From: an uncultured Colwellia sp.
GTDB taxonomy: Bacteria; Pseudomonadota; Gammaproteobacteria; Enterobacterales; Alteromonadaceae
Assembly (NCBI GenBank): GCA_913058145.1
Contig: CAJXQM010000013.1
Span: 6,807 to 70,806 of the forward strand
DNA: 64,000 nt
Direction: 5' to 3'
In this document: positions 1 through 64,000 of the stretch, one piece after another
How the letters are laid out: every line of letters begins with the position of its first letter
Numbering within the stretch: the stretch's first letter is position 1
The notes under the pieces: model-generated
Database searches by the model: none
What the model saw: only the letters and a program-made list of their open reading frames with translations
Told to the model about the DNA's origin: nothing
Program-made: the position numbers and the translations under genes

Positions 1-45
1 TGCTCGTTGTATTTGCTGTTATCTACTCGTTAAATACCCGTTACT

Positions 46-954
46 TTATAGCTTGCTAGCGGCGATTAGTGGTGTATGCTTAGGATTTATCGTTTGTTGC
101 AAATAGCGTGTTATTTCTTTGTGTGCTTGGCGAAAAGGCTTATATAAATGAGACTTTAGCTCTTTCTTTATCGGTTTAATATCAATCCCTTTCATAACAC
201 TAAATAATGCTAATGCGTAAACGGTTTCTAACTCAGGTAATGCAGGTTGTCGGTTCAGGCTTCTATCGTTACACGAACCACAACCCCCTTTGAATTGGTA
301 AGCGGTATTAGCAAAAATAACGCCAAAGCCCATAAAACAGGCCACTAAATCAATGGTTTGTGCTAGTACTTCATTGCCCCCTGGCACGCCAGAGGTACTT
401 ATTCCAGAGGTATTAGTTGAGGTGTTAGCGCCATTTTGGTTAACTAAAATACCCGCCTGTCTTTGAACTAAGTAGGCAATTAAATCTTGCGGTTGGTTAA
501 GCTGGCTAGCGTGAAAAGCAATGTCTATTGTGGGAACTACTTCCTCACCCTCAACTTTATAACTGACTTCACGATTAACGTGAGAACTTTCATTATCGCT
601 GATGCTAGCGTTTATCTTAGCACTTTCACCACGCAGTGTTGATTCAAAAGAGAGACGAGGCATTGGCTTTTGGGTAAAGTTCTGCAACGGCATTAGCTTA
701 ATTGGCCATGACGTCATCCCTGTGTACTTCAGGGTATTTGTAAAAATGGATTCTGCCATTTCTTCTACACTGCTTGAACTACCCGGATAGAAAGAATTGT
801 TAGGTAATATCAACTCACTGTTATTGTGAAAAAAGTCACCATCAAGTTGATCGATACACCAAGCAAAGGTATCAAAAATCCACTCTTTGCTTTCTTCATC
901 AATGATAGGTTTTGCTTTAAATAAAGTGGATAACATTAACGTATAGCCTTTCAT
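46..954 (-). CDS. Conserved hypothetical protein with a GGCGSC motif; likely start at 936 (MLSTLF)
   Basis: 302-aa ORF with coding-like composition; GFGVIFANTAYQFKGGCGSC segment; AAGG lies about 10 nt before the second ATG. Confidence 0.8.
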   Translation of the reverse strand: MKGYTLMLSTLFKAKPIIDEESKEWIFDTFAWCIDQLDGDFFHNNSELILPNNSFYPGSSSSVEEMAESIFTNTLKYTGMTSWPIKLMPLQNFTQKPMPRLSFESTLRGESAKINASISDNESSHVNREVSYKVEGEEVVPTIDIAFHASQLNQPQDLIAYLVQRQAGILVNQNGANTSTNTSGISTSGVPGGNEVLAQTIDLVACFMGFGVIFANTAYQFKGGCGSCNDRSLNRQPALPELETVYALALFSVMKGIDIKPIKKELKSHLYKPFRQAHKEITRYLQQTINPKHTPLIAASKL

Positions 955-1156
955 TGGTAGTTTATAAATTGTGTAGTAATTATTTAGGATACTAAATAAT
1001 AGTTAGCTAAGATATGTACGATGAACTAAATACATTGATTTATCATGGATATATTCGTTTTAGAGTTGTATTTACTCTAACGTTGTTTTTGGTAAAACAT
1101 CAAGTTAAAGACAGATTATGTGGCCTAATACTTTACTTTTTCTGTTATTAAGGTAT

Positions 1157-1176
1157 ATTCAAACAAGCGTTTTAAT
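1157..1176. promoter_or_regulatory. PsrA-type (TetR family) operator
   Basis: ATTCAAACAAGCGTTTTAAT, a near-palindrome fitting CAAAC-N4-GTTT(G); 80 bp upstream of an acyl-CoA dehydrogenase; near-identical site before fadB. Confidence 0.7.
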
Positions 1177-1255
1177 TACTTGTTTTTATTTTAGCTTGTT
1201 TGCCAATAAAACAAAGTAAGTTAATTACAATTTAACAAATAAATTAGGAGTTGTT

Positions 1256-3064
1256 GTGGCTGAGTATAAAGTTCCGTTAACAGATATGAGTTTCTTGCTT
1301 TATGAAGTATTTAAAGCGGATAAAATGTGGCAAAAACTACCTAAATTAGCCGAGCAAGTTGATAAGGACACTGCGGAGGCTATTTTACAAGAGTGCGCCA
1401 AAATTGCTGAACAAGAAATTGATCCTATTGCTCGTCAAGGTGACGAAATTGGCGTGAGCTTTAAAGAGGGTGTGGTGACTACAGCTCCTGGTTATAAAGA
1501 AGCGTTTAAAACCTATGCTGAAGGTGGTTGGACTGCGCTTGGTGGTGATATTAATTATGGCGGCATGGGTATGCCAAAAATGTTAACCGCGATGCATGAA
1601 GAAATGTTAAATAGTGCAGATATTTCTTTTGCGCTTTTTCCGGTACTTACTGCGGGTGCAGCGTTATCATTAGCCAAACACGGCAGTGAAGAATTAAAAC
1701 AACGTTATTTAACGCGCATGTATGCGGGTGATTGGACTGCATCTATGTGCCTAACTGAATCACATTCTGGATCTGATTTGGGTATTATTCGTACAAAAGC
1801 AATTCCACAAGATGATGGTAGTTATAGTATTACCGGCAATAAAATCTTTATCACCGGTGGTGAACATGATCTTACTGAAAATATTGTTCACTTAGTATTA
1901 GCTAAATTACCTGATGCGCCGGCTGGTCCTCGTGGTATTTCCCTGTTTTTAGTCCCTAAAATTAGTGTCAATGACGATGAATCACTTGGTGAGCCAAACA
2001 ATGTGAGTTGTGGTTCTATAGAGCATAAAATGGGTATTCATGCCTCAGCAACTTGTGTCATGAATTTTGATGAATCACAAGGTTTCTTAGTTGGTGAGCT
2101 AAATAAAGGTTTAGCTTGCATGTTCACCATGATGAATTTTGAACGCATTGGTGTGGGCATTCAAGGGTTAAGTGCGGCAGTACGCTCTTACCAAAATGCG
2201 CTAGAGTACGCGAAAGATAGAATACAAGGTAGAGCGCTTGATAGTAAAACCAATGGCGTTAAAAATCCTAATCAAGAAGCTGATTCTATCATGGTACATG
2301 GTGATGTTCGTCGTATGCTTTTAAATATGAAAGCATTGAATGAGGGATCACGCGCGCTTGCTAGTTATATTTCTATGCAACTTGATTACGCGACTTATGG
2401 TGAAGGTGAAGAGCAAGTTAAAGGAGAAACGTTAGCGGCACTGATGACGCCGATTGCTAAAGCCTTTTTTACTGATTTAGGTTTTGAAAATACGGTTGCG
2501 GGTCAACAAGTGTTTGGTGGTCATGGTTATATTCGTGAATGGGGCCAAGAACAATTAGTACGTGATGCTCGAATTACTCAAATATATGAAGGCACCAATG
2601 GTATTCAAGCCATGGATTTATTGATGCGAAAAGTAGCCAGTTCAAAAGGTGCTATGTTAAAAGTGTTTACTGATGAAGTGACTACGTTCATCGAAAGCAG
2701 TAAAGATAATCAAGCCATGAACGAATTTATTACGCCTTTAAAAGGAGCGTTAACTGATTTAACTGAATTAACGACTGATTTATTATCTAAATCAGAAAGT
2801 GATATAAATGAGTTAGGTGCATCAGCAAATGACTATTTACATGTCTTTGGTTATACGGCAATGGCATTTGTTTGGGCTAAAATGGCACAGGTTTCTTTGT
2901 TACAGCAAGAGAGTAATGGTGAAAGCGGTGCAGACTTCTATCAAAGTAAACTGCATACGGCTCGATATTTCTTTGCTCGATTATTACCACGTAGATTGTC
3001 TTTAATTGCTTCAGCAAAATCTGGCAGTGATTGTTTATTTGCTATTGATGATGAGCTGTTTTAG
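1256..3064 (+). CDS. Acyl-CoA dehydrogenase (about 600-aa class)
   Basis: MCLTE..SGSD, GNKIFITGGEHD, KMGIHASATC, QVFGGHGYIREWG and IYEGTNGIQA motifs; GTG start. Confidence 0.95.
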   Translation: MAEYKVPLTDMSFLLYEVFKADKMWQKLPKLAEQVDKDTAEAILQECAKIAEQEIDPIARQGDEIGVSFKEGVVTTAPGYKEAFKTYAEGGWTALGGDINYGGMGMPKMLTAMHEEMLNSADISFALFPVLTAGAALSLAKHGSEELKQRYLTRMYAGDWTASMCLTESHSGSDLGIIRTKAIPQDDGSYSITGNKIFITGGEHDLTENIVHLVLAKLPDAPAGPRGISLFLVPKISVNDDESLGEPNNVSCGSIEHKMGIHASATCVMNFDESQGFLVGELNKGLACMFTMMNFERIGVGIQGLSAAVRSYQNALEYAKDRIQGRALDSKTNGVKNPNQEADSIMVHGDVRRMLLNMKALNEGSRALASYISMQLDYATYGEGEEQVKGETLAALMTPIAKAFFTDLGFENTVAGQQVFGGHGYIREWGQEQLVRDARITQIYEGTNGIQAMDLLMRKVASSKGAMLKVFTDEVTTFIESSKDNQAMNEFITPLKGALTDLTELTTDLLSKSESDINELGASANDYLHVFGYTAMAFVWAKMAQVSLLQQESNGESGADFYQSKLHTARYFFARLLPRRLSLIASAKSGSDCLFAIDDELF

Positions 3065-3104
3065 AGGCATTACTGCTTTCTAGTGAATAGTATGTTAATT
3101 AATC

Positions 3105-3128
3105 CCCGCTGATTCCAGCGGGTTTTTT
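3105..3128 (+). terminator. Intrinsic terminator of the acyl-CoA dehydrogenase gene
   Basis: CCCGCTG-attc-CAGCGGG followed by T6. Confidence 0.85.
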
Positions 3129-3150
3129 ATTTGAAACAAAATTTTATATA

Positions 3151-3315
3151 TCATCATCCCCGCAGTGTTTTGGCCTCTTTTGCCCTTCGGCTCTTCGGCA
3201 AGCTCAGGACTTAGGATGATCGACGAGCTTCCTTCGACAAGCTCAGGATCAACGGAGATAAGTGGAAGTTATTACCGTTCGCCCTGAGCGCGAAGCAGTC
3301 GAAGGGAGGAGTAAT
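3151..3315. repeat. REP-like palindrome cluster A
   Basis: CTTCG(A/G)CAAGCTCAGG at 3193-3208 and 3232-3247; inverted partner CCGTTCGCCCTGAGC..GTCGAAGGG at 3275-3306; same family at 27870-28110. Confidence 0.85.
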
Positions 3316-3402
3316 CGAAATGACGTTATTAATAAACTCCTAAGTAAAGTACACAGGTAAATTAAATATTAGGTGGTGAATGGTAATCGGCTACCTTAAT
3401 AA

Positions 3403-4176
3403 TTAACCTGCATAAATATCAAAAAAGAAATACAGTGTGGTAGCAATACTGGCCAAAATAACAAAGCGTCTAACCTGTTTTTGGGGTAATTGGCGTGACA
3501 CATACGCTGCAACATAGCCTCCCGCTAAGGTGCCACATAGTACAATCGTGCCTTCATACCAGGCAATAACATCATTATAAATAAACAATGCGATGGCAAT
3601 CAGCGATACGGTCGATGAGATTAATAGTTTTAATCCATTCATGGTATTGATATTTGTGTGGCCAGCTAATGCTAAATAGCTGAGTGTAATAATACCCAGT
3701 CCCGCGTTGAAGAAGCCACCATAGGTTGATATCCCAAAAAGGATGATTAACAGTAAAATGCCCCCTATGGATGATGCGTGTCGGTGATTTGATGCTATTT
3801 TTTTAAGTCCTGTATTAATCTGCCCGCCAAAAATAAACAAGACGGTAGCAAATAATAACAACCAAGGAATAGCCTCTCGAAACACTGCTTGAGGTGTTTG
3901 TAGTAATAGCCAGGCACCAGAAATACCACCGATTAAGCTGATTATTAATATTAGAAGCAGTTCATCTCTATGGTCAGCAATCTCTTTTCGAAAGGCATAA
4001 GTACCGCTCATATAACCAGCGCATGACGCAAAAGTATTTGTTGCATTGGCCATAATAGGAGGAATGCCAACAAAGATAAGTGTGGGGAATGTAATAAAAC
4101 TTCCGCCGCCTGCAATTGAGTTCAGAACACCGCCAAAAAATCCTGCGAGGAACAAAAGTACAAGTTCAAATGACAT
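3403..4176 (-). CDS. TSUP (TauE/SafE-type) membrane transporter; likely start MSFELVLL at 4176
   Basis: AGFFGGVLNSIAGGGSFITFP N-terminal motif, ANATN, YGGFFNAGLG; multiple hydrophobic segments. Confidence 0.9.
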   Translation of the reverse strand: MSFELVLLFLAGFFGGVLNSIAGGGSFITFPTLIFVGIPPIMANATNTFASCAGYMSGTYAFRKEIADHRDELLLILIISLIGGISGAWLLLQTPQAVFREAIPWLLLFATVLFIFGGQINTGLKKIASNHRHASSIGGILLLIILFGISTYGGFFNAGLGIITLSYLALAGHTNINTMNGLKLLISSTVSLIAIALFIYNDVIAWYEGTIVLCGTLAGGYVAAYVSRQLPQKQVRRFVILASIATTLYFFFDIYAG

Positions 4177-4313
4177 CGTTAAAAATAAGCCTAAGGAGTA
4201 TATAGATGGACTAGACGATAGCATATTTACAGTAAGTCCAATAGGTTCATATAGAAGCATGTAATAACCTAAAAATTATTTACCACGCTTTCGTCATTTT
4301 TTTAAATATTGCT

Positions 4314-4327
4314 CCACAAAAGTCCAC
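4314..4327 (-). promoter_or_regulatory. Inverted pair of MraZ-type boxes (CCAC-N6-CCAC)
   Basis: CCAC at 4314-4317 and 4324-4327, 10-bp period, mirroring the GTGG array downstream. Confidence 0.45.
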
Positions 4328-4419
4328 AAATTCATTAACTTCCTAAAATTATTTTATCACCCCTTATTTTTACTGGTTATATGACCAGTACTCATACTGA
4401 TGTTTTTACTGATCTTTAC

Positions 4420-4449
4420 TTGACAGAACTTTACTTTAGTCACTAGAAT
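4420..4449 (+). promoter_or_regulatory. Sigma70 promoter of the dcw operon
   Basis: TTGACA (4420-4425), 18-bp spacer, TAGAAT (4444-4449), directly upstream of the MraZ boxes. Confidence 0.75.
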
Positions 4450-4457
4450 GGTTCGAT

Positions 4458-4481
4458 GTGGTAAAAAGTGGGTAATTGTGG
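4458..4481 (+). promoter_or_regulatory. MraZ operator: three GTGG boxes at 10-bp period
   Basis: GTGG at 4458, 4468 and 4478 (GTGG-N6-GTGG-N6-GTGG), the known MraZ-binding architecture. Confidence 0.85.
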
Positions 4482-4562
4482 ATCCTTGAGACACATTCAA
4501 GTTGATTTTTAACAATTACGGCAAAATATTAAACAAAAGCAACGTTGATATAAGTAAATATT

Positions 4563-5021
4563 ATGTTTAGAGGCGCTAGCGCAATTACGCTTGATAGCAA
4601 GAATAGAATCACGGTACCTACTAAGTATCGCGAGGAGCTATTTGCCGATTGCCAAGGAAAGATGATCTGCACTGTTGATATTCAACACCCGTGCTTGTTA
4701 CTTTACCCTTTGCCTGAATGGGAAGAAATTGAATTAAAACTTTGTAGTTTATCAAGTATGAATCCACAAGAACGCTTATTACAGCAAGTTTTACTGGGAA
4801 ATGCGACTGATTGTGACATGGATAAAAATGGACGGTTATTACTCAACGGCCCGTTAAGACAACATGCAGGGTTAGAAAAACCGGTGATTTTAGTCGGTCA
4901 ATTGAAAAAATTTGAAATATGGAGTGAGTCAGCATGGCAAGCTCAAATGCAGCAAGGTATTAGTAAAATACAATCAGGTGAAATTGAATTAACAGACCGT
5001 TTACTTGATTTATCACTATAA
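4563..5021 (+). CDS. mraZ: Transcriptional repressor MraZ
   Basis: MFRGASAITLDSKNRITVP and DKNGRLLL AbrB-like repeats; first gene of the dcw cluster. Confidence 0.98.
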   Translation: MFRGASAITLDSKNRITVPTKYREELFADCQGKMICTVDIQHPCLLLYPLPEWEEIELKLCSLSSMNPQERLLQQVLLGNATDCDMDKNGRLLLNGPLRQHAGLEKPVILVGQLKKFEIWSESAWQAQMQQGISKIQSGEIELTDRLLDLSL

Positions 5022-5100
5022 AGTATTTATGGGTGATTTTTAGTCATACCTTGTAGCGTCAAACAGAATACTATATTAAAAAGGTTATAAAAATAACAAT

Positions 5101-6051
5101 ATGGAACCAGATAAAACACACATTTCTGTTTTATTAGCTGAGGCGATAGATGGCTTAGACATCGATCCCGATGGATGCTATATCGATTGTACCTTTGGTC
5201 GTGGCGGTCACTCGTCTTTGATTCTTTCTAAATTATCAGCGCAAGGGCGATTAATTGCCATTGATCGTGATCCTTCTGCTATTACAGCGGCTGAAAAATT
5301 CAAAGATGATAAACGTTTTCTTATTGAGCACGAAGGATTTGCCAGTTTAGCTGACATAGCCGAAAAGCACAGTTTAGTTGGCAAAGTGAACGGTATATTA
5401 TTAGATTTAGGCGTATCTTCACCGCAGTTAGACGAAGCAGAACGTGGCTTTAGTTTTATGAAAGATGGGCCGTTAGATATGCGTATGGATACGACTCGTG
5501 GCCAAACAGCAGAGCAGTGGCTAGCGGTTGCTGATGTTGAAGATATTACCTGGGTGTTGAGAAATTTTGGCGAGGAAAAACACGCTTGGCGTATTGCCAA
5601 TGCTATTGTTGATGCGCGCGTTGAAACCCCTTTTACCCGCACTAGTCAGTTAGCTAAATTGATAAAAGCGACAGCACCACAGCGTGAAATAAAAAAGCAT
5701 CCGGCAACGCGAAGTTTTCAAGCCATTCGTATGTATATCAACAGTGAACTTGAGCAAATTGAAAAAGTATTAGCGGCTTCTTTAACTGTGTTGGCTGAAG
5801 GTGGCCGTTTAGTGGTGATTAGCTTTCATTCACTTGAAGACCGTTTAGTTAAGCAATTTATGAAAAAGCATTCACAAGGTAAAAAAGTACCTCGTGGCTT
5901 GATGATTACTGAAGAAGAGTTAAATAAAGGCAAAAAGCTAGAATTAATAGGTCGTAGATTAAAGCCGAGTCAAAGTGAAGTGGAAGTCAATGTGCGCTCG
6001 CGCAGTTCAGTATTACGTATTGCTAAACGCTTACAACATATAGACGAGTAA
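5101..6051 (+). CDS. rsmH: 16S rRNA m4C1402 methyltransferase
   Basis: [34 protein letters not shown] motifs. Confidence 0.98.
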
Positions 6052-6053
6052 TT

Positions 6054-6383
6054 GTGTCAAATCAAAGAGCGGCGCAACGTAAATCCGTGCTAACGCTAGA
6101 TATTTGGCAAGATATTTTACAGCATTTTGTTAGTTACGCTTTATTACTTTTAGTGGTGATGTCAGCATTTTTAGTTATTTATTACACCCATGTAAACCGA
6201 CAAACGACCAGTGAATTAGAGCAGTTATTTACCCAGCGAGATGAGTTAGATATTGAATGGCGTAATTTATTGTTAGAGCAAAACTCTTTAGCGGAACACA
6301 GCACAATAGAAAGTAAAGCAATGAAGTTGTTAAATATGAAGCGGCCAGATACTAAGTCAGAAATAATTATAACGTTAAAATAA
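6054..6383 (+). CDS. ftsL: Cell division protein FtsL
   Basis: Single TM segment then leucine zipper, EWRNLLLEQ; between rsmH and ftsI. Confidence 0.95.
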   Translation: MSNQRAAQRKSVLTLDIWQDILQHFVSYALLLLVVMSAFLVIYYTHVNRQTTSELEQLFTQRDELDIEWRNLLLEQNSLAEHSTIESKAMKLLNMKRPDTKSEIIITLK

Positions 6384-6438
6384 CGGTTAGGTTAAATAAT
6401 TTTCAAGCAAACAAAAAAGCTTGGATAATATGAGTTAA

Positions 6439-8259
6439 ATGAGCAATGAAGTGAGTGTAAGCGTGAGTAAAAAAGCAAGCAATCGCAGCAGTCAACCCAC
6501 CACTATCGCATGGCGTTATTACGTAGTGCTGGCTATAGTGGTTTTGATTTATGCAGGATTGCTAGCACGTAGTGCTTATATTCAAATAATCGAACCGGAC
6601 ATGCTTAAAAAGCAAGGAGATATGCGCTCAATGCGGGTTGCTGCCAATACAGTGCAGCGTGGTTCTATTATAGATAGAAATGGTGATGAACTTGCCATTA
6701 GTGTACCGGTAGAAACGGTGTGGGCTGATCCAAAAATCATTATGGATAATAACGCCCTGATGATGGCTGAACATTGGCAAGCACTGGCTGATATTTTAGG
6801 TCAAAAGGTTAATGAATTAACGACTCGTGTGGTACGTCATCCCACAAAGCGCTTTGTTTATTTAGAGCGAAAAATATCTCCCGCTATAGCTAATTATATT
6901 CGTGAATTGAAAATCCCTGGTATTCATCTGCGTAAAGAATCAAAACGTTTTTATCCAACCGGTGAAATAAGTGCCCATATTGTTGGTTTTACCAATGTGG
7001 ATGATAAGGGGATTGAAGGAGTTGAACGTGTATATGACCAACTTCTTACGGGTGTAGGGGGCAGCAAACGTTTTAGAAAAGATGCTCAAGGTCGTAAAAT
7101 TGAAATTTTATCTGTTGATGCGTCCCAAGAAGCAAAAAATATTACCCTAACCATTGATCAGCGCATTCAAGTAATTGCTTATCAAGAACTCAAAGGCGCT
7201 GTACAGGCCTTTAAAGCGACTTCTGGTTCGGTAGTTGTGGCCGATATCCATACGGGTGAAATATTAGCGATGGCAAATAGCCCATCTTATAATCCTAATA
7301 ATCGTCGTAATACGGCTATTCACCGCTTCCGTAATCGCGCCATTACCGATATTTACGAGCCCGGCTCAACGATGAAACCCCTTACCGCATTAGCCGCATT
7401 AGAGTTTGGCTCAGCTAAACTTAATACGGTTATTGATACTAGTCCTGGTTGGATGCGTTTAGGCGGTAGACGGGTTAACGACCCTATTAATCGGGGTAAA
7501 CTATCAATTGAAGAAATTTTAGTCACCTCATCAAATATGGGCACCACTAAACTTGCTTTGTCAGTGCCAAAAAACTTTTTGCTTGATAAATTTTTTGATG
7601 CAGGTTTTGCCGATGATACCGGTACAGGTTTGGTTGGTGAAAGCTCTGGCATGATGCATGACCGGCCGCGATGGTCAAAATTTGAGTTAGCGACGCTATC
7701 GTGGGGTTATGGCCTAGCAATAACACCGATGCAACTAGCCCGTTTTTACGCGACGTTAGCCAATGGAGGTATTAAGCGCGAACTGTCTATTGTTAAAACA
7801 GAACAAGTAAACGAAGGTGTACGAATTTTTTCTCAAGCGAACACTGAAGCGGTGATGGCTATGTTAGAAAGCGTTGTTGATGAGCATGTACAAAAAGCTA
7901 AAGTCCCGGGCTATCGCGTGGGTGGTAAAACGGGTACCTCTTTTAAGGCGGTAGCAGGTGGTTATGGTAACGATTATGTGGGCTTATTTGCCGGTGTTGC
8001 CCCAATCTCTGATCCTAAAGTTGTGGTAGTTGTGGTTATTAACGATCCCGGTGGCGATCTTTACCATGGTGGAGAAGTGGCTGCGCCAGTGTTTTCTCGT
8101 GTAATGAAAGGGGCGCTACGGGTACTAAATGTTGCGCCTGATGCCAATGAAAAGTTAGCGCATCATAATACTGTAATAAATAACAGGGTAAAAAATAATA
8201 CAGTAATAAAAACGATTGATGAATTACGCGTAAGTGCGTCGGAGGCTAATGATGTTTAA
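6439..8259 (+). CDS. ftsI: Penicillin-binding protein 3 (septal transpeptidase)
   Basis: RGSIIDRNG, EPGSTMKP (SxxK), SSN (SxN), KTGT (KTG). Confidence 0.98.
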   Translation: MSNEVSVSVSKKASNRSSQPTTIAWRYYVVLAIVVLIYAGLLARSAYIQIIEPDMLKKQGDMRSMRVAANTVQRGSIIDRNGDELAISVPVETVWADPKIIMDNNALMMAEHWQALADILGQKVNELTTRVVRHPTKRFVYLERKISPAIANYIRELKIPGIHLRKESKRFYPTGEISAHIVGFTNVDDKGIEGVERVYDQLLTGVGGSKRFRKDAQGRKIEILSVDASQEAKNITLTIDQRIQVIAYQELKGAVQAFKATSGSVVVADIHTGEILAMANSPSYNPNNRRNTAIHRFRNRAITDIYEPGSTMKPLTALAALEFGSAKLNTVIDTSPGWMRLGGRRVNDPINRGKLSIEEILVTSSNMGTTKLALSVPKNFLLDKFFDAGFADDTGTGLVGESSGMMHDRPRWSKFELATLSWGYGLAITPMQLARFYATLANGGIKRELSIVKTEQVNEGVRIFSQANTEAVMAMLESVVDEHVQKAKVPGYRVGGKTGTSFKAVAGGYGNDYVGLFAGVAPISDPKVVVVVVINDPGGDLYHGGEVAAPVFSRVMKGALRVLNVAPDANEKLAHHNTVINNRVKNNTVIKTIDELRVSASEANDV

Positions 8260-9823
8260 GCCTTCGCGTCAATTTATGATACAACTGCTATATGATTTTG
8301 CTATCAAGTTACCGGATGACTTTACCCAAACTAACCGATTAGGTGACTTAACTAATGACTCTCGACAGCTAAACTCGGGTGATGTGTTTTGTGCCATTAT
8401 TGGTCATGTTGTTGATGGTCGAAAATATATTTCGGGTGCTATCAACCACGGTGCTAGCTTAGTTTTAGCTGAATGCGTAGATAAAAACGATCATGGTAAT
8501 ATTGTTTTTCAACAAGACGTTGCGGTGGTGAGTTTTTACCAATTAAATAAAAAATTATTTAATTTTGCGAGTACTTACTATCAAAAACCACAAGCAAATA
8601 TGACCATGATAGGCATTACCGGTACTAATGGTAAAACAAGTACTAGTCAGTTACTTGGACAAATATTAACACGTTGTCAAAAGCCTTGTGCAATTATAGG
8701 GACCAATGGCACAGGTATGGTGGATAATTTACAAACCATAGAAAACACTACGCCAAGTGCCACTGCTTTAGTGCAATTATTTAACCAATTCAATAAACAA
8801 AAAATAACTCACCTTGCCATGGAGGTCTCTTCACATGCGCTTGACCAATATCGGATTAACGGCAATGCTTTTGATATTGCCGTTTTTACTAATTTAAGCC
8901 GAGATCACTTAGATTACCATGGCAGTATGACTGATTATGCCGCTGTAAAAAGACAGTTGTTTATTCATAACGATAAACAAGTTGCGGTGTTAAATGCTGA
9001 TGATTCACAAGTTAAAACCTGGTTGAAAACATGGCCGGAGAATCAAAAAAACTTGTGGCTTTATGGGCACAGTGATTTAGTAAGAAATTCAAACCAGTTT
9101 GTTAGCTGTCATGCCATTGAGCACCATAACCAAGGTGTTAATTTTATTTTAAATACACACCTTGGGGACATTAAAATTCATAGCCCCTTATTGGGTGATT
9201 TTAATATTGATAACTTATTAGCAGTAATTGCGGTGTTATTGATTGAAGGAATTTCCTTAGAAGATATCTCTCAAAAAATTACTGGCATTAAGGCTATTGC
9301 AGGTCGTATGGAAGCCTTTTCGGTCAAACCCTCATTATCAACTACATTCGCAACGCCAACCGCGGTCGTTGATTATGCGCATACACCTGATGCTTTAGAA
9401 AAAGCGCTAAAGGCTTGTCGTCAACATTGCTATGGTAGTTTATATGTGCTTTTTGGGTGTGGCGGGGACAGAGATAAAGGCAAGCGAGCACTAATGGCAC
9501 AAGTAGCAGAAAAGCATGCTGATTACTTGGTGATCACTAATGATAACCCGCGCACTGAAGCGCCGATGAGTATCATCGATGATATTTTAAAGGGATTAAC
9601 GCCACAGGCACAACACAAGGTTATTGTTGATAGAGAGCAAGCCGTCTTGGCAACCTTGAAAAAGGCTACCGGTGATGATGTGGTGTTATTAGCAGGTAAA
9701 GGGCATGAAGATTATATTATTTTAGGTAAAGAGAAAATTGACTATAACGAACGGAAAATCGTGATGGAGTTTTTTAAGCATACCCACGCTAACCCTGCAT
9801 TTAAAGTAGGTGAACAATTATGA
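8252..9823 (+). CDS. murE: UDP-MurNAc-tripeptide synthetase (DAP ligase)
   Basis: GITGTNGKTS, MEVSSH, DYAHTPD, DNPR; GGAGG at 8241-8245 favours ATG 8252 (or 8249). Confidence 0.97.
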   Translation: MFKPSRQFMIQLLYDFAIKLPDDFTQTNRLGDLTNDSRQLNSGDVFCAIIGHVVDGRKYISGAINHGASLVLAECVDKNDHGNIVFQQDVAVVSFYQLNKKLFNFASTYYQKPQANMTMIGITGTNGKTSTSQLLGQILTRCQKPCAIIGTNGTGMVDNLQTIENTTPSATALVQLFNQFNKQKITHLAMEVSSHALDQYRINGNAFDIAVFTNLSRDHLDYHGSMTDYAAVKRQLFIHNDKQVAVLNADDSQVKTWLKTWPENQKNLWLYGHSDLVRNSNQFVSCHAIEHHNQGVNFILNTHLGDIKIHSPLLGDFNIDNLLAVIAVLLIEGISLEDISQKITGIKAIAGRMEAFSVKPSLSTTFATPTAVVDYAHTPDALEKALKACRQHCYGSLYVLFGCGGDRDKGKRALMAQVAEKHADYLVITNDNPRTEAPMSIIDDILKGLTPQAQHKVIVDREQAVLATLKKATGDDVVLLAGKGHEDYIILGKEKIDYNERKIVMEFFKHTHANPAFKVGEQL

Positions 9824-11352
9824 TTAGACTAGATTTAACCACGTTAGCAACAGCCGCGAATGGGCAGTTACTTTGTGATGAATCACTGAATACAGTCACT
9901 ATCGACAATTTGATCACTGATTCACGTGCGTTGAAGTTAGAAGGTAAGTTGCCAGAAAAGAGCAAAGATGCTTTTTTAGCGCTTAAAGGGCCTAACTTTG
10001 ACGGTCATCGTTTTGCTCAACAAGTCGTTGATAACGGTTGTCAGGTGTTAATTGTTGATCATCAAATTGATGAGTTGAACACTAAGAATGTTGCGCAAAT
10101 CATTGTTGATGATACACGTATTGCTTTGGGTAAAATAGCCGCTTATGTGAAACAGCAAGTAGCGCCTAAAACCATTGGTATTACAGGTAGTAGTGGTAAA
10201 ACCACAGTAAAAGAAATGTTAGCAGCTATTTTATCTCGATTAGGTAAAGTATTAGCGACGAATGGAAATTTTAATAACGATATAGGTGTGCCCTTAACGT
10301 TACTGCGCTTAACGCAAAATGATGATTTTGCGGTAATAGAAATGGGCGCGAATCATATTGGTGAAATTGCTTATACTACAGAATTAGTTAAACCCGATGT
10401 TGCCATGATCAACAATATTGCTGCAGCACATTTAGAAGGTTTTGGTGATTTATGTGGTGTTGCGCGTGCTAAAGGTGAAATATTTTCTGGCTTAGCTGCG
10501 AATGGTATTGCGCTTTATAATCAAGACACAAAATATACAAGCAAATGGCAGTGGCGTTTAACAGATAAAAAAGTTCGCACATTTTCCTGTGCTAATACTA
10601 AATGTACTGATGTGGAGGAAAATGATGGCGCGGTGAACGCCGATTGTTATAGCCGTAACGTTTGTTTAGATGGCAACGGCTGTGCTAGTTTTGATTTACA
10701 AACATCCCTTGGTCACTGTGCAATAAAACTCATTGTGCCGGGTAGTCATAATGTTTGCAATGCTGTTGCTGCTGCGGCTGCAGCCATTGAATGCGGCGCA
10801 AGTTTACAAGATATTCGCCTGGGTTTAGCTGAAATGAAGCAAGTAAAAGGGCGATTGAACATTCACCATCTAGCAAATAAAAATTCAACTCAAAAAATAA
10901 AGCTAATTGATGATACTTATAATGCAAATGTGGAATCAATTAAAGCAGCAATTTCTTTATTAGCCACTTATTCAGGCAAACAAATATTAATTTTGGGTGA
11001 TATGGCTGAGCTTGGTAGTGAAGCACGTAGTTACCATCAAGACGTAGGTCTCTTTGCCAAAGAACAAGGAATTAATGTTTTACTTACTCTCGGTGTACTA
11101 AGCCAAAACACGAGTGATGCTTTTGCTCACAAGAATGAAGAAATGAGTTCACACTTTAGCGATCGTATAAAATTATCAGCATACTTATTTTCACTGCTCA
11201 CAGAAAAAAATCAAAACCAGGAATCCAATATTAATATTTTAGTTAAAGGCTCACGTAGCGCTCATATGGAACATGTCGTTGAAGATATAATTAGCTGGCA
11301 TACTAATCGTTATGAAAAAAACGCTTGCCACGTTTCTGAGGGTAATGCGTAA
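9820..11352 (+). CDS. murF: UDP-MurNAc-tripeptide--D-Ala-D-Ala ligase
   Basis: [33 protein letters not shown]. Confidence 0.97.
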
Positions 11353-12431
11353 TGTTACACTGGTTAGCTGAATATTTAACACAATACTATAGTGCGTTTA
11401 ATGTTTTCTCTTACTTAACCGTTCGTGCAATTGTCAGTACGTTAACTGCGTTATTTATTTCTCTTTATTTTGGTCCTAAGTTAATTCGCTATCTGCAAAA
11501 AATGCAAATAGGGCAAACAGTTCGTAGTGATGGTCCTGAAAGTCATTTATCAAAATCGGGTACGCCAACGATGGGCGGTATTTTAATTTTAGCCGCGATT
11601 GTTCTTAGTGTATTACTGTGGGCCGATTTACATAATATTTATGTTTGGGTTGTACTGTTTGTGGTGGTAAGTTTTGGCGCAATTGGGTTTGTTGATGATT
11701 ATCGCAAAGTGATCCGAAAAGATTCTAATGGTTTAATCGCTAAGTGGAAATACTTCTGGCAAACCGTCGCTGGTTTAACCACAGCAATATTTTTATATCA
11801 AATATCACACCCAGAGCAAACATTTTTACTCATTCCGTTTATTAAAGACGTTATGCCACAATTGGGCATTTTTTATATTGTGATGACCTATTTTGTCATT
11901 GTAGGGACGAGTAATGCGGTTAATTTAACGGATGGTTTAGATGGCCTAGCGATAGTGCCAACTATTATGGTTGCCGGCGCTTTAGCGTTATTCGCTTATG
12001 TTACCGGTCATGTTAACTTTTCCAGTTATTTAAATATTCCTTATATCGCCATGACTTCAGAATTAGTGGTGTTTTGTACCGCCATTGTGGGTGCAGGTTT
12101 AGGTTTTTTATGGTTTAACACTTACCCGGCACAAGTTTTTATGGGCGATGTTGGCTCCTTAGCCTTAGGTGCTGCATTAGGGGTCATTGCTGTTTTAGTG
12201 AGGCAAGAATTAGTGCTCTTTATTATGGGCGGCGTTTTTGTTATGGAAACAGTTTCGGTAATTTTGCAAGTTGGCTCATATAAATTGCGTGGTCAGCGAA
12301 TTTTTCGTATGGCACCTATTCACCACCATTACGAATTAAAAGGTTGGCCTGAACCACGAGTCATTGTGCGCTTTTGGATCATCTCATTTATCTTAGTGTT
12401 GATTGGATTAGCAACACTGAAACTTCGCTAG
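11352..12431 (+). CDS. mraY: Phospho-MurNAc-pentapeptide transferase
   Basis: [37 protein letters not shown]. Confidence 0.99.
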
Positions 12432-12485
12432 GCGAAGTCGGATTAAGTTTTGAGTTGCTAGTATCGAGCTAATAACCTTGAAATT

Positions 12486-12518
12486 AATAGTAAATAGTAA
12501 ATAGTAAATAGTAAAAAG
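12486..12518. repeat. Heptamer tandem repeat (TAAATAG) in the mraY-murD spacer
   Basis: Three perfect TAAATAG units at 12491-12511, plus partial AATAG before and TAAAAAG after. Confidence 0.85.
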
Positions 12519-12535
12519 TAAGAGAAAAGGTAAAA

Positions 12536-13969
12536 ATGACATTATTAACAGAGTTTAAAGATAAACAAATTCTAGTGCTAGGCGCTGGCATCACCGGCAT
12601 GTCTTGTGTTCGCTATCTTAGTGCTCAAGGTTTGTACTTTGCTGTTAATGATTCACGACCTCAACCTTTTTCTGCAAAATACAATGAACACCAATTTCGT
12701 GAAGAATTCTCTGGTGCTAGCTTACACTTAGGGCGATGGGACAGTGAATTAATTGCTAATGCGGATATTATTTTGATCAGCCCAGGTATTGATCGTGCAA
12801 TTAATGACATAGCACAATATATTTCAGCTGATTGTCTGGTTATGGGTGATGTTGAGCTATTTTGTCTACTGAATAACGAGCGTATTAATCAAGTGGATAG
12901 TAACCCGATTCAAATATTAGCGGTAACGGGGTCAAATGGTAAATCTACTGTAGTTTCATTACTTGCTTATTTAGCAAATAGTTTAGGGGTTAATGCTCAA
13001 CTTGGCGGTAACATAGGCCAGCCAGTCTTAGATATTTTCACCAAAGAAACAACGGGTGAAAACACTTGTTTACCCGCATTGTTAATTTTAGAACTATCGA
13101 GTTTTCAGCTAGAAACATTATGCAGTATGCAAGCGATCGCTACTAGTGTATTAAATGTTAGTGATGACCATCTCGATCGTCATCAGAGCATGGAAAATTA
13201 TCAATGTATTAAACAACGTATTTATCCTCAAGGTAAATTAGCCATTATTAACCGTGATGATAAAGGCACTAATGTTGTTAATAAATCTCAGCCCGTCCTT
13301 TCTTTTGGTAGTGATGTGCCTACTAAAAATCAGTTTGGCGTGACACAGATAAACGGTAAAGCGACATTAGCTTTTGCCGAGCAAAACTTAATCACGTTAA
13401 ATGAACTACCACTAGCAGGTATGCACAATGCGTTAAATTATTTAGCCGCTTTAGCCCTTGGTTATAGCGCGGGTTGGCCGCTAACGGCAATGGTGAATAG
13501 CTTGACTGGGTTTACTGGTTTAGCACATCGTTGTCAAAAAATTATCAGTGATGATGGTATTACTTGGATCAATGATTCAAAAGCGACTAATGTTGGCGCA
13601 ACTATCGCTGCAATTAATGGTTTAGCACAAATACTAACATCAAAAAATGGCGACAAACAAAAATTGATTTTAATTGCGGGTGGCGATGGTAAAGGCGCTG
13701 ATTTTACACCATTAATTGATCCATTAGCCGCACATGTTAGTCAGGTGATTACGCTAGGTAAAGATGGTGATAAAATTGCGAAATTAGCGCAGAAGGTTAA
13801 TAAGGTAACGAGCTTATTAGCCGCGGTAAAAAAAGCAAAGGTAATTGCTAAAACAGGTGATGTTGTCTTGTTATCTCCAGCTTGCGCTAGTTTAGATATG
13901 TTTAAAAACTTCAGTGACCGCGGTGAGCAATTTATTGCTGCTGTGACGAAAGTCACGGGAGCAAGTTAA
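12536..13969 (+). CDS. murD: UDP-MurNAc-L-Ala--D-Glu ligase
   Basis: [35 protein letters not shown]. Confidence 0.98.
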
Positions 13970-15249
13970 TGACTACATCAACCTCTAGCACTGAAAGCCA
14001 AATGCAATTGCCTTTTTTTCAAAAAATGAGAGGCAGCTTAGCTAACAAGTTCACTACACTTAATAAATTTAGTTTACCCAGTGTAAACAATGACAGGACC
14101 GTTTTTGATCGTACCTTTATTGTGATAGCGCTAGTTATGTATATGATTGGCTTGGTCATGGTTGCAAGCTCTTCAATGCCTGTGGCAGAGCGCTTGTTTA
14201 ATAATCCTTTTCACTTTGTTATTCGTCATGCCATATATATCGTTTTAAGTTTAGGTGTCGCCGGAGTCGCGTTACAAATACCAATGGCTTGGTGGCAAAA
14301 AAATAGTAGTTACCTCTTAATGTTTGGCATATTTTTGTTGGTCACTGTTTTGCTTATTGGGCGCTCGGTTAATGGTTCAACGCGTTGGATTGTACTGGGC
14401 CCTATTACGGTACAAGCAGCAGAGCCCGCGAAGTTATTTTTCTTTTGCTATTTAGCCGCTTATTTAGTGCGCCGCCGCGACCAAGTCATGGAAGATTGGC
14501 GAGGTTTTGCTAAGCCTTTAGTTGTGTTTGCTATCTTAGCTGGCTTGTTATTAAGGCAACCTGATTTAGGCACCATTATTGTGATGTTTGTTACTACGTT
14601 TGGTTTGTTGTTTTTAGCGGGTGCGAAACTTTGGCAATTTATTAGCTTGGCATCAGTCGGTGTTATTCTTTTATCTATGTTAGCTGTGTTTGAACCTTAT
14701 CGCTGGCGTCGTATTACTAGTTTTTTAGATCCATGGCAAGATCCTTTTGGTAGTGGCTACCAGTTAACTCAGTCACTTATGGCGTATGGTCGAGGTGAGA
14801 TTTTTGGTCAGGGTTTAGGAAATAGCATTCAAAAGTTAGAATATTTACCTGAAGCACATACCGATTTTGTGATGGCAGTGTTAGCAGAAGAGATGGGCTT
14901 TATCGGTATAGCCTTTATTTTGTTATTGAGCATGGTGTTGGTCTTTAAAGCGTTAATGTTAGGAAAAAAAGCACTCGCTAAAGAGAAGTTTTTTGAAGGT
15001 TTTTTCGCGTATGCTATTGGTATTTGGGTCTGTTTTCAGGCGGCAGTAAATGTTGGCGCCAGTGCCGGTATAGTGCCGACTAAAGGCTTAACTATGCCAC
15101 TGATAAGTTATGGTGGTAGTTCTATGATTATCATGACACTTGCGGTGGTTATTTTAATTCGTATCGATCACGAACTGCGCATGCAAAGTATTCAAGCAAC
15201 CTCAGCGAAAAGTAAAGAAAAAAGCGTGGGAGAGATAAATGACCAATAA
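13969..15249 (+). CDS. ftsW: SEDS peptidoglycan polymerase FtsW
   Basis: [36 protein letters not shown]. Confidence 0.98.
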
Positions 15250-16393
15250 CACTCGTACTCCTAAGGCTTTAACATTGCTAGTGATGGCAGGAGGAACCGG
15301 TGGTCACATATTTCCGGGGCTTGCCGTAGCAGATAAATTAAAAAGTGAAGGTTGGCATATTCATTGGTTAGGTACGGCTGATCGTATGGAAGCTGACATT
15401 GTGCCTAAGCATGGTTATGATATTTCTTTTATAAATATTAGTGGTCTACGTCATAAAAACTTTGTCGCTTGGTTGAAATTACCGTTTAAATTAGTGAACT
15501 CATTGTTACAAGCATTCAGTGTTATTAACACCATAAAACCTGATGTGGTTTTAGGTATGGGGGGATATGCCAGTGCCCCTGGTGGTTTAGCCGCGTGGTT
15601 AATGAGAAAACCTTTAATCGTACATGAACAAAATGCCGCTGCAGGATTAACTAATCGACTGTTAGCGCGCATTGCCACTAAAGTATGTTGCGCTTTTCCA
15701 GATGCTTTTAAAAGTAATATTACTGTAGAAGTGGTGGGTAACCCTTTGAGAGCAAGTATTGGCGAGTATGTAGAACATCAACTAGAACATAACATTAGTG
15801 AAGACACGGCTAAAAAAAGTCATAATATTTTGGTCGTGGGGGGCAGTTTAGGAGCACAGGTCTTAAATCAAATCGTACCCATAAGTTTTACTCAATTGGA
15901 CCACAAAACGAGCAGCATTAAAGGTAAATTACCATTTAAACTATGGCATCAAACAGGTAAAGGTAAACAAAAAGAAGTGATTGAAGCGTATAACCAACAA
16001 TATATAGCTAATGAGCAGGTGCGGGTGACAGAGTTTATTGAGGATATCGCTACGGCATATCAATGGGCTGATATTGTTATTTGTAGAGCAGGAGCATTAA
16101 CGGTATCTGAACTAGCGATGGCAGCAACGCCCGCTATTTTTATACCTTTGCCTCACGCAGTTGATGATCACCAAGTAAAAAATGCTCAATACTTAGCTTC
16201 TCATGGAGGTGCCATTTTAGTTAAGCAAAATGACTTAACGAGTCACAGCTTAACTAAATTATTAAGTGAATTATTCAGTGAATCTCAAATTTTAAATAAT
16301 ATGGCGCAGTCGGCTTTTACCGCTGCGGATATTAATGCAACGGATAAAGTTGCCAGCCTTTGTCAGAAATTAGTATGCAGCAATAAGAACTAA
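15239..16393 (+). CDS. murG: Lipid II GlcNAc transferase
   Basis: [29 protein letters not shown]. Confidence 0.98.
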
Positions 16394-16428
16394 ATAGAGA
16401 AAATGAGTAATAACATGAGCCAAAAACA

Positions 16429-17883
16429 ATGAATCAAAACGCAATAAACCAAAACACGATGAAGACGCGTAATGTTAAAGTACCCGAAATGCGCCGAGTG
16501 AAACGGATCCACTTCGTTGGCATCGGTGGCGCTGGCATGGGTGGTATTGCCGAAGTGTTATTGAATGAAGGGTATCAAATTTCTGGCTCAGATATTGGTG
16601 AAAACGACGTGGTCAAACGTCTCGCTAAATTTGGTGCGGATATTACTATTGGCCATGCAAGTAAAAATGTTGTTGGCGCGAGTGTTATCGTGGTTTCAAC
16701 AGCTATCGATCAGAATAATCCTGAAATAATAGCGGCAAAGGCTGAACGTATTCCCATTGTTCGTCGTGCAGAAATGTTAGCCGAATTGATGCGTTTTCGT
16801 CATGGTATTGCAATTGCCGGTACCCACGGAAAAACCACTACCACGAGTTTGATTGCCAGTATATTCGCAAAAGGACAACTAGACCCTACTTTTGTTATTG
16901 GGGGCTTACTCAATAGTGCAGGAACTAATGCCAGGTTAGGTAGTAGCCGATATTTGGTCGCGGAAGCAGATGAAAGTGATGCATCATTTTTGCACTTACA
17001 GCCCATGGTCTCAGTTATTACCAATATTGATGAAGATCATATGGAAACTTATCAAGGTGATTTTGAAAAGCTCAAAGACACTTATATTGAGTTTTTACAT
17101 AATTTACCCTTTTACGGTTTAGCTGTGGTGTGTATTGATAACCCGGTAGTTCGTGAATTATTACCACGTATTAGCCGACAAGTGATTACCTATGGTTTTT
17201 CTGAAGATGCTGACATACGTGCGGTTAATTATCAGCAAGAGGGTGGTGTGAGTTACTTCACTGTAGAAATAGAGAGTCAATCTCCGCTTAAAATGAGTGT
17301 GAATTTACCCGGACAGCACAATGTGCTTAATGCACTTGCGGGTGTAGCGGTTGCTAAAGATGAAGGAATAAACGACGAAGCTATTTGCCAAGCCTTAGCG
17401 GAATTTGAGGGTATAGGCCGTCGTTTTGAACAGCTTGGTCAATTAACTACTGAAGCCGGTAATATGGTACTAGTTGATGATTATGGTCATCATCCAAGTG
17501 AAGTTAAAGCCACTATTTTAGCGATGCGAGCAGGTTGGCCAGATAAACGATTGGTGATGATTTTTCAACCGCATCGTTATTCACGTATGCGTGATTTATA
17601 CGAAGACTTTGTTGAAGTGTTATCAGAAGTCGATTGCCTGTTTTTATTAGATGTTTATTCTGCGGGCGAAGCGCCAATCGTTTCAGCCGATAGTAAAAGC
17701 TTAACTCGTTCAATTCGAAATAGAGGTCAAATTGAACCTATTTACGTCAGTGATGTTGAGATGTTGCCAACGTTACTTGCTGCACAGTTGCAAGATAACG
17801 ATATGGTTATTACTCAAGGTGCGGGCAATATTGGTGTTGTAGCACGAGACCTATGCTCAAACTCGTTATTGCAAATACAGTAG
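16429..17883 (+). CDS. murC: UDP-MurNAc--L-Ala ligase
   Basis: [30 protein letters not shown]. Confidence 0.98.
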
Positions 17884-17891
17884 GTAAAGAA

Positions 17892-18845
17892 ATGTCAATG
17901 TCTCAAAAAACAATAAAATTAGCTGAATTAAAGCAAGCAATACTAGCGGTACTTTATGGTGGTAATTCAGCTGAACGCGATGTATCACTCAACTCAGGCA
18001 AAGCGATTGCACAAGGGTTAGAGCAAGCAGGTTTTACTGTACGGTTAATTGATACTAAAGAGGTGCCATTAACCACCTTGGTTAGTCAAAACATAAAGCA
18101 TGCGTTTATCGCTTTACACGGACGTGGTGGTGAAGATGGTTGTTTGCAGGGTGCATTAGAGTCATTAGGCATCAGTTATACCGGCTCCAATGTTTTAGGC
18201 TCGGCTTTATCCATGGATAAAGTGCGTAGCAAACAAATATTTAAAGCTTGCGGTATACCCACTGCTGATTTTTCTGTGGTAACTAAAGCAGATTTTTGTG
18301 AGTTGAATATTGAGCAACAACTCAATGCACTTGGCGGTAAAGTCATGGTTAAACCGGCTCATGAAGGGTCGAGTATAGGTATGGCAATGGCAGATTCGCC
18401 GGAGAAGTTAGATAACGCCTTAGTTGACGCTTTTGGTTTTGACGGTGATGTTTTAGTTGAAGCATGGATTGATGGACCTGAGTATACCGTCGCAATTCTA
18501 GGTGATGAAGCACTGCCCGCAATACATATGGAAACACCACGAGAGTTTTATGATTATGAAGCTAAATATAAGTCAACGAGTACTCAATATCATTGTCCTT
18601 GTGGGTTAAGTGAAAAAGAAGAATTGTATATTAAAGGGCTTTCACTAAAAGCATTCAAAGCAACGGGTGCAAGTGGTTGGGGACGTGTCGATTTAATGAA
18701 AGACAGCGAAGGGCATTGGCAAGTATTGGAGGTTAATACTGTGCCTGGAATGACACAAACGTCATTAGTGCCAAAAGCGGCGAAAGTACATGGTTTAACC
18801 TTTAGCGAATTGGTTGAACGCATTGTTGTATTAAGTATTAATTAA
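17892..18845 (+). CDS. ddl: D-Ala--D-Ala ligase; start probably 17892 or 17898
   Basis: [38 protein letters not shown]. Confidence 0.97.
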
Positions 18846-18873
18846 CATGGCTTGGGATTTATTCCAATAAAAT

Positions 18874-19743
18874 ATGAAAAATAAGCAACCCATTTCAGTG
18901 AATCAACAAGCATTATCGTTTGGCCTTGGCTTGGCGTTTTTCTTGTGTGTGCTTATTAGTTTGATCAGTCTTGCTTGGTGGTTGACGAACGAGTTGATGG
19001 ATCAAGAGAATTTACCCGTGAATTCAGTGGTGATAAGTGGTGAGATGCCTTATACCAAACGTACAGATATATTGACTGCGATGAACAATATTAACTTAGG
19101 TAACTTCTTTCAAGTTGATGTCAATGAGATCCAAAGTCAAATTTCTGTTTTACCTTGGGTTTATTCTGTTGCAGTAAGAAAACAATGGCCTAATGAAGTT
19201 AAAATTTATGTTGTCGATCAAACGCCTGTAGCTTTATGGAATGGTGATTTTCTATTGAATCAGTTTGGCAAGGCGTTTCAAGCGGACAATAGAAAACTAA
19301 CACAAGCTTTACCACAATTTTTTGGTCCAGAAGGTAGCGAGTTATTAGCGTTAGAGAATTTTACTAATTTAAACGACTTACTTGAGTATAGAAATTTAGC
19401 GATTGATGAGCTTGTGCTTAGCGAGCGTTTTTCATGGCAACTTACCTTGGATGACGGTGTTATGTTGAATTTAGGCCGCGAAGAACGCGTAAAACGCGTG
19501 CAAAGATTTATGGATGTGTACCCTTTTATTAAAACTCACTTAGAAGATCAATCAAAACAGCAAAATAATCATAAAAAACAGTTAAAACAAGCGGTGGATT
19601 ATATTGATTTACGGTATGATACAGGATTGGCAGTTGGCTGGAAATCAGCAGCTAACTTACCCTTAAGTAAGAAATTACAAACCCAACAAAAAACCAGCGA
19701 CATATTTATGCGACTAACAAAAGAGTTCACCCTTAATGTCTAA
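18874..19743 (+). CDS. ftsQ: Cell division protein FtsQ
   Basis: TM segment, POTRA region (LPWV..VRKQWP), YIDLRYDTGLAVGW. Confidence 0.95.
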   Translation: MKNKQPISVNQQALSFGLGLAFFLCVLISLISLAWWLTNELMDQENLPVNSVVISGEMPYTKRTDILTAMNNINLGNFFQVDVNEIQSQISVLPWVYSVAVRKQWPNEVKIYVVDQTPVALWNGDFLLNQFGKAFQADNRKLTQALPQFFGPEGSELLALENFTNLNDLLEYRNLAIDELVLSERFSWQLTLDDGVMLNLGREERVKRVQRFMDVYPFIKTHLEDQSKQQNNHKKQLKQAVDYIDLRYDTGLAVGWKSAANLPLSKKLQTQQKTSDIFMRLTKEFTLNV

Positions 19744-20971
19744 AATTACAGAAAGAAATTTAGTCGTAGGATTAGATATTGGCACATCAAAAATTTCCGT
19801 CGCGGTTGGCGAAATCACGCCTGATAATCAATTAAGTATTGTTGGTGTTGGTAATCAACCTGCACGTGGTATGGACAAAGGTGGCGTTAATGATTTGAAT
19901 TTAGTTATTCAATCTGTGCAACGTGCTATTAACGAAGCTGAATTGATGGCTGACTACCAAATTAGTTCAATTTATTTGGGTATTTCAGGGAAGCACATCA
20001 GTTGTCAAAATGAAAATGGCATGGTGCCTATTAACGACAAAGAAGTTACCCAAGAAGACGTTGACAATGTTATTCATACTGCACGCAGTGTCCCTATTTC
20101 AGCTGAACGTCGTATGTTACATGTGTTGCCACAAGAATTTAGTATCGACTGCCAAGATGGCATTAAAAGCCCCATAGGTATGTCGGGCGTTCGTATGGAA
20201 GCTAAAGTACATATTGTAACGTGTGCTAATGACATGGCTAAAAATTTAGTTAAATGTGTTGAACGTTGCAATTTAAATGCAGACAACCTTATTTTTTCTG
20301 CCTTAGCGTCAAGCTACTCGATATTAACGGATGATGAAAAAGAGCTTGGTATTTGTGTGATTGATATGGGTGCAGGTACGATGGATATTTCAATATTCAT
20401 TGGTGGCGCACTGCGTCATACAGCGGTTATTCCTGTTGCAGGAAATCAAGTGACGAGTGATATAGCGAAAATTTTTCGTACACCATTAAGCCATGCGGAA
20501 GATATTAAAGTGCAATATGCATGCGCTTTAAGACATTTAGTTAGCATGGAAGAAAGTATTGAAGTACCTAGTGTTGGTGGTCGTCCGGCTCGTACTATGT
20601 CGCGCCATACGTTATCTGAAGTGGTTGAACCCAGATATCAGGAATTATTTGAATTAATTCAAGAAGAAGTTCGTGAAGCCGGTTTAGAAGATCAAATTGC
20701 TGCTGGCTATGTCTTAACTGGCGGGACAGCAAAAATGGAAGGTGTGGTGGAGTTTGCCGAAGAAGTCTTTCAAATGCCAGTACGAATAGCGTCACCGTTA
20801 GCAGTACAAGGTCTAAAAGAATATGTAGATGATCCACGTTATGCCACAGTTGTTGGTTTATTGCATTACGGTATGCAAGCGCATAAGTCAGGCACTCAAG
20901 AAAATAAAAGTTCTGCAGGTGTAATTGGACTGTGGTCAAGGTTACATGCTTGGTTTAAAGGTGAATTTTAA
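19736..20971 (+). CDS. ftsA: Cell division protein FtsA
   Basis: VGLDIGTSKI, DMGAGT, VLTGG actin-fold motifs; C-terminal amphipathic helix. Confidence 0.99.
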   Translation: MSKITERNLVVGLDIGTSKISVAVGEITPDNQLSIVGVGNQPARGMDKGGVNDLNLVIQSVQRAINEAELMADYQISSIYLGISGKHISCQNENGMVPINDKEVTQEDVDNVIHTARSVPISAERRMLHVLPQEFSIDCQDGIKSPIGMSGVRMEAKVHIVTCANDMAKNLVKCVERCNLNADNLIFSALASSYSILTDDEKELGICVIDMGAGTMDISIFIGGALRHTAVIPVAGNQVTSDIAKIFRTPLSHAEDIKVQYACALRHLVSMEESIEVPSVGGRPARTMSRHTLSEVVEPRYQELFELIQEEVREAGLEDQIAAGYVLTGGTAKMEGVVEFAEEVFQMPVRIASPLAVQGLKEYVDDPRYATVVGLLHYGMQAHKSGTQENKSSAGVIGLWSRLHAWFKGEF

Positions 20972-21054
20972 CTTATTTTAAAAATGTGGTTAAGTAAAAA
21001 TTTTTATAGGTCAGAATTTATTCTGACACATTTAATAAAAAACGGAGAGAGAAA

Positions 21055-22215
21055 ATGTTTGAATTAATGGAAGACCATAATGAAGAAGCCATTATAAAGG
21101 TCATTGGTGTTGGCGGTGGTGGCGGCAACGCTGTAGAACACATGGTAACTCAAACCATTGAAGGTGTAGAGTTTATTACAGCGAATACTGATTCACAGGC
21201 ACTGCGTAATTCATCAGCTAATGTCACTTTACAATTAGGTGCAGATGTAACCAAAGGTTTAGGTGCGGGCGCTAACCCTAATATTGGCCGTCAAGCAGCA
21301 GAAGAAGATCGCGAAACTATTATGCAAACGCTTAAGGGTGCAGATATGATCTTTATCGCCGCAGGTATGGGGGGGGGTACAGGTACAGGAGCTGCGCCTG
21401 TTGTTGCTGAAATAGCGAAAGAAATGGGTATACTAACGGTTGCCGTTGTGACTAAACCCTTTCCATTCGAAGGAAAAAAACGCATGAGTTATGCTGACCA
21501 AGGAATTGAGGCGTTAGCCAAAAGTGTTGATTCACTGATCACGATTCCTAACGAAAAACTGTTAAAAGTACTTGGTCCAGGAACAAGTTTATTAGACGCT
21601 TTTAAAGCAGCCAATAATGTTTTATTAGGTGCAGTGCAAGGTATTGCAGAGTTAATTACTCGACCGGGTTTAATAAACGTCGATTTTGCTGATGTACGTA
21701 CAGTAATGTCAGAAATGGGTACTGCGATGATGGGATCGGGTATTGCTTCAGGTCCAGACCGTGCAGAAGAAGCAGCAGAATCTGCAATTTCTAGCCCTTT
21801 ACTTGAAGATGTTGACTTAGCCGGCGCACGCGGTATTTTAGTTAATATTACGGCCGGTATGGATATTAGCATTGATGAATTTGAAACGGTTGGTAATGCG
21901 GTAAAAGCGTTTGCCAGTGAAAATGCTACGGTAGTTGTTGGTGCAGTTATTGACCCTGAAATGACAGAAGAGCTTCGCGTAACGGTTGTTGCTACAGGTA
22001 TTGGCGCAGAAATTAAACCAGATATTACATTGGTTAACCCTATCCCTATGGTTGAGCCAAGAGTTGTTGGTGGTGATTATACGCCAGCAGCACCACAAGT
22101 AGATATGGCTGCAGAGCCCATTGCAATGACAGACAGTAATGTTCAAAAAGTTGCGCATGCAGATTTAGATAATTATTTAGATATCCCTGCATTTTTACGT
22201 AAGCAAGCTGACTAA
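21055..22215 (+). CDS. ftsZ: Cell division protein FtsZ
   Basis: GVGGGGGN, GMGGGTGTG tubulin signature, C-terminal LDIPAFLRKQAD. Confidence 0.99.
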   Translation: MFELMEDHNEEAIIKVIGVGGGGGNAVEHMVTQTIEGVEFITANTDSQALRNSSANVTLQLGADVTKGLGAGANPNIGRQAAEEDRETIMQTLKGADMIFIAAGMGGGTGTGAAPVVAEIAKEMGILTVAVVTKPFPFEGKKRMSYADQGIEALAKSVDSLITIPNEKLLKVLGPGTSLLDAFKAANNVLLGAVQGIAELITRPGLINVDFADVRTVMSEMGTAMMGSGIASGPDRAEEAAESAISSPLLEDVDLAGARGILVNITAGMDISIDEFETVGNAVKAFASENATVVVGAVIDPEMTEELRVTVVATGIGAEIKPDITLVNPIPMVEPRVVGGDYTPAAPQVDMAAEPIAMTDSNVQKVAHADLDNYLDIPAFLRKQAD

Positions 22216-22464
22216 ATTGCCAATAACTCGATTGATATTAGAAATTTATATGAGCCAGTAATGGGTTGCTAAGTATAAAAAAATGATAGTAACAAGTAGT
22301 GATTTTTGATTTTACTCGCTATTTTTGTTATATTACGTCAGCTAAAAAAGCATACCTGTCAAGTTGGGTAATTTAGCTAGGTCATTATCTTATTCTTAAG
22401 TGTAACGTTTAAATGTAAGTGACAGAAACAAAAAGCAATATATAAGTAGAGAAACGAGGCTAAT

Positions 22465-23385
22465 ATGATTAAGCAACGTACATTAAAAACAAGCGTTTCA
22501 ACCTTAGGTGTTGGATTACATAAAGGTGAAAAGGTACAGGTTACTCTCCGTCCTGCGCCAGCAAACACCGGTATTGTCTTTCGTCGTGTTGATCTTGACC
22601 CAGTGGTTGATATCAAAGCGACGCCTGAAGCTGTGGGTGAAACAACCTTATGTACTTGTTTAGTTAACGATCAATTAGTAAAAATCTCTACCGTAGAGCA
22701 TTTATTATCAGCAGTCGCTGGCCTAGGTATTGATAATTTAATTATTGATGTTGATGCCCCTGAAATACCTATTATGGATGGTAGTGCCTTACCTTTTGTT
22801 TACTTGATTCAGTCTGTTGGTATTGAAACACAAAATGTAGCCAAGCGCTTTATCCGTATTAAAAAAGCAATTCGTGTGGAAGAAGGTGATAAATGGGCTG
22901 AGTTACTCCCTTATGAAGGTTTTAGAGTTAACTTTGCTATTGAATTCGATCACCCTGTTATTGCTAATACCTGCCAAACGATGAGTATGGATTTCTCTAG
23001 CTGTTCTTTTATTAAAGAGATCAGTCGGGCTCGTACTTTTGGTTTTATGAAAGATATTGATTTCCTCCGTTCTCATAATCTTGCTTTAGGTGGTAGTTTA
23101 GAGAATGCGATAGTACTTGATGAATATCGTATGTTGAATAAAAATGAATTACGCTACGATGATGAATTTGTGAAGCATAAAATACTTGATGCCATTGGCG
23201 ACCTATATATGGGCAGTGCAAGTATATTAGGCGAGTTAAATGCGTTTAAATCAGGTCATGGCTTGAACAACATGTTGCTTAGAGAAGTATTCAAACAAAA
23301 AAATTCATGGGAATGGGTGACTTATGAAGGTGATAAGGCATCTGCACCTATAGAATATCAAGAGGTTAATACTGCAGTTTTTTGA
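22465..23385 (+). CDS. lpxC: UDP-3-O-acyl-GlcNAc deacetylase
   Basis: [30 protein letters not shown]. Confidence 0.99.
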
Positions 23386-23408
23386 TTTAACGATACACCT
23401 TTATTAAC

Positions 23409-23438
23409 AAAAAACCGAGCACTGACTCGGTTTTTTTT
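23409..23438. terminator. Bidirectional intrinsic terminator (lpxC / dciA)
   Basis: AAAAAACCGAG-cactga-CTCGGTTTTTTTT between convergent genes. Confidence 0.9.
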
Positions 23439-23519
23439 GTTTAGGACGAACGGTATATTGCGATCACAGGACGTGAAGGAACGTATGTTTTATATGTTTA
23501 TCAGTTTAGGTTATATAGA

Positions 23520-24014
23520 TTATTTATTTCGTTTACTGGCATTGGCCGCGAGTCTTTGTAATTTTTCTTTTAAACCTTTCGGGGCTTTTTCAGCAATGTC
23601 TAATAAGTGTGAAGCTGTTGTTGTCGAAATATTTTGCACTGAACTTTTATTATTAACTGACTCAATATATTCATATGTTTTTTGGTTCGGTGTTTGTCGG
23701 TGACCTTGAGGATTTACTTTTATATCAATTTTAGTAAACTGCCCTTGAGTTTCGTCATTGAGTTGTCGGCATATATTATTACGTTCAAATTGTAACCTCT
23801 GCCCCCAAACAGGCGATTTTACTTCAATAATTAAAGTAGATTGTAGAAAATTAACAATATTGAACGCATCCTCTGGTAGGTCGGGGCATATTTGTCGTAC
23901 AATATTAGACAATAAACTCAAAGAGTTGGTTTTTACCTGAATTTGTGCCAAAGTGCCAGTCGTCGAATGGAATAGCGTTGACATATTTTTGGGAACTTTT
24001 GGTCTTCGCGCCAT
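23520..24014 (-). CDS. dciA: DUF721 protein, DnaB helicase loader DciA
   Basis: Canonical position between lpxC and the M23/secA genes; WGQRLQFE motif; basic C-terminal helix. Confidence 0.85.
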   Translation of the reverse strand: MARRPKVPKNMSTLFHSTTGTLAQIQVKTNSLSLLSNIVRQICPDLPEDAFNIVNFLQSTLIIEVKSPVWGQRLQFERNNICRQLNDETQGQFTKIDIKVNPQGHRQTPNQKTYEYIESVNNKSSVQNISTTTASHLLDIAEKAPKGLKEKLQRLAANASKRNK

Positions 24015-24073
24015 AATGATTAACCTAAATTTTGACCTGCTGTGAGTTGTAAAGAAAGTATTAAGAAGTCAAT

Positions 24074-25009
24074 ATGAGTTTAACACTACTGTACCGAGGA
24101 AAGAATGTAAGATTCTCAATGCGTCTAAATAAGCTGCGTTGGCTTTCTATTGTTATTATTTTTGCTTTAATTTCAGGTTTTATTGTTCACTTAGTATTGT
24201 CTACCAATGAACAACCAAATCATAGTGTTAACTATTTGGCGAGCGAAAGCACGGTTACTTCTAACCAGCTAAAAGGTGTCACGGTAACTGAAGTAAATAA
24301 TGTCGAATTAAAAAAACTACAATTAACGGCATTAACCATGAAATTGGCTGAATTGCAAAGCCATGTACTTCGTCTAAATGCTTTAGGTGGCCGCTTAGCC
24401 GATAACGCGAATATTCCCGAACAAGAATTTGATTTTAACAAATTACCCCCCAGTGGTGGCCCTTCGGGAACACGTGGTGATGTCAGTAGAACATCTTTTA
24501 AAGAATTACTTGTTGAAATTACGCGATTAGAAAATTCACTTAATAATAAAGAAAATCAGTTAACTATGCTTGAATCTTTAACATTAGGTCACCATATAGA
24601 AAATACACGTTATTTATCGGGTCGACCTATTACGAAAGGTTGGTTATCTTCTTATTTTGGGCTACGTAAAGATCCCTTTAATGGTAGACCATCGATGCAT
24701 AAAGGCATTGATTTTGCTGGAAAGGAAGACGGTGAAATTATCGCAACAGCATCTGGTGTAGTTAGTTGGGCTGATGATCGATATGGCTATGGTCTATTGA
24801 TAGAAATTAATCATGGTGATGGTTTAAAAACACGTTATGGACATAATAAACAGTTATTGGTTAAAGTTGGTGACGTAGTTGGTAAAGGACAAATAATAGC
24901 TCGTATGGGAAGTACTGGACGGTCAACTGGACCGCATGTACATTATGAAATTTTACGCCACGATAAACAAATAGATCCAATTAAATTTGTTTATCGTAAA
25001 GCGAAATAG
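24074..25009 (+). CDS. M23 family metallopeptidase
   Basis: HKGIDF, TRYGH, GRSTGPHVHYE; N-terminal TM segment and coiled coil. Confidence 0.95.
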   Translation: MSLTLLYRGKNVRFSMRLNKLRWLSIVIIFALISGFIVHLVLSTNEQPNHSVNYLASESTVTSNQLKGVTVTEVNNVELKKLQLTALTMKLAELQSHVLRLNALGGRLADNANIPEQEFDFNKLPPSGGPSGTRGDVSRTSFKELLVEITRLENSLNNKENQLTMLESLTLGHHIENTRYLSGRPITKGWLSSYFGLRKDPFNGRPSMHKGIDFAGKEDGEIIATASGVVSWADDRYGYGLLIEINHGDGLKTRYGHNKQLLVKVGDVVGKGQIIARMGSTGRSTGPHVHYEILRHDKQIDPIKFVYRKAK

Positions 25010-25144
25010 TTGACGCTAGGTCAAATGATTAATAAAAATACAATTGTAATATAAGCATATAAATACTAGTTCAAAATTTATAATTAAATTCACATGGTAT
25101 GCAAAATTGTTTGCTTGCCAAATATCACAAAATGGTCAAATAAG

Positions 25145-27853
25145 ATGTTTGTAAAATTGTTGACAAAAATGTTTGGTAGTCGTAACGATAGATTATTAAA
25201 AAAAATGGGCAAAGACGTAAAAAAAATAACGGCATTAGAACCGATTTTAGAAGCACTCAGTGATGATGAATTAAAAGCAAAAACCAATGAATTCAAAGAA
25301 CGTTTAGCCAATAATGAAACATTAGAACTCATATTACCTGAAGCATTCGCTGTAGTTCGTGAAGCCAGTAAACGCGTTTTTAAAATGCGACATTTTGACG
25401 TACAAATGATTGGCGGTATGGTACTAAATGAAGGGAAAATTGCTGAGATGCGCACCGGTGAAGGTAAAACGCTTACAGCAACATTACCTTCTTATTTAAA
25501 TGCGTTAACAGGTGGTGGTGTGCACGTTATTACCGTTAATGATTATCTCGCAACACGTGATGCAGATTGGAGTCGCCCATTATTTACTTTTCTAGGGATG
25601 ACTGTTGGTTGTAATGTAGCCGGTATGACACCGGAAGATAAGCAAGCGGCTTATCAAGCAGATGTAACTTACGGGACTAATAACGAATTTGGTTTTGACT
25701 ATTTACGTGACAACATGGTGTTCTCACCAGAAGAGCGTGCTCAGAAAAAATTAAACTTTGCTATAGTAGATGAAGTTGATTCAATTCTCATTGATGAAGC
25801 ACGTACTCCACTAGTTATTTCAGGGCAAACCGAAGATAGCTCAGCGTTATATAAAGCTATTGATGTGATTGTGCCATCACTTGAAGTACAAAGTGAAGAA
25901 GATAAAGATCAAGAAACAGGCCAGTCAGAAGATTTTATTGAAGGTGATTATACGGTTGATGAAAAAGCCAAACAGGTTTATTTAACCGAACGTGGTCAAA
26001 TTCTTATTGAAAACATCATGCGCGAAAAAGGTTTATTGCAAGAAGGTGATACCTTATTCTCTGCAACCAATATTACCTTGTTACACCATGTTATGGCCGC
26101 TTTACGCGCGCACAAACTATTCATTAAAGATGTAGATTACATCGTAAAAGACGATGAAATAGTGATTGTTGATGAACATACGGGTCGTACAATGGAAGGT
26201 CGTCGTTGGTCTGAAGGCTTACATCAAGCAATAGAGGCTAAAGAAGGTGTACATATTCAAAATGAAAACCAGACCCTTGCTTCAATCACCTTCCAAAACT
26301 TCTTTAGAATATATGAAAAATTGTCAGGAATGACAGGTACAGCCGATACAGAAGCATTTGAATTTCAACATATATACGGTTTAGAAACGGTTATTATTCC
26401 GACTAATCAACCCATGATTCGTAAAGATATGGCTGATTTGATCTATCTAACCACAGAAGAAAAATTTGAAGCGATATTAGAGGATATTAAGGATTGCGCT
26501 GAACGTGGACAGCCGGTATTAGTCGGTACAATCACTATTGAAACATCTGAGCTTTTATCTAGCTTTTTAAAGAAGGCTAAAATTAAGCATAAAGTACTTA
26601 ATGCAAAATTTCATGAACAAGAAGCTGAAATTGTTGCAGACGCAGGTAAAGAAGGTGCTGTAACTATTGCAACTAATATGGCCGGTCGTGGTACTGATAT
26701 TGTACTCGGTGGTAATTTAGATGCGGGTATTGCCTCTTTAGCTAAAGGGAATAAGCAGCCCACTGAAGAGCAAATAGCAAAATTTAAGGCACAATGGAAA
26801 ATTGATCATGATCGTGTGCTTGAGTTAGGTGGCTTGAAGATAGTTGCTACAGAACGTCATGAATCTCGCCGTATTGATAATCAACTTCGTGGTCGTTCGG
26901 GTCGTCAAGGTGATGCTGGTGCAACACGTTTTTATCTATCAATGGAAGATTCATTGATGCGTATTTTTGCCTCTGAACGTATTTCAAATATGATGCGTAA
27001 ATTAGGTATGGAACATGGCGAAGCGATTGAACATCCCTGGGTGACTCGCAGTATTGAAAATGCTCAACGTAAAGTTGAAGGCCGTAACTTTGACATGCGT
27101 AAACAGTTATTAGAATATGATGATGTGGCAAATGACCAACGTGGCGTTATTTATGAACAACGCAATGAATTACTTGATGAAGCTGATATCGGGGAAGTGG
27201 TGAATGCTATTCGCAGTGACGTTATCACAGGTATTATTGATCAACATATTCCGCCGCAGTCATTAGTTGAAATGTGGGATATTACAGCGCTTGAAGAGCG
27301 ACTTAAAGGTGAATTTAATACGCCTTTACCAGTGGCGAAGTGGCTTGATGAAGATAAAAAACTTCATGAAGAAAGTTTACGTGAAAAAATCATCGTTGAA
27401 TTTGAACAGGTTTATAAAGATAAAGAAGAAATGGTTGGCACTGATGTATTACGCCAATTTGAGAAAGCGGTGATGTTACAAAGTTTAGACTCTCATTGGA
27501 AAGAACATTTAGCCGCTATGGATCATTTACGCCAAGGTATTGGTTTACGTGCTCATGCACAAAAAAATCCTAAACAAGAATATAAACGTGAATCGTTTGA
27601 GTTATTTGCAGAAATGTTAGATCACTTAAAATATGATGTGGTGGGTATTTTATCTAAAGTTCAAATTCAAGCAGAATCTGATGTAGAAGCAGTAGAAGAG
27701 CAACATAGAAAATCAGAAACACCAAAGGAATTTCAACACCAAAGTGGGGCGGGTATTAATGAACAGTCTCAAATGCCACGCGTTGGGCGTAATGAGCCTT
27801 GTCCTTGTGGTTCAGGTAAAAAATACAAACAATGTCATGGTAAATTGAGTTAA
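25145..27853 (+). CDS. secA: Preprotein translocase ATPase SecA; start MFVKLLTK at 25145
   Basis: [32 protein letters not shown]-terminal [13 protein letters not shown]. Confidence 0.99.
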
Positions 27854-27871
27854 CAATAGTTTCTCGATAAT

Positions 27872-28108
27872 CCGGTTAATCCTGAGCGTGAGGCACTAAA
27901 ATGTTCCGTACACCCTGAGCGCGAGGCACTAAAATGTTCCGTACACCCTGAGCGCGAGGCACGAGTAGTCGAAGGGCGACAAGCTTCCTTCGACAAGCTC
28001 AGGACGAACAGAAGTACTGGATGGATATATCCATTAACTCCGTTCATACTGAACGTGAGGTACGAAAATATTCCATTCACCCTGAGCGTGAGACACAAGC
28101 AGTCGAAG
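27872..28108. repeat. REP-like mosaic cluster B with a 33-bp tandem unit
   Basis: CCTGAGCG(T/C)GAGGCAC at 27881, 27914 and 27947 (33-bp period); inverted CCTTCGACAAGCTCAGGACGAAC near 27987-28009; two more degenerate units at 28040 and 28073. Confidence 0.9.
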
Positions 28109-28175
28109 TATAATAGTCTGACGGTAGGGCTGCATAAAACATCCATCCTAAATTGAATAAAGATCAAAGGAATAT

Positions 28176-28586
28176 ATGCCTAAACCTATCCACGTGGCTG
28201 TTGGTGTTATCACGTCAACCAATGAATATCAGCAAACACAATATTTTCTAACCAAGCGCCTTGATAACGTCCATCAAGGTGGCAAGTGGGAGTTTCCTGG
28301 TGGTAAGGTAGAAAAAGGTGAAACTATTGCTCAAGCGCTTGCTAGAGAGCTAAAGGAAGAAGTAAATATTGACGTATTCAGTTGCCAGCCCTTGACTATT
28401 ATTCATCATGATTATGGTGATAAAAAAGTATGCTTAGAGGTGTTTGTTGTTGATAATTATGTTGGCGAACCAACCGCTCAAGAAGGCCAGCAGCAGAGTT
28501 GGTTTGCGCTTAAAGAATTTAAAAATTTAGATTTTCCAAAAGCTAATGAAGCGATCATCGCTCAACTTATAACTCGAAATTTGTAA
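28176..28586 (+). CDS. mutT: 8-oxo-dGTP diphosphatase
   Basis: Nudix box GGKVEKGETIAQALARELKEEV; FPKAN; follows secA. Confidence 0.95.
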   Translation: MPKPIHVAVGVITSTNEYQQTQYFLTKRLDNVHQGGKWEFPGGKVEKGETIAQALARELKEEVNIDVFSCQPLTIIHHDYGDKKVCLEVFVVDNYVGEPTAQEGQQQSWFALKEFKNLDFPKANEAIIAQLITRNL

Positions 28587-28612
28587 CTGTTGCATTGAAG
28601 TTCATTCGAGAT

Positions 28613-28849
28613 TTATTCAGGCTCAACAAAAAATTTATTATTTAACATAAATTCATCTTCTAATGCATCAAGCATTTCTTCAGTTAATGGTGTTTCGCTT
28701 TGTATAGATTGTGATATTTTATGTCCTTCATCAGCCCATTCACCTAGATCAATTAACTGGCAACGTTTACTGCAAAAAGGTCGGAATTCGCTTTCTTTAC
28801 ACCAAGTCACTGGTTTGTCACAGTTAGGGCAGGAAACTTTTAGGATCAT
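28613..28849 (-). CDS. yacG: DNA gyrase inhibitor YacG
   Basis: [21 protein letters not shown] zinc finger. Confidence 0.97.
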
Positions 28850-28917
28850 GTGTTTGTCATAATGAATCAGTAATTATAGTCACTATTATAGCGTTATTAC
28901 TTCTTGATGGAAACTAA

Positions 28918-29664
28918 CTAACAACAAGCCAGTTGAAACTTAGTTGCTTGGTTTGAATAGCGACGACCACTTATCTCACATGGCAACATAAAACGAATAG
29001 AATAACGAAACTTATTACCGCTTATGGTCGGGTAATATTGAGCATGCTGAGAAACTTTAATGCGTAATAACAGTAAACCTTCACCGCTATCTTGGTAGAA
29101 ACCACTTTCAGCTTCTATTAACTTGAATTCTGCGCGTTGACGAATAAATTTAAGTACTAAAGCTAGCGAATTTTCAATATTAGTTAGCAATGATAACCAA
29201 TGCTTTATTTGTGTCGCCACTTGTTCAGTTGGTTGGTGAAGCCAAAATTGTAATTGTGGAAGATCAAAACTCGAATTGCCCCCTTGAATAGCAAAACGTT
29301 GCTTTAAACTGGCGAGTAATTTATTTTCTTTAAGCTGATACCAAGTTTGATTATTCGCTTTTAACTGACAGATTAATCCCACGGTTTCACGTAAATTATT
29401 TTCTAGGGCGCGGCTATTAATATCAGGTGCTTGAGACCATATCACCAAGTTTTGTTGTAATTTTTCTAAATCTTTAATTAATTCGCCTTTAATATCACTA
29501 CGTTCTAAGGTGTCAATAATGGTAAATAAGGCATTAAAAAACACTTGGTGGTTAGCATGTATATCGGCATTGACACAACTGTTCGCTTGAACAAATAATT
29601 GCTCAAGTTTCAGGTAGTTACGAATACGCTCATTAAGCGGATGTTCATATAATATTGTGGTCAT
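28918..29664 (-). CDS. zapD: Cell division protein ZapD
   Basis: YEHPLNERIRNYLKLE, FDLPQL, YYPTISG; between coaE and yacG. Confidence 0.95.
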   Translation of the reverse strand: MTTILYEHPLNERIRNYLKLEQLFVQANSCVNADIHANHQVFFNALFTIIDTLERSDIKGELIKDLEKLQQNLVIWSQAPDINSRALENNLRETVGLICQLKANNQTWYQLKENKLLASLKQRFAIQGGNSSFDLPQLQFWLHQPTEQVATQIKHWLSLLTNIENSLALVLKFIRQRAEFKLIEAESGFYQDSGEGLLLLRIKVSQHAQYYPTISGNKFRYSIRFMLPCEISGRRYSNQATKFQLACC

Positions 29665-29817
29665 GCAAAAGGTATTTAAAACGGAAATTATTTACTTTAA
29701 TAAAGTAACCCTATAGTAACCATAGATAAATAAAATGGCGAATTATTTGTTGTTTATTTTCACTAGCCAAATTGATTTTCAAAGAACTATGCATATTGAA
29801 GTGGATTGAAGAGGCAC

Positions 29818-30438
29818 TTAATTTTTCGAAAGCTGATTAGCTGCCATGGTTAAATAATGTTGATGTAATTTACCAACCGTATCCTTTAAAGTTTCTAAAG
29901 ACGTATTATCATTATTTAACAGGTCATCAGCATGATCTTGCTTAACTTTTCTACTTGCTTGACTCGATATTATTGCTTGAACTTGCTCTACGCTATTATT
30001 ATCACGTCTAGTGGTTCTTTTTATTTGAGTTGTTTCACTGACATCAATCACCAGAACGCGATTCACTAACGTTGTTAAATTATTTTCAATTAACAGCGGT
30101 GCAACTAATAAGCAGTAATCACTTCGTGCGTTTTTTATTTGTTCAATGAGTTGTGCTCTAATAAGGGGATGAAGAAGGTTATTTAACCATAATTTATCGT
30201 CATCATTACTAAAGATCTGTTTGCGAAGTAATGCCCTATCAAGTTGACCATCAGCTTGAATGAAATCACTACCAAAATGCATACTAATATGGGTAAGTGC
30301 AGAGCTGTCTTTTGCGACAACCTTGCGGGCAACAATATCCGCATCAACAATAGTAATATTATGTTCAGCAAAAAGATTCGCAATAGTCGTTTTTCCGCTA
30401 CCAATACCACCCGTTAAACCAACAATAAATTCAGACAT
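29818..30438 (-). CDS. coaE: Dephospho-CoA kinase; start MSEFIVG at 30438
   Basis: GLTGGIGSGKT P-loop, DADIVAR, LNNLLHPLI. Confidence 0.97.
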   Translation of the reverse strand: MSEFIVGLTGGIGSGKTTIANLFAEHNITIVDADIVARKVVAKDSSALTHISMHFGSDFIQADGQLDRALLRKQIFSNDDDKLWLNNLLHPLIRAQLIEQIKNARSDYCLLVAPLLIENNLTTLVNRVLVIDVSETTQIKRTTRRDNNSVEQVQAIISSQASRKVKQDHADDLLNNDNTSLETLKDTVGKLHQHYLTMAANQLSKN

Positions 30439-30456
30439 AATACCCTTTAACACCTT

Positions 30457-31341
30457 TTAACTAATTTGAATAAGATACCAGGACCAAATACCGTCACCCC
30501 ACAATAGCGTTATCCAACCAGCTATGGCTAAATAGGGACCAAACGGAATAGCTTGCTCACGTGTATGGTTTTTAAATAACATTAATGAAATACCCATGAG
30601 CGCACCCACCACGGAAGCCATTAAAATAAGAATAGGGAGCAATTGCCAACCTAGCCAAGCGCCAAATAACGCAAATAGTTTGAAATCGCCATGTCCCATA
30701 CCTTCCTTACCTGTGAATAATTTAAATAGCCAAAATACACTAAATAGGCTCATGTAACCAACAGCGGCGCCAATCACTGCATCGTTAATAGATACAAACG
30801 TACCGGTAATATTAACCAATAAACCTAACCACAACAGTGGCATAACTATTTGATCCGGTAGTAACATATGATCAAAATCAATAAGTGTTAAACAGATTAA
30901 TCCCCAAGTGAGTATTAGTAATAGTAAGGTTTCAACAGAAACACCGTATTGGTTTGCTATGACTAAACTCAATAACCCAGTGGTTGCTTCAACTAAGGGG
31001 TAACGAATGGAAATATTATTTTTACATTGGCTACATTTACCTTGTAGAAATAACCAACTAATGATGGGGATATTTTCATAAAAGCGGATCTTATGTTGGC
31101 ACTTAGGGCAGGTAGAGTCGGGTTTTGATAACGAGAGTGCGGTAATTTTTTTTGCGGGAGTGTTGTTAACGTCATCAGCTAAAAATTCACGACACTCAAG
31201 AGTCCAATTATTATGCATTATTTTTGGTAAACGATAGATCACTACATTTAAAAAGCTCCCAATAATGAGGGAAAAAATCACCACAAAGAGGTGAAAAGCA
31301 GTAGGAGACTGCTGAAAAAACATTAGGGTTTGCTCAAACAT
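30457..31341 (-). CDS. pilD: Type IV prepilin peptidase/N-methyltransferase
   Basis: GSFLNVVIYRLP, two CxxC pairs, DFDHMLLPD, GMGHGDFKL, PFGPYL. Confidence 0.97.
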   Translation of the reverse strand: MFEQTLMFFQQSPTAFHLFVVIFSLIIGSFLNVVIYRLPKIMHNNWTLECREFLADDVNNTPAKKITALSLSKPDSTCPKCQHKIRFYENIPIISWLFLQGKCSQCKNNISIRYPLVEATTGLLSLVIANQYGVSVETLLLLILTWGLICLTLIDFDHMLLPDQIVMPLLWLGLLVNITGTFVSINDAVIGAAVGYMSLFSVFWLFKLFTGKEGMGHGDFKLFALFGAWLGWQLLPILILMASVVGALMGISLMLFKNHTREQAIPFGPYLAIAGWITLLWGDGIWSWYLIQIS

Positions 31342-31362
31342 AAACTACTCATTAAACACATT

Positions 31363-31402
31363 AGAAAAAAAATTCCTTAGCCGTAATGACTCAGGAATTT
31401 TT
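31363..31402 (-). terminator. Intrinsic-terminator-like hairpin between pilC and pilD
   Basis: AAAAATTCCT (31368-31377) pairs with AGGAATTTTT (31393-31402); a long T tract follows the stem on the minus strand. Confidence 0.65.
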
Positions 31403-31419
31403 AGCAACCAGTCCCAAGC

Positions 31420-32667
31420 TTATATAACCATACCTATTTGGAATATGGGTAAATACATCGCAATAATTAATCCACCAATCACCACACCAAGTACTACCAT
31501 AATGATAGGTTCTAACAACGCAGTTAAATTGTCAACTGCATTATCGACCTCTGATTCATAAACATTAGCTACTTTAGACAACATCTCATCAACAGCGCCA
31601 GATTCTTCACCAATAGCTACCATTTGAATAACCATATCAGGAAATATATTACAATTTCGCATGGCCAGGTTCATTTGCATACCAGAGGTTACTTCAGCAC
31701 GAACCTCAAAAATCGCATCCCTAAATACCGCATTACCTGAGGCACCGGCTGCTGACTCTAACGCATCAATTAAAGGTACGCCTGCAGCGAAAGTGGTCGA
31801 TAATGTACGGGCATAACGAGCAACAGCTGCTTTTTTTAATAAATCACCAATAACAGGAAGTTTTAGTATTTTTCTATCAACTTGATCACGTAACTTGCGA
31901 CTATTTCTATGAGCACGCTTAAACAAAAATATAAAAGTAAAAATGGTACCTAACCCTATATGCCAATAGGCAACCATAAAATCAGATATACCAACAACAA
32001 AGAGAGTAAAAGCAGGTAATTCAGCGCCAAAGCCTGCAAATATTTCCTGAAAAACGGGCACAACAAAAATCAGTAATATTGAAGTGACGATGGTAGCAAT
32101 AACTAATACCGCAATGGGGTAGGTCATGGCTTTTTTTATTTTTGCTTTTAACGCTTCAGCTTTTTCTTTGTAGGTAGCAATTCTGTTGTAAATAGTTTCT
32201 ACCGAACCGGATTGCTCACCAGAAGCAACTAAATCACAATACAAATCATCAAAATACCGAGGGTGCTCCCGTAAACAGTCAGATAAGGGAATACCCGAAG
32301 AAAGCTTGTGTCCAATATCCGTTAGCATTTTTTGCATATGGCCATTATTGTGACCTTTAGCAATCATTTCTATAGTTTGCACTAAAGGTACGCCCGCGCC
32401 TAACATGGTCGCTATCTGTCGTGATATAATCGCAATATCACTAGGTGTAATGGCCTTGTCACCGCCCAAACCAAAAAGTGGCTTAGCCTTTTTCTTAACT
32501 TTGCTTGGCGTGATGCCTTGCTTACGCAACTGTGCTTTTAATTCAATAACATTATGAGCCGAGATCTCACCATTAATTTTTTTTCCTTTACGGTTTACAC
32601 CGTTCCAAACAAAGACGTCTAAAGGTTTAGCCTTAGGGGTATTATTTTTTGTAACTACTGAAGTCAT
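31420..32667 (-). CDS. pilC: Type IV pilus inner-membrane platform protein
   Basis: RQIATMLGAGVPL, ASGEQSG, KIKKAMTYP, IGEESG, YLPIF (T2SS F family). Confidence 0.96.
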   Translation of the reverse strand: MTSVVTKNNTPKAKPLDVFVWNGVNRKGKKINGEISAHNVIELKAQLRKQGITPSKVKKKAKPLFGLGGDKAITPSDIAIISRQIATMLGAGVPLVQTIEMIAKGHNNGHMQKMLTDIGHKLSSGIPLSDCLREHPRYFDDLYCDLVASGEQSGSVETIYNRIATYKEKAEALKAKIKKAMTYPIAVLVIATIVTSILLIFVVPVFQEIFAGFGAELPAFTLFVVGISDFMVAYWHIGLGTIFTFIFLFKRAHRNSRKLRDQVDRKILKLPVIGDLLKKAAVARYARTLSTTFAAGVPLIDALESAAGASGNAVFRDAIFEVRAEVTSGMQMNLAMRNCNIFPDMVIQMVAIGEESGAVDEMLSKVANVYESEVDNAVDNLTALLEPIIMVVLGVVIGGLIIAMYLPIFQIGMVI

Positions 32668-32686
32668 AGTTTCACCTAATTGTTAT

Positions 32687-34387
32687 CTAAACACTGGTTA
32701 CGCGATTAACTTCTTTAAGGCTTGTCATGCCATTCATCGCTTTTATTAATCCAGATTGGCGTAAATTGTGATAACCTTCTTTTTGACATTGCTTAACGAT
32801 GTCGAGCGAGTTACCACCTTCCATAATAATAGACGAAATTTTTGGACTAATCTTTATCACTTCATAAATACCGACTCGGCCTTTATAGCCGCCAGTGCAT
32901 TGCTCACAACCTACGGGTTTAAATAACTTTATTTGACTTAATTTTTCTACCGGGAAGCCTTGCTCAGCCAATTGTGCTTCTGACACCTCTTCATGGGTTT
33001 TACATTGTGGGCATAAACGCCTTGCTAAACGTTGGGCAATAATAAGGGTAACAGAGCTCGCAACATTGTATGAAGGTACACCCATATTAAGTAAACGGGT
33101 AAGTGTTTCAGCGGCAGAGTTAGTATGCAGGGTAGATAAGACCAAATGGCCAGTTTGTGCCGCTTTTATTGATATTTCAGCGGTTTCTAAATCACGAATC
33201 TCTCCCACCATAACAATATCGGGATCTTGTCGTAAAAAAGATCGTAATGCGCTAGGGAAAGTTAAACCAGCACGATTGTTAATTTGAACTTGATTAATAC
33301 CTTCAAGGTTTATTTCTACCGGATCTTCCGCAGTAGAGATATTACGTTCTTGCGTATTTAAAATATTTAAACCGGTATATAAGGAAACTGTTTTACCTGA
33401 GCCGGTAGGGCCGGTTACTAAGATCATGCCTTGAGGTTGTTCTAGTGCCGTCATGTAAATTTTTTTCTGCTCAGGTTCATAACCAAGCATGTCAATACCT
33501 AGCATGGCGCTAGAGGAATCAAGAATGCGCATTACAATTTTTTCACCCCACAGGGTAGGTAAGGTACTAACTCGAAAATCTATGGATTTTCTCTTTGATA
33601 AGGCGAGCTTTATGCGTCCATCCTGGGGAACCCTGCGTTCAGCAATATCCAATTTTGACATAACTTTTAACCGTGCAGCCATACGTGAAGATAAACTCAC
33701 CGGTGGTCGGGCAATTTCAGATAATATGCCATCAATTCGAAAGCGAATACGAAAAGATTTTTCATAAGGTTCAAAATGTAAATCTGAAGCACCCTTTTTT
33801 ATGGCATCAAGTAAGATTTTATTGATGAATACCACGATAGGGGCATCGTCTTCATCGCTTGTAGTATCATCTTCTTGTTTGTCTTCTTGAACGTCTAAGC
33901 CAGAAAGCTCTTCTGCATCCATAGCCGTAATATCAAGGGCATCACTTTCATCTTCCAAAAATTTTTCGATGCAATCTTGTAATCCAGGTTCATCAGTTAA
34001 TACTAGCTCGGTGCTAAAGCCCGTATTAAATTGAATTTCTTCTAAGGCATCAATATTGGTAGGATCTGACATGGCGACAAATAATACTTTTCCGCGTAAA
34101 AATAACGGTAAAGCATTATGTTTGGTGATCAATTTTTCATTACGAATGCCTTCAGGTAGTAGGCTAGTATCAAAATTGGCCAACTGAATATAGGGATAAC
34201 CAAATTTATGGGAGAGAATTTTGGCAATTTCTTTGCCATCAATGTGCTTATCTTCAACAAGAAAACGAATAAAAGGTTTATTATTACCAATATAATCGGC
34301 ACATATATCATCAATGCTGGTAAGTGGAATTAACTGTTCATTAGATAAAGCGGATAAAACACTCGATTGTTGGTGATGTCCTTTCAT
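32687..34387 (-). CDS. pilB: Type IV pilus extension ATPase
   Basis: [26 protein letters not shown], tetracysteine zinc motif. Confidence 0.97.
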
Positions 34388-34513
34388 AGCTTTTTAACAT
34401 AACCTCTTGAATAAAAACAATGAACTCATTGAGTTTGAGTGTAACGTAATATGAGTTAAAAGGGCAAAAATTTATGTTAGTGGATGCGCTACTTGCAGGT
34501 TCTTATGTTTGGT

Positions 34514-34536
34514 AAAGAACTCCCGAAGGAGCTTTT
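34514..34536 (-). terminator. Stem-loop downstream of pilA with a C(UUCG)G tetraloop
   Basis: Minus strand reads AAAAGCTCC-TTCG-GGAGTTCTTT. Confidence 0.6.
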
Positions 34537-34598
34537 AGAAAAGAGATCAAATAAGGGCTAAATTTGAACAGACCCTACTTAATATTGCTAACTACTTA

Positions 34599-35048
34599 TT
34601 AACATAGTCCACTAGCAACACAAGTACCTGTTTGGGTCCATACTAATGTTCCACCCGACTCAGCAGGTGTTAGAATATAAGTATCATCATCCAATGTTGT
34701 TACACCTGTAGCTGTAATAATTGCTGTAGTACCTGTTATTACTACTGATGCAACGTCAGCACCTGCGGCTGCATCAGCTAACGTTATACCAATTTCTGTA
34801 GCGGTATCACATGCCGTCAAATCACCTCTACCACGACCTTGGTAACAAACTTCAATAGCAGTCTTTACGGCAGAAGTTGCTAAAACGACTTCAGAAAAAC
34901 GAGCTTTCTTCGTATAAGTTTGATAAGCAGGCAAGGCTACAGCAGCTAAAATACCGATAATCGCCACAACGATCATCAATTCAATTAGAGTAAAACCCGT
35001 TTGGGCTTTGTTAGTTATTTTGTTCTTTATTCGGTTTAAGTTTTTCAT
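34599..35048 (-). CDS. pilA: Type IVa major pilin
   Basis: Class III signal G|[25 protein letters not shown] with E5; four Cys including terminal C-X5-C. Confidence 0.95.
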
Positions 35049-35328
35049 AGTGATAACATCCTTTAATTACTAGTGATCCTCTAGTAAATATGGGACATTA
35101 TTTTATAAATGTAAAATAATGCGCGTTTTTTATTTTTGTAATGAGTTTTTTACTTACCGGTTAAAGGCTATTAGCTTTGTAACACCCTACATTAACTTCT
35201 ATTTACATCATTATGGTCTCTTCAAATAAAGGTAAATAGATACGGTTTTTCTTTACTTGGCTCTCTATTTTTATCTTGATTTCTGCTACATTACACCTTC
35301 TAAAATTTTTCACGCTAAGGCTAAGTAA

Positions 35329-36747
35329 ATGGCAGATAAAAAATTCGGTAAATTTGCCAAAGAAAGGCAATTTATCAAAGACAAGCAAATTGATGAATTA
35401 AAAACACCGCCCCATTCTCTGGAAGCTGAGCAATCGGTGTTAGGTGGCTTATTGCTTGATAATGAAACGTGGGATCGGGTGACTGAAAAAACGGTGGCTG
35501 CAGATTTTTATAGTCGTTCACATCGGTTGATTTTTGAAACCATTGGAGCATTAATTGAGTTCGGGGAACCGGTTGACTTAATTACCTTATCAGAAGCATT
35601 AGAAAACGATCAAAAACTAGATGATGCGGGCGGCTTTGTTTATCTCGCTGAAATGATGAAAAACACGCCAAGTGCGGCGAATATTACTGCTTATGCTGAC
35701 ATTGTTCGCGAACGTGCAGTAACACGTGAAATGATCAGTGTGGCAAATGAAATTGCTGAAGCGGGGTATGATACACAAGGGCGCAGTAGTGCTGAATTAC
35801 TCGATTTTGCCGAAACTAAAGTATTTGCTATTGCCGAAAAACGCGCAAGTAAATCAGAAGGCCCTGAAAGTATTCATACCGTTTTAGAAAAAACGGTAGA
35901 TAGAATTGAAAAACTTTGTTCTACCGATACCGGTGGTGTAACAGGTGTACCTAGTGGTTTTACTGACTTAGATAAAATGACAGCAGGTTTACAAGAATCA
36001 GATTTGATTATTGTTGCTGCGCGTCCATCGATGGGTAAAACAACGTTTGCGATGAACTTGGCAGAGCATGCGGCTATGACGCAAGATAAACCTGCGCTAA
36101 TATTTAGCTTAGAGATGCCGGCAGATCAAATCATGATGCGGATGTTAGCGTCTTTGGGTCGAATTGATCAAACTAAAATTCGTACAGGTCAATTAGACGA
36201 TGAAGATTGGGCTCGACTGTCTTCTACCATGGGTTTGTTAATTGAAAATGGTAAAATGTTTATTGATGATGCCGCAGGTTTAACGCCGACAGAAGTACGT
36301 TCAAGAGCAAGACGTATCCATCGCGATCATGGGGGTATTTCTATGATCATGATTGATTACTTACAGCTAATGCGTGCACCGCAATTTTCTGATAATCGTA
36401 CTTTAGAAATTTCTGAAATTTCACGTTCATTAAAAGCGTTAGCGAAAGAATTGAAAGTACCAGTAGTGGCACTGTCTCAGCTTAACCGTGGCTTGGAGCA
36501 ACGTTCAGATAAACGCCCAATTAACTCAGATTTACGTGAGTCGGGTGCCATTGAGCAAGATGCCGATTTGATTTTGTTTATTTACCGCGATGAGGTTTAT
36601 CATGATGACAGTGAATTTAAAGGCATGGCCGAAATCATTATTGGTAAGCAACGTAACGGACCTATTGGCCGCGTTCCTTTAACGTTCCAAGGTAAATACT
36701 CTCGTTTTGACAATTATTCTGGGCCACATGTGTTAGAAGAAGATTAA
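35329..36747 (+). CDS. dnaB: Replicative DNA helicase
   Basis: PPHSLEAEQSVLG, ARPSMGKT, IDYLQLM, LRESGAIEQDAD, KQRNGP. Confidence 0.99.
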   Translation: MADKKFGKFAKERQFIKDKQIDELKTPPHSLEAEQSVLGGLLLDNETWDRVTEKTVAADFYSRSHRLIFETIGALIEFGEPVDLITLSEALENDQKLDDAGGFVYLAEMMKNTPSAANITAYADIVRERAVTREMISVANEIAEAGYDTQGRSSAELLDFAETKVFAIAEKRASKSEGPESIHTVLEKTVDRIEKLCSTDTGGVTGVPSGFTDLDKMTAGLQESDLIIVAARPSMGKTTFAMNLAEHAAMTQDKPALIFSLEMPADQIMMRMLASLGRIDQTKIRTGQLDDEDWARLSSTMGLLIENGKMFIDDAAGLTPTEVRSRARRIHRDHGGISMIMIDYLQLMRAPQFSDNRTLEISEISRSLKALAKELKVPVVALSQLNRGLEQRSDKRPINSDLRESGAIEQDADLILFIYRDEVYHDDSEFKGMAEIIIGKQRNGPIGRVPLTFQGKYSRFDNYSGPHVLEED

Positions 36748-36866
36748 TCTTTATTGCAGACAGCTCGTTGTTATGTGGTAAGTAGTGTCATTGAATCATT
36801 CATTTGGCCGCGTACCACTGCTTTAAAAAATATAAATAAAACAGCGGTAATTAATTATTATTAGTT

Positions 36867-37397
36867 TTAATTACTATTCAAATTTTCATCTCTGCCAATA
36901 ACAGACACATTTAGTGATTGGTCATAAGTTAAACTGCCTTGCAACTTATTTTGTGATGTTAGGTCTTGATAATTCACCGTATTTATCTGCTTGGGGTAAG
37001 TGCCAGTGAGTAGAGTGTTTTTTACCATCAAATTAGCTAAAGAGTCTTTATGCGTACTTTCTTGGTAAACAAACAGCTGCCCTCGTTTAACCTCAAAACC
37101 AATCCAGTTTAGCTTAACAGTTTTGTTGTTACGTTTAAGTACAAAGTGTTGTTCAAAATAGGCTTGTATGTACTGATCATATTTTGGGTGCTCAGGCGAA
37201 AAGTGCACTTGCTTGATCTCAGCAAGGGTGTTTTCGATATCATGAGCAGTGAATTGATGAATAATCTCAATATGCTTGTTTTGGCTATTGAGATTAATGT
37301 CGGTTAGACCAAAAAAATAGGTATGGGCAGCGGCAGATGCCGCGACCCCAACTAACATAATACTAATGAGTATTTTTTTTAAACAAGAAGTAACCAT
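36867..37397 (-). CDS. Exported DUF6702-like protein
   Basis: Signal peptide ending ASA-AAH, HTYFFGLTDI start of the mature chain; overlaps the stop of the M1 peptidase. Confidence 0.7.
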   Translation of the reverse strand: MVTSCLKKILISIMLVGVAASAAAHTYFFGLTDINLNSQNKHIEIIHQFTAHDIENTLAEIKQVHFSPEHPKYDQYIQAYFEQHFVLKRNNKTVKLNWIGFEVKRGQLFVYQESTHKDSLANLMVKNTLLTGTYPKQINTVNYQDLTSQNKLQGSLTYDQSLNVSVIGRDENLNSN

Positions 37398-39760
37398 TAG
37401 CTGTCAGTATTATCCTCTTCTTCATCGTCAGCTGATTTCAATTCTTCATTGTAATCACGCATCATGTCATCTTTTTTACGCTTATAAAGCTCAAAACGAG
37501 ACTTGATAGGGCGAGCAGGCCAATAGTTGTTATTTACATCTACGTCAGCTGTTTCCCATTTATCATCTATTGCTATGGAGGTGATTTCTTTATCACGAAT
37601 TAATAGCTTTGAAGTCTTCTTGCTATTTTTACGCCAGATTTCAGCGGGTAACTTCATCTGTTCAGTGCTGCTGTCAGCATAAGTTATGTCTAAAATAATA
37701 GGCATAACTAAGCCACCTTTATTTTTAAAATCAATAATGTAAAAATTACTTTGGGTTAATAATAAATCTTTTTCCCATTGCTCAAGTTTTTTATTGCTCT
37801 TGTTATATTTATTACGTGCAGCATTGGTGGCGGTAAATTTATCATGTTCATTATAAAAATCTAATAACTCAGGTTTATCTTGAGTACGCAGCCACTGATT
37901 TTTATTAAGGATATTAGTGATATATTCAGGTTTTTCATTATCTAACGCACGCTGCCAAGCTTCTTCAGTATCAGGATTTTGGCTATCAGCAGTATATAAA
38001 TGAATATTACCAAGGGCAATATCTACGTGATCTGTGGTGTAGAACCAGCCTCGGAAAAACCAATCTAAATCAACAGCAGATGCATCTTCCATCGTTCGGA
38101 AAAAGTCTGCTGGGGTTGGGCGTTTAAATTTCCAACGTTGAGCATACTCTTTAAACGCAAAATCAAATAATTCACGACCCATAATAGTTTCACGTAAAAT
38201 ATTTAATGCGGTGGCTGGCTTGCCATAAGCATTATTACCAAACTGCAAAATAGACTCAGAGTTAGTCATGATGGGTACTTGGTTATCACTTTTCATGTAA
38301 CTAGTAATATTTGCGGCATGGCCACGGCGAGATGGGTAATCGTCTTCCCATGCTTGCTCGGCTAAAAACTGCAAGAAAGTATTCAAACCTTCATCCATCC
38401 AAGTCCATTGGCGTTCATCAGAATTCACTATCATAGGGAAGTAGTTATGGCCCACTTCATGAATAATAACGCCAACTAAACCGTATTTTGTGCGGCGAGA
38501 ATAGGTTTTCTCACCCGTTTCTTTATCCCGTGTTGGGCGTGGACCGTTAAAGGTGATCATGGGGTATTCCATGCCGCCAACAGGACCATTGACTGAAATA
38601 GATACCGGGTATGGATAGTCAAAAGTATATTTACTGTATTGCTCCATGGTATGGATAATAGCTTCTGTAGAGTATTTCTCCCACAAAGGATTGCCTTCAT
38701 TTGGATAGAAAGACATTGCCATCGTGTTATTATCGCCATGTTGATAACCTTGGGCATCCCAAATAAATTTACGACTTGAAGCAAAGGCAAAGTCACGCAC
38801 GTTTTTAGCTTTAAAGTGCCAAGTGTTAGTTTTTGTTGAGCGAGACTTCTCGTTTTCTAACGCTTCGTCAACCGTTACAATCAGTACTGGCTTTTTCGCC
38901 GTTTTTGCTTTGGCTAAACGTTTACGTTGTATTTTAGTTAATACTTTATTTGAATTTTGTAGTTCACCCGTAGCGGCAACAATATGATCACTAGGCACCG
39001 TAATTTTTACATCATAATCACCAAATTCTAAGGTAAATTCTCCGCTTCCAATAAACTGCTTGTTTTGCCAACCCATTATGTCGTAATAGGCCACTGCACG
39101 TGGGAACCAACTAGCGACTTCGTATAGATAGTTGTCGTCTTCTTTAAAGTACTCATAACCTGAGCGGCCACCCAATACTTTCTGTTCGTGTAATTGATAA
39201 TTCCACTGAATATTAAATGCGGTATCGTCACCCGATTTAAGTGGCTTAGGTAAGTCAATTCGTAGCATGGTGCCGTTAATAGTGTAATTTATCGGTTTGC
39301 CATTGCTCGCTGTAACGTTAGTGATTTCATAACCACCATGGAATTTTGGCGACTCAATCATATCGCGAAGACCACGGTAAGTAACTTTTTTCAACGGTGC
39401 TGTTGATTTCGATAACTTAGCATCTGAGCCGCGTTTTAACTTGTTTTGATCAAGCTGTAACCAGAGGTAACGTAAGGTATCAGGTGAATTATTTTGATAG
39501 CTTAATGTCTCTGATCCCGTTAATTGTTGGGTTTTATCATCCAATTTGATTTCAATGTCGTAATCAACTTGTTGCTGCCAGTATTTATGACCCGGAGCAC
39601 CTGAAGCCGTACGATAAACATTTGGTGTTGGGAGAACTTCTTCTAGTTGACGAAACTTGTCACTAGCAATGGTGTTTTTAGCTTGTGTACTTAAACTAAC
39701 TAAGTTGCCAGCTAACGCAACCGATAGACAAATGACCGCTGTCGATATTGAATATTTCAT
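37397..39760 (-). CDS. Exported M1 family (gluzincin) metallopeptidase; start MKYSISTA at 39760
   Basis: GGMEYP, HEVGH followed by the distal Glu in WMDEG; signal peptide. Confidence 0.92.
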   Translation of the reverse strand: MKYSISTAVICLSVALAGNLVSLSTQAKNTIASDKFRQLEEVLPTPNVYRTASGAPGHKYWQQQVDYDIEIKLDDKTQQLTGSETLSYQNNSPDTLRYLWLQLDQNKLKRGSDAKLSKSTAPLKKVTYRGLRDMIESPKFHGGYEITNVTASNGKPINYTINGTMLRIDLPKPLKSGDDTAFNIQWNYQLHEQKVLGGRSGYEYFKEDDNYLYEVASWFPRAVAYYDIMGWQNKQFIGSGEFTLEFGDYDVKITVPSDHIVAATGELQNSNKVLTKIQRKRLAKAKTAKKPVLIVTVDEALENEKSRSTKTNTWHFKAKNVRDFAFASSRKFIWDAQGYQHGDNNTMAMSFYPNEGNPLWEKYSTEAIIHTMEQYSKYTFDYPYPVSISVNGPVGGMEYPMITFNGPRPTRDKETGEKTYSRRTKYGLVGVIIHEVGHNYFPMIVNSDERQWTWMDEGLNTFLQFLAEQAWEDDYPSRRGHAANITSYMKSDNQVPIMTNSESILQFGNNAYGKPATALNILRETIMGRELFDFAFKEYAQRWKFKRPTPADFFRTMEDASAVDLDWFFRGWFYTTDHVDIALGNIHLYTADSQNPDTEEAWQRALDNEKPEYITNILNKNQWLRTQDKPELLDFYNEHDKFTATNAARNKYNKSNKKLEQWEKDLLLTQSNFYIIDFKNKGGLVMPIILDITYADSSTEQMKLPAEIWRKNSKKTSKLLIRDKEITSIAIDDKWETADVDVNNNYWPARPIKSRFELYKRKKDDMMRDYNEELKSADDEEEDNTDS

Positions 39761-40073
39761 AACCTTCCAATGAGTAATAATGATTTTTTGTGGAACACAA
39801 TTTTTAACAATAAACTTTATATCATGTATACGAATCACATCGTAATAGAGAATGGGCTTTTGTGATGAAATATAATTATTTTGAGATAAGGGAATTGTAC
39901 AGTATAGGTTACAACTAGCTTTATTCGCGGAGACTAATACGCATTAAACTAGCTAAGGGGATCAAATTTTAATGCAAATAAACGCTCAAAAAAACAGCGC
40001 TTGATTTAGTGGTAGATAAGCTAGCTATTGGGCTATTCAAGAAGATGACTTAGCTAGTCTAAGGGCTATAATA

Positions 40074-40520
40074 TTATATATTACACAACCTACAATTGCC
40101 GTGTGCTTCAACAATTTGATGACTAATAGTAAAGCCATTGGCATCAGCCATTGAACGAAGTGCCAAATCAAAATTATTTGATTGAATTTCTTCAACATGA
40201 CCACATTGGTCACAAATAAGTAATTGCACAGGATGGTCACAATCACCAAAATGATGGCACATAACAAAGGCATTAATAGATTCTATTTTATGAACAAAGC
40301 CTTGCTTACACAGAAAGTCTAATGCACGATATATTGTTGCAGGTTTGGCTGCGCGATCAACTTCTTTAAGTTGATCTAATAAATCATATGCACCAACAGC
40401 GCCTTCATGTTTTGCCAGTAATAAAAACACTTGCTCACGTACTTTGGTAAAGCGAGCGCCTTTTTTTTTGCATACTTGTTGCGCTTGCGCTAATAGTGTT
40501 TCAGATGAAGAAGCAGTCAT
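40074..40520 (-). CDS. zur: Zinc uptake regulator (Fur family)
   Basis: GAYDLL, PATIYRALDFL, HKIESINAF, CDQC and HGNC; Zur-type signature and zur-dusA synteny. Confidence 0.9.
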   Translation of the reverse strand: MTASSSETLLAQAQQVCKKKGARFTKVREQVFLLLAKHEGAVGAYDLLDQLKEVDRAAKPATIYRALDFLCKQGFVHKIESINAFVMCHHFGDCDHPVQLLICDQCGHVEEIQSNNFDLALRSMADANGFTISHQIVEAHGNCRLCNI

Positions 40521-40902
40521 TAGAGTACTTTTAAGCCAATTATTAGTTATTTTGCTCAGTGTAGCATTATTATATAGTGCTACACCAAATCAAATAAATA
40601 TTACTTGTTATTAAACCTCTTAGATAGCACCGAGGTGAGAATAAATTGAATAGAATTGGTGTTGTTCACCTTCAATGAATAAACACTTAGACTGTCAAAA
40701 TCATAGCATTATGGAAAAAGGATATGATTTGCGCTTTATGCTTTTATAGGTATAACTTCGTATTGATTTTGTTTATGTTATTGCTGCAGGTTTAGCTTTA
40801 TTGCTATACTTAATTATAACTACTTGAAATAATTATGGCTAAGTCGTGAAGGAATTAATTCAATGGGTATAATTTGATTCTTATAAGGATAGTTATCAGG
40901 GC

Positions 40903-42276
40903 GTGAATAAAGTTACATTGAGTCAAGATGAAAATCTCTCATTTAAAATTAGCCACCAATTGCTTCCACAAGAACAGCAACGCATTGATCTGTATTTTTC
41001 TCTCCCTGTTGAAATGGGCATTAGTCCAAGTACCTTGAATGCGGAAGATTACTTTTATAGTAATATCAAAAGCCATAGCGCTTATTATTCAGCGAAATTA
41101 CACTTACCTTTAGTACGTAGTCGTTTTATTAGTCAACGTTTTGTTGGCGAAAAAAAGGAAGCACAAAGTGATTATCGTTTAAACCTTAATCTATATTCCT
41201 ACCAATTAAAAATTGCGCTTGATGCCGATATCAAACAAACATTAAAACTAAAAAGCGCAGAAGAATTTTATCCTGCAGCGATTGAATTAGCCGAACAAAT
41301 AAGAGGCTTAACTAAAAAATTGCGCCGCTATACACCGTCAGATAATAAACTTAGCTCTTTTTTTGACAATGCGGATAACTATTTAAGTTGGCATGTTGAG
41401 CAATCCTTTTTAAAACTTCTCTCAAAAGGACCAAAAAGCAGTGATTTTTCGGGAGAACGTGAATTTTTATTTGTGTTATGCAAAGAAGAAAATAATTACC
41501 GTATAGCCTGTAAATATAACTCAAAAGTCACACTAGACGATCCTAATAGGATCACCAATAAAATGCTTTTACTACAGCGATTAATTGAATATGGTGTGGT
41601 ATTTCAGAAGCAAACGCGTTATTTAGACTTAAACCTAAAGCGTATTGTTCGAGGTGGTGTTACGGCAGTCATCATGGCTTTTGTGATGCTTTTAGTACTT
41701 AATGCTCGTTCAAGCTTTACTGAAGTAACGTTAGCGTTGATTGCTTTTTTAGGCCTAATATATGGATTACGTGAAACATTTAAAGAAGATATTACGGGTC
41801 TTATTTGGAGAAAAATTCAAAAAGGTAGGCCAAAGTGGCAAAACTTATTTCGTCACAGTGTTAATAAAAAACGTATTCTTAGCGAAATTTTATGGCTGGA
41901 ATATATAACCACTCAAGATCTGCCTAAATCGGTTAATGCCTTATTTCAACAGCGTAGACAGCAAAATAAACAAGCAGCACGGTTACTGCATTTTCGTTGT
42001 GACAATAGGGTGCTCACTAAAGAATTTCTACCAGGATATGGTGAAATACAACAACGATTATTCTTTAATTTAACACCTTTTGTACGTTTTTTAAAAAAAG
42101 GAGCGGGTCGTTTATATAGTGTAGATGGACAAAAAGTATCGAGCCAAGCCGTTGAGCGTCGTTATCAAATCAACCTTATTTTACGCTGTGTAGATCAAGA
42201 CGGAGAACATTTACAACGCTTCAAAATCACCTTGAATCGCAGTGAAATAGTGAATATTGAAGCAATGGAAATATAA
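40903..42276 (+). CDS. Hypothetical membrane protein with a central two-helix TM hairpin
   Basis: 457-aa ORF, GTG start; hydrophobic GGVTAVIMAFVMLLVL and VTLALIAFLGLIYGL between two soluble regions. Confidence 0.85.
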   Translation: MNKVTLSQDENLSFKISHQLLPQEQQRIDLYFSLPVEMGISPSTLNAEDYFYSNIKSHSAYYSAKLHLPLVRSRFISQRFVGEKKEAQSDYRLNLNLYSYQLKIALDADIKQTLKLKSAEEFYPAAIELAEQIRGLTKKLRRYTPSDNKLSSFFDNADNYLSWHVEQSFLKLLSKGPKSSDFSGEREFLFVLCKEENNYRIACKYNSKVTLDDPNRITNKMLLLQRLIEYGVVFQKQTRYLDLNLKRIVRGGVTAVIMAFVMLLVLNARSSFTEVTLALIAFLGLIYGLRETFKEDITGLIWRKIQKGRPKWQNLFRHSVNKKRILSEILWLEYITTQDLPKSVNALFQQRRQQNKQAARLLHFRCDNRVLTKEFLPGYGEIQQRLFFNLTPFVRFLKKGAGRLYSVDGQKVSSQAVERRYQINLILRCVDQDGEHLQRFKITLNRSEIVNIEAMEI

Positions 42277-42419
42277 GATTTTTCAACACAAAAATAAACG
42301 TTTGTTGACTAGAATTATACATTGTTTAATGTTATTTTTGACGTAAGTCTATTATACGTTATTAGCAGAATCATAGCGTTATGGGTTTACAGAGTGATTT
42401 TATTAGCTAGGAGAGGCCT

Positions 42420-42959
42420 ATGCTTCAGAAAGAAAATTGCGGTCTAATCGTTGTAGATATACAGGGAACTTTAGCTAGGATTGTTCAACAGAGCGATTTA
42501 TTTATTGATAATACGGCAAAGCTAATTCAATGTTGTAAATTATTATCTATCCCTATCATATGGCTTGAACAAAACCCTAAAGGTTTAGGGTCGACTGTCC
42601 CCGAAATATCTGATTTGCTAACCGAGTCTGCGGTAAATGAAAAATCTCACTTTAATGCATTATTTGAAGACTCGATTAAAGATGCAATTAAAGCGACAGA
42701 TAAAAAACGTTGGTTAGTGGTAGGAATAGAAGCACATATTTGTGTCTATCAAACCGTTTTGGCTTTGTTAAATGAAGGTTTTGAAGTGGATGTGGTCTCG
42801 GACTGTATTTCATCTCGTTTAAAATCAAATATAGCATTAGCTTTAGTCAATATGAGAGAAAGTGGAGCCAGTATAACTAGTTTAGAAATGTGTGTTTTTG
42901 AGCTAGTAAAAAAGGCTAAAACGGATAACTTTAGAGAAATATTGTCGGTTATAAAGTAA
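42420..42959 (+). CDS. Isochorismatase-family cysteine hydrolase
   Basis: LIVVDIQ, EQNPKGLG.T, GIEAHICVYQT. Confidence 0.92.
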   Translation: MLQKENCGLIVVDIQGTLARIVQQSDLFIDNTAKLIQCCKLLSIPIIWLEQNPKGLGSTVPEISDLLTESAVNEKSHFNALFEDSIKDAIKATDKKRWLVVGIEAHICVYQTVLALLNEGFEVDVVSDCISSRLKSNIALALVNMRESGASITSLEMCVFELVKKAKTDNFREILSVIK

Positions 42960-43119
42960 AATAACAATATTCGACTCACTTGGTGTTTTGTTCGGTTTTG
43001 TTCAGGCGATGAGAATATTACTTAAAATGATCCTTATTGATCTTATTTTTACGCTTTATATTGACTTCAATGGTTTCATCATTCGGCATCACACAACATT
43101 CTCGTAGGGGTATATTTAC

Positions 43120-43953
43120 ATGTTCAAACGAATACAGTTTTATCGTAGTCACCTTCGGATAATACTTTTGCTTACCATACTGCCAGTCACGCAATTATCT
43201 GCTGAAGAGATTGATCTTAATGAAATTTTGCGCAATACCTCTATGGGAAATTACAGAGGTTATGCCGAATTTAAAATGGCCCATTATGGCAATGCTCATA
43301 CAATTTGGCAGGCTCTTGCCGAGCGCGGAAATGCCGAAGCTAATTTTAATTTAGGAATACTTTACGAAGATGGACTGGGTGTCCGCCAAAATTTGGCCCA
43401 GGCGCTACGTTATTACGAGACTGCCGCTATTGGCGGAAGTTTTAAGGCACAGTACCGGCTAGGGCTGCTTTACTTTGTTGGGGAGATAGTGCCGCTAGAT
43501 AAAGTTAAAGCGAAACGTTGGTTGACGGAGGCTGCCGCAGGAGGTGATCGGGACTCGATAGAGATGTTAGCAATATTGAGTGGTACTCGCAGTAGTAAGC
43601 GAGATAGAGAATTTTTACGTGCGGAAACCGCTCACGCATCTGCCGACTATACTCAAGCAGCAGAAATATGGCAGCGTCTTGCTGATAACAATGATATTAT
43701 TTCTCGAACCCGTTTAGCCTGGTTGTATGAAAAAGGCCAGGGCGTCAAACGGAACCTAAAACGCGCGGCAGAACTATTTCGACAGTCAGCGATGGAGGGT
43801 GACGCTGACGCCCAATATGCGCTTGCGGTAATGTTGCAAACAGGTAAAGGACAGCCGAAAGACCTTGTTGAATCAGAGGTATGGTTACAAAGAGCTGCGG
43901 ATCTAGGGCATCGCGGTGCATCCTTGGCTTTAGCGAATACAACAAAGAAGTAG
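43120..43953 (+). CDS. Exported Sel1-repeat protein
   Basis: Signal peptide; repeats ANFNLGILYEDGLGV, AQYRLGLLY, RLAWLYEKGQGV, AQYALAVMLQTGKG. Confidence 0.92.
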   Translation: MFKRIQFYRSHLRIILLLTILPVTQLSAEEIDLNEILRNTSMGNYRGYAEFKMAHYGNAHTIWQALAERGNAEANFNLGILYEDGLGVRQNLAQALRYYETAAIGGSFKAQYRLGLLYFVGEIVPLDKVKAKRWLTEAAAGGDRDSIEMLAILSGTRSSKRDREFLRAETAHASADYTQAAEIWQRLADNNDIISRTRLAWLYEKGQGVKRNLKRAAELFRQSAMEGDADAQYALAVMLQTGKGQPKDLVESEVWLQRAADLGHRGASLALANTTKK

Positions 43954-44111
43954 GCAACTTGGACTCTCATGTTCTAGTGAGTAATACATTAATCATGAGT
44001 GATATGGTGTAGGTTGAAAGGAGCTAGGGTACTTAAACTGAGAGCGTTAAAATCAAGGGTAGGTTTTGATGAATACAGGAATTTCCATAAACAGCAATCG
44101 AAAAATTCTCT

Positions 44112-44293
44112 TTATACAACATCATCACTTTCAATTTTTTCTCCTTATGTATTACCAAAAGTTCTGCGCATTTTTTTACGGAATGTTGTAGATTCTCAGT
44201 GTATAATCTGGTGGTTTTTTTAACAACAATCGTACAGCGATAGTTAGAGTCACCGTTTGCTTTTGTTCGTTTGGTCATTGTGAGTGACGCCAG
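44112..44293 (-). pseudogene. Eroded N-terminus of a dusA-associated tyrosine integrase
   Basis: Reads (L)ASLTMTKRTKANGDSNYRCTIVVKK; adding one A to the A7 run gives NHQIIH*ESTTFRKK..RTFG; divergent from and adjacent to the dusA 5' end. Confidence 0.7.
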
Positions 44294-44392
44294 TAAAAAA
44301 ACTACTTATTTATGGCGTAACATAAATGGAAAATCACGGTAATTAAAAGAAACTCATGGTAATTAATATAGTACTCATTTCAAGGTTATAGA

Positions 44393-45433
44393 ATGTCAAT
44401 CCCAGTAAAATCGCCACATTTATCGAACCCTATAGATCACCGCCTTTCTGTAGCTCCAATGCTCGATTGGACTGATCGTCACTGTCGATATTTCTATCGT
44501 GCACTGTCAGTGCATACGGTGCTTTATACAGAAATGGTCACCACGGGCGCTATATTGCACGGTAAAGGAGATTATCTTTCTTATAACAATGCTGAACATC
44601 CGTTAGTTTTACAGTTGGGCGGTAGTGATGTCAAAGCGATGACTGAGTGCGCCAAAATTGCCGAGCAGTATGGCTATGATGAAATTAACATTAACGTTGG
44701 TTGTCCGTCAGATAGGGTACAAAATGGTCGTTTTGGCGCATGTTTGATGGCTGAACCTAGCTTAGTGGCCGATTGTGTTAATGAGATGCAAGCAGCCACT
44801 AAAGTGCCTGTGACAGTAAAATCTCGTATTGGTATTGATGACTTAGATAGTTATGCGTTTTTACACACGTTTATTGAGCAAGTGGCACAAGCGGGTTGTC
44901 AGCATTTTATTATTCATGCACGTAAAGCTTGGCTTAGTGGTTTGAGCCCTAAGCAAAACCGTGATATTCCACCACTTGATTACCCGCGTGTATATCAAAT
45001 AAAACAAGATTTTCCTGCGTTAGCAATATCTATCAATGGCGGTATTAAAACGTTTGCAGAGACTAATAATCACTTACAATACCTTGATGGTGTGATGATA
45101 GGTCGTGAAATCTATAATAGTCCTTATTTATTGGCCGAAGCGGATCAACAAATTTATGGTGTTGAAAAAGAGGTCATTTCTCGACAGCAGGTCATTAATT
45201 TAATGGCTGATTATGTTGATGCTTATGTCAGTTCAACACTTGAACAGGGTAATGCCTACCGTAATCCTCGAGCTTGGCACGTATTACGGCACATGTTAGG
45301 TCTGTGTAATGGTTTAGCGGGTGCGCGTCAATTTCGTCGGTATTTGAGTGAATCGGCCAGAGAAGACGATGCTAATGGTAGTACCTTAAAAGAAGCTTTT
45401 GCTAAAGTGACAGCGCTTAATGAACAAACTTAA
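44393..45433 (+). CDS. dusA: tRNA-dihydrouridine(20/20a) synthase
   Basis: SVAPMLDWTDRHCRYF, NINVGCPSDRVQNGRFGACLM, HARKAWLSGLSPKQNR. Confidence 0.98.
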   Translation: MSIPVKSPHLSNPIDHRLSVAPMLDWTDRHCRYFYRALSVHTVLYTEMVTTGAILHGKGDYLSYNNAEHPLVLQLGGSDVKAMTECAKIAEQYGYDEININVGCPSDRVQNGRFGACLMAEPSLVADCVNEMQAATKVPVTVKSRIGIDDLDSYAFLHTFIEQVAQAGCQHFIIHARKAWLSGLSPKQNRDIPPLDYPRVYQIKQDFPALAISINGGIKTFAETNNHLQYLDGVMIGREIYNSPYLLAEADQQIYGVEKEVISRQQVINLMADYVDAYVSSTLEQGNAYRNPRAWHVLRHMLGLCNGLAGARQFRRYLSESAREDDANGSTLKEAFAKVTALNEQT

Positions 45434-45722
45434 ATAAACAAGATTGGTTTAGGGGATATTTACTGGCTTTTTTGAACAGATTTAAATATTTATATTACGC
45501 AGTTTTTTAATCTGTTCAACAAAAAAGTAAAAACTCAAAAAAGACATCGTTCCGTTTCAATTATACCTCGCCATATTCTTTGTAAGCCCTACAGCTTTTA
45601 AACCTCTACAACTGATTTAACTTTACCCTCTGCTTTTTAAATAATTTGAATATGGTGCTTTTGCGCCATAACAAACATTAAACAGTAGGATCGTTCGATC
45701 ATTATTTTTACTAATTTTATGG

Positions 45723-45762
45723 AGTGGTCAATTTTACGAATGGAGTGGTTAATTTAACTACT
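45723..45762. promoter_or_regulatory. Two tandem enhancer (UAS) sites, PspF-like
   Basis: AGTGGTCAATTTTACGAAT (45723-45741) and near-palindromic AGTGGTTAATTTAACTACT (45744-45762), 21-bp period, about 95 bp upstream of a sigma54 promoter. Confidence 0.65.
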
Positions 45763-45854
45763 TTTTCGTATGGCATATTATGTCTTTTAGCTTGCTGATC
45801 CTTATTGAATTTAATTTTATCTTTATAATCAGTGTTATGAAAAATATTTGGTAG

Positions 45855-45871
45855 TTGGCATAACACTTGTA
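45855..45871 (+). promoter_or_regulatory. Sigma54 (-24/-12) promoter
   Basis: TTGGCA-TAACAC-TTGTA has exact -24/-12 spacing; as recalled, the E. coli pspA promoter also has GT in place of GC at -12. Confidence 0.75.
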
Positions 45872-45958
45872 ATAGTTAAATCATAAAGGATAACAACATA
45901 AATGTTGTTAGTGATTTTAACAAATTGATTCAACCAGTTAATAAGAAGGAATTTTAAA

Positions 45959-46300
45959 ATGAATACTTTAAACCGTACAAATATCAGTGTTGCTTTACTA
46001 CTTACTATCAGTGCCTTTTTTAGTCTTAATACCTATGCAGCCCAAACTACTAACATTGAAAGCTCAATTAGTGAATTAGTAATAGCCCAAGGAAAGCAGA
46101 TGATGAATGAATTAAGCGAGCAATTGCAAAAATCGATCACTGAAGAAATAAATAGTTTCACTATCGACTTTTCTTTTGAGGAATCACTTACTAACTCTTT
46201 AGCTTGGATAAAAGGTGAAGAAAACACATTAACGGGTACCGAAAGTGAAAATAGCAAAGTAGTAAATAAACAATCAAAAATTACCAATAAATCATTGTAA
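45959..46300 (+). CDS. Small exported hypothetical protein, first gene of the psp-like operon
   Basis: 113 aa; signal peptide ending TYA-A; amphipathic helical core; AGGA ribosome-binding site. Confidence 0.8.
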   Translation: MNTLNRTNISVALLLTISAFFSLNTYAAQTTNIESSISELVIAQGKQMMNELSEQLQKSITEEINSFTIDFSFEESLTNSLAWIKGEENTLTGTESENSKVVNKQSKITNKSL

Positions 46301-46384
46301 TACCCGTTTCATTAATCAGGTGATTTTGACAAGTAGATATAATCAGCTAGTTAGTGAGCTTGGTATAAATATAGGAGAGAAGTT

Positions 46385-47059
46385 ATGGGATTATTTACAC
46401 GTTTCACTGATATTGTTAATGCTAATATAAATAGCATGCTTGATAAAGCAGAACAACCCGAGAAAATGATCCGCCTGATCATTCAAGAAATGGAAGAGAC
46501 CTTGGTGGAGGTAAGGGCAACGGCGGCAAAAAATATTGCAGAGCAAAAATCTCATACTCGTCGAGTCAACTCTGCAAAGGAAAACATCAATCATTGGCAT
46601 ACTAGAGCCGAGTTAGCGGTAACTAAAAATAAGGAAGATCTTGCTAAGTCAGCGCTAACACAAAAACATAAATATCAAGGTGAATTAGCATTACTAGAAA
46701 AAGAAAATGAGCAGTTAACTGAATTTTTAACCCAAGTACAAGATGACGCATCGCGTTTACAAGAGAAGTTAGCAGAAGCCAAGCGTCGTCAAGCAGCGAT
46801 TACGCTTCGCAAAGAGTCTGCTCAAGTACGATTAAGGGTACGTAAACAAGCTGCTATTTATAATATTGAAGAAGCGATGAGTAAGTTTGAGCGTTATCAA
46901 CAGAAAGTCGACAGAGTTGAAGCGCAAGTTGAAGCTTATGATCTAATCCAATATACGGAAAAAAATCCGAGTTTATCCGCACAATTCTCAGCATTAGAAA
47001 AAAATGAAACGATAGAGCAAGAATTGGCTGAAATGAAGAAAAACACAGTGGCGGCATAG
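46385..47059 (+). CDS. pspA: Phage shock protein A family
   Basis: MGLFTRFTDIVNANINSMLDKAEQPEKMIRLIIQEMEETLVE; long coiled coil; GGAG ribosome-binding site. Confidence 0.95.
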   Translation: MGLFTRFTDIVNANINSMLDKAEQPEKMIRLIIQEMEETLVEVRATAAKNIAEQKSHTRRVNSAKENINHWHTRAELAVTKNKEDLAKSALTQKHKYQGELALLEKENEQLTEFLTQVQDDASRLQEKLAEAKRRQAAITLRKESAQVRLRVRKQAAIYNIEEAMSKFERYQQKVDRVEAQVEAYDLIQYTEKNPSLSAQFSALEKNETIEQELAEMKKNTVAA

Positions 47060-47099
47060 TTATTATAATATTGTTAATTACATTATAGGTAATTACACA

Positions 47100-47132
47100 A
47101 TGCTAAACAGTCTTGAATGCGCTGTTTAGCAT
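47100..47132. other. Intercistronic stem-loop between pspA and pspC
   Basis: ATGCTAAACAG pairs perfectly with CTGTTTAGCAT; 11-bp stem, 11-nt loop. Confidence 0.75.
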
Positions 47133-47162
47133 CATAGAGTAAAGTGAATACGGAATAAAATC

Positions 47163-47393
47163 ATGAGATATGAACAAGAGTATTCATCAAGTCAAAACGT
47201 TAACAAAAGGTTAGTTAAGGATGGTTTTCATAAAAAATTAACAGGGGTTTGCGCTGGAGTTGCTAAGTATTACGATTATCCGCGAATCGTCGTTAGAGTT
47301 GCTGCTATTGCCGTCTTGATTATGTTACCTGTTGCAACGGGGGTGGCTTATGTTGTGGCTAGTGTGTTACTACCAGAAAATAAATATCAGTAA
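47163..47393 (+). CDS. pspC: Short PspC-domain protein
   Basis: LVKD..HKKLTGVCAGVAKYY PspC signature then one TM segment ending AYVVASVLLP; 76 aa. Confidence 0.88.
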   Translation: MRYEQEYSSSQNVNKRLVKDGFHKKLTGVCAGVAKYYDYPRIVVRVAAIAVLIMLPVATGVAYVVASVLLPENKYQ

Positions 47394-47435
47394 TCAGTAC
47401 AAATCCACCAACCCTAGTTGTTAAGAGAGGAACAG

Positions 47436-47789
47436 ATGACATTTTTCAAATCATTATTGTTAGCCATTAGTGCTACTTTATTTTTAACCTACGCTTTAGG
47501 TGTTAGTTTTTTAGAATTACTCGATATTAATGTTTATATGGATGGTGAATTAATTGAACCTTTAAAAGCGATAGGCGTGTCAGCCGTAGCAACTGTTATT
47601 TTAGTCTTAATTGCCTTAGCAATAGTTTTAAGTGTCTTTGGCTCGTTTATTTTTATTGGCCTACTCATCATGGGCTCGGTAGCGATGGTGGCCATTGGCG
47701 TGTTTTGGCCAGTACTGTTAGCTGCAGTTGCGATTTGGTTGGTGACGCGCAATAAGCCTAGTACCAAAAAAGAAACGCAATACAGTTAG
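47436..47789 (+). CDS. Multi-pass membrane protein, PspG-like C-terminal half
   Basis: GAGG ribosome-binding site before ATG 47436; very hydrophobic; FWPVLLAAVAIWLV followed by a basic tail. Confidence 0.8.
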   Translation: MTFFKSLLLAISATLFLTYALGVSFLELLDINVYMDGELIEPLKAIGVSAVATVILVLIALAIVLSVFGSFIFIGLLIMGSVAMVAIGVFWPVLLAAVAIWLVTRNKPSTKKETQYS

Positions 47790-47903
47790 TGGTAATAATT
47801 AAAGGTGAAATTTTAAGCCCGTCTTTTGGGAGCTCAGTAGTGCTAAATTGAGCAATTTATTATTTCAATTGGTCTTAATCTTTAGTGATATTTGACGTGT
47901 TGC

Positions 47904-48644
47904 TTATTTTTTAAAAAACATCGACATAATATTTTTGCAAGTATCAGTCTTAACTAAACGAGCAAATTCATTACCTTCACTTTCTATTACTTGAGATAAT
48001 GATAATTGTGTCGCTTGACGAATAAGTTTTCTACTGGTCATCACGGCATCACTAGGTAAAGCAGCAATGGTCATAGCCGTTTTTTCCGCTATACTTAATA
48101 ACTCATTAGGTTGGCAAACTTGATTAGCTATGCCATATTCTCTAGCTTGTTCAGCACTAAACGTATCACCTAATATCATTAATTCAAAGGCACGGTTTTG
48201 GCCAATAAGTCTTGTTAATAATAAACTTGAGCCACCTTCAGGACATAACCCTAGCTGAGTGAAAGGTAATTTAAATTTTGTATTGTTGGCAGCAATCACC
48301 ATGTCACAATGTAATAATAACGTGGTGCCAATACCAACAGCAGGTCCAGCAACTGCCGCGACGATGGGTTTGTTAAAGGCATTTAATATTTTTAGAAAAT
48401 CAAGCGCGGCAAGAGAGTCATTTTCTGAGCACTGAATAAAGTCTTGTAAATCATTGCCGGCGCAAAAACAGGTTTCATCACCGTGAATTAATACACAGTG
48501 TATATTATCATTACTTTTAGCGTAGTTAAAATGCTGACCAAGCTGCTTATACATCATATTATTTAACGCATTTTTTTTATCAACACGATTTAAAATAATA
48601 GTAAAAACACCCTGATTTTCTTTCGTTATAATTAAGTCAGTCAT
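47904..48644 (-). CDS. Enoyl-CoA hydratase/isomerase family protein
   Basis: FCAGNDL, KPIVAAVAGPAVGIG, PFTQLGLCPEGGSS. Confidence 0.93.
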   Translation of the reverse strand: MTDLIITKENQGVFTIILNRVDKKNALNNMMYKQLGQHFNYAKSNDNIHCVLIHGDETCFCAGNDLQDFIQCSENDSLAALDFLKILNAFNKPIVAAVAGPAVGIGTTLLLHCDMVIAANNTKFKLPFTQLGLCPEGGSSLLLTRLIGQNRAFELMILGDTFSAEQAREYGIANQVCQPNELLSIAEKTAMTIAALPSDAVMTSRKLIRQATQLSLSQVIESEGNEFARLVKTDTCKNIMSMFFKK

Positions 48645-48709
48645 TTTGTTACTTTATGAAGAATGATAAGGTAACTTTAAAGGTTCTTAAAATGGAAGTA
48701 TAGCCACAG

Positions 48710-49225
48710 ATGAAAAACAGTTATTTATTATTACTATTTTGTACTTGTTCATTTTTCGGGGTTGCCAATGAAGTATCAACTGAAAAAACGGGATTAGGGC
48801 AAAAATCATTGATTTCAGTTGAGCAGGCTTATATCCGCAGTTCAATACCAGGAACCACTATTACTTCCTCGTATATGATAATAGAAAATAAAGGCGAAAA
48901 AACAGTGACTTTACTGGAAGCTAGCAGTAAAATTTCACCGCGTATTGAAATTCATCAACATAGCATGTCTGATGGTATGATGCGTATGCGTCAGCTAGAC
49001 TCAATTGAGATCAAAGCTAGGCAACGCATTGTTTTGCAGCCATCAGGTTTACATTTAATGTTATTTGATGTTAAAAACCCCCTAAAAGCACAGCAAAATG
49101 TTGAACTTACCCTAAGTTTTTCTCATAATCCATCGGTAACAATTCAGGTGCCTGTTTTTAGCCCTTTGCAGGAAAAAAGAGCACAGGAAGCTGATTCAAC
49201 TGCACAGCCAGCGCATCATCATTAA
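48710..49225 (+). CDS. Periplasmic copper chaperone PCu(A)C
   Basis: Signal peptide; EIHQHSMSDGMMRM..GLHLML metal motif; His-rich tail. Confidence 0.92.
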   Translation: MKNSYLLLLFCTCSFFGVANEVSTEKTGLGQKSLISVEQAYIRSSIPGTTITSSYMIIENKGEKTVTLLEASSKISPRIEIHQHSMSDGMMRMRQLDSIEIKARQRIVLQPSGLHLMLFDVKNPLKAQQNVELTLSFSHNPSVTIQVPVFSPLQEKRAQEADSTAQPAHHH

Positions 49226-49245
49226 GGTATTATTAGGAGTAAAAA

Positions 49246-50247
49246 ATGAAAATGAATTTCTCAGCTAAAACCCTTGGCTTTACAGTGACTGGTATTTTTA
49301 TACTTTTTTATGTTGTTGGTGTTTATTGGAGTTTTAATGTTGAACCTATTGATGTTCAACACGAAATAACTATTGCAGCAACAGCCGATAATGTAGCACC
49401 GGTTGTGGGGTATGCTACTACCACCATGTTAATTAAAGTAGCATCAAGTATTCTAGACAAACCTGGCGGCTATATATCTAATGATGCTCTACCTCCTGGT
49501 GTTATTTTAGACAACATGCCCGCGTGGGAATTTGGTGTGTTACAAATGGTGCGTGATATGGCATTAGTTTTACGTAAAGACTTTAGTCGCTCTCAATCAC
49601 AATCATTAGAAAACAAACACATAACAAAGGCACAACCTAAGTTTAATATTGATAATAAAAGTTGGGCAATGCCAAGTGCTGAATCTGAGTATAGAAAAGC
49701 TATTGATAGTTTGTACAGCTACAGAAATGCATTAGTCGGTATTAGTACGGCTAAAAATGATACCGCACAGTTTTATGCCCGTGCTGATAATTTAACGTCA
49801 TATTTTGATGAAGTACAAAAACGTTTGGGAAGTTATTCACAACGCTTAAGTGCAAGTGTTGGTACAGATAAGATAAATACTGACTTAGCCGGTGATAGCG
49901 AGGCTAAACAATCTTCTTCTGAAGCGTCTCATGCACAGTTAAGAACCAGTTGGTGGAAACTTGATGATGTTTTTCATGAATCACGTGGCGCAGCATGGGC
50001 CTTATTATACTTCTTAAAAGCTATTGAAATTGATTTTGATAGTGTCTTAGAAAAGAAAAATGCGAAGATCAGCTTACAACAAATAATTCGTGAATTAGAA
50101 TCCAGCCAGCAAACATTATGGAGTCCTATGGTTCTAAATGGCGATGGTTTTGGTGTGTTAGCTAATCACTCTTTAGTTATGGCTAATTACATTTCACGCG
50201 CCAATGCCGCATTAATTGATTTAAATGAACTACTAAGAAAAGGGTAA
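49246..50247 (+). CDS. DUF2333 family protein
   Basis: N-terminal anchor; KPGGYISND, LDNMPAWEFG, FSRSQSQS, ANHSLVMANYISRANAA. Confidence 0.85.
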   Translation: MKMNFSAKTLGFTVTGIFILFYVVGVYWSFNVEPIDVQHEITIAATADNVAPVVGYATTTMLIKVASSILDKPGGYISNDALPPGVILDNMPAWEFGVLQMVRDMALVLRKDFSRSQSQSLENKHITKAQPKFNIDNKSWAMPSAESEYRKAIDSLYSYRNALVGISTAKNDTAQFYARADNLTSYFDEVQKRLGSYSQRLSASVGTDKINTDLAGDSEAKQSSSEASHAQLRTSWWKLDDVFHESRGAAWALLYFLKAIEIDFDSVLEKKNAKISLQQIIRELESSQQTLWSPMVLNGDGFGVLANHSLVMANYISRANAALIDLNELLRKG

Positions 50248-50252
50248 TAATA

Positions 50253-51020
50253 ATGAAAAAAACAATCATAGCAGCGGGTATAGCAACACTGTTAACCGCA
50301 AGTGTTCAAGCCGACACACTGTTAGGGCTTTATATTGGTGGGCACATGTGGGCCAACCAAGCGGATGGTTCTTTTGGTGAAGGGCAAGGAATTGATAATC
50401 AAGCTCAATTTGATTTTGATGACGAAAGTCAAGGCAGTTTTTTTGTGGCGCTTGAACATCCAATTCCGCTAATTCCTAATATTAAAATTGCGTCAACAAC
50501 GTTAGATACGTCGGGTAATGCCACTATTTCTAGCAGTTTTACCTTTGAAGGCGAAACTTATAATGCAAATTCTATATTAGATACAACCTTTGATCTCAGT
50601 TATGTTGATTATACTTTTTATTATGAGTTGTTGGATAACGACTTGTTAACGTTTGATGTGGGTATTACCGCGCGTGATCTTGATAGCCAAATTAATGTTG
50701 TTGGTGATATTAGTGGCACAGAAACAAGCAGTGATCTTTCAGTATCCGGTATTATCCCTTTAGTTTATGTTAATACTATTATTGGTTTACCTTTTACTGG
50801 TTTTAATGTTTTTGCTGAAGCAAATTTTTTATCCTTGGATGACAGTACTTTATATGACTATCAAATAGGTGTTAGTTATGAATTAGTTGATAACCTAGCA
50901 GTCGATTTAGATTTAACCTTAGGCTATCGTGCTGTTAAATTAGAATTAAATGATATTGATGATTTATATTCAGATTTAACTTTTAATGGCGTATTTGCTG
51001 GTGCAATAGTACATTTTTAA
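50253..51020 (+). CDS. TIGR04219-type outer-membrane beta-barrel protein
   Basis: Signal peptide; ALEHPIPLIPNIK; alternating beta pattern; terminal Phe. Confidence 0.85.
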   Translation: MKKTIIAAGIATLLTASVQADTLLGLYIGGHMWANQADGSFGEGQGIDNQAQFDFDDESQGSFFVALEHPIPLIPNIKIASTTLDTSGNATISSSFTFEGETYNANSILDTTFDLSYVDYTFYYELLDNDLLTFDVGITARDLDSQINVVGDISGTETSSDLSVSGIIPLVYVNTIIGLPFTGFNVFAEANFLSLDDSTLYDYQIGVSYELVDNLAVDLDLTLGYRAVKLELNDIDDLYSDLTFNGVFAGAIVHF

Positions 51021-51039
51021 ATAAATAGCTAAAACGTTT

Positions 51040-51077
51040 AAAAATCTCTGATAGGCTAAATACCGTCAGAGATTTTT
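51040..51077. terminator. Intrinsic terminator after the beta-barrel gene
   Basis: AAAAATCTCTGA pairs with TCAGAGATTTTT. Confidence 0.8.
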
Positions 51078-51341
51078 TACTTATATAAATAGTTTACATT
51101 TCAATAGCTATTGGATGGCGCTGATATAAAATATCAACGGGTTCAACATAGACTTGGGTTTATGTAAAAGGGAAATGCTTGAATATCTTATACGCCACAT
51201 TCTTTAGCATTATAAGTGCCAACCGCTAATCGACACTCTTTACATATAACTTTTTGATATAAAAAATCGCTATCTATTCCTTTTGGTTTTGCATGTTCTT
51301 GTTTATCCTTCACCTATAAATCGTTAGAGGTAAATATTCTC

Positions 51342-53186
51342 ATGCCACAACAGCTATCTTTACAGCAAAACTTAAACACCGCTTCAAGCGCACTTGATGC
51401 GAATCAGCTTGCATTGCTTCATCAAGCCACCTCAAGCTACTCCTCATTACAACTTGCATGGGCAAGTGGTTATCTTGCGGCAAAAAGCGAATCCGGACAA
51501 ATGGCTAATTTATTACCCGTGGCAGCCCCTGTAACAGCTAAAACATTAACTATTTTATATGCATCACAAACGGGTAATGCGAAGGGGGTTGCTAAGCAAG
51601 TGGAGCTAAATGCTAGTGCTGCTGGAATAAGTGTTAAGTTAAAAAACATTAGTGATTACAAAGCTAAATCGTTAAAAAGCGAAACGCATGTATTAATTAT
51701 TGCCAGTACCAATGGTGAAGGCGAGGCGCCAGATGACGCGATTGAATTTCATGAATTTTTACTGGGTAAAAAAGCGCCTAAATTACCCAACTTAAATTAT
51801 AGCGTACTTGCGCTAGGCGACAGTAGCTATGAATTTTTCTGTCAAACAGGTAAAGATTTTGACGAACGTTTACAAGCGTTAGGGGCTAAACAAGTTGCTC
51901 CTCGTGTTGATTGTGATGTTGATTATGACAGCGACAGTGAAAGCTGGACGTTAAGTATTGTTGAAAGCTTAAAAGATGAGCTGACACAAAAAGAAGCGGG
52001 TATTGCTTCTGTTACTTCATTAGGCAATGTTGAATTAGTAACAGCCGGTGCAGAAAGTGTTTACAGTAAGCAAAACCCACTGAATGCTGAATTCATTGTA
52101 AGCCAAAAAATTACTGGCCGTGATTCTGCTAAAGACGTACGACATATTGAAATTGACTTAGGTGAATCAGGCTTAACCTACCAAGTCGGTGATGCTTTAG
52201 GGGTTTACTTTGAAAATGATAGTGCGTTAGTTAGCGAGTTGTTAACCGCGCTAAACTTTACCGGTGATGAGCAAGTTAATTTAAAGCTTAATGGTGAGCA
52301 ACAAAGCTTAACGATAAAAGATGCCTTAAGCCGTGACTTAGAGATCACTCAAACAGCGCCGGCTTTTATTGAATTTTGGGCAAATCAAAGTGGTGATGAA
52401 AAATTATTAGCCATTGCGACAGATAAAAATAGCGCAAGAGAGTTTGCCGGTAATCATCAAATTATTGATGTTGTTACCTTAGCTGCTGCCACTGAGTTAT
52501 CGGCTCAAACTTTTGTTGATGCGTTACGTAAAATTACGCCGCGCTTATATTCGATTGCATCTGCTCAAGCTGAAGTAGAAGAAGAAGTACATTTAACAGT
52601 TGGTTTAGTTAGTTATGAATATAACAATAAAACACGTTTTGGCGGTGCTTCACATTACCTAGCGCAAGGTCTTGATGAAAGTCAGTCAGTGCGTGTTTTT
52701 GTTGAACACAATGATAATTTTCGCTTGCCTAGCGACAGTAATACGCCTGTTATTATGGTTGGTCCAGGTACGGGTGTTGCGCCATTTAGAGCTTTTATGC
52801 AACAGCGTGAAGCCGATGAAGCGAGTGGTGATAACTGGATGTTCTTTGGTGATCAAACGTTTACACAAGACTTCTTGTACCAAGTTGAATGGCAGAATTA
52901 TCTTAAATCGGGTTTGTTAACGCGTATGGATGTTGCTTTTTCTCGTGACCAAGCAGAAAAAGTTTACGTACAAGACCGATTAAAAGAAAACGCGAGTGAG
53001 GTTTTTGCTTGGCTTGAGCGTGGCGCACATATATATATTTGTGGCGATGCTAACCGTATGGCAAAAGATGTTCATCAAACCTTGGTTGATATCATTGCAG
53101 AGCACGGAAAATTAAGTACAGAGCAAGCAGAAGACTATTTAAAATCACTTAGATCCAATAAGCGTTACCAGAAGGATGTTTACTAA
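51342..53186 (+). CDS. cysJ: Sulfite reductase flavoprotein subunit
   Basis: [16 protein letters not shown] flavodoxin motif, [29 protein letters not shown]. Confidence 0.98.
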
Positions 53187-54925
53187 TGAGCAACAATTTT
53201 ATTAAAGTTGAAAACCCTGTATTGATTGTTGAAGGTAAGCAAGCTGACAACGAACGCTTAAAAGCGGAAAGTGATTACCTACGCGGTACGATTGTCGAAG
53301 ATCTTCAAGATCGAATGACGGGTGGTTTTACGAGTGATAACTTTCAGTTAATTCGTACTCATGGCATGTATCAGCAAGACGATCGTGATATACGTGGTGA
53401 ACGTCAAAAGCAAAAACTAGAACCTTTACATAATGTTATGTTAAGAGCCCGTTTGCCTGGTGGCGTGATTACGCCTACACAGTGGTTAGGAATTGACAAG
53501 TTTGCGGATGACTATACCTCGTATGGCAGCATTCGTTTAACAACCCGTCAAACCTTTCAATTTCATGGTGTATTGAAACCAGATATTAAGTTAATGCATC
53601 AAACGTTGAATAGTATAGGGCTTGATTCTATCGCTACAGCGGGTGATGTAAACCGTAATGTGCTATGTACTTCAAACCCAGTTGAATCAGAGCTGCATCA
53701 AGAAGCATATCAATGGGCGGTAAAAATTAGTGAACATTTATTACCTAAAACACGTGCTTACGCTGAAATTTGGTTAGATGAAGAGAAGGTAGAAACTACA
53801 GAAGATGAAGTAGTTGAGCCTATATTAGGTAGTAATTATTTACCGCGTAAATTCAAAACAACGGTAGTGATACCGCCTAATAATGACATTGATTTACATG
53901 CGAATGATTTAAACTTTGTTGCGATTAGCGATAATGGCAAGTTAATTGGTTTTAATGTGCTTGTTGGTGGTGGTTTAGCTATGACACACGGTGATAAGGC
54001 AACTTATCCTCGTTGTGCAGATGACTTTGGCTTTATCGCGCTTGAGCATACTTTAGCGGTGGCTGAAGCGGTAGTGACTACGCAACGTGACTGGGGCAAC
54101 CGAGTTAACCGTAAAAATGCCAAAACTAAATACACCTTAGACCGAGTCGGTGTTGATACTTTTAAAGCGGAAGTTGAGCATAGAGCGGGCATCGAATTTG
54201 GTGATTCTCGTTCATATAAATTTACTCATCGTGGTGACAGCTTTGGTTGGGTTTCGGGTATTGATGGTAAGCATCATTTAACGTTATTTATTGAAAACGG
54301 ACGTATTTTAGATTACCCAAGTAAATCATTAAAAACAGGTATGGCTAAGATAGCAGCCACTCATCAAGGTGATTTCCGTTTAACGGCTAACCAAAATATT
54401 ATCATTGCTGGTGTTGCTGAAGCGGATAAAGCGGCTATTGAACAGCTTGCACGTGAACATGGTTTGTTAAATGACACTACGTCAAATCAACGTAAAAGTT
54501 CAATGGCTTGTGTCGCTTTTCCTACTTGTCCATTGGCGATGGCAGAAGCCGAACGTTATTTACCTAAATTAGTTGATGATGTTGAAACTATTCTAACTAA
54601 AAACAATCTAGCGGATGAAAGTATTATTCTTCGTGTGACAGGTTGTCCTAATGGTTGTGGTCGCGCCATGCTTGCTGAAATTGGTTTAGTCGGTAAAGGC
54701 CCAGGTAAATACAATATGTATTTAGGTAGTGATTTAGCCGGCTCGCGAGTGCCGAAGCTTTATAAAGAAAATGTTGATGAAGCTGGCGTATTAACTGAAA
54801 TCGATGCGTTGACAGCTCGTTGGTCAACAGAGCGAATTAACGCGGAAGCATTTGGTGACTTTGTTGTGCGTGCCGGTATTGTTGATCAAGTTAACATAAG
54901 TGTTAGGGATTTTCATGATGACTAA
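53186..54925 (+). CDS. cysI: Sulfite reductase hemoprotein subunit
   Basis: [31 protein letters not shown]. Confidence 0.98.
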
Positions 54926-55712
54926 TTCATTAGTGCCTACTAAAGCTATTGCCTTAGTAAATAATGGCGCGATAGCAGCAGCACCTGTAAATAATCGTTT
55001 TCCTGCCTCTTTACCTAAACCTTGGTTAGCGCAGTGGAATCAAGATTTAGAGAAGAAGACGCCGCTTGCCCGTATTGAATGGACAATGGAAAACCTACCA
55101 ACCCAGTTTGTGTTGTCTTCTAGCTTTGGTATTCAATCAGCCGTTATGTTACATATGATGACGCAAGTAGATCCTAATATTCCAGTACTAATAACAGATA
55201 CAGGGCATTTGTTCCCAGAGACATATCGCTTCATTGAAGAGCTTACTGAACGATTAAATTTGAATTTACATGTGTATAGTGCTGTTGAAAGTGCGGCGTG
55301 GCAAATAGCAAAATATGGCGAGCAATGGGCACAAGATGATGAAGCATTAAAGCAGTACAACAGAAAAAACAAAGTTGAACCGCTAGAACGTGGTTTGTCT
55401 GAGTTAAATTGTGGTACTTGGTTTTCTGGCGTTCGTCGTCAGCAATCGGATCATAGACAAGGTTTATCAGTAGTTAGTATATTACGTGGCCGTTTTAAGG
55501 TGCATCCCATTATTGATTGGGGTAATAAAGATGTCCATCAGTATTTAACTAAGAACAACTTGCCTTATCACCCTTTATGGGATGAAGGGTATGTTTCTGT
55601 TGGTGATGTGCATAGTACTAAACCACTCACGTTAGGTATGGATGAAAGTGAAACTCGCTTTGGCCCAGGGCAACGTGAATGTGGCTTACATACTGATGGT
55701 GATGGGATATAA
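54918..55712 (+). CDS. cysH: PAPS reductase; start 54915 or 54918
   Basis: [24 protein letters not shown]-terminal RECGLH. Confidence 0.96.
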
Positions 55713-55841
55713 ATTTAGTCAGCAGTTGACAGAAGTGAGTGACGAAGAATCCATCTCTTCGCTACTCATCAATATTTTTTATATTGCTGAGGGTATTAAC
55801 CTATTCTAACCGCAATAGTGCTTAATAGAACTCGATTGTGA

Positions 55842-56042
55842 TTAAGTAACTCCTAAGTTACCTGCTACGCCTATTTCCATTTCTATCCTCGCCTTGTAAG
55901 TGATCAGCATCACTAAAGACAAAGAGCATAAGGCAAACCCCGCACCAATATAAAACAGCCATGTAGGCTTGATAATCAATAATATGCCTAACAATGTATA
56001 GGTAACTTAAAACCCCATGTAGACTGTTTCATCAATAACCAT
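55842..56042 (-). pseudogene. Possible remnant of a membrane-transporter C-terminus
   Basis: Minus frame with one internal TAA: MVIDETVYMGF*VTYTLLGILLIIKPTWLFYIGAGFALCSLSLVMLITYK; two TM-like segments in an otherwise long spacer. Confidence 0.35.
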
Positions 56043-56160
56043 AAAGCTAAAAAGCTGTAGATTTCTCGTACACTTTTGATCTTTATTTTAAAGAGCGGTA
56101 ATATTTATAACGGCTAAAACTGACGCCTACATACACAAAAATTTTTTTTTAATACACTCA

Positions 56161-56180
56161 ATTCAAACAGGTGTTTTAAA
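56161..56180. promoter_or_regulatory. PsrA-type operator upstream of fadBA
   Basis: ATTCAAACAGGTGTTTTAAA; 17 of 20 positions match the site at 1157-1176. Confidence 0.7.
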
Positions 56181-56311
56181 AGCTATTGCAATTACCTTTT
56201 TTTCAAGGCACACTCAGCAACCTATTGCTTAATAGTATTAGATTAATTACACGATAATATGAAATAAATCATCAATACATCAACACCACATTTAGGTGAA
56301 GGAGACAACGT

Positions 56312-59667
<3,356 letters not shown>

Positions 59668-59791
59668 TATTTTTGTTGAAATGCTTTATTAACAGCGTTG
59701 AAAGTACTCATTGACTAGCGTCAACTCCGTGCTTTCGCCTTGTTACTAAAGTTTTCACCTGCAATATAAAACTCTTTTATAACCGTTAAAT

Positions 59792-59822
59792 AAAAAAACC
59801 AGCAATCGCTGGTTTTTTTTGT
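59792..59822. terminator. Bidirectional terminator (fadA / ppaC)
   Basis: AAAAAAACCAGC-aatc-GCTGGTTTTTTTT between convergent genes. Confidence 0.9.
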
Positions 59823-59847
59823 TCAAGATGAAATGGCTATATTGTTA

Positions 59848-60768
59848 TTAAGCAAATACATCTTGTAATGGTGGTACAACTTGTTTCTTACGGCTAAGTA
59901 CGCCGTCAAGCCATACTTTACCGTCTGTGGTTGCCTTACCAAAAGCGGCTTGTGCTAAGTTGTCATTATCACTTACCACAAGAAGTTCAGAGCCTTCTTT
60001 CATGATATCGGTTAATAGTAATAAAACACTATGGCGACCACCTTCAACTTTCAATTTTGCGATATCAGCTTCTAAATCAGCCTTCATCTCATCAAAAATC
60101 GCTAAATCAATCACTTCTAATTGGCCTATGCCAATAAGGTTGCCGTTCATATTGAAATCTTTAAAGTCACGCAATACTAAATCACGTACCGGTGTGCCTT
60201 CAACTGCAGATTTAACTTTGAACATATCCATGCCCAATTCTGCAGGGTTTTCAATGCCAGCAATTTCCGCTAATGCTTCAACACATTTAATATCAGCAGT
60301 AGTACAGGTTGGAGATTTAAAAATAACGGTATCGCTTAAAATAGCGCACATCATAGCACCGGCAATATTTTTAGGAATTTCAACGTTATGAAAGTCATAC
60401 ATCATTTTAATAATCGTATTAGTACAACCTACAGGGCGCACCCATATTTCTAGGGGGGTTGATGTAGTAATGTCACCTAATTTATGATGATCGATAATGC
60501 CTAAAATAGTTGCGTCATCAATATCATCTGGGCCTTGAGTACGCTCAGAATGATCAACAATATAAAGATTTTCGCCAGCATAGCTAGTTTTCAGTTCAGG
60601 TTGTTCAAAACCAAATTTATCTAAAATGAATAACGTTTCGGGTGTTAACTCGCCTAAACGAGCTGGAACTGTTTCTTCGCCTAAAGTCGTTTTTAAGTAA
60701 GATAAAGCTATGGCAGAACAAATTGAATCAGAATCAGGAATCTTGTGACCAACAACATAATTTGGCAT
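59848..60768 (-). CDS. ppaC: Mn-dependent (family II, DHH) inorganic pyrophosphatase
   Basis: GHKIPDSDS, IIDHHK, ILSDT, SRKKQVVP. Confidence 0.95.
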   Translation of the reverse strand: MPNYVVGHKIPDSDSICSAIALSYLKTTLGEETVPARLGELTPETLFILDKFGFEQPELKTSYAGENLYIVDHSERTQGPDDIDDATILGIIDHHKLGDITTSTPLEIWVRPVGCTNTIIKMMYDFHNVEIPKNIAGAMMCAILSDTVIFKSPTCTTADIKCVEALAEIAGIENPAELGMDMFKVKSAVEGTPVRDLVLRDFKDFNMNGNLIGIGQLEVIDLAIFDEMKADLEADIAKLKVEGGRHSVLLLLTDIMKEGSELLVVSDNDNLAQAAFGKATTDGKVWLDGVLSRKKQVVPPLQDVFA

Positions 60769-60921
60769 GGTTAAATCTCTTGAAAAATTAAATTAATATT
60801 GCCTATATTTTATCAAGAAATTTATTAGCAAGATACTATTAGCTGATGAATATCCACTAAAGTATGAAGTGCACTTTTGTAATTTTTACTCTAACTGTTT
60901 TGGTCTGGGCATTATCTTAGA

Positions 60922-60969
60922 TGATATTTTGGTGGGATTAGCTTATGATATTTTGGCGGGATTAACTTA
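60922..60969. repeat. 24-bp tandem duplication in the ppaC / ROK kinase divergent spacer
   Basis: TGATATTTTGGTGGGATTAGCTTA followed by TGATATTTTGGCGGGATTAACTTA, 22 of 24 identical. Confidence 0.85.
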
Positions 60970-61119
60970 GATTATATATTGTCAAATATTATCGTTTTTT
61001 CAAATCGATAAATTTTGACATTTAACCAGATAATCCCTGCCCGAGTGGTGAAGTGAATCGCGTTGTACAAGGTGTAATTATTTACCCTTTAGCATCACAA
61101 TAAAGTTTTTTTAGTTCAG

Positions 61120-62079
61120 GTGCTTAATTTGGCTATTTACGGATTAGATATTGGTGGTACAAAAATAGAAACTGCGATTTTTGACCACGAGTTAAATATG
61201 ATGAAAAGTTGGCGGATTGATACGCCAACACAAAATTATCAAGTGTTCCTTGATACGGTTCTTAAATTAGTTAAGCAAGCCGATGATTACACCAGTGAGC
61301 GAGGGAATATTGGTATAGGTATGCCAGGGTTAATAACCCCTGACGGCCGTGCTTTATCGGCTAATATACCTTGTGTTACAGGAAAATATATTGAAGAGGA
61401 TCTTGCTACGTTATTATCTCGCCCAATAGCACTAGAAAATGACACCCGTTGTTTTGCTTTATCGGAAGCGATCAGTGGGGCAGGAAAAGGCCACGCAAGA
61501 GTTTTTGGCGCTATTATTGGTACCGGTGCTGCAGGTGGTTTTTGCCACAATGGTCAACTCGAGGTGACGGCACAAGGGTTTGCAGGTGAATATGGCCATA
61601 TTCCATTGCCTGCCGATATTCAGGCTCAATACCAACTGCCTGTTTTGAAGTGTGGTTGCGGTTTAATGGCATGCGTTGAAAGCTATATTGCTGGCCCAGG
61701 CATTAGCCGTTTATACCAACATTTTAATGGCGAAACGATTACGCCAAAAGAATGGGGGATACGCTTAAAACAAAATGAAGGCGATGCCCAACAAGTGTTA
61801 GCCTGTTATCTCGATATTCTAGGTGCGACTTTTGCGACCTTGGCTAAATTTCTTGAGCCGGATGTTATTGTGTTAGGTGGCGGCGTATCATTGGTAGATG
61901 AAATTGTTAATAATTTATCGCCAGCTATCGAAAAATATCTATTTTCCGGCTTCCGTGCACCACTACTTAAAAGAGCCTTACATGGTGATTCAAGTGGTGT
62001 TAGAGGCGCTGCATTACTAGGATCAACAATCAATGATCGAACAACGGTATTATCTAAAAGCAAAGCAAGTATTTACTGA
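61120..62079 (+). CDS. ROK-family N-acetylhexosamine kinase (NagK/AgaK-like)
   Basis: GLDIGGTK, LENDTRCFA, GEYGH, CGCG..CVE zinc motif, GDSSGVRGAA. Confidence 0.9.
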   Translation: MLNLAIYGLDIGGTKIETAIFDHELNMMKSWRIDTPTQNYQVFLDTVLKLVKQADDYTSERGNIGIGMPGLITPDGRALSANIPCVTGKYIEEDLATLLSRPIALENDTRCFALSEAISGAGKGHARVFGAIIGTGAAGGFCHNGQLEVTAQGFAGEYGHIPLPADIQAQYQLPVLKCGCGLMACVESYIAGPGISRLYQHFNGETITPKEWGIRLKQNEGDAQQVLACYLDILGATFATLAKFLEPDVIVLGGGVSLVDEIVNNLSPAIEKYLFSGFRAPLLKRALHGDSSGVRGAALLGSTINDRTTVLSKSKASIY

Positions 62080-63220
62080 ACATGGCATTAAAAATAATTA
62101 TTATGTGTTAGTTGATAAGGGTGTGATAAAAGACATTAGCATTGAAGCTCGTGTCAATATTCCGGTATTAGATTTAGGTGATAATCAGTTGATGCCTGGC
62201 TTTATTGACATGCATATTCACGGCCGAGAAGGTTGTGATGTGATGGATGGTAAGCTTTCGTCACTCACCACTATTGCAAGGTCTTTAGCTAAACATGGTG
62301 TTGTTGGTTTTTTAGCAACAACAGTAACGGCTAAGTGGCTAGACAGTATACAAGCCTTTACTACCATTGGTGAGGCAGCTAATACTTGTTTAGGTGGTGC
62401 AAAAGTTTTAGGTGCTTACAATGAAGGTCTATTTTTTACTGATGAGCATAAAGGTGCCCATAACGAAAAGTTCTTTTTAAGATTAACTAAAGAGCGAGTG
62501 GATGCGATCTATGTGGCAACCCAAGGCACACTTAAAGTTGTAGCAATGGCACCAGAGTTTGAAGATTCGAAAGAAATGATCAGCTACTTAGCTTCTTTAG
62601 GTGTTAAGGTGATGCTTGGGCATACCAATGCAAATTTTCAACAAACAGTTGACGCTTTAGACGCTGGCGCCTGTGGTGGAGTTCATATATTTAATGGAAT
62701 GAGCGGAATTCATCATCGTGATCCAGGCTGTGCTGGTGCGGTATTAATGGACCCAAATGCGCTCGCTGAAGTCATCGCAGACGGAGTACATTTACACCCC
62801 AGTATTATGCAAATGGTATACAAGCTGAAAGGGCCAGAAAAAATAGTTTTAATCAGTGATTGTATTAATGCAGGTGGTTTTGATGATGGAACTTACCGGT
62901 TAGGTGAATTAGATGTTTATGTTAAAGATGGTGTGGCTCGGACGGCCTCGGGTTCTCTAGCGGGTAGTACACTGACGTTAGAAACGGCCATTGAAAACTT
63001 GGTTGAATTAGCACACGTTCCTTTACTAGAAGCTGTGCATATGGCCAGTTTAGTGCCTGCTACTTTTCTCGGTCTTGGCGATAAACTTGGTAGTATTGCC
63101 GTGAGCAAACAAGCAAGTTTTGCGATTTTAAATGACAAGCACCAGGTACAAGCAACCATCATTGATGGAAAAGTGGTGTTTGAAGAGGAAGGTTTTCACT
63201 CACTCGCAACATTACGTTAA
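62033..63220 (+). CDS. N-acetylhexosamine-6-phosphate deacetylase, more AgaA-like than NagA-like
   Basis: PGFIDMHIHG, HKGAH, VMLGH, HIFNGM..HHRDPG, IADGVH, LAGSTL. Confidence 0.9.
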   Translation: MIEQRYYLKAKQVFTEHGIKNNYYVLVDKGVIKDISIEARVNIPVLDLGDNQLMPGFIDMHIHGREGCDVMDGKLSSLTTIARSLAKHGVVGFLATTVTAKWLDSIQAFTTIGEAANTCLGGAKVLGAYNEGLFFTDEHKGAHNEKFFLRLTKERVDAIYVATQGTLKVVAMAPEFEDSKEMISYLASLGVKVMLGHTNANFQQTVDALDAGACGGVHIFNGMSGIHHRDPGCAGAVLMDPNALAEVIADGVHLHPSIMQMVYKLKGPEKIVLISDCINAGGFDDGTYRLGELDVYVKDGVARTASGSLAGSTLTLETAIENLVELAHVPLLEAVHMASLVPATFLGLGDKLGSIAVSKQASFAILNDKHQVQATIIDGKVVFEEEGFHSLATLR

Positions 63221-63262
63221 TGAGAAAACAGTCGTTTTTTAAGGCATTGGTTTGCCAAGGGA

Positions 63263-63304
63263 ATTGATCACACGATATTGATCCCACGATATTGATCCCA
63301 CGAT
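63263..63304. repeat. 14-bp tandem repeat, three copies
   Basis: ATTGATCACACGAT, ATTGATCCCACGAT, ATTGATCCCACGAT. Confidence 0.9.
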
Positions 63305-63453
63305 AGTGAAAGCAAACATTTGCACCCTAATACGGTTTATTAATGTTAGGGGCGATTTGTAAACTTATCCGAGGGTAAATTATTCACGTTGAATAAAGGC
63401 ATACATTGTTAATCCCCTTAACTTTTTATAAATAAAATAAGGCATTTTATAAA

Positions 63454-63891
63454 ATGACAGATAATTTCCAACAACGACTTCAAGCAGAGCAAGAGAAAAA
63501 TAAATTTTTGTTAGATATTATTAATGCTATTTCTGATCCTATTATGGTAAAAGATAGGCATGGAAAGTACCTTTTTGCTAATAAGGGCCTTGCGGATTTG
63601 TATAATACAGTGCCAGATAAAATGATTGGTAAAGATGACTCTTATTTTACCGGTAATATAGATCAAACCAAGAGTTTTACAGAAAGTGTACAAGCCGTTA
63701 TTCAAAGTCAAAAACAACAAGTTGTTTATGAGGATGCTACTGACTTAAAAACAGGGGAAACTCATCACTATAAGGCTTTAAAAGTCCCTTTTGTTAATAA
63801 TAAAGGAGAAGATAATGTCGTGATTGTTGCAACCGATATTACTGATGTGGTAACTCTCAAAAAAGAAGCAGAAAAAACGAAAAAAAAATAA
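63454..63891 (+). CDS. PAS/PAC-domain protein, N-terminal part of a frameshifted sensor
   Basis: DAISDPIMVKD..GKYLFAN PAS core and KVPF..IVATDITD PAC motif; ends in a poly-A run. Confidence 0.85.
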   Translation: MTDNFQQRLQAEQEKNKFLLDIINAISDPIMVKDRHGKYLFANKGLADLYNTVPDKMIGKDDSYFTGNIDQTKSFTESVQAVIQSQKQQVVYEDATDLKTGETHHYKALKVPFVNNKGEDNVVIVATDITDVVTLKKEAEKTKKK

Positions 63892-64000
63892 TGGTGACTT
63901 TGGATGCTTATAGTGAGGGAATGTATGAGTGGGACCCCCAAACCAATGAGGTATTTTACAATACAAGGTTGGAAACTATCACGGGAGTGGGCAATGTCAA
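63891..64000 (+). CDS. Continuation of the PAS sensor in a shifted frame; runs off the window
   Basis: Open frame MVTLDAYSEGMYEWDPQTNEVFYNTRLETITGVGNV, resembling the start of a second PAS domain. Confidence 0.7.
   Translation, partial: MVTLDAYSEGMYEWDPQTNEVFYNTRLETITGVGNV

Follow-up and report, generated by a model that had tools for sequence, protein, structure and literature searches.

A Collapsed dusA-Specific Island in an Uncultured Colwellia Very Probably Survives as a Broken Integrase Stub and a Replaced dusA 5' End

Introduction

What is left of a genomic island after it has decayed inside the gene that it targets, and how much of that gene still belongs to the island? This question is raised by a short, broken stretch of minus-strand coding sequence (positions 44112 to 44293) that lies divergently beside dusA in a window of 64,000 nucleotides, the whole stretch of DNA that we analyzed. 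The window comprises positions 6,807 to 70,806 of contig CAJXQM010000013.1 from an uncultured Colwellia sp. (assembly GCA_913058145.1). We refer to this genome, a 3.0-Mb assembly of 68 contigs, as G000; all other G numbers denote the genomes with which it was compared. A first-pass annotation, made from the letters of the window, had read the stretch as a fossil integrase and had proposed that a dusA island once integrated here and has almost wholly decayed. Homology, the structure of the junction, the native flank, and the parts that are missing all support that overall reading. We conclude with high confidence that the stretch is a nonfunctional fossil of the first ~60 to 62 integrase codons of a dusA-specific island (the DAI family), with a history of integration followed by collapse.

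Identity of the broken stretch

Translation of the minus strand between 44000 and 44302 yields two neighboring frames that together carry the relic. One reads ..LASLTMTKRTKANGDSNYRCTIVVKK, and the other, shifted by one, reads KNHQIIH*ESTTFRKKMRRTFGNT*GEKIESDDVV* (asterisks are stops). On rereading of the window, the frames quoted in the first-pass annotation and its positions for the A7 run, the TGA, and the CTG proved exact. The frames, homology, and DNA alignments place codons 1 to ~60-62 of a decayed dusA-associated tyrosine integrase gene at 44112 to 44293 on the minus strand. Its start, at 44293, is divergent from the dusA ATG at 44393, with a spacer of 99 bp between them.

The read-through peptide shares 36 of 60 residues with an intact integrase from the Colwellia genome G001 (BLASTP, E of 3e-21). 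It also matches 27 phage records in a tblastn search of 2.3 Gb of phage records (best E of 1e-12), mostly at annotated integrase or recombinase genes; the others fall in stretches that are unannotated or labeled "hypothetical" and that are also matched by the full-length integrase. The top phage match is the integrase of Shewanella phage vB_SspM_M16-3 (55.7% identity over 60 aa, E of 1e-12). Several Colwellia integrases are 60 to 63% identical to the relic, in alignments that begin exactly at their start codons. Profile scans of Pfam and PHROGs returned nothing significant for the 55-aa read-through peptide, and residues 1 to 60 of the intact G001 integrase match no Pfam domain. Because Pfam and PHROGs do not recognize the 55-aa peptide, the integrase call rests on pairwise and translated-BLAST homology.

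The G001 integrase (P0001) was found by a DNA search of congeneric genomes as an intact 359-aa ORF, divergent from dusA and starting MASFTITKRPKANGDFSYRCAIVVKKNNAIIHRESKTFRKKELARTFGKKRVQEIENEE; its orthologue in G015 has 361 aa. P0001 has a Phage_integrase domain (Pfam, E of 3.5e-20) and carries R222, H306, R309, H332, and Y342. It is 52% identical over its full length to the integrase of phage mEp460 (E of 2e-120), and the integrases of phages BcepIL02, DC1, and H66 follow at 36%, 33%, and 31%; all four phages are named as members of the DAI family (Farrugia 2015, PMC4482086). In a scan of relatives that used one genome per species and kept 80 close relatives, from Colwellia, Vibrio, Shewanella, Photobacterium, Psychromonas, Pseudoalteromonas, and others, dusA lies divergently ~110 to 150 bp upstream of the integrase at 67 loci, several of the other 13 being too short upstream. 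The two traits by which the first-pass annotation had assigned the relic to this family, an integrase-like peptide and a divergent position next to dusA, are thus both borne out, the first by significant integrase matches of the repaired peptide and the second by relatives that match the phage members of Farrugia 2015.

A set of Vibrio cyclitrophicus "PE" elements (PQ189287 to PQ189389, 13 to 15 kb), deposited as phages, encodes an integrase 71 to 72% identical to the Colwellia DAI. The gene sits at one end of the record and is annotated merely as a hypothetical protein.

Codons 63 to 359 of the integrase, the catalytic domain included, are deleted from the relic, and the RHRH tetrad and nucleophilic Tyr of tyrosine recombinases are absent with that domain. 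The first-pass annotation had noted this loss within the stretch, and a tblastn search of the whole 3.0-Mb assembly with the intact integrase extends it to the genome, recovering residues 1 to 60 at the relic only and the rest on no contig. Judged on its sequence, the stretch is a fossil of a DAI member and not a working member. Of the integrase, an 81-aa ORF (44033 to 44278) retains just 21 residues, and the Pfam and PHROGs profile scans assign it to no family; we advise that it not be called a gene in annotation.

Lesions in the relic

Lesions were called by DNA alignment of the relic to the intact genes of five relatives. Read along the minus strand, the start codon ATG has become CTG (44291 to 44293; "cag" on the plus strand), a run of eight A's has lost 1 nt (A8 to A7, 44215 to 44221; T7 on the plus strand), and a CGA codon has become a TGA stop (44196 to 44198; "tca" on the plus strand). 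These are followed by a 3-nt deletion at ~44165, a change of AAA AGA to ACA TAA that creates a second stop (44145 to 44147), and a second 1-nt deletion at ~44125. The first-pass annotation had proposed the first three, tracing the TGA to an Arg codon (CGA), the CTG to a lost ATG start, and the broken frame to one missing A. The five intact relatives confirm each of these origins and have A8 where the relic has A7; the 3-nt deletion, the TAA stop, the second 1-nt deletion, and the loss of one copy of an 11-bp repeat from the spacer (described below) are additions to its list.

The relic of G013 (L003/L040, G013:C3) shares the CGA-to-TGA change with G000. Every other lesion, the relic boundary, and the DusA N-terminus differ between the two genomes, so the shared stop is insufficient to argue for a single ancient relic. 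The change probably arose in parallel in the two genomes.

The dusA 5' end and the attachment core

The dusA gene itself (44393 to 45433, plus strand) is intact and encodes tRNA dihydrouridine(20/20a) synthase A of 346 aa, with a Pfam Dus domain and a match to the DusA equivalog NF008774 at an E of 3.8e-152, above the curated cut-off. Its codons 1 to ~20-28 (44393 to ~44452-44476, the first ~60 to 84 nt) are of the island type, as comparison with G001 makes apparent. Both ends of a live island are present in that genome. The current dusA of G001 begins MSIPVKPLNPANSIDHRLSCAPMLDWTD, and contig C38 holds the displaced original dusA 5' end MKLAQIINHKLSVAPMLDWTD, which then breaks into island DNA; the two have TGCGCCCATGCTCGATTGGACTGAT in common and diverge immediately after it. 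In published dusA-specific islands, semiconserved att repeats of 21 bp fall within the dusA 5' end, and the island supplies a replacement for that end (Farrugia 2015, PMC4482086). The G001 ends match both the attachment region and the replacement.

The DusA start of G000, MSIPVKSPHLSNPIDHRLSV, resembles the island-borne MSIPVKPLNPANSIDHRLSC of G001, and it is unlike both the displaced original 5' end of G001, MKLAQIINHKLSV, and the short MISHKLSV start of the 12 species that have no integrase or relic as a direct neighbor of dusA. The attachment-site core, codons A-P-M-L-D-W-T-D, reads AGCTCCAATGCTCGATTGGACTGAT in G000 (44452 to 44476, plus strand; the attR-side copy), and over its last 18 bp it agrees without mismatch with the 25-bp stretch common to both G001 island ends. 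The first-pass annotation had suggested that the present dusA N-terminus may be island derived, and this resemblance, together with a spacer that aligns with those of intact islands, argues in favor of it.

The displaced dusA 5' fragment, which the first-pass annotation had also brought up, is absent from the G000 genome. A blastn-short search of the whole genome with 53 att-region variants found neither that fragment nor a second att copy, the only matches being chance ones of 14 to 17 nt on other contigs. One Smith-Waterman candidate between 38001 and 44112 scored 32 against a shuffle maximum of 30; it lies on the wrong strand, inside the isochorismatase frame, and was rejected as chance. 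Across window and genome, then, the sole att copy is the one inside dusA, and the attL/attR pair is not present. With this core intact, the site should still accept new islands of the DAI family.

The spacer and a putative dusA promoter

The 99-bp spacer between the relic and dusA (44294 to 44392) aligns with the intact-island spacers of G001, G052, and G015 and is to all appearances island derived. It holds two direct repeats, TCA(C/T)GGTAATTAA, at 44334 to 44346 and 44355 to 44367 (period of 21 bp), which are also kept in intact Colwellia islands. The 11-bp unit GTACACCATAT is in tandem in intact islands and present in a single copy in the G000 spacer, one copy having been lost. The spacer repeats are candidate binding sites for the integrase (arm type) or for a regulator.

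Promoter-like hexamers for dusA are found at 44343 to 44348 (-35) and 44367 to 44372 (-10); they are weak matches to consensus, and the scan of the spacer found 3 sites against 1.9 expected. Another dusA island, IMEVchUSA3, has been shown experimentally to supply the dusA promoter (Durand 2021, PMC8409611). We infer that dusA in G000 is similarly driven by a promoter of island origin within the 99-bp spacer.

DusA N-termini across Colwellia

We surveyed the DusA N-terminus at 30 Colwellia dusA loci and counted 29, G019 being omitted as ambiguous. A long N-terminus accompanies an integrase or relic at 14 loci and occurs without one at 3, and a short N-terminus occurs at 12 loci without an integrase or relic and at none with one (Fisher P of ~1e-5, phylogeny not corrected for). 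Where dusA has no integrase or relic as its direct neighbor (12 species), DusA has a short start of the M(I/T)SHKLSV type. In the 14 species with an adjacent integrase or relic, nearly all DusA N-termini are 10 to 16 residues longer (MSIPVK...), and G000 belongs to this long type. A comparison of dusA N-termini had been put forward in the first-pass annotation; carried out across Colwellia, it finds the type of N-terminus to be associated with an integrase or relic at the locus. We take the short form to be ancestral. G041 has a short N-terminus despite an integrase relic 1.46 kb upstream. A long DusA N-terminus with a conserved spacer can serve to mark past island integration in Colwellia and related marine Gammaproteobacteria.

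The junction, the Sel1 gene, and the native flank

Against the truncated end of the relic lies a 115-bp fragment of an ISKra4-family transposase gene (44005 to 44119, plus strand), comprising its C-terminal ~41 codons and cut on both sides. The fragment is 84% and 77% identical to copies on G001:C24 and G001:C6 (transposase 3' ends), and the G001 transposase copy matches NF033572 ISKra4 at an E of 3.5e-56. Missing are the ~50 bp at the end of the element and all of its upstream parts, and with them both IS ends. The homologies of relic and IS fragment overlap in a TCTTTAT microhomology at ~44108 to 44119, and integrase homology stops at ~codon 62. A clean insertion of the IS into the integrase gene is ruled out by the loss of the terminal ~50 bp; because of that loss and the TCTTTAT overlap, we read the joint as a microhomology deletion.

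Next comes a gene for a 277-aa Sel1-repeat protein (43120 to 43953, plus strand; Pfam Sel1, E of 2.8e-37), with a GC content of 46 to 49% against a background of 33 to 38%. The gene is accessory in the genus, with close homologues in just 4 of 55 genomes plus a distant 35% match in G007, and may represent the last surviving cargo of the island that collapsed. The G041 and G015 homologues lie elsewhere, in different contexts, which weighs against the cargo reading.

Beyond the Sel1 gene, the native chromosomal flank follows directly, with an isochorismatase-family hydrolase gene (42420 to 42959, plus strand; Pfam Isochorismatase) and a gene for a 457-aa protein (40903 to 42276, plus strand) whose position is conserved in relatives. 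The pair adjoins dusA upstream in G014 as well, and the 457-aa gene is also found upstream of dusA in G013, G004, and G058; in G001, it flanks the island at its far end. In G052, ~14.4 kb, the intact integrase included, stand between the isochorismatase gene and dusA; in G000, the Sel1 gene is the only gene between the native flank and the IS fragment. Most, but not all, dusA-specific islands have an RDF of the PrtN/RdfN type, and the interval between relic and flank in G000 leaves no space for an RDF gene. The "zur-dusA interval" of the first-pass annotation is not applicable here, the upstream neighbors being the Sel1-repeat gene and the isochorismatase-family gene. Its picture of a collapsed island agrees well with the order found, namely, a relic adjoining a doubly cut IS fragment, then a GC-rich Sel1 gene, and then native flank.

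Decay states across the genus

The dusA 5' end is a recurring integration hotspot in Colwellia. At least 15 of the 30 dusA loci have an integrase, whether intact, damaged, or residual, no more than ~1.5 kb upstream, and G014 has only the island-type 5' end. The states run from an empty site (for example, G023 and G058) through an occupied one (G001, G015, G052, G066, G017, G003, and G056) to sites at which the integrase is damaged (G024), internally deleted (G007 and G041), or reduced to an N-terminal stub (G000/G054 and G013), and finally to the scar of G014, an island-type DusA start and ~50 bp of spacer without integrase. The displaced end in G001 carries an older integrase relic of ~65 bp, which, on sequence, indicates serial integration.

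The internally deleted relics differ in what lies around them. That of G007 (L005, G007:C1, 690 to 1560) keeps residues 8 to 74 and 338 to 356, with a HicA/HicB-like pair of small ORFs between the pieces. The relic of G041 (L150, G041:C32, 393 to 796) keeps residues 18 to 95 and 321 to 356; an OmpA-like lipoprotein gene and a 99-aa lipoprotein gene stand between it and dusA. Colwellia sp. TT2012 (L126 and L133; NZ_LJYX01000021.1) has two DAI genes on a single contig, separated by ~20 kb. The distal one is preceded by dusA codons ~5 to 27 only, and L091 has the same pattern; from its layout, the TT2012 arrangement would fit tandem islands at one dusA site. Just upstream of dusA in G019 (L037, G019:C59, 1171 to 1467), near a large transposase ORF, is a divergent ORF resembling an integrase N-terminus, ..YTINKRSRKKGTVYCARVRAKESGVVTFSKSKTFNSKVAATRWAKE.., which appears from its sequence to be another, more distant type of relic.

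A broader proposition is that the Colwellia dusA 5' end is a layered record overwritten by successive DAI islands, in which N-terminus length is a heritable scar even without an integrase (as in G014). In this view, dead remnants may also still pass from one species to another as one block with its edge at the att core, through homologous recombination or, with less likelihood, through a DAI in trans; the zero-difference tract of G000 and G054 stops 75 bp beyond the core. As a whole we consider this proposition improbable.

Where the remnant decayed, and whether it is kept

An independent assembly representing the sister species, G054, carries an identical relic. G000 and G054 (G054:C37, L025/L055) have 0 differences over 43232 to 44550 and 4 over 42764 to 43231, and the flanks differ by 1.2 to 5%; the first difference on the right is at 44551, 75 bp past the att core. 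From this pattern of differences, the remnant appears to lie within a recent recombination tract. Since the tract has no differences and the flanks differ by 1 to 5%, the collapse may predate the arrival of the remnant in one of the two lineages.

The two genomes also differ elsewhere in the window. G000 has ~2.8 kb (37185 to 39960) that is absent from G054, the matches at 36981 to 37185 and from 39960 onward being contiguous in G054:C101. G054 lacks ~590 bp downstream of dusA (46109 to 46700), which in G000 hold the 3' part of a 113-aa gene and the first ~105 codons of a pspA-like gene. At 2.3 Mb, G054 is the smallest genome in the genus set.

It is possible, if somewhat doubtful, that the entire collapsed segment (the Sel1 gene, IS fragment, stub, spacer, and dusA 5' end) arrived only recently, already decayed, from a related Colwellia, through homologous recombination across the interval from the isochorismatase gene to dusA. 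The relic would still be a fossil DAI, and only the place of its decay would differ. The run of identity between more divergent flanks speaks for such an import, as does a right edge so close to the att core; the 75 bp past the core are weakly informative, however, as only ~3 differences would be expected there, and the left edge is hidden by a break of the G054 contig inside the isochorismatase gene. The exact remnant occurs in two genomes only, too few to reveal the direction or the source of a transfer.

Retention of the stub for a function is very unlikely, whether the 81-aa ORF or the truncated arm-binding N-terminus were to act as a small regulator or the stub DNA were to form part of the dusA regulatory region. 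Identity of the tract in G054, the persistence of integrase N-terminal stubs in G013, G007, and G041, and the conservation of the spacer repeats with intact islands could all be taken as signs of selection. The stub, however, has lost its start codon, and within 180 bp its reading frame is interrupted by two stops and two frameshifts, and the 81-aa ORF, as noted above, has little integrase sequence and no family match. Relics in other species differ in their boundaries and lesions, and G014 keeps its island-type dusA start without any stub. The identity with G054, moreover, spans obvious junk (the IS fragment), which argues for recency and not for selection.

That the real genome holds an intact integrase and island, which assembly collapsed or sequencing miscalled at homopolymers, is scarcely credible: one lesion does fall in the A7 run, in a draft assembly of 68 contigs, but there are at least six independent lesions, substitutions among them, the contig runs unbroken across both junctions, the remainder of the integrase gene is on no contig, and the independent G054 assembly is base-identical at the relic.

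Discussion

For the fossil of a dusA-specific island, the reading that we prefer, we propose the following history. An island would have integrated by a tyrosine-recombinase crossover within the conserved dusA sequence encoding APMLDWTD, and its own copy, to judge from comparison with relatives, would have replaced the dusA promoter and first codons. The integrase gene would then have gathered point lesions, in an island that would also have contained an ISKra4-family element. Illegitimate deletions, one of them at the TCTTTAT microhomology, would have removed integrase codons 63 to 359 and nearly all of the cargo. The same deletions would have taken the attachment site at the far end, along with the original dusA 5' end that the island had displaced; these parts are absent from the assembly. 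The outcome would be a remnant of ~0.5 to 1.5 kb that is unable to excise, with dusA left permanently on an island-derived N-terminus and, presumably, an island promoter.

G000 offers a clean, lesion-dated case of what finally becomes of a dusA-specific island, in which dusA would remain dependent on an N-terminus, and probably a promoter, from a vanished mobile element. The interest of the locus is limited because the family is known and a decay product is expected in so predictable a place; no new mechanism is revealed.

Among known systems, SXT/R391 ICEs at the 5' end of prfC likewise replace the promoter and N-terminus of their target (cited by Durand 2021, PMC8409611) but differ from dusA islands in having an unrelated integrase family and target gene. 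The integrases of mEp460 and vB_SspM_M16-3, unlike the G000 relic, are complete, functional prophage integrases. A nearer parallel is found in IMEVchUSA3 and the other dusA-specific SGI1-like elements of Vibrio, which also target the dusA 5' end (Durand 2021, PLoS Genet, PMC8409611). For IMEVchUSA3, a new promoter and an altered DusA N-terminus supplied by the element have been demonstrated experimentally (Durand 2021, PMC8409611). The Vibrio elements are intact, use the RDF RdfN for excision, and are mobilized by IncC plasmids, whereas none of that machinery is left at the G000 site.

The closest known systems are the DAI islands (Farrugia 2015, NAR 43:4547, PMC4482086), for example, D1279779_RGP05 of Acinetobacter baumannii and Prophage 03 of Pseudomonas protegens Pf-5. 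G000 shares with them an integrase gene that is divergent from and near the dusA 5' end, a crossover placed in a conserved 5' stretch, and a 5' end supplied by the island. It departs from them in having ~62 broken codons and no catalytic domain, attL, displaced dusA fragment, or clear cargo. Because even the "phage remnants" of Farrugia 2015 still had an integrase, we regard the G000 relic as a much later stage of decay of the same kind of island.

Follow-up and report, generated by a model that had tools for sequence, protein, structure and literature searches.

A probable second phage-shock operon, with a PspA of its own and a PspG-related protein, at the pspG locus of a Colwellia genome

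Since 2004, PspG has been counted in the phage-shock regulon of Escherichia coli, and to our knowledge no clear function has been assigned to it. Its gene stands directly behind dusA in E. coli, and the order zur..dusA-pspG that the initial annotation had cited is present in NC_000913 as zur..dusA-pspG(-pspH sRNA)-qorA. At the same place in the genome of an uncultured Colwellia sp., within the 64,000-nucleotide stretch of DNA analysed here (the window), dusA is followed by four co-oriented genes that include a PspA of their own. What is this unit, how old is it, and what controls it? We propose, with a probability of about 0.7, that the unit, here called psp2, is a second phage-shock operon whose sigma-54 promoter requires an enhancer-binding protein; by far the likeliest candidate is the one PspF of the genome, encoded at the distant canonical locus. 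Within this reading, we infer the dependence on PspF, the protein contacts, the role of an intercistronic hairpin and the regulator of a promoter palindrome.

The locus is marked on its left by dusA (tRNA dihydrouridine synthase A; 44393..45433, + strand; 506 bits against NF008774, with a PF01207 match), which lies outside the operon, directly upstream of it, and is also found 5' of the module in most related loci. We confirmed the four open reading frames behind dusA, all on the + strand: an exported 113-residue protein, p113 (45959..46300); pspA2 (46385..47059), which encodes a 224-residue ESCRT-III-like paralogue of the PspA/IM30 family; pspC' (47163..47393), which encodes a 76-residue protein with a PspC domain only; and a gene for a multi-transmembrane, PspG-related protein of 117 residues (47436..47789). 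The last of these had been listed from a TTG at 47418, and its start was reset to the ATG at 47436 on the basis of orthologues and a ribosome-binding site. The intergenic gaps measure 84, 103 and 42 bp in gene order. The four genes, the sigma-54 promoter ahead of them and the hairpin within the unit, all described in the initial annotation, proved to be real.

Neither pspB nor pspF is part of the four-gene unit, as had been noted from the sequence; both are encoded in a canonical pspF<->pspA-pspB-pspC-ycjX-ycjF cluster on a separate contig (C3), in which each gene scores above its NCBIfam cut-off. The initial annotation had implied two PspA genes, but the genome has three PspA/IM30 genes: the canonical one, pspA2, and a YjfJ-type gene on contig C5. 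Thus, pspA2 is not the only pspA of the genome, which also holds two PspC genes. With pspA, pspC and pspG-type genes adjacent and co-oriented, and a canonical pspFABC elsewhere in the genome, psp2 belongs to the pspA-pspC-pspG ("pspACG") type of second operon. Overall, these data support the earlier proposal that the pspG site carries a second psp module, with its own PspA paralogue, a short PspC, a PspG-related protein and an exported component.

PspA2 matches TIGR02977 with 258.6 bits (cut-off 242.95) over positions 1-216 of the 219 in the profile, and PF04012 (PspA_IM30; threshold 33.9) with 142 bits. In E. coli PspA, amphipathic helix a serves the membrane, helix b contacts PspF, and Pro25 forms the hinge. 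Residues 1-45 of PspA2, which span both amphipathic helices, share 71% identity with E. coli PspA and 76% with the canonical PspA of the same genome, and Pro25 is kept; the protein is thus predicted to retain helices a and b and the Pro25 hinge of the PspF-regulating PspA class. Identity to the canonical PspA of the same genome is 45%. In a tree with the YjfJ-type PspA-family protein as outgroup, the canonical PspAs form one clade (41 rows, SH-aLRT 98), and PspA2 falls outside it, grouped with the PspAs of other second modules. The second-module label requires two changes on this tree, compared to about 25 after shuffling, and the tree broadly tracks family groupings. We ruled out PspA2 as an orthologue of canonical PspA, as it is excluded from the clade of PspAs encoded beside pspF and pspB. 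This position implies that the duplication is old, and on this tree the split between pspA1 and pspA2 is placed before the divergence of the families of the order.

PspC' matches the PspC domain model PF04024 with 50.4 bits (threshold 25). Against the full-length PspC model TIGR02978 it reaches 44.4 bits, with a cut-off of 104, and matches profile positions 2-60 of 121; assignment as a full-length PspC (the TIGR02978 equivalog) was rejected on this score and the unmatched half of the profile. The protein consists of a cytoplasmic N-terminus and one transmembrane helix and stops right after the latter, without the C-terminal leucine-zipper half. Its length is 66-80 residues in every second module seen. 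In E. coli PspC, residues 40-68 bind PspG, and residues 69-119 are required for PspA binding and induction (PMC3068692). PspC' has no counterpart of residues 69-119, the half that signals with PspB and PspA.

The fourth protein had been described as a PspG-like anchor, a label that holds at the level of profile-profile comparison and fails at the level of the Pfam model. The Pfam PspG model (PF09583) does not match the protein at E<=0.1, and a six-frame search of the whole genome finds no match there either. An HMM built from 19 bona fide PspGs places the membrane-protein family at E>=2.9, within the genome background. Pfam and NCBIfam searches return only sub-threshold chance scores, and named homologues are "hypothetical", apart from some that carry evidently wrong JGI names. 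When the family's own profile is compared with the PspG profile, hhalign gives 95.0% and an E-value of 3.7e-8 over 37 columns (67 when relaxed; PspG residues 9-80), and with the family's HMM eight true PspGs (E 1e-5 to 0.05) outrank all 4640 open reading frames of the genome, both comparisons being between hydrophobic sequences, which are prone to compositional artefacts. Position adds a second line of evidence: in two families (f26 and f28), bona fide PspG fills the slot after dusA or pspA2-pspC' and before PCuAC/DUF2333, and in family f1 the same slot is taken by a PspG-type membrane protein of the Colwellia kind. The protein is present in 39 of 61 family genomes. Based on the profile-profile match and on this position, we read it as a PspG extended by an N-terminal helix and a periplasmic loop. 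Its predicted layout is an extra N-terminal transmembrane helix, a conserved acidic periplasmic loop, a PspG-like hydrophobic core ending in FWPvLL..WL, and a basic tail.

At the head of the operon, p113 has a signal peptide, followed by a single long amphipathic helix (about residues 30-67) and a disordered polar tail; an AlphaFold2 model gives the helix a pLDDT of 72-86 and the tail values below 50, with a mean of 62. Searches of Pfam and NCBIfam yield only sub-threshold chance scores for p113, and its homologues are all unnamed. The family amounts to 123 clusters among 1.84 billion representatives. It spans two families together with distant metagenomic members, is always located directly upstream of a second-module pspA and is known only from this operon-head position, with its signal peptide, helix and invariant residues conserved. 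One Colwellia metagenome-assembled genome (MAG; L012) lacks the gene and has the promoter directly before pspA2.

The initial annotation had suggested that this lineage built the system itself. Instead, at least seven families of the same taxonomic order show the arrangement (dusA)-pspA2-short pspC-membrane protein-(PCuAC)-DUF2333, and the pspA2-pspC'-membrane protein core is found in all 20 fetched two-copy genomes (seven families) and in 16-18 of 20 further family loci. The presence of this unit in seven families, together with the position of PspA2 outside the canonical clade, argues that psp2 is old and was not built in this lineage. Co-conservation of all four genes, which had been put forward as a check, holds in 20+ loci of Colwellia, Litorilituus and Thalassotalea. 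E. coli and Vibrio-like genomes retain only pspG after dusA; judged by gene order, the monocistronic pspG of E. coli is a reduced state, the last remnant of psp2.

These distributions also bear on two other accounts of the locus. Might psp2 be a redundant, slowly decaying duplicate without a distinct function, its exported protein a hitch-hiking open reading frame? A complete genome of the same genus lacks psp2, and in the nearest MAG p113 and pspA2 are broken by a stop codon and two deletions, which shows that natural populations can dispense with the module. L012 has no exported-protein gene, and enterics have cut the unit down to pspG. Moreover, the exported protein evolves fast, with 33-79% identity compared to 57-90% for the membrane protein. 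We nonetheless consider decay quite improbable: the paralogues split before the families diverged, seven families still keep the two of them with their reading frames intact and their cis elements conserved, and the exported-protein family stays confined to its operon-head position with signal peptide, helix and invariant residues conserved. A horizontally acquired island at a dusA integration hot spot has a very slim chance of being correct, and we rejected it on composition and synteny. The dusA gene is a known integration target, but such elements insert at its 5' end, whereas psp2 lies 3' of it. The G+C content of pspA2, pspC' and the membrane-protein gene (0.376-0.387) matches the window mean of 0.382, identical flanks (dusA; PCuAC-DUF2333) occur in many genera and families, and the PspA tree broadly follows family groupings.

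We return to the reading of psp2 as an old second phage-shock operon, and to its control. The sigma-54 promoter TTGGCATAACACTTGTAATAG (-24 GG / -12 TG; 45855..45875, + strand) belongs to a set of 16 genomic matches to TGGCAY-N5-TTGYW. Its element TTGGCATAACACTTGTA, at 45855, stands 104 bp ahead of the first start codon and is kept in 26 of 26 orthologous Colwelliaceae loci. Aeromonas-like genomes carry an almost identical core, TGGCACGGCACTTGTA, 61 bp before pspA2; the E. coli pspG promoter reads, for comparison, TGGCATGATTCTTGTA. Further upstream lie two putative activator sites of the PspF type. Site A (TGGTCAATTTTAC; 45725..45737, + strand) occurs with at most two mismatches in 26 of 26 orthologous promoters, and resembles both the canonical pspA-promoter site TAGTTAAATTCACTAA of the same genome and family and the E. 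coli pspG site TAGTCAAATTCACCA. Site B (GTGGTTAATTTAACTA; 45745..45760, + strand), about two helical turns from site A, occurs in 25 of 26 and agrees with the canonical AGTTAAATTCACTA at 11 of 14 positions. An IHF-like site, AATCAGTGTTATG (45827..45839, + strand), differs by one mismatch from WATCARNNNNTTR and is found at a constant offset (-29 from TGGCA) in 20 of 26 promoters, 8 of them exact.

The genome encodes eight sigma-54 activators, a single one of the PspF class. PspF is present in all 39 family genomes that bear psp2, a co-occurrence that says little because PspF is nearly universal in the family (58 of 61 genomes); in the one complete genome of this genus that has no PspF, PspA and psp2 are missing as well. 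The degenerate PspF-site motif is weak on its own, since it occurs 24 times in this AT-rich genome against about 10 expected (about 2.5-fold).

A 13-bp palindrome, GGCATATTATGTC (family consensus GACATAWTATGTC; 45772..45784, no strand assigned), sits downstream of the activator sites and ahead of the IHF-like site; it is a putative operator present in 25 of 26 orthologous promoters. The only exact copies elsewhere in the Colwellia genome are at the YjfI/YjfJ cluster. Across the family, 32 of 61 genomes hold 2-12 exact copies, while control matches number 1 in total. In relatives, the genes 3' of the palindrome encode NhaA, SPFH/NfeD, HtpX and small YidC, a membrane-homeostasis set. Matches with one mismatch, of which about four are expected by chance, lie on contigs C11 and C22. 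We accept the C11 match only because exact copies in other genomes lie between the orthologous regulator gene and an adjacent Na+/H+ antiporter gene; the C22 match is uncertain. A literature search for the palindrome sequence returned nothing relevant.

The palindrome gives some weight to a psp2 that is independent of PspF and answers to another sigma-54 activator and/or chiefly to a GACATAWTATGTC-binding regulator, as part of a separate membrane-homeostasis regulon. Its conservation is as strict as that of the PspF-like sites, and it ties psp2 to YjfI/YjfJ and, in relatives, to NhaA, SPFH/NfeD, HtpX and small YidC; the genome has seven other sigma-54 activators, and the PspF-site motif is not very specific. 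Nevertheless, we judge this rather unlikely. A sigma-54 promoter requires an AAA+ activator, which Lrp/AsnC-type proteins are not, and the other palindrome-linked genes seen show no sigma-54 element, with the yjfI promoter looking sigma-70-like. Moreover, the upstream sites of psp2 are similar to those before canonical pspA in the same genomes and to the PspF targets at pspA and pspG of E. coli, and pspG at the orthologous locus of E. coli is a proven, PspF-dependent target (PMC3041696).

With PspF as the favoured activator, the palindrome may still provide a second regulatory input common to other membrane-maintenance genes. Our tentative proposal, which we regard as possible and hold far less firmly than the main reading, is that psp2 forms one arm of an undescribed inner-membrane-maintenance regulon of Colwellia-like Alteromonadaceae, with the operator GACATAWTATGTC, probably run by an Lrp/AsnC-type regulator encoded beside one of the sites. 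This regulon would join two distinct systems of the PspA family, psp2 and YjfI/YjfJ, with SPFH/NfeD, HtpX, small YidC and Na+/H+ antiporters. Within psp2, PspA2 would dock at a membrane receptor made up of the PspG-type protein and the short PspC, with the secreted helix protein as periplasmic partner.

Between pspA2 and pspC' lies a stem-loop (47100..47132, + strand) with 11-bp arms (47100-47110/47122-47132), an 11-nt loop and a folding energy of -15.3 kcal/mol (z -3.3; equalled by 1 shuffle in 200). A hairpin at the same place, with a differing stem sequence and in most cases followed by CATAA or CACAA, is found in about half of the Colwellia orthologues. We rejected it as an intrinsic terminator, because no T-run follows the stem, and as a REP or other repeat element, because it is unique in the genome. 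At the 3' end of the unit, a weak terminator-like stem-loop (47832..47853, + strand; a 7-bp stem followed by AATTTATTAT) faces a convergent enoyl-CoA hydratase gene. Sites of this type are no more numerous than in shuffles, and we place the operon end here with low confidence. Rfam found no RNA family match in 45300-48000, hairpin and 3' end included; nothing in that interval corresponds to the pspH sRNA of E. coli.

How might such an operon work? Damage to the inner membrane would free PspF from inhibition by PspA, and PspF bound at the two upstream sites, assisted by IHF-mediated looping, would then fire the canonical operon and psp2 together. Transcription of psp2 is predicted to start just 3' of TTGTAATAG, about 12 nt beyond TTGT. 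The products would add a second ESCRT-III-like PspA, with membrane-binding and PspF-binding N-terminal helices, and two small membrane partners: a PspG homologue with a periplasmic loop, and a reduced PspC that would correspond to the part sufficient in E. coli for binding PspG and not for binding PspA. The stem-loop after pspA2 probably shields the pspA2 message or damps read-through, leaving PspA2 in excess over its membrane partners. A possible role for the secreted single-helix protein is to act on the periplasmic face or to report from it.

This gives a testable model in which PspG and the transmembrane part of PspC serve as the docking unit for a dedicated ESCRT-III-like PspA. Two features particular to this lineage, the secreted helix protein and the periplasmic loop of the PspG-type protein, suggest a coupling to periplasmic events, which the canonical Psp system senses only indirectly. 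If the regulon and receptor reading is true, it gives PspG a defined job and explains the orphan pspG of E. coli as the relic of a machine. The palindrome, in turn, points to an unrecognised regulon that links PspA-family proteins with SPFH/NfeD, HtpX, YidC and Na+/H+ antiport, and that would offer a useful way into the membrane quality control of marine bacteria adapted to cold.

Among known systems, Bacillus LiaI-LiaH shares with psp2 a PspA-family effector co-expressed with a small multi-transmembrane potential anchor. It differs in its control by the LiaRS two-component system, in a LiaI unrelated to PspG, and in having no PspC domain or exported component; PspA2 scores 52.7 bits against the LiaH model (cut-off 380). 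The YjfI-YjfJ (DUF2170 / PspA_IM30) cluster, with its DUF350 and spermine-synthase-like proteins, is likewise a PspA/IM30 paralogue system and shares the GACATAWTATGTC operator, but has other partner proteins, a far more divergent PspA-family protein and no sigma-54 promoter or PspF-type site that we could see. The canonical pspF-pspABC(-ycjXF) system resembles psp2 in the N-terminal amphipathic helices of its PspA, its PspC-domain partner and its sigma-54 promoter with similar upstream sites. In contrast, psp2 has no adjacent pspF and no PspB, its PspC lacks the leucine-zipper half, and its PspA is 45% identical and phylogenetically separate. The orphan pspG of E. coli also follows dusA directly, behind a sigma-54 promoter with TTGT at -12, a TAGTCAAATTCACCA site and an IHF-type box, ATCAATAGATTA; there, however, pspG stands alone, without pspA2, a short pspC or the exported protein, and encodes an 80-residue PspG without the N-terminal extension.

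The closest relative is the "reduced psp operon, pspACG" of Aeromonas, pointed out in silico by Jovanovic et al. 2010 (PMC3068692) and Huvet et al. 2011 (PMC3041696). The initial annotation had known of no characterisation of the four-gene unit; the core had already been noted in Aeromonas, and we found no experimental work on it. PspG is not mentioned in a large Psp survey (PMC11237479). Aeromonas-like genomes (family f28, genus g44) show exactly the pspA-pspC-pspG unit: as in psp2, paralogues of PspA and PspC, the latter short, are encoded in a tight cluster together with a PspG-type protein, with a canonical pspFABC elsewhere. Unlike that unit, psp2 begins with a gene for an exported single-helix protein and has an additional 13-bp palindrome, and its PspG-type protein, which goes undetected by the Pfam PspG model, carries an extra N-terminal transmembrane helix and a periplasmic loop. 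Across many marine gammaproteobacteria, PspG has its natural context in an operon that also encodes a PspA of its own together with a truncated PspC, and this context is ancestral and not an Aeromonas curiosity. Overall, the core unit is old, widespread and noted before but never characterised, and the exported protein, the PspG extension and the palindrome are the additions found here.

The second phage-shock (psp) module of the window, here psp2, is a lineage-specific variant of an old, widespread and uncharacterised second phage-shock operon, with an exported protein added and PspG extended. Four ORFs in the same orientation lie between dusA (44393-45433) and a convergent, minus-strand enoyl-CoA hydratase (ECH) gene (47904-48644). 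The first, p113 (45959-46300), encodes a protein with an N-terminal signal peptide. The second, pspA2 (46385-47059), encodes a 224-aa protein that passes both the NCBIfam PspA equivalog (258.6 bits; cut-off 242.95) and Pfam PspA_IM30. The sole match of the 76-aa product of pspC' (47163-47393) is the PspC domain (PF04024, 50.4 bits; full-length PspC model, 44 bits with a cut-off of 104), and its single transmembrane helix lies directly before the protein end. The fourth gene encodes a hydrophobic, 117-aa PspG-type membrane protein, for which orthologues and a ribosome-binding site favor the ATG at 47436 over the TTG at 47418. The genes are separated by gaps of 84, 103 and 42 bp; a sigma-54-type promoter, TTGGCATAACACTTGTAATAG (45855-45875), lies 104 bp 5' of p113, and a hairpin (arms 47100-47110/47122-47132; -15.3 kcal/mol, z -3.3) sits in the pspA2-pspC' spacer. 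The four co-oriented genes, promoter and hairpin described in the initial annotation are therefore all present. Genes for a PCu(A)C copper chaperone (PF04314) and DUF2333, order-wide conserved right neighbors of the module or of pspG, lie at 48710-50247, split from psp2 in the window by the convergent ECH gene.

In a six-frame search over the entire assembly (3.0 Mb, 68 contigs, 97% complete), three genes matched PspA/IM30 and two the PspC domain. A textbook pspF<->pspA-pspB-pspC locus, divergent and followed by ycjX-ycjF, lies on contig C3, with PspF, PspA, PspB and PspC each exceeding the NCBIfam cut-off; a canonical pspFABC thus exists apart from psp2, and pspA2 is not the only pspA of the genome. 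PspA2 is 45% identical to this canonical PspA. On contig C5, a PspA_IM30 gene of YjfJ type has neighbors encoding DUF2170 (YjfI), DUF350 and a spermine-synthase-like protein. This cluster (locus L007, 3898-10122) comprises a 345-aa unknown protein, DUF350, the spermine-synthase-like membrane protein, DUF2170, PspA_IM30, a DUF4178-like protein and a 121-aa protein without a Pfam match that, judged by eye, has a tandem ribbon-helix-helix look.

We scanned one genome per species and obtained 47 loci from Colwellia, Litorilituus, Thalassotalea and relatives, of which more than 20 preserve the order dusA-p113-pspA2-pspC'-membrane protein-(ECH)-PCuAC-DUF2333; the four genes are conserved together. 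In an even sample of 151 genomes from the same GTDB order, 88 encode PspA and 22 encode two close copies. Both copies were retrieved from 20 of these 22 genomes, representing seven families, and all 20 have one copy within pspF<->pspABC and one within (dusA)-pspA2-short pspC-small membrane protein-(PCuAC)-DUF2333. Within the window's family, the full pspA2-pspC'-membrane protein core is found in 16-18 of 20 further loci, and 39 of 61 genomes (38 of 59 genera) have a single-copy relative of the 117-aa protein. In a maximum-likelihood tree of 78 PspA sequences, 41 of 42 canonical PspAs form one clade (SH-aLRT 98) and every second-module PspA lies outside it; the canonical/second label requires 2 changes on this tree, versus ~25 when labels are shuffled. 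This topology and the seven-family spread indicate that the duplication is older than the divergence of those families. Judging from gene order and phylogeny, psp2 is inherited and was not put together in Colwellia, contrary to the initial proposal that this lineage had built the second system. The G+C content of pspA2, pspC' and the membrane protein gene (0.376-0.387; window, 0.382) agrees with inheritance.

The initial annotation had also called the membrane protein a PspG-like anchor. Of the 151 order genomes, 23 encode bona fide PspG (PF09583 above cut-off), and the PF09583 search found none in any examined genome of the window's family. Where present, PspG lies immediately 3' of dusA (E. 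coli, Vibrio-like genomes), between pspA2-pspC' and PCuAC-DUF2333 (families f28, which includes the Aeromonas-like modules, and f26), or 5' of PCuAC-DUF2333 only, and the gene for the 117-aa protein occupies exactly the same slot. Neither the Pfam PspG model nor a PspG HMM built for this analysis detects the 117-aa protein above genome background, but a profile-profile comparison of 37 diverse members of its family with 19 PspGs gave a probability of 95.0% (E = 3.7e-8). The aligned part is the final transmembrane helix with the basic tail (FWPvLL..WL.. versus LLPWLL..W..); relaxed settings extend it to most of PspG. In a membrane-protein HMM search, eight true PspGs scored above all 4640 ORFs of the genome. 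The 117-aa protein is thus very probably a PspG homologue to which an N-terminal helix and an acidic, conserved periplasmic loop (...D.NVYMDGELIEPLKA...) have been added. The window's family as a whole, and not Colwellia alone, typically has this extended form. In E. coli K-12 (locus L078, 4140-4250), the sRNA PspH is annotated in the pspG 3' region; Rfam shows nothing like it 3' of the window's PspG-type gene.

The exported protein p113 matches no Pfam or NCBIfam family and has no named homologues. Its profile, compared with 1.84 billion representative proteins, retrieved only 123 clusters, nearly all of 90-120 aa. An AlphaFold2 model (25 sequences) shows a signal helix, a long helix (residues 30-67; pLDDT 72-86) and a disordered tail. 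Three distant members that we looked up lie in the order Dus-(rhodanese)-p~100-PspA-(29- to 42-aa ORF)-PspC (71-80 aa)-~113 aa, and p113-like proteins also come first in the second module of family f19 and Psychrosphaera. Common to all of them are a signal peptide, a ~40-residue helix in which a Q...SI... pattern recurs, and a polar tail. The gene is absent from one Colwellia MAG (L012), where the promoter lies directly 5' of pspA2, and from Aeromonas-like modules; its distribution thus marks p113 as an accessory component restricted to certain lineages. [quoted passage not shown]

Many relatives, and most second psp modules, also have a 29- to 45-aa micro-ORF with a single transmembrane helix and the motif L..LAP.V.., located in the pspA2-pspC' spacer or, for Colwellia relatives, upstream with a sigma-54 promoter of its own, TGGCACAACCTTTGTA (L009 4981-5151, L020 4933-5115, L026 4864-4995, L029 4179-4298, L079 5172-5288, L085 5184-5294, L091 5166-5264, L213 1048-1176 and L215 2886-2975). 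It may be a transmembrane-only stand-in for PspB. The window contains neither the micro-ORF nor TGGCACAACCTTTGTA and has lost both: its dusA-p113 spacer is 525 bp versus ~940 bp in relatives, and its pspA2-pspC' spacer holds the hairpin alone. In an uncultured gammaproteobacterium (L036 5487-5711), the micro-ORF-pspA2 spacer is filled by a tandem repeat; translated, it would give (K/N)LQITNY heptads, but it is probably non-coding repeat DNA. In the nearest MAG, Colwellia sp. UBA8680 (L050 3197-3620), the exported-protein gene has a premature TAG, and two clean deletions remove the 3' half of p113 and, from pspA2, both codons 1-105 and the 3' end; the pspC' and PspG-type genes are intact (89-97% identity). 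Either these genes have really decayed or the MAG was misassembled here. The edges of the module are therefore evolutionarily labile.

The upstream regions of 26 orthologous loci, when aligned, gave a clean footprint: two related sites, TGGTCAATTTGAC (45725-45737) and GTGGTTAATTTAACTA (45745-45760); a 13-bp palindrome, GACATATTATGTC (45772-45784), with one mismatch in the window; and a WATCARNNNNTTR box (45827-45839) at a fixed offset, followed by the sigma-54 core. Both sites resemble the conserved T(A/G)GT(C/T)AAATTT(C/G)ACTAA of canonical pspA promoters in the family, as well as sequences upstream of E. coli pspG (TAGTCAAATTCACCA) and pspA (TAGTGTAATTCGCTAA), and the promoter core of Aeromonas-like modules is nearly the same. 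Of eight sigma-54 activators in the genome, PspF is the only one of its class; it is present in all 39 psp2-bearing genomes of the family, and the sole complete same-genus genome without it lacks PspA and psp2 too. The PspF-like site motif, in this AT-rich genome, exceeds its expected frequency only about 2.5-fold. Control of psp2 by PspF is supported, not proven.

Exact copies of the palindrome (GACATAWTATGTC) occur in this genome only at the YjfI/YjfJ cluster (C5:100223, 100259 and 104282; L007 6224, 6260 and 10283), two of them 36 bp apart just 5' of yjfI and the third at the cluster head. Thirty-two of 61 family genomes carry 2-12 exact copies each, compared with one occurrence of the reversed sequence over all 61, and most of the 32 repeat the yjf-cluster triple. 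At least 14 genomes have a copy 1.3-2 kb 5' of the PspG-type gene, and thus in the psp2 promoter. Among 52 other sites sampled in relatives, downstream genes include nhaA in eight genomes, divergent from a Lrp/AsnC-type regulator gene, and genes for SPFH/Band 7 with NfeD, a YqiJ-like membrane protein, HtpX and a small YidC. One-mismatch copies in this genome lie at C11:17493, between the same regulator gene and a Mrp-type antiporter gene, and at C22:45547. Sites of the form abcdeWWWe'd'c'b'a' have been described for Lrp/AsnC-family proteins. Based on the palindrome's form, the site-linked regulator gene and the membrane genes, we offer, as no more than a lead, a previously undescribed candidate regulon for membrane maintenance, run by this Lrp/AsnC-type regulator and with psp2 dually controlled. 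In G059, a complete same-genus genome in two contigs, we found no PspA match at E<=1e-10 (the YjfJ-type paralogue scores under this threshold), no PspG-type protein and no PspF above cut-off; the palindrome triple with yjf-cluster spacing and the AsnC-nhaA site are retained. Canonical psp and psp2 appear to have been lost together there.

In E. coli, the PspC transmembrane segment (residues 40-68) is enough to bind PspG and PspB, and the C-terminal leucine-zipper part (69-119) is required for PspA binding and induction (Jovanovic et al, PMC3068692). PspC' has the transmembrane part but not the leucine-zipper part. The sequence comparisons establish the gene identities, paralogy and synteny, the conserved cis elements and a conserved, structured spacer, and the following mechanism is inferred. 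PspC' and the PspG-type protein may form a membrane complex, with PspA2, whose N-terminal amphipathic helices are conserved (residues 1-45, 71-76% identity), recruited to it or working beside it, and psp2 would run without PspB/PspC-type signaling. The hairpin might tune how much PspA2 is made relative to its membrane partners: it occurs once in the genome, no T-run follows it, and about half of Colwellia orthologues have a stem of differing sequence at the same position.

Jovanovic et al (2010; PMC3068692) pointed to a reduced psp operon, pspACG, in Aeromonas. Huvet et al (2011; PMC3041696) described an Aeromonas salmonicida A449 pspG orthologue adjoining pspA and pspC paralogues, and proposed that pspG entered the Psp response via such an operon. 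Neither these two papers nor two later phylum-wide surveys (PMC9239133 and PMC11237479, the latter never mentioning PspG) map the distribution of the second operon or characterize it, and the literature searched holds no experimental work on it. The initial statement that no characterization was known holds in that respect, but the core had been described for Aeromonas: its kind is known, though neglected. What appears to be new is how widely the unit occurs and how old it is, together with the exported protein, the extended PspG and the promoter architecture. Nothing established is overturned; PspG gains a natural context, the Psp repertoire gains two unannotated protein families, and a candidate regulon is exposed. 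E. coli keeps only pspG from the second phage-shock operon, where the window has p113-pspA2-pspC'-extended PspG.
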